A DNA stretch of 20,000 nucleotides from Sarea resinae (taxonomy: Eukaryota), in contig JAPEUD010000103.1 in assembly GCA_026026165.1 (NCBI GenBank), positions 46,313-66,312 of the forward strand. The letters run 5' to 3'. The notes beneath the pieces were generated by a model. It searched no databases. It saw only the letters and a program-made list of their open reading frames with translations, and had not been told where the DNA came from. The translations under genes were made by a program, and so were the position numbers. Each line of letters begins with the position of its first letter. Positions within the stretch are counted from its first letter, which is position 1. This document shows, piece by piece, positions 1-20,000 of the stretch.

Positions 1-23
1 AGGGATCGCTAATCAGGTCACAG

Positions 24-1051
24 GCTACCGATTAACCAACGAGAAGGCCATAAGGTCCGCGCAATCGTGGAAGAGAGTCAGCAATGGAAGCATCGTCACC
101 TTGCACGACGCGTTTACCAGTCGTCAGTTTGGAGACAGCTCGCTTATATTTGTCACCGACTATCATCCGCTATCGAAGACGCTTGCTGAGCACCATTTCC
201 CCTCTACTCGATTCCAAGGTCGCCCCGCTGGAGGTCACGTACCGGAGCAAGTATTGTGGAGCTATGTCATGCAGATATCATCCGCACTCAAGGCAATCCA
301 CGATGCCGGCCTCGCTGCCAGGATCATTGATGCAAGCAAGATTCTACTAACCTCAAAGAATCGCGTCCGCCTCAACGCATGTGGCATCCTCGACGTTGTC
401 CAATACGACACCAGCGCCACGATAGCCGACTTGCAACGTGAAGACCTCATGCAGCTTGGCCGGCTCCTCCTTTGCATCTCCACCAGCAACCAAGGAGCGC
501 TGCACAACATACCGAAAGCGCTTGAATACATCAGCCGCTCCTACACGGCTCCTTTCAAGGATTGCATCTTCTGGCTGCTTGACACGTCCGCATCCCAGGG
601 TACAAAGGACATCGACCGGTTTATGACAGGACTCGCCCCTCAGTTCCTCAAAAGCTTCGACCATACTCTCCACCTGGATGACCAACTCAACACCGAGCTA
701 AGCCGTGAGCTTGAGAATTCCCGACTCCTCCGTCTGACGATGAAACTTAATTTCATCACCGAGAGGCCTGAATTCGAACACGATCGCCAGTGGTCCGAAA
801 CGGGGGACCGCTACCTACTCAAACTGTTCCGCGACTACACGTTCCACCAAGTTGATGCGCAGGGAAATCCCGTCGTGGACCTTGGGCACGTTTTGACCTG
901 CTTGAATAAGTTGGATGCAGGGATCGAGGAGAGGATTAGTCTTGTCAGTCGCGATGAGCAAAACTGTTTCATCATCAGTTACCGCGAGCTGAAAAGACAG
1001 GTGGAGGCCGCCTTTCAGGATTTGTTAAAGGCAGGCCGGCGGACGGCATGA
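24..1051 (+). CDS. PAN3: PAN2-PAN3 deadenylase subunit Pan3, last exon (5' part outside window)
   Basis: Frame reads GYRLTNEKAIRSAQSWKRVSNGSIVTLHDAFT...GDSSLIFVTDYHP (pseudokinase), then RELENSRLLRL, WSETGDRYLLKLFRDY and DLGHVLTCLNKLDAG (Pan3 C-terminal domain). Branch GCTAAT at 8-13 and acceptor CAG at 21-23 put the exon start at 24. Stop TGA at 1049-1051. Confidence 0.95.
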
Positions 1052-2012
1052 TTGACCGATGGACGCGGATGACGCATAGTCTCCTCGAGGGCAAATGATG
1101 ACGGTACGGGATTGGGATGGAGAGGATAAGCCACCTTTGTTTAGACCCCTATGACTGGATTGGTTCCTGTTGATCATTTTTGTTTTTCTCTGTTTCAGAC
1201 AGACGTAATACAGGATACAGATGCGATTGCAACTGCCAACAATGATACAAAGATTCTTTTCCTCGGACTCAAGTCAGGCGCGCACGCCAGGATGAAGCCA
1301 CCTGAGGTTGGGTGCTGCTGTGTAGAGGGCTCGCTTACGGATGACGATGTCCGTGTACTGATGTGCATACCTTGATGAAGCCGTGCATGGAAACAACCGT
1401 GAAGAATAAGGGGAATGATGAGGGGAATTGAGGCATCACCACCGACGAACAATACGTAGTTCAGCCCTACTGAGGAGGAGGTGAAGCTTCAACGGTAGGC
1501 GAAGATCCCCTGTCCCAATGGCGTTAGCGTCGCGGTGAAGCTGAGATAGAGCTGCACATTGCTCTACAACTGCCCCAGATGTCGGATCAATATTGATCGT
1601 TGCTATGCTATAAAGTAACACATCCCATCCACAATCAATACGTGCTTCCGAACTCAACCCACCTTTCAGCTCACCAAATCATCCCCTTTCACAAAGAGAA
1701 ATCAACTCATAACATCGCTTTCCATTCTTCTTCTACTATCCATCTAGCAAAATCTGTAGCTTCTTGCTGTCTGATCGCTCAGGAATAGAGCTCAGTTCAC
1801 CACTATTCCGCCTCCTAAAGCTTCCGATCAGCTCGTCACAGATCAGTTAGACTCAGCTCAGTCGGCTCAAACTCCGGTCAGTTAATTCTTTGCCAGAGTA
1901 GGGGACCTGAATACGCCGTTCAGCAGAAGCTCATGTGTATAACAGATATACCGTCTCTTGTAACAGGCCGCCCGAAAGACTCAGTTCAACTGAACTCGTC
2001 GTTGCAGTATCG

Positions 2013-2082
2013 GTGAGTCTGCATGATTGTTGATAGCAATAGACTAAGAATGTAGGCACGCAAAAGCTAATCAACTCACCAG
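2013..2082 (+). other. Probable 5'-UTR intron of the F-box gene
   Basis: GTGAGT donor at 2013, GCTAAT branch at 2066-2071, CAG acceptor ending 2082; 70 nt long and 66 nt upstream of the ATG. Confidence 0.65.
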
Positions 2083-2148
2083 GCGTATTGTACCTTCATG
2101 GGATTTAGCTCTATCTGTTTCGTTTCCTCGTAGTTCTCCGCTTTCACC

Positions 2149-5023
2149 ATGAATTCTCACGAAGATCCGGGTGAAGCTTTGGCTAGGCTTCAAATTGCTG
2201 CTATCGAGAACGAGCGTCTCCGGCGCGAATACCTCGACTCTCTGGATGAGGTCAGCTCGACAGCTGATCTTGAGGCCCATGATGAACAGGTCATCTCCGA
2301 GATTACTTCCACCGCTTTCGACCCGCAAGGTTTGCACCGTCTTTTCCCCTAAGACGTACAAGAACTGACGGATCCTCAAGTTCACGAAGAATTAGACGTT
2401 AGCTTCCTCGGTGCTGCCGAGACTTCTAGCAACACTGATTCATCATTCTACGAAGACGGTTCCCACAATAACACCGCTGGTGCCGACGATGATAACGTGG
2501 TTGTAACAGGAACTGTTGATCAGACTCATACTACTCCTCCAGTGGCTACAGCTTTGATTCCATTTTCTGCCTGGCTCAAAAAACAGGCCAAAGAGCAGGC
2601 CATGGCACCTCTTAGTTCTCTCCAAGATGATCCAACGCCACACGTCCCAGCTCAGATATTCAGGCATCCGCTTGGGCCCCATGGACAAGGCTGGCCGGTG
2701 AAGACACTTTCTGTCGAGCTCTTTGAACGAATTACTTCACATCTTCCACGCGACGATGTTAAAACGTTGCGCCTTATTAACAAGGAGTTTGAAGCTCAGA
2801 TCTCGGGAGCATTCTTTCGCAACATTGTCGTCCCCTTTAGCTCGGAGATATATTCAATGTTAGAGTCAACTGACTCGGAAGACAAGAAGAAAGGCCAGCC
2901 AGTAGCCGAAGTGAGCAACGAAACGGGAACGACCAGTCTGCCGCCCGACCTGACTGCCGGTGAAGCCACGATGACCAACAAATTGGAGGCCTATTCCAAA
3001 GAAATCTATCGGCCAAGTCTCTCGAACGGCGGACTCAGTATCGAATACCTTACTAGTCTGAAGGCAGGTGTACGCCGAGACTTTGGTATGAAGATCTTTC
3101 AAGGATTTGGCCCTCATGTTCGACGCTTTGGCATGAGTTTTGAAGTCGATGAAGGTATGTCATCGGGTCTTTTATACGATGATAGATTGCTGACTTCGTG
3201 CAGAGCAACTTCGTCAAGTTCCCGAAAAGGTGGAATTCGAGACCCAGACAAGCTTTTGGGGCATGTATCAGTGGCCTCCTCAAACATACCGTCGTTTCAA
3301 GGACTGTGCTGGTCTGGAATATGTCGCCGATGAGACAAGCTCCATGAAGACGGCGTTCTCAAATCTATCTGAGGTCACTGAGCTGGCCATCTCGGTCGAT
3401 AACAAACTTGGCTTTTTGTCAGGCCCAGATATCTCGGAGCGCATCTTTGCGCAGAAAGCTTTGCCGCCAGTCTTCGGTCGATCAATGGTGCCCGATTCTA
3501 AGCTTCAAAAGAAACTAGATGAGTGGGTGTCTTGGGCTGAGCGCATTCTGGCCAATCGCACTTCTGATTATGAGCTGCCTCAAATTCGAGCTTTCTTGCG
3601 CGACATTATCTGTCCTTATAAGATTACTGTCTCATCGCTCGGTTATGCTGGCCGCCGTTATGCCAATATTCTTCCTCTGGGTATGAGTACTTTCAATAGC
3701 AGTGCTCCTAATCCTCTCCCAGATCATTGCCCTAGCATGAGTGACCACACAGGGACCAAAATCGACGAGCTTCCCCTTCGCCCTAACAATCTGACTGGAG
3801 GCCAGCAAGATTGGCTACTCGAGACGGAGTGGGCTCAACGAGCTTTCTTGACAAGTTACTGCATTGCCGTCATTGATAACGGAACTGCCTTCCAGAATGT
3901 TCACACCTTCAGCGTTGCAAGACTTTCCAGTCGGCACGTACCCCTCATCGGTCGCCGCGACTTTTGGGATGCTCTGCCGAACCTCAAGACGATTAGTCTT
4001 GGCGTGATCCCTGATTGGAGAGATGTCTACACGGGAGCGTCCGGAAAAGTCATGACGCCTAGTGTTGATCCGTCTGACGCTATTCTCAGAGTTGCTCCTG
4101 TGCTATTCGCATACATCTCGCGCTTGAAATCCGTCAAGACGCTGAAGTTTGGCTGGGTCGGTGGCGGCGAGTGCGCAGAGGGCACATATTCTCGCAATCA
4201 GCATATCCTTGCCGCACCCATCGTTCACAGCGCCTGGGAAATGTTTGCTGAGAACGACATCACCACGCAGATTCTAGAGCTCCCGCATGTCGAGCATCTT
4301 ACTCTGTCCAACTGCTGGGCAAGTCCCCAGGTCCTAGCGTCGTTCATCAAGGGTCTCAGCGCTGCATCCCTGAAGACCTTGACGATGGACTCCGTTTCTT
4401 TGACCGCAGTCTCCTATCTTAGCTCGGATCCGCCCATCGAAGCGCGCAACATCAGCCACATCTTCCCCAGCGTTCCACGCATCCCCGTCACAGCCCATGT
4501 TGATTCGCATGTCTTCCCCCCTCGGCCTCTCAGTCTGTCAGCAATCAGCTTCCTCAACCCTCAGCGCTTACGCCCTGGATCTTGGGCCGACACCATCGAC
4601 CAAATCACACCGGGCCAAACACTAGCACAGATGCGCTACCAACGCGGATTAATCGATGATGCGGCCGCGGAAAAGGACACGGCGTCCTCGCTGAAAAAGA
4701 TCTTTTTCAAGTCCTGCGGCTACGTCTATCTGCCCTTGGATTTTAGCTGCATGGATCAACGCTCCGTCGCGCCGCGTTTCATGACCGAATTGCCGGATTT
4801 TCTCAAAGCCTTAAAGGCTTGCCTGAGGACCTGCATGATGACGACAGATGATCTCAGCCTGGGCACGATCATCCAAGATCTTAGCTCTGTCGAATTGGAG
4901 GTCTTGGAGCAAGGCTTTGGTCTATTTGAGGGCTGGGGCGACAATCCCAAGCGCTATATCAACCGTGAAGATGGCTTCTTTGATGGAGGCACCGGCCGCT
5001 TTTCCGGCATCATTGTCTCTTAG
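2149..5023 (+). CDS. Fungal F-box domain protein, about 924 aa; join(2149..2329,2381..3154,3204..5023)
   Basis: ATG in good context (CACCATG). Intron 2330-2380 is GTTTGC..CTGAC..AAG and intron 3155-3203 is GTATGT..GCTGAC..CAG. Splicing joins three ORF-track segments into 2775 nt (925 codons). F-box-like segment LSVELFERITSHLPRDDVKTLRLINKEF, followed by LRR-like segments (LPNLKTISL, LPHVEHLTLSNC, LKTLTMDSV). Confidence 0.82.
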
Positions 5024-5185
5024 ACTCTCTATTGCTTGTCTCTGTCTCTTACCCTAACCTACTGCCTGAGGTGTGTGGCTTTGCACCACTTCCACAGGTC
5101 AGCAGGGGCAAGACGGGCCAACTAGGGAGTCTTTGACATTTTCTGTTTCCTCTGAGTGTCACTTTCTCCTCGCGGTATGAGCTTT

Positions 5186-5235
5186 CAGTACGGTATGATA
5201 CGATACGATGTGACACGATACGACGTGATACGAAT
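5186..5235. repeat. Degenerate (GATAC/GACAC)-type pentanucleotide microsatellite
   Basis: gatacgatacgatgtgacacgatacgacgtgatacga seen directly. Confidence 0.55.
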
Positions 5236-5909
5236 AAATGAGCCGCAGGGGTGTAACGTTGTTCTCACTTCACGCAACCATGATTGACGGCTACTTATCT
5301 CTCTATCTTTCTTGAGCATGGCATCCTTCCCCAATTCCGACCTTTCTCTTTTCCTCTTGCCTTTTTCTTTTGTCGTTTCTTCTACGCCATGAGGCGCCGG
5401 GTATTCGCAACTATGGGCACTGGAGTGAATAGCGGCTTTGTTCATTCTACTACTTACATGCGTACGTCATGTGCATGCATACAACACTGGTTGATTGTTT
5501 GTACTGTACTGTACTGCGTCGTTTGCTATCGTACAGTGTCATGACACGAAGCCGCACTCACCGCTATCCATCTCCTTCATATTCCCCATGTTTCCCTTTT
5601 TTTTCCCTTTCCAAGTCTTTATTTGCGACGTATCAGTACTTGTGGCAGACTCATTCGCCTCGAGTGATCGTCCATAAGTCGAGTCGAGTCGGGTACGATG
5701 AAACGCACCCCCATCATCCCTTTCTTTCATTCTTTTACTTCTTTCATTCCCTCCCGACGGCCACACATAGGATAACAGGTGGCGGCCCCGCTATCTACAG
5801 CCTACCTGCCCCTTGGGATCGAGTCGAGGGTGTTGTTGCACAGGAAGGAATTCAAGCTCCAATCTTTCTTTTTTTCATCCAGAGAGAGGGGGGGACGGGG
5901 CATGGTACA

Positions 5910-6168
5910 GATCGCGGGCAATCCGCTTGATCTAGACAGGGGTTCCAGGATCGCGGGTAATCCGCTTGATCAGGAGAACATTACAGATCGCGGGCAATCC
6001 GCTGGATCTTAGATAGATATAAAAAACACCCAATAGGCAGATCTTGTTGCCTACCTAGCTAGCCTAGCTTAGCTGGGGGCCGAGCTAGATGGAGTTCAGG
6101 TAGAAAGATAGATAGCCACTCAAAAAAAAAAATGGAAAAATCATAGATCGCGGGGAATCCGCTTGATC
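5910..6168. repeat. Four direct copies of the 23-nt hairpin-forming repeat GATCGCGGGNAATCCGCTKGATC
   Basis: Copies at 5910-5932, 5949-5971, 5986-6008 and 6146-6168, separated by unrelated spacers of 16, 14 and 137 nt. Confidence 0.92.
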
Positions 6169-6289
6169 TCTATCAAATCAAACCTACCTACTCAGTCTTG
6201 TAATCTCGGTATCGGCATCTGTCTCGATGCCCTACAATAAACTAATAAACTACCTATAGTATGGCTCGCGATTTCATTCACTTGACTCA

Positions 6290-6335
6290 GGTAGATAGAT
6301 AAATAGATAGATAGACTGATAGAGAGATAGATAGG
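6290..6335. repeat. Degenerate (TAGA)n microsatellite
   Basis: gtagatagataaatagatagatagactgatagagagatagatagg seen directly. Confidence 0.6.
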
Positions 6336-6847
6336 AAGACCCTCGATTTATTGGATTTGACTTGATTCGATTCGACCTAGATAGCACACAGAACGACAGA
6401 AACAAAACGAGCATCTATATACACCGATTTCGAGCAAGAACTCACGAAACGGGACAAAGGAAAAAAGGAAGAAAGAGGAAACTATGAAAAAGGTGGCCCC
6501 GGGGGGAGAATAGTGAGATGATTGATTGGACGGATGGAGGGAGGGAAGGGATGGATGTGGGGATGTGGGTGGGGGGGAGGGAAAAGGCGATTCGTTGCAT
6601 CAATGCTAGCCGTCTTTTGATGGTACATTTTGCGGTGGTGGTTGAGGGTGTGAAACCCGAGGGGATGAAGAGGGTGGGTGGATGTTGGTGTTGGGGGTTA
6701 CTAGGCTGGCTTTTGATCGTCTTCAGGGTTTTTTTTAATCTTGGTCGGCTGGCTTTTCTTCATGCACAGATAACCTAGGATACCGGGGGGAGCGGAGGAA
6801 GAATCATGGTAATGGTGGCGATGGTGGTGATGAGGGGTGTGGGACAA

Positions 6848-8106
6848 CTAGGCAGAGTCGCGCGTGTATTTCCCGACGACGATGCAATGGTCTCGCTCGA
6901 AGGGTTCTGTAAGGCAGAAGTGTTAGCGGTCTTGAGAGCGATAGAAGAGAAAAGGGTAAGGGGCGCGAGGGGTGGAGAAAAGAAATAAAACCTACCCAGC
7001 GTAAGCTGTTCCAGGGGCTTGATCCGATCATCGCGCATCTTCTGGACCTCCCGTGCAAAGACGGCCTCGGGAGCCGCTGTGCTGTCGATACAGTTCGCCT
7101 TGATGGAAATGACGACGCCGCCGTTGTTCTTCAGGAACAGATGCGCGTTCAAGGCCACGATACGTGCTTGATCGGGTTGGGCCACATCAGCGAAGATGAC
7201 GTCCACCATGCCGACCAGCATGCGGTACTTGAGCGGGTGACGGGCGTCCTCGATGATGGGGATAACGTTGGTGCGGTGCGTCGCCATGTTGATCAAGTCA
7301 CGACCGGATCGGTGGGAGAACTCGACAGCGAAAACGGTGCCCGTGGGGCCGACAATGTCAGCAACGTGAGAGACCGAGGTACCGGAGGCGGCACCAAGAT
7401 AGAGCACCTTGGCGCCGGGGCGGATGTAAATTTCGTCGAGACCGCCGAGGATACCGGCTGCAAGCTTGCTGCGGAAGGGATTCCACACGCGGTATTCGAT
7501 CTTGGTGGCTGGGGGCGCGGCCTCGCCGTTGGTGGCTGCGGAGGATTCGATGGCGATGCGCTTCTCGCCGTAGACGGATTCGCCAGGAGTCAAATTCTTG
7601 GTGACGAGGAGATCCTCTTTGCCGTGGGCAACGAAGACGCCGGCATGACGATGAGGTTCCTAGTATTGTCAATCATTGGTTTTTGGAGATGGACTCCTGG
7701 CTTAAGAGGCATACAATGACGGTTCTTTGACCTCCCTTGGCTCCACCACGACCTCCTCGGCCTCCTCCACGTCCACCGCGGCCACGGTCACCTCCTCGAG
7801 GAGCTCCACGGCCACCACGTCCACCTCTCATTGGGGCACCGCCTAGGCTCAGTCAGCTTCAAAGCTCGATATCATTTCTCTGATAGCGATCTCGAGAATC
7901 GCATGTTTCGAGATGGCGATTTCGTAACTCTCAAAACAGAATCAGTGCCGATAGAGATGAGAAAATGGCTAACCTCTTCCACCACCACGACCGCCTCTGC
8001 CTCCAAAACCACCACGATCGCCGCCTCCACGACCTCCGAAACCACCACGATCACCCCCTCCACGGCCTCCAAAACCGCCGCGGCCTCCTCTAGGTGTAAA
8101 GGCCAT
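6848..8106 (-). CDS. NOP1: rRNA 2'-O-methyltransferase fibrillarin, 327 aa; complement(join(6848..6906,6996..7659,7715..7842,7974..8106))
   Basis: N-terminal RGG/GAR domain ([14 protein letters not shown]...), then [66 protein letters not shown] and [12 protein letters not shown]. Three GT-AG introns with branch points; 984 nt total, in frame. Confidence 0.98.
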
Positions 8107-8735
8107 TCTGAATAAGCGTTCCTCTGATGATGTTGATACTGAGGTAAGGGACGCTCTGTGGTGACGATGCTTGTCCTGGTGTCGCTCACTTTTCTTCCGT
8201 AGCAGCAGCAGCAACAAGCAACGACTTTCTTCACTTTCACTCTTTCTCGCGCTAGTCGATGTTCGCTTATGGCAACTTTTCCTCTCGGCTTTCCTAGCGA
8301 ATGGCCTAAGCGAAGAGCCGCATCGGCCTCGACCTTAGCCTACGGAGTACAGCGAGGAGAGATCGAGACAGTATCTGGTGACTGGAGCGTGAATGCTGGT
8401 GAGAACATGAAGGCAATTCGATCAATTACAATCATTTCAGTATTCAACCCATTTATGATACTTTTACGAAAGAGTGATGAATGACAAAGCATGGATCAGC
8501 TTGTAGACAGACGGAGAATTTGCATATTGCTGTAGAAATGGATAGGTCCTCGTGCAGACTTCGTCCTCCTTCAGGGCTACAACCCTACCTCCACTGAGAT
8601 TCTCGCTTAGCCACACTCGCTCACCACCACTACCGGGGTCGGCCAAGATTGAAGGAAGTTCGCAAGAAACGAACGAGTCGACTTGACAACGACCTCACAC
8701 GACGACACGACAATCACCATCACCCAACAGCCAAG
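8107..8735. promoter_or_regulatory. Shared divergent promoter region of NOP1 and RPL17
   Basis: 629 bp between the two divergent ATGs. Contains mirrored TCGCTTAG(G)CCA motifs (8302-8313 on minus, 8603-8613 on plus), mirrored TCGACTWG motifs (8252-8259 on minus, 8678-8685 on plus) and ACCCTACC at 8582-8589. Confidence 0.6.
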
Positions 8736-9681
8736 ATGGTGAGTTCTGATCCTGCGAAACCCATTTCGAATATAGAATCCCCCGCCGTCCTTTTCGTGCC
8801 CACGATCTTGTTTCCAGGGCTGCCTCAGTTGTCTCAATGTCCGGATCTTCAAAGACGACCTTGCTAACACCACGGCGCTCCTCAGGTTCGGTACGCCGCC
8901 ACCTCGATCGAGTCCTCGAAATCTGCCAAAGCGCACGGACAGTACCTGAGGGTTTCCTTCAAGAACACCCGTGAGGCATCGCGCGCCATTGCCGGAAAGA
9001 AGGTCGACCGCGCCATCGCTTACCTCGAGAATGTCATCGCTCACAAGGAGGCCGTCCCGATGAGGAGATATGCCGGCAGCACTGGCCGTACCGCCCAGGG
9101 TGAGTTCCTTCTTGAGAGAACTCAGAAGCGTACCGCAAGGATGGGAGCTGTAGAGAAACGGGGAGGACTGCGCATGGAAGGGATTCAATATGGCAGAACA
9201 GTGCTGAGATGATTTCGTGATTACAGGCAAGAACCTCGGCGTCTCCAAGGCCCGCTGGCCCGTCAAGTCCGCCGAGTTCCTTCTCGGTCTCCTCCGCAAC
9301 GCTGAGGCCAATGCCGACACCAAGGGTCTCGACACCGGTAACCTGATCGTTAAGCACATCCAAGTCAACCAGGCACCCAAGCAGCGAAGACGCACATACC
9401 GTGCCCACGGCCGAGTAAGCGGACCCCATCTTCCGTTGTTTTGCTTGGATTGGCACAGCATGTGTCAAGGCTCAAGACGAGCTTTTTTGGCTATCTGTGG
9501 ACCGGGCTAATCCACTTGTGAACAGATCAACCCCTACATGTCCAACCCGTGCCACATCGAGCTCATCCTGACTGAGGGCGAGGAAGTCGTTCAAAAGTCC
9601 CCCCAATCCGTCGAACGCGCCGTCCACCTTAGCTCCCGACAGCGTGGTGCCCGCCGTCAACGCGCCATCACGGCCGCTTAG
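8736..9681 (+). CDS. RPL17: 60S ribosomal protein L17 (uL22), 186 aa; join(8736..8738,8886..9099,9227..9414,9526..9681)
   Basis: ATG-only first exon. Spliced protein reads MVRYAAT...[11 protein letters not shown]...[17 protein letters not shown]...[16 protein letters not shown]...[49 protein letters not shown] donors and CAG acceptors; 561 nt in frame. Confidence 0.98.
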
Positions 9682-10220
9682 ATTTTCTTTCCTCGCGGGA
9701 TGAATTGAATTTGCGGTTGTCTATTTTGACGTGTTGAGCGTTGTTGCTGGTCCATGGAGAATAAATGGTGGAAGGGGGGGGTGTTGTGGTTTGAGGAGGG
9801 AGGACGAGGTTATGACGCTGCCAGGTCGTTATATTACTCGAGACAATGAAACGAGCATCTCTGCCTCTGGGTCTGGTGTGATCCTGAGGATTGGCTTCAT
9901 AGGGCAGGGGCAATTTCCAATCCAAAACAAATTCCTACGTTCGAGATCTCTCGATCCGCCCTCTTTCTTGGAACTATACTCGTAATCTTGACATTTGATT
10001 GAGACCCATGCTATTTCATCCGTGACTCTAAACTTTTGGCTGTCCCTCACCAGCTTCTCCCTTTCTCCCCTTTCCGCTGCCTTTTCCCTCCATACGACCG
10101 TAAATCAGCCTCTGCAAGCACTCCTCACATCACTCCCAAGTCCCCCCCTCCCCTCATCTTATCCTCCGGCCCCTCTCCCCACCAGCCTCTGAACCAGAAC
10201 CACCTTCTCCCTCCAACATC

Positions 10221-11089
10221 CTATAATTCCCGCAGATACTTCCCCACCACCTCAACAACGACCTGATGGTCCTCCTCCTGCTTGAGCCCGCTCACGACGA
10301 TGACCCCGACGACTCCCTCGACGCCCTTGACCTTGACGGGGAACCCGCCACCATGGATGGCGTATTCGCCGGCGGCCGACGGGGACAGCATGTATTTGGC
10401 CGCAAAGGCGGCTTCGTTCCCGCTGAGCTTGTTGTGCATGTACCACGTGGACACGCCCCAGCGCAGCACGGTCTTGCGCTTGCGCGATACCCAGGTGTCG
10501 TTGTCGGGGGTTGTTCTAATAGGGGTGGTGCCGTTGGGCGGCCGGCGAGTTAGTTTGGGGACTGGCTGGGTCTGGGGGTGTGATGATGAGGATGGCCGGG
10601 GGTGGTGGTTGTTAAGGGTGGTTGGTTGGTGGGATGATTATGTGTGAGGGGGGGAGCAGGGGAGAAAGAATGTGGTTAAGGGGAAGTACGGCGGAGAAAA
10701 AAGCACGAACCCAGATCTCGAACAAGCATGATAGAGCAATTGATTCCCGTTGGCGAGCGAGATGTTCACGACGGCCGGCGCGTCGAAGTCGAGGAGGCGC
10801 CGCCGGAGCTGGCTCCCGATGTTGTAGGCATCGTCGGCCGTGAAGTGCGGGAATCGCAGGCTCGATTCAATATGGGAGATGGCGTCGAGCTGTTTGTTTG
10901 GGCTCGTGCGATGCCCGATGGCGTTAGTTTGGGTTATGCGTTATGTAGGCATGTATGTATGGGTCATGTATAAGGTGTGTATGTATGAATGGGCAGGGAG
11001 AGAGAGGTTTGTTTTGCATATTGATTGAGTGTAAAGGGGAGGCTTTTTGAGACTCCACGCACTTCTCGCGGCGGTTGAGCTAAGGCCAT
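10221..11089 (-). CDS. UPF0303 / YBR137W-like protein (GlcG/HbpS heme-binding-like fold), 166 aa; complement(join(10221..10515,10711..10889,11063..11089))
   Basis: Spliced protein MALAQPPRE-LDAISHIESSLRFPHFTADDAYNIGSQLR...LLYHACSRSG-TTPDNDTWVSRKRKTVLRWGVSTWYM...YAIHGGGFPVKVKGVEGVVGVIVVSGLKQEEDHQVV carries the family motifs (GTxPDNDxWxxRK, HGGGFP, VSGLxQxxDH). Introns GTGCGT..ACTAAC..CAG and GTTCGT..ACTAAC..TAG; 501 nt in frame. Confidence 0.92.
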
Positions 11090-11914
11090 TTTTTCCCTTT
11101 CTCTCTCTTGCTATTCCTGAAGAGCGGAGTCAAGTTCGACGCAAGGGATCGAGAGGTCCTCAAGGGCGGGAGAGAGGTCCAGTAGAGTGATTTCAGAAGA
11201 GCGGTATTGGGTCAGGGGGTGAGGGGTGGAAATGGGGATGTGAGAGGTGAGGAAAATCGCGCCGGACTGGACACTGCGGAGTGGTGGGGTCCAGTGGTGG
11301 GGTTGTTTGTTTTCTTAGTTCCGAAGCACCTCGTTTTAAGTCCGCTCTGGGTACTGTTGTGCGCTATTAATGGAACGACGGGGGGGTTGGCAGCTGGAAG
11401 ATGCCCCCAGAACATTATTTTTATTGTCTGACTATCTGCTTTATTCTTTATATTTCGGTCAGCTTTGGTTGTAGAAACGGGAGATGGAAGGTGTGCATCT
11501 ATTTAGATGCAATGGATGTGATATTGAGATCGATACAGGATCGGCATCTGACGTCGATGTGCATGGAATAAGTCTTGCGACCTAGTATTCTCGTTTCAGG
11601 CCTCTCGCTGTGACCGACTTCACCTCACTTTCCTTTTTGCGCCTTCGATTACTGTCATCTATATTCCTCTCCTTTGATTTACCTGACCTCTCTGATTCTC
11701 TTCTTCTATCCCATACACAAGGCATTGGCTATAGAGCTCCGAGTCTACCAGAATAATTATTTCTCTTATATATTATTGAGTCACTATACTATTGTAGCTA
11801 CTTCTCTATGTCTTACAATCTAATTGCAGACTATTTGATAAGACTTAACTTATCATCAGCAGTACACAATTGATCATAGTTGTATCACGTCCAAGGACAT
11901 CCTGACGCACACAC

Positions 11915-12320
11915 TTAGACGCAAATTTTACTGACAAGAGCATTGTTGCCTTGTAAAGCTTCTATAGTCAGAACCCCTGCAATAGACATGATCCTACTAA
12001 ATGTCCACTTTGAGTCAGATCTTGTAGAACGGCGTCTGCTACTAGAGTCTTGATTAGATTGCATAGCACTATCACTGTGTATCTCATATCTATCGAGATC
12101 CTGATAAGACTGCTATCAGGAGAAAGTGACACAAGACAAGTCAGAGGCAAGGAGGAAAAGGCCCCTGAAGAGATATTATAGAGCAAGGCAGTCACCACAA
12201 TCACAGCCGGGCTAGACAGAGTGACTAGGGCAAATATCAACGCGCCATAGAAGATAGTGAATCGAAGGAAAAGATGGAACAGACCAACCTTATTCACGAA
12301 GATGTTAGGCATGCGATAAT
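11915..12320 (-). pseudogene. Decayed 3' fragment of a monocarboxylate-porter (MCT/Mch-like) MFS transporter
   Basis: RMPNIFVNKVGLFHLF...LLYNISSGAFSSLPLTCLVSLSPDSSLIRISIDM...NLIKTLVADAVL resembles the MCT C-terminal helices as I recall them (PNxxADKxG, LYGxxSGAFxSLxP, IGxRxGM, LIGxPxAGAxL). The last helix (WTFSRIMSIAGVL...stop at 11915-11917) is in a different frame. No 5' half is present. Confidence 0.7.
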
Positions 12321-12435
12321 AGCCCGTTACAAGAACTAAGTCATTGCGCTGCAACGGTTTTGAACTCTTTTCTTGACGGTTCACAACTAAACTTGGTCAA
12401 GTTCAGAGTACCAAAAGGGACCCTTGTCTTTCATC

Positions 12436-14439
12436 ATGACATCCAGAACTCTCCCACATACAGTCTTCCAAACCCGTCGCACCGATGTTATCATCGTAGG
12501 TGCTGGGCCCGCTGGGTGCATGGCCGCAGCAACCCTGCAACGATATGACATCGAGTGCTCTCTGATCGACAAGCGTCCAACGCGAACGCAGACAGGGCAT
12601 GCGAGTGGTGCGTAGGACGGCCCTCTATGTCTCCAGATAGGGTTGACAGCCAGTTCTGATTCATGCATATTGTCATCTAGCTTTCCAACCTCGGACTCAG
12701 GAGATCCTGCAGACGATGGACCTGCGCCACGACCTTGACTGCAAGGGACACCGTCTCACCGAAACGTCATTCTGGAGGCACAATATCATCGGCAAACTGA
12801 TTCGAACCTTTGTGGGTGCTGAGGTAGTTCATCGTAAGTGCTGGACCCCTTAAAGCCTGCTGTGACCGACACCTAATCCAGCTGATCCGTCACAACAGCG
12901 ACCCCTTATAAGTACCTGTTCAATACCGATCAGGGAATCACGGAAGACACGTACGAAAAGTATCTCTCCTCCAAAGGCCAGAAGGTGCACCGCTTTATGG
13001 AGCTGGTCCATTTCGAGTACAACGACAACCATGAATGGCCGCTTACCGCATATATCAAGAACAACGTCTCCGGTGCCATTGAAGCTTGGTTGACTAAATA
13101 TGTACTGGGCTCCGATGGTGCGAGAGGCACCACGCGCAAGGTCACTGGAGTGCAGTCATCTTTCCAAGGCGGCGAGGATGTCTGGGCAGTGGCAGACGTT
13201 TACGTTGACACGGACTTCCCTGATTATCGACGACGGTGCGCCATTCGCACCCCCCATGGTGGCTGCATGTTGATCCCTCGTAAAGATGAGGGGCTTCGAA
13301 TCTTTTTACAGCTTGATGAGATCAATCAAGCACTCTTGAGCCCTGCGAACAGTCATCAGGGTCGAGATGCCCTTTGCGAGGATCGGGCCTATAAGCTGAC
13401 CCAAATTGTCCAATCGCATATCCACAAAGTGATTCATCCATTCAAAATGAACATCACGAAAATCGTTTGGATCAGCCAGTATCATGTCGCCCAGCGCGTT
13501 GTTGACCACTTCCATGACCAACGCCAGCGTGTTTTCCTCCTGGGGGACGCATGCCATACCCATAGCCCGAAGGCTGGGCAGGGAATGAACGTCAGCATTT
13601 CTGATGCATACAACCTCACTTGGAAATTGGCGCTCGTCATGAAAGGGGTCGCGAGCCGCAGTCTGCTCCTCACCTACGAACAGGAGAGGCTTCGAATCGC
13701 CCAGCAGCTGATCGAGTTTGACGCCCGCTTTGCCCGTCAGTTCGGACAGAGAGACCAACTCGACAGTCAAAACCTCCGTGATACATGGGAAGAAGGCCAC
13801 GGCTTTACCAGTGGATGTGGTTATGAATATCCTGCCAGCCCGATTGTTGACCCAGTGGTCCGGACAGAGATCAATAATCAAGCAGCAGAGCCACTGAAGC
13901 CAGGGAAGCGTCTGCTCCCAATTGATTTGATCCGGCACATTGATGGTACCCATGTCGGTCTGCTAGATGTCATGCCGTCCAATGGCAGGTTCCACTTGTT
14001 CGTCTTCGCCGGCAAGCAGCTCATTTCGTCCACGATCAAGGTACTGGCAGAAGCCCTCAATTCGCCTCAGTCCCCTCTCAACCTGTTCAATGGACTGCCG
14101 GTGGATCTCATGGGACCCTTCCGTCACGAGGATATAACGACGGCATCGGTGCCCGCCACCAACAAACAATATGTTATCGACCTCTTCTTGCTCCATTCGT
14201 CTGATCACTTGAGCGTACGACTTGAGAGCCTGCCAGCGCCATTCTCTACTCACTGGCCGACGAGGGTGTATCACGATGTCGAAGGTGCGGGCCACAAACA
14301 GTTGGGCGTTCCCGAGGAATCTGGTGCTTTGGTTGTGGTGAGGGCAGACGGCTACGTTGGAATGGTCACGGGCTTGGATCAGCTCGGAGACGTGATGGTT
14401 TACTTCCAGAGATTTCTCATCGCACGTATTCTGGCGTAG
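12436..14439 (+). CDS. FAD-dependent monooxygenase, phenol 2-monooxygenase (PheA/TfdB) family, 621 aa; join(12436..12607,12681..12833,12899..14439)
   Basis: Rossmann motif DVIIVGAGPAG, DG motif GSDGARG, GD motif RVFLLGDACHTHSPKAGQGMNVSISDAYNLTWKL, YEQER, and C-terminal thioredoxin-like domain ending ALVVVRADGYVG. Two GT-AG introns; 1866 nt in frame. Confidence 0.93.
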
Positions 14440-14721
14440 TAGGTAGTGCAAAAGGTCGCTTCCATGGTTTCTCTGTATTTGAAATTGCCTTCTCCAATAG
14501 TCTTTTCTGGTTCCAACCACAACAATGTAGGCCATCTTCACCGTAGCGATCAAGTGTTTCCTACCTTACTACCTGAGTAGTATGTAGATGCTGCCTCTTC
14601 GGGTACGAAGATACCTACCTGATCCGATCGATGTTGAGAACCAAACCGTCGAGGGCCAGTACTCGTACGAAGTACAGTGGTTACGCCTGTCCGATGGCGC
14701 AATCCGTTCTAACCTCTGATG

Positions 14722-14748
14722 GAGGCCATCGAGGCCATCGAGGCCATC
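14722..14748. repeat. Tandem repeat (GAGGCCATC)x3 upstream of the MFS gene
   Basis: Three perfect 9-nt units at 14722, 14731 and 14740. Confidence 0.85.
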
Positions 14749-15043
14749 ATTCTCCGCATTAGCTCAGGGCTAGAACTTCTCTACGCGGTAGACCAAAGCT
14801 ATCTTTCGGCCGTGGAGGGGGCCCTGCCAGGACAACATCATGATCACACTGAAATTGTGGGCATCATCTAGTACGTCACGGTAAAATCGGCATGGCTCTG
14901 GTCAAGTCGAATATTGGCAGATGGCCTTGACATTTATGTGCCTCTGTCGCCTCGTGAGAATGGCATCAATTGAAATTCCGTCAAACAGCCTACGGACAGC
15001 CTTTCTGTGTCTTTTCTGTGTGTTCGTGGGCCACATGTGAGAT

Positions 15044-16792
15044 ATGCAGTCCGTCCGGCAATACCGCCAGCTGCGCGACCGCATTGAAGACGAGAGCAGG
15101 ACTCTCCCTTCTCCCCATTCAGCATCTCCAAGTCCAAGCCCAAGCCCTGGATGGCTAGAAAGCCAGTCTGATGCTCATGCTGGTAACGTCGTGCCGTCCA
15201 AGGGCAACGTGGAAAACGACCAACCCATTCCCGTTGAATGGGACGGCCCTAATGACCCCTTGAATCCACGAAACTGGACTTTGGCGCGGCGCTCGTGGGT
15301 TTTCATCATCCTCTGGATCAACGTCTTCGCTGTCGATTGGGCATCGTCGGCCGACTCGCAAGCTGGCAAAACGATTGCCAAAGAGTTTCATGTCAGTGAG
15401 GAAGCAGAAGCGCTCTCGCCGAGTCTCTACACGTTTGGCATTGCGTTCGGAGCGCTGTTTGCAGGCCCGATTGCCGAGACGGTGGGACGCAATCCCATTT
15501 ACGTCTTGTCGAGATGTCTACATGTCGTCTGGCTTTTAGGTGCAGCGTTGGCTCCGAACTTTGGGGCCCAATGCGTCTTCCGTCTTTTCGCGGGCCTTTC
15601 TGCTAGCATCCTGCTGGCGATTCATGCTGCCAGTATTGCGGATATCTTCGGTCCCCTGGAACGGACGGTGGCGTGGCCTCTGATCGCGCTGGCCTCTTTC
15701 TGGGGTATGTGTTCTGTATCACTGCTGAGAGCGGCCGCAGATCGGATCGACTAACATTTTATGGCAGGCACGGCTTTCGCGCCCGTCGCCGGTGCATGGA
15801 TAGAACAATCGGATATCGGCTGGCGCTGGACAGAGTGGATTGCATTAATACTGTCCGGCTCAACCCTGATACTAACTCTCTTCTGCCTTCCTGAAACATT
15901 CTCTCCGATCCTCCTCTCGTGGAAGGCTGCACATCTTCGTCGTGTCACGGGAGACAACCGTTACAAAGGAGAGCTTGAATTTCAAGATACTCTTCAACAA
16001 CGTTTCAAAGTTGCTCTTGCCCGAGCATTCCACATGCTCACCCGCGAACCTGTCGTGGTGCTACTCGGCGGATGGCTAGTCGTCGAGTACATTGTCGTCT
16101 TCGGATTTCTTCAGGGGTTCACTTTCATCTTCGGTGACACCTATGGCTTCAAACGTGGTCTCATAGGGACTTCCTTTTGCGCTATCGCCATTGGTTGCGC
16201 ATTATGGACGAGCTCTATCCCTTTCTACTACCATTACTACAAGAAGAACGTCGCCAAGATCCACGACGAACGGACGGGCGGGTGCGAAAAATCGGAGATG
16301 AAGAAAGCCAACTCGCCGGGGACAGATCTTCCACAACCGGAATATCGCCTCTGGTCTGCCGTCCTTGCTGCTCCTGCTTTTCCAATCAGTCTTTTCTGGC
16401 TCGGGTGGACGAACTACAAGTCGATATCTCCATGGCCAGATCTCGGCGCTGTGGTACTACTCGGATTCTCCTGGGCTGGAATCTATGTCACAGTCTACCA
16501 GTATATTTTGGACGTCTACGGCATTTACGCAGGTAGCGCCCTCGCGATTATCACTTGCTGGAGATATCTGGCGTCTGGCGCCATCAATATGATCTCAAGG
16601 CCGATGTATAATGGCATAGGTGTGCATTGGACAGCGACGCTGCTCGGGTGTCTTGCATTGCTCTTGATGCCGGCTCCGTTGGTCTTCTATCATTTTGGAC
16701 CGACTATCAGAAGGAAGAGCACGTTTGCAAATAGATACAGCCGGCCTGGAAACCCCAGACTTCGGGTTGGGGAAGCTACAGGGTGGCGCTAA
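15044..16792 (+). CDS. MFS transporter, DHA1 (drug:H+ antiporter-1) family, 561 aa; join(15044..15704,15768..16792)
   Basis: VEWDGPNDPLNPRNW, GPIAETVGRNPIY, FRLFAGL, GWRWTEW, LPETFSPILLSWKA and PEYRL are DHA1 signatures, with multiple hydrophobic helices. Intron GTATGT..ACTAAC..CAG; 1686 nt in frame. Confidence 0.93.
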
Positions 16793-17268
16793 GTAATCAA
16801 AATGCCGTATATGACTATATGAAATCTTGGAAATTACCTGAGAGGCCATGGTCACATAATCCAGCAACTAAGGCTACCAAATGTGGCGGGCCTTTGCGTC
16901 TGAACCTTGGTTTTAAGTGTAAACAAAGTTCGACGTAATCATACCAGTATCACCCTCAGTGGTCCTTCAGTATAAATATAATTGTTTCAGAACATTGGTC
17001 TCATGGCCATAGCAAGTCATGACGACGGTAGACTATATCTCTTTGGCCCTTTTGAAGGTCTGGAATGATTTCGCGAAATTCAACCCCAACTACCTATAGA
17101 TAGCCCCGCCCGAGTCCTGACGCCAAGAAGCTCGAGTGCCATCCATGATCGAAGAAAACACATCCTGAGATATTCTTCGTCTTTCATGTCAACGATGAAT
17201 TTATCTCGATAGTCCCCCGCCATCGACTCTCCTTTCCGAACGGGGGCAGAACACGAGTGCACATGAAC

Positions 17269-18960
17269 ATGGATCCATTCGTTGAGGCCGAGAAGCTCGA
17301 CCCCGCGGTACCTTTTCGCGCCGTCGCAGATCACATCCATCACACCTGGGCCCTCACCTTCCACTCACATCCAGAACTGCTCATTCGCCCTCGGAATACA
17401 GAAGAAATAAGAAAGATTGTCAACCTTGCTCGCAGATGTCGTCGTCGCATCGTCGTCGTCGGCTGCGGCCATTCGCCCAGCGATCTGACGTGCACCTCGT
17501 CATGGGCGGTCAATCTCGACCACTTCAATCGCATGCTCTCGGTCGACAAGAACACGAACACGGCCGTGCTAGAGAGTGGCATCCATCTTCATGAGATAGG
17601 GAAGGAATTGGCAAATGTCGGGCTGGGCATGCCAAATCTAGGAAGCATTGATCATCAATCAATCGCTGGAGCGATTGGCACAGGCACCCATGGGAGCTCC
17701 CTTCGGCATGGACTGATCAGCCAATCGGTCGTGGGCCTCAAGATCATGCTCGCAGACGGCACCGAAGTGTCTTGCAGCAAAGGGCAGAACGAGGACCTCT
17801 TTCGAGCTGCCCTGCTCTCTCTCGGCGTCCTCGGCATCATCACCGAAGTGACCTTCCAAGCCGTCCCCCACTTCAACATCGAATGGAACCAGTCTCTGCA
17901 GCCCCTGGACAAGATCCTCTCGGATTGGGAAACGAACCTCTGGACCGAGTCCGAATACGTCCGCGTCTGGTGGCTGCCCTATCTGAAAAAGGCCGTCCTC
18001 TGGAAAGCCGACAAGACGACCGCCCCTATGCGCCCTCCGAAATTCAACTGGTACGGCGGCAACGTTGGCTTCCACACGTACCACATTCTCCTTTATATCT
18101 CCACCTGGATCCCTAGCCTCCTTCCTACCGTCGAGTGGTTCGTCTTCGGCATGCAATACGGCTTCAAAGATAACACTGGCACCTCGGCGGTCGAAGACGG
18201 CCACTCGGGCCTCATGATGGACTGCCTCTTCTCGCAATTCGTCGACGAATGGGCGATCCCACTCTCCAAGGGTCCCGAAGCCATCTCACGCATCTCGACC
18301 TGGCTCCACGGCGACCAGGATCAGACGTCTGGCATCCCCTTCGACCCCAGGGGGCTCTACGTGCACTCGCCCATCGAAGTGCGCGTCTCGGACCCGTCGC
18401 GCTTCGCCGCCTCGTCGCCGCAGCCCTACCTCGACATCTCGGTCCCGGACGGCCCCACTCTCTACCTGAACTTTACCCTCTACCGCCCCTTCCACACCGA
18501 CCCGCCCGGCCTCGCCCGCTACTACGAAGCCGTCGAGTGGCTGATGAAGTCCCTCGGCGGCCGCCCGCACTGGGCCAAGAACTTCGCCACCGTCTCCAAG
18601 CGCGACATCCACGCCATGTATCCCGACACGCTGCCCGCATTCCTCGCCGTCCGCGACGCCGTCGACCCAGACGGCATGTTCGTCGGCGCCTGGCACCGCC
18701 GCACCATCCTGCCGGACTTGGACGCCTTGCCGCCGCTGCCGCTCGAGGAGCGCGAGAAGCGCCGGTTCGCGGCGGGCGCCCGGGCCGGCGGCGGCGTCAA
18801 CTGGCTCGGCGAGAGCGCCGTCGGCGACGTCGCCGCCGCTCCCGTCGCCGATCCCGACGCCTTTGACCGCCATCGCGAACAGGCCGCCCGCGCCGAGGCG
18901 CACATCAGGGACGTTGGGCGCGAGGAAAAGTTCTCGACGGCGCAGGGACTGTTTGCGTAG
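17269..18960 (+). CDS. ALO1: D-arabinono-1,4-lactone oxidase (alternative start at 17263)
   Basis: HHTWALTFHSHPEL, VVGCGHSPSDLTCTS (covalent-FAD His), NLGSIDHQSIAGAIGTGTHGSS, SLGVLGIITEVT, EYVRVWWLPY, PIEVRVSD and GGRPHWAKNF. Intronless ORF. Confidence 0.93.
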   Translation: MDPFVEAEKLDPAVPFRAVADHIHHTWALTFHSHPELLIRPRNTEEIRKIVNLARRCRRRIVVVGCGHSPSDLTCTSSWAVNLDHFNRMLSVDKNTNTAVLESGIHLHEIGKELANVGLGMPNLGSIDHQSIAGAIGTGTHGSSLRHGLISQSVVGLKIMLADGTEVSCSKGQNEDLFRAALLSLGVLGIITEVTFQAVPHFNIEWNQSLQPLDKILSDWETNLWTESEYVRVWWLPYLKKAVLWKADKTTAPMRPPKFNWYGGNVGFHTYHILLYISTWIPSLLPTVEWFVFGMQYGFKDNTGTSAVEDGHSGLMMDCLFSQFVDEWAIPLSKGPEAISRISTWLHGDQDQTSGIPFDPRGLYVHSPIEVRVSDPSRFAASSPQPYLDISVPDGPTLYLNFTLYRPFHTDPPGLARYYEAVEWLMKSLGGRPHWAKNFATVSKRDIHAMYPDTLPAFLAVRDAVDPDGMFVGAWHRRTILPDLDALPPLPLEEREKRRFAAGARAGGGVNWLGESAVGDVAAAPVADPDAFDRHREQAARAEAHIRDVGREEKFSTAQGLFA

Positions 18961-19400
18961 AAGGTAGAGTGGTGCACGCATACATGCACACGCACTTAAC
19001 ACTTAATAGGCCCCAAGCTTTCTGGAAAGAAAAGGGAGAAAGAAAAACAGGGGAAAGGGGAAAGCAAGCGCAGGCTTTTTCCGGACTCTCCATTCCAAAG
19101 CGCCATGTGTCATTGTTCCTTGTTCCAAAGCCCTTGTCATTGTCTCACTCGGTCACTAGTGGTCCATCCCGCGGGGACGGGGAAACTCTGCTCTTCTCCT
19201 CGCTCCTTTTGGTATTTCGATCTTTGCGAGGTCGTTTTTTTGTTTTTTTTGGTCTTTCAAAAGGGGCTTTTGTATGAGGATGGATATCTTCTTAGCTATC
19301 TATCTGTCTTAGCTACCTGATCTACTCGTCTACATACATAGCTTAGCTACGTGTCTTACATACTCGTACGTACATGGCTTGCCTGCCAGGTCTGTGTCAT

Positions 19401-19442
19401 GGGGTCTACCTTACGGGGTCTACTTTACGGGGTCTACCTTAT
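19401..19442. repeat. Tandem 14-nt minisatellite x3 (GGGGTCTACYTTAY)
   Basis: Units at 19401-19414, 19415-19428 and 19429-19442. Confidence 0.85.
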
Positions 19443-19461
19443 CAAGTCTATAGCCGCAGGC

Positions 19462-19473
19462 GTAGCCGTAGCC

Positions 19474-19507
<34 letters not shown>

Positions 19508-19523
19508 CCGTAGCAGTAGCAGC
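19462..19523. repeat. (GCA)10 microsatellite with degenerate GTAGCC/GTAGCA flanks
   Basis: Perfect (GCA)10 at 19474-19503. Confidence 0.9.
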
Positions 19524-19751
19524 GTCACAAGAACTATTTCTCCAATCTCACCACTGGCGAAAAAAAGGCCGTACGCAACGAGCGTTGCACTTCGCTTCGA
19601 TAGCTAGATAGATACATAGCTAGATATACCTAAAATTATCTAGATACACATACACAGATACACGTATGTACGTAGGGACGTAGGGAGAGATAAATGTACA
19701 AGAAATAAAAAGAGACACAAGAGGGCTGGTGGGTCGGGGTTCGGGTGAGGA

Positions 19752-19781
19752 TTGAGGTTGAGGTTGAGGTTGAGGTTGAGG
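19752..19781. repeat. (TTGAGG)5 microsatellite
   Basis: Five perfect units seen directly. Confidence 0.88.
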
Positions 19782-19970
19782 AGGGGAGCAAGAGGGAAAA
19801 GGGAAAAAGGGGCCTGTGATGGGAATGGAGGGAAGAGGGGACGGATGGAGGTGAGAGCGAGTTTGGGGGTTTCTATATCTTTTTCTCTTCTTCGTGCATC
19901 GTGGTCTCGTATCTGTATGCGGGGGGCGGATGTGTTAGTCTTGATGATTGGCCTGGCGAATGGAAGAAAA

Positions 19971-19990
19971 GGGGGGGGGGGGGGGGGGGG
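19971..19990. repeat. Poly-G tract (20 nt)
   Basis: Seen directly. Confidence 0.85.
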
Positions 19991-20000
19991 AAGGGGGAAA

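Follow-up and report, generated by a model that had tools for sequence, protein, structure and literature searches.

A four-copy array of a 23-nt imperfect dyad between convergent F-box-family and fibrillarin genes at a fungal nuclear locus: a candidate cluster of protein-binding sites

In the 20-kb stretch of DNA analysed here (the window), two genes meet tail to tail. On the minus strand we identified fibrillarin in an open reading frame (ORF) at 6775-7659 (Pfam E = 7e-97), with an intron preceding the last exon, and on the plus strand an ORF ending at 5023 whose named relatives are F-box domain proteins. Position 5023 is taken as the true stop of this F-box-family gene because the C-terminus aligns to at most 8 residues from the end of a 653-aa relative. 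Given this stop on the plus strand and the fibrillarin stop at 6848 on the minus strand, the two genes converge across a gap of 1824 bp. The first-pass annotation had placed a repeat array between convergent F-box and fibrillarin 3' ends; the Pfam match on the minus strand, the F-box relatives on the plus strand and the facing stops agree with that placement. Codon-usage log-odds, trained on the window's own genes, are negative or about zero over 5000-6450, and none of the 15 ORFs of at least 40 aa in the gap matches Pfam at E <= 0.1.

The remaining genes of the window are ordinary: PAN3, uL22/RPL17, an HbpS-like protein, phenol hydroxylase, an MFS transporter and D-arabinono-1,4-lactone oxidase. 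A tRNA scan of the window returned no genes. The proteins next closest to the lactone oxidase are at most 66% identical and come from lichen-forming fungi, Xylona and Dothideomycetes; for the F-box-family protein, identity to relatives peaks at 48% where a third of the length is aligned and is about 42% across two thirds. The source is a filamentous ascomycete from an isolated Pezizomycotina lineage without close sequenced relatives. Fibrillarin and uL22/RPL17 (plus strand, 8868-9507, split by an intron) are divergent neighbours (6848-9507) and, as two ribosome-biogenesis genes so arranged, they probably share a promoter region. At the other side of the gap, ACCCTAACC at 5047-5055 is one and a half telomere-type repeats; CCCTAA occurs four times on the plus strand of the window and never on the minus strand. 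The idea that the 9-mer marks a telomerase RNA was rejected, as it lies 25 nt past the F-box stop codon, about one such 9-mer is expected per window (our own arithmetic) and Rfam gave no telomerase match.

The array that is the subject of this report starts 886 nt past the F-box-family stop and ends 679 nt past the fibrillarin stop (Table 1). The first AATAAA of each gene lies at 5233 on the F-box side (plus strand) and at 6352 on the fibrillarin side (minus strand). The array is beyond both, and so it is probably outside both mature mRNAs.

Table 1. Repeat copies, neighbouring signals and flanking genes, in window coordinates
Feature	Position	Strand	Remarks
F-box-family gene, last coding stretch	3194..5023	+	stop 5021-5023
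Intergenic gap holding the array	5024..6847		1824 bp; no sign of coding capacity
Repeat copy 1	5910..5932	+	N=C, K=T; TACA before, TAG after
Repeat copy 2	5949..5971	+	N=T, K=T
Repeat copy 3	5986..6008	+	N=C, K=G; TACA before
TATAAA	6018..6023	+	9 nt past copy 3; one of only 3 on the plus strand in 20 kb
Separate short hairpin	6032..6055		8 pairs, GATC in loop; between copies 3 and 4
A11 tract	6121..6131	+	between copies 3 and 4
Repeat copy 4	6146..6168	+	N=G, K=T; at tip of longer imperfect hairpin, about 6079-6210
Two AATAAA hexamers	6236..6249 (6236, 6244)	+	67 and 75 nt past copy 4
Fibrillarin (NOP1), 3' part	6848..7659	-	last exon ends ...GKYTRDSA; TAG stop 6848-6850

The motif GATCGCGGGNAATCCGCTKGATC has exactly four matches in the window, all on the plus strand. 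When up to three mismatches were allowed, the 20 kb held no further match, and none of 200 dinucleotide-preserving shuffles yielded any. Copies of the 23-mer in inverted orientation number zero in the 20 kb. A 23-mer occurring four times in the same orientation had been reported at first inspection, and the exact matches and the shuffles bear this out. Aligned together with 20-nt flanks, the copies are constant at 21 of 23 columns; the variable unit positions are 10 (C/T/C/G) and 19 (T/T/G/T), and similarity between copies ends sharply at the boundaries of the 23-nt unit. Each unit is an imperfect dyad with the layout GATC-GCGG-N5-CCGC-TT-GATC, and the G+C content of the units is 57-65% against a local background of 43%. 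In a 20-kb scan for degenerate copies, nothing above 15 of the 21 specified bases followed the four 21/21 sites. Sites at 14-15 of 21 consist of the reverse strands of the units themselves and one site at 6326, and sites at 13 or more number 29 in the window, near the shuffled level (mean 16, maximum 29). The repeat feature is real and statistically solid. As a four-copy array it is a well-documented curiosity, short of a discovery.

A single exact match to the unit was found in 596 Gb of bacterial and archaeal genomes, at one site inside an ORF on an Erythrobacteraceae MAG contig; we treat it as chance because 0.14-0.24 matches are expected by chance. A blastn search of 5880-6200 against plasmid and phage collections gave no match. 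CRISPR arrays have spacers of similar length (about 26-72 nt), belong to prokaryotes and usually have cas genes nearby. The array had been called CRISPR-like in shape only, and rightly so: its spacers measure 16, 14 and 137 nt, it lies at a fungal nuclear locus with a spliced fibrillarin gene, and none of the window's 114 ORFs of at least 70 aa carries a cas domain.

The centres of successive copies are 39, 37 and 160 bp apart. The two short spacers and four outer flanks give 15 pairwise comparisons, and in every one of them over 40% of 2000 shuffles equalled or exceeded the observed score; the spacers are unrelated, as far as strings this short can reveal. TRF describes 5906-6008 as a repeat of 39-nt period with 2.7 copies and 79% matches, a score that is carried by the 23-mers. 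A slippage-type tandem repeat has homology over its whole period, and here the DNA between the cores is no more alike than shuffles. The earlier description of the spacers as unrelated, unlike those of slippage repeats, stands despite the TRF period.

The same measurements bear on the proposal that the array is an old, functionless tandem duplication of a unit of about 38 bp, or a minisatellite, in which the identity of the 23-mers is a historical accident. The TRF period and the almost equal first two spacings are what such a history would leave behind, and short tandem repeats are frequent in the intergenic DNA of the window (for example at 5196-5233 and 19401-19441). It would require, however, that homologous spacers diverged to chance level while 21 of 23 unit positions stayed fixed, which neutral decay does not do, and copy 4 sits 160 bp off with unrelated flanks. 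We regard this origin as very unlikely.

A further proposal takes the repeat for part of a small or decayed gene in which the peptide IAGNPLD is reiterated. Frame +1 gives this peptide in all four copies, every difference between copies is a synonymous third-position change, and copies 1 and 2 share a frame within a 36-codon ATG ORF (5902-6012). Against this, the copies fall in phases 0, 0, 1 and 2, which leaves copies 3 and 4 out of frame; the 14-nt spacer is too short for an intron; the codon-usage score is -11 to -16 over 5930-6140; and the 78-aa ORF has no Pfam match. In the translation of the repeat ORF, neither a signal peptide nor processing sites can be seen. The three phases, the lack of room for an intron in the 14-nt spacer and the strongly negative codon-usage score defeat the coding interpretation, to which we give almost no credence.

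Each copy folds with 4 + 4 base pairs, a 5-nt loop and a 2-nt bulge, so the pairing of GATC with GATC and GCGG with CCGC that was first proposed by eye is recovered by folding in every copy. Treated as RNA, either strand of the unit gives -8 kcal/mol with z between -1.7 and -3.0, a stability matched by 3-15 of 200 shuffles; treated as DNA, the unit gives -4.7 and -4.6 kcal/mol (z -1.4 and -1.8). All 8 base pairs are constant in all four copies, so there is no covariation to observe and covariation speaks neither for nor against the structure. It had been argued that the hairpin is indicated by differences falling in unpaired positions. Both variable sites are indeed unpaired, yet the argument is weak, given that two sites fall by chance among the 7 unpaired positions of 23 with p = 0.083 and that both are also synonymous third-codon positions in frame +1; variation among the copies thus does not point to a hairpin in particular.

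Longer folds include the array as a whole. The 301-nt array region folds better than shuffles (z -2.7 on the plus strand and -4.3 on the minus strand), although these z-scores are inflated because palindromic repeats pair among themselves. Copy 4 tops the longer imperfect hairpin listed in Table 1, and for 6056-6240 the folding energy is -53 kcal/mol (z -2.6), a stability that none of 200 shuffles attains; the arms of this hairpin are largely GATA/CTAC-type simple sequence, which is common in this gap. Rfam has no match at gathering score anywhere in the window, and at E <= 10 it gives, over 5000-6900, only four chance-level matches (E 1.9-5.2), none of them on the units.

These folds raise the possibility that the units act as RNA stem-loops, that is, as protein-recognition hairpins in a long 3' UTR, in read-through RNA or in an unannotated noncoding RNA (ncRNA). 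The same bulged hairpin forms in every copy and on either strand, both variable sites are unpaired, the region and the copy 4 hairpin are more stable than shuffles, and the TATAAA before copy 4 and the AATAAA after it could delimit a transcript of about 200 nt with this copy inside. Such a transcript would, however, leave copies 1-3 upstream of the TATAAA, and the array lies past the first poly(A) hexamer of both genes. The stability of single hairpins is modest by comparison with shuffles, the region z-scores carry the inflation noted above, the 8 pairs are unvarying and Rfam is silent at gathering score. In addition, the loop and bulge letters are as constant as the stems. An RNA role seems to us unlikely, if a little less so than the readings set aside above.

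Four copies at 21/23 identity with unrelated spacers imply either strong constraint on the 23-mer or units that arrived independently of their spacers. One rival reading takes the array for a leftover of mobile DNA, in which the units would be transposase-binding direct repeats from one long terminal repeat of a decayed DNA transposon (in the IR-DR style of Tc1/mariner elements), or insertions of a small palindromic mobile unit. Near-identical units with sharp edges, non-homologous spacers, a single orientation, and three close copies with a fourth 160 bp away would all fit. Tc1/mariner ends start with TA and then CAG, and TA followed by CAG stands ahead of copies 1 and 3. The whole array also falls within a 606-bp segment (5896-6501) that has a 6-nt direct repeat and 6-nt inverted ends at its borders.

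Several observations count against a mobile origin. The TA-CAG lead-in is found at only two of the four copies, the 20 kb contain no inverted copy, and none of the 114 ORFs of at least 70 aa in the window carries a transposase, reverse-transcriptase, integrase or helicase domain. The 606-bp segment is the best of 12 candidates from a search for TIR, TSD and LTR boundaries (a GGGGGA direct repeat plus the 6-nt inverted ends, 5890-5901 and 6496-6507), but the pair is weak and may be chance because both ends lie in G-runs. No candidate boundary combined a 5-nt duplication with at least 9 of 12 inverted-end matches; each of 10 shuffles gave 0-1. A dead relic should also decay like its spacers, and we know of no mechanism that spreads 23-bp units in nuclear genomes. 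On the whole, a mobile origin seems unlikely.

Among known systems, the direct repeats of IR-DR Tc1/mariner elements have a similar layout: repeats of 20-30 bp that share an orientation and are separated by unique DNA, one of them about 160 bp off, and the TA-CAG start (in the array, at two copies). The array differs from them in having four copies rather than two, and neither an inverted partner end nor a transposase remnant. More specific element classes were considered and rejected. A MITE or other TIR DNA transposon, with inverted ends and a target-site duplication, is contradicted by the zero reverse copies and by a best boundary of only 6 + 6 nt in G-runs. A solo LTR would have TATAAA and AATAAA in the order seen here, but among the 12 candidates none has TG...CA ends together with a 4-6 bp duplication. 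The 3' end of a Helitron has a hairpin about 10-12 nt upstream of CTRR, inserts between A and T, and in autonomous copies accompanies a Rep/helicase gene. A loose resemblance to such an end had been suggested from copy 1, where CTAG overlaps the 3' end of the unit. The suggestion fails: CTAG is found at this copy alone, no gap separates it from the hairpin, the next base is A and not T, and no Rep/helicase domain was found. CTAG also clusters elsewhere in the array, with four sites within 35 nt (6055-6088) after the separate short hairpin.

Bacterial REP/BIME sequences and the GC clusters of mitochondria are likewise short, G+C-rich imperfect palindromes repeated between convergent genes. Those are prokaryotic or organellar, whereas the array lies at a nuclear fungal locus with spliced genes and is known in four copies. 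By extension, the 23-mer might represent an undescribed family of short hairpin-forming nuclear elements in a fungal lineage that has been sampled little, 23-bp modules with unique spacers between convergent genes, which would stop or insulate colliding transcription in a REP-like manner, either as protein-bound DNA or as RNA hairpins. We consider such a family quite improbable. If the unit did prove to belong to a dispersed family, fungal nuclear DNA would offer a rare case of a short, REP-like palindromic element.

Of the two ways to account for near-identical units amid unrelated spacers, we favour constraint, and specifically constraint on a binding site, because of the CGG/CCG dyad, the G+C-rich units and the promoter-like surroundings, and because decayed copies, inverted partners and transposon proteins are all absent. 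We thus put forward the four units, tentatively and as something short of probable, as a candidate homotypic cluster of binding sites for one sequence-specific protein that binds double-stranded DNA, maintained by selection. In this scheme, one protein would bind the imperfect dyad of each unit, probably as a dimer. Its binding core would be the inverted CGG/CCG triplets five bases apart, an architecture that fungal Zn2Cys6 factors use, and the GATC ends may supply a second contact. Selection on binding would hold 21 of the 23 positions while leaving the DNA between sites free to change. Two modes of action can be envisaged. From upstream, the cluster may activate a short, as yet unannotated ncRNA that starts after the TATAAA at 6018; a documented precedent is the qLRE of Neurospora frq, a factor-binding element on the 3' side of a gene that drives an antisense RNA (PMC10278383). 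Alternatively, the bound protein may form a barrier between the two convergent genes. Protein binding, the identity of the protein, the consequences of binding and both modes of action are things that we infer.

The first-pass annotation had offered a protein-binding site, an RNA stem-loop module or transposon termini as explanations. The protein-binding site ranks best on account of the dyad and its constancy, and the RNA stem-loop keeps some probability; transposon termini are weakened by the lack of an inverted copy and of a transposase.

Some features of the array sit uneasily with binding sites. The invariance of the units is tighter than that of typical transcription-factor sites and fits recently copied DNA equally well. 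A symmetric dimer site does not need all copies to share one orientation, the spacings of 39, 37 and 160 bp are out of helical phase, and, placed between two 3' ends, the cluster has no gene that it evidently targets. In AT-rich DNA, TATAAA and AATAAA may also occur near the array by chance. As a sequence feature, a Zn2Cys6 site contains two CGG triplets, inverted, everted or direct, at a spacing specific to the factor. The pair CGG-N5-CCG is present in all four copies but is not in itself enriched: the window holds 8 where 5.6 are expected, and 43 of 200 shuffles have at least 8. The triplets are therefore a lead rather than a test.

To our knowledge, and judged by eye, none of the motifs for Reb1, Abf1, CreA/Mig1, CCAAT, the B-box, AlcR, Nab3/Nrd1, or the Vts1 and Rnt1 loops fits all four copies. 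The yeast UAS-GAL has four Gal4 sites of the form CGG-N11-CCG. Zn2Cys6 factors in general are described as binding pairs of CGG triplets at a factor-specific spacing in a passage on Roc1 (bioRxiv 10.1101/2021.06.08.446897), and a passage of PMC4620465 gives CGGN11CCG, like that of Gal4, as the site of Neurospora CLR-2. Clusters of the UAS type resemble the array in bringing several CGG/CCG dyads at fixed spacing within a few hundred base pairs, with unrelated DNA between the sites and a TATA element near. The array departs from the Gal4 and CLR-2 clusters in its triplet spacing of 5, in the constancy of its internal bases and of 4-6 flanking bases, in the single orientation of its copies and in its position between two 3' ends and not at divergent promoters.

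In the literature searched, the string CGGN5CCG was not found, and CGG-N5-CCG turned up only as one count of promoter occurrences and within a quoted, longer CLR-1 motif, with no factor assigned to this site. Two 13-mers of the unit had no occurrence there, and its 9-mers matched unrelated primers only. The CLR-1 site itself, given as CGGN5CGGNCCG in PMC4620465, was rejected as a match, as the unit lacks the third triplet in either printed version and on either strand. The two printed versions disagree with each other: in bioRxiv 10.1101/2021.06.08.446897 the motif is CGG-N5-CCG-N-CGG, and the two are not reverse complements.

A special case of the binding-site explanation is that the units are light-response elements (LREs), bound by the White Collar Complex (WCC) through paired GATC cores and driving a light-induced antisense RNA or ncRNA. 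Each unit has two GATC 19 nt apart and a central AATC. A factor-binding element of this kind can sit in a 3' region, as illustrated by the qLRE in the 3' region of Neurospora frq, which is described in PMC10278383 as driving the antisense transcript qrf; paired GATC/GATN cores are common to the array and to these elements, and the qLRE too acts from the 3' side of a gene. According to passages of PMC7493669 and PMC6628569, LREs are two imperfect GATN repeats with the consensus GATNC--CGATN or GATCGA, and the WCC motif is given as "centered on GATC or ATCG" in a passage of PMC12890800. The gaps verified within GATNC--CGATN, in the relevant passage of PMC7493669, are 3 and 11 nt, with the same N in both halves.

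Against this consensus the units read GATCA-N13-CGATC on the minus strand, 9 of the 10 specified bases with a gap of 13 nt, and GATCGC instead of GATCGA on the plus strand. The agreement with the consensus is incomplete, and the gap differs from the verified ones. Furthermore, GATN is very low in information, and the constant GCGG/CCGC core is left unexplained by WCC binding. We also compared the units with the published frq LRE probe and rejected the likeness as evidence: 9 of 10 bases agree with part of the probe, yet of 132 tiles of the window 8 equal or beat that score, which is chance level. Overall, identification of the units with WCC elements appears highly improbable.

For the barrier mode of the binding-site cluster, the nearest comparison is with the roadblock sites of Reb1, Rap1 and Abf1, which like the array are tightly specified and placed in gene-free DNA where read-through from neighbouring genes would collide. 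Copy 2 alone reads CGGGTAA, which we take to be the Reb1 core; the other three copies differ at the T. The array differs from Reb1 roadblocks in that a single copy carries the core. PMC5052057 reports that general regulatory factors, when bound, block Pol II. Most plausibly, the array adds one more case, unusually located, to the known homotypic clusters of factor-binding dyads. Should the units be binding sites, the 23-mer would be an unusually sharp, fully specified recognition sequence in an uncultured, deep-branching Pezizomycotina lineage, and the two housekeeping genes would have a regulatory or barrier element hidden between them.

Other short sequence features of the window are recorded here in their own right. 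A perfect TGACTCA, a Gcn4/AP-1-type site, is found at 6283-6289 and is the sole one on the plus strand of the window. It is followed by a (TAGA)n microsatellite with related AGATAG runs (6292-6334, and also 6106-6115); 9 of the 16 plus-strand AGATAG of the window are in this gap. The tandem repeat at 5196-5233 has a 15-nt unit (2.5 copies, 86% matches) and lies about 170 nt downstream of the F-box stop, immediately ahead of the AATAAA at 5233. Near the end of the window, the non-coding tandem repeat at 19401-19441 has the 14-nt unit GGGGTCTACCTTAC in 2.9 copies with 92% matches, and the TRF scan also picked out a run of 20 G at 19971-19990, at the window end.
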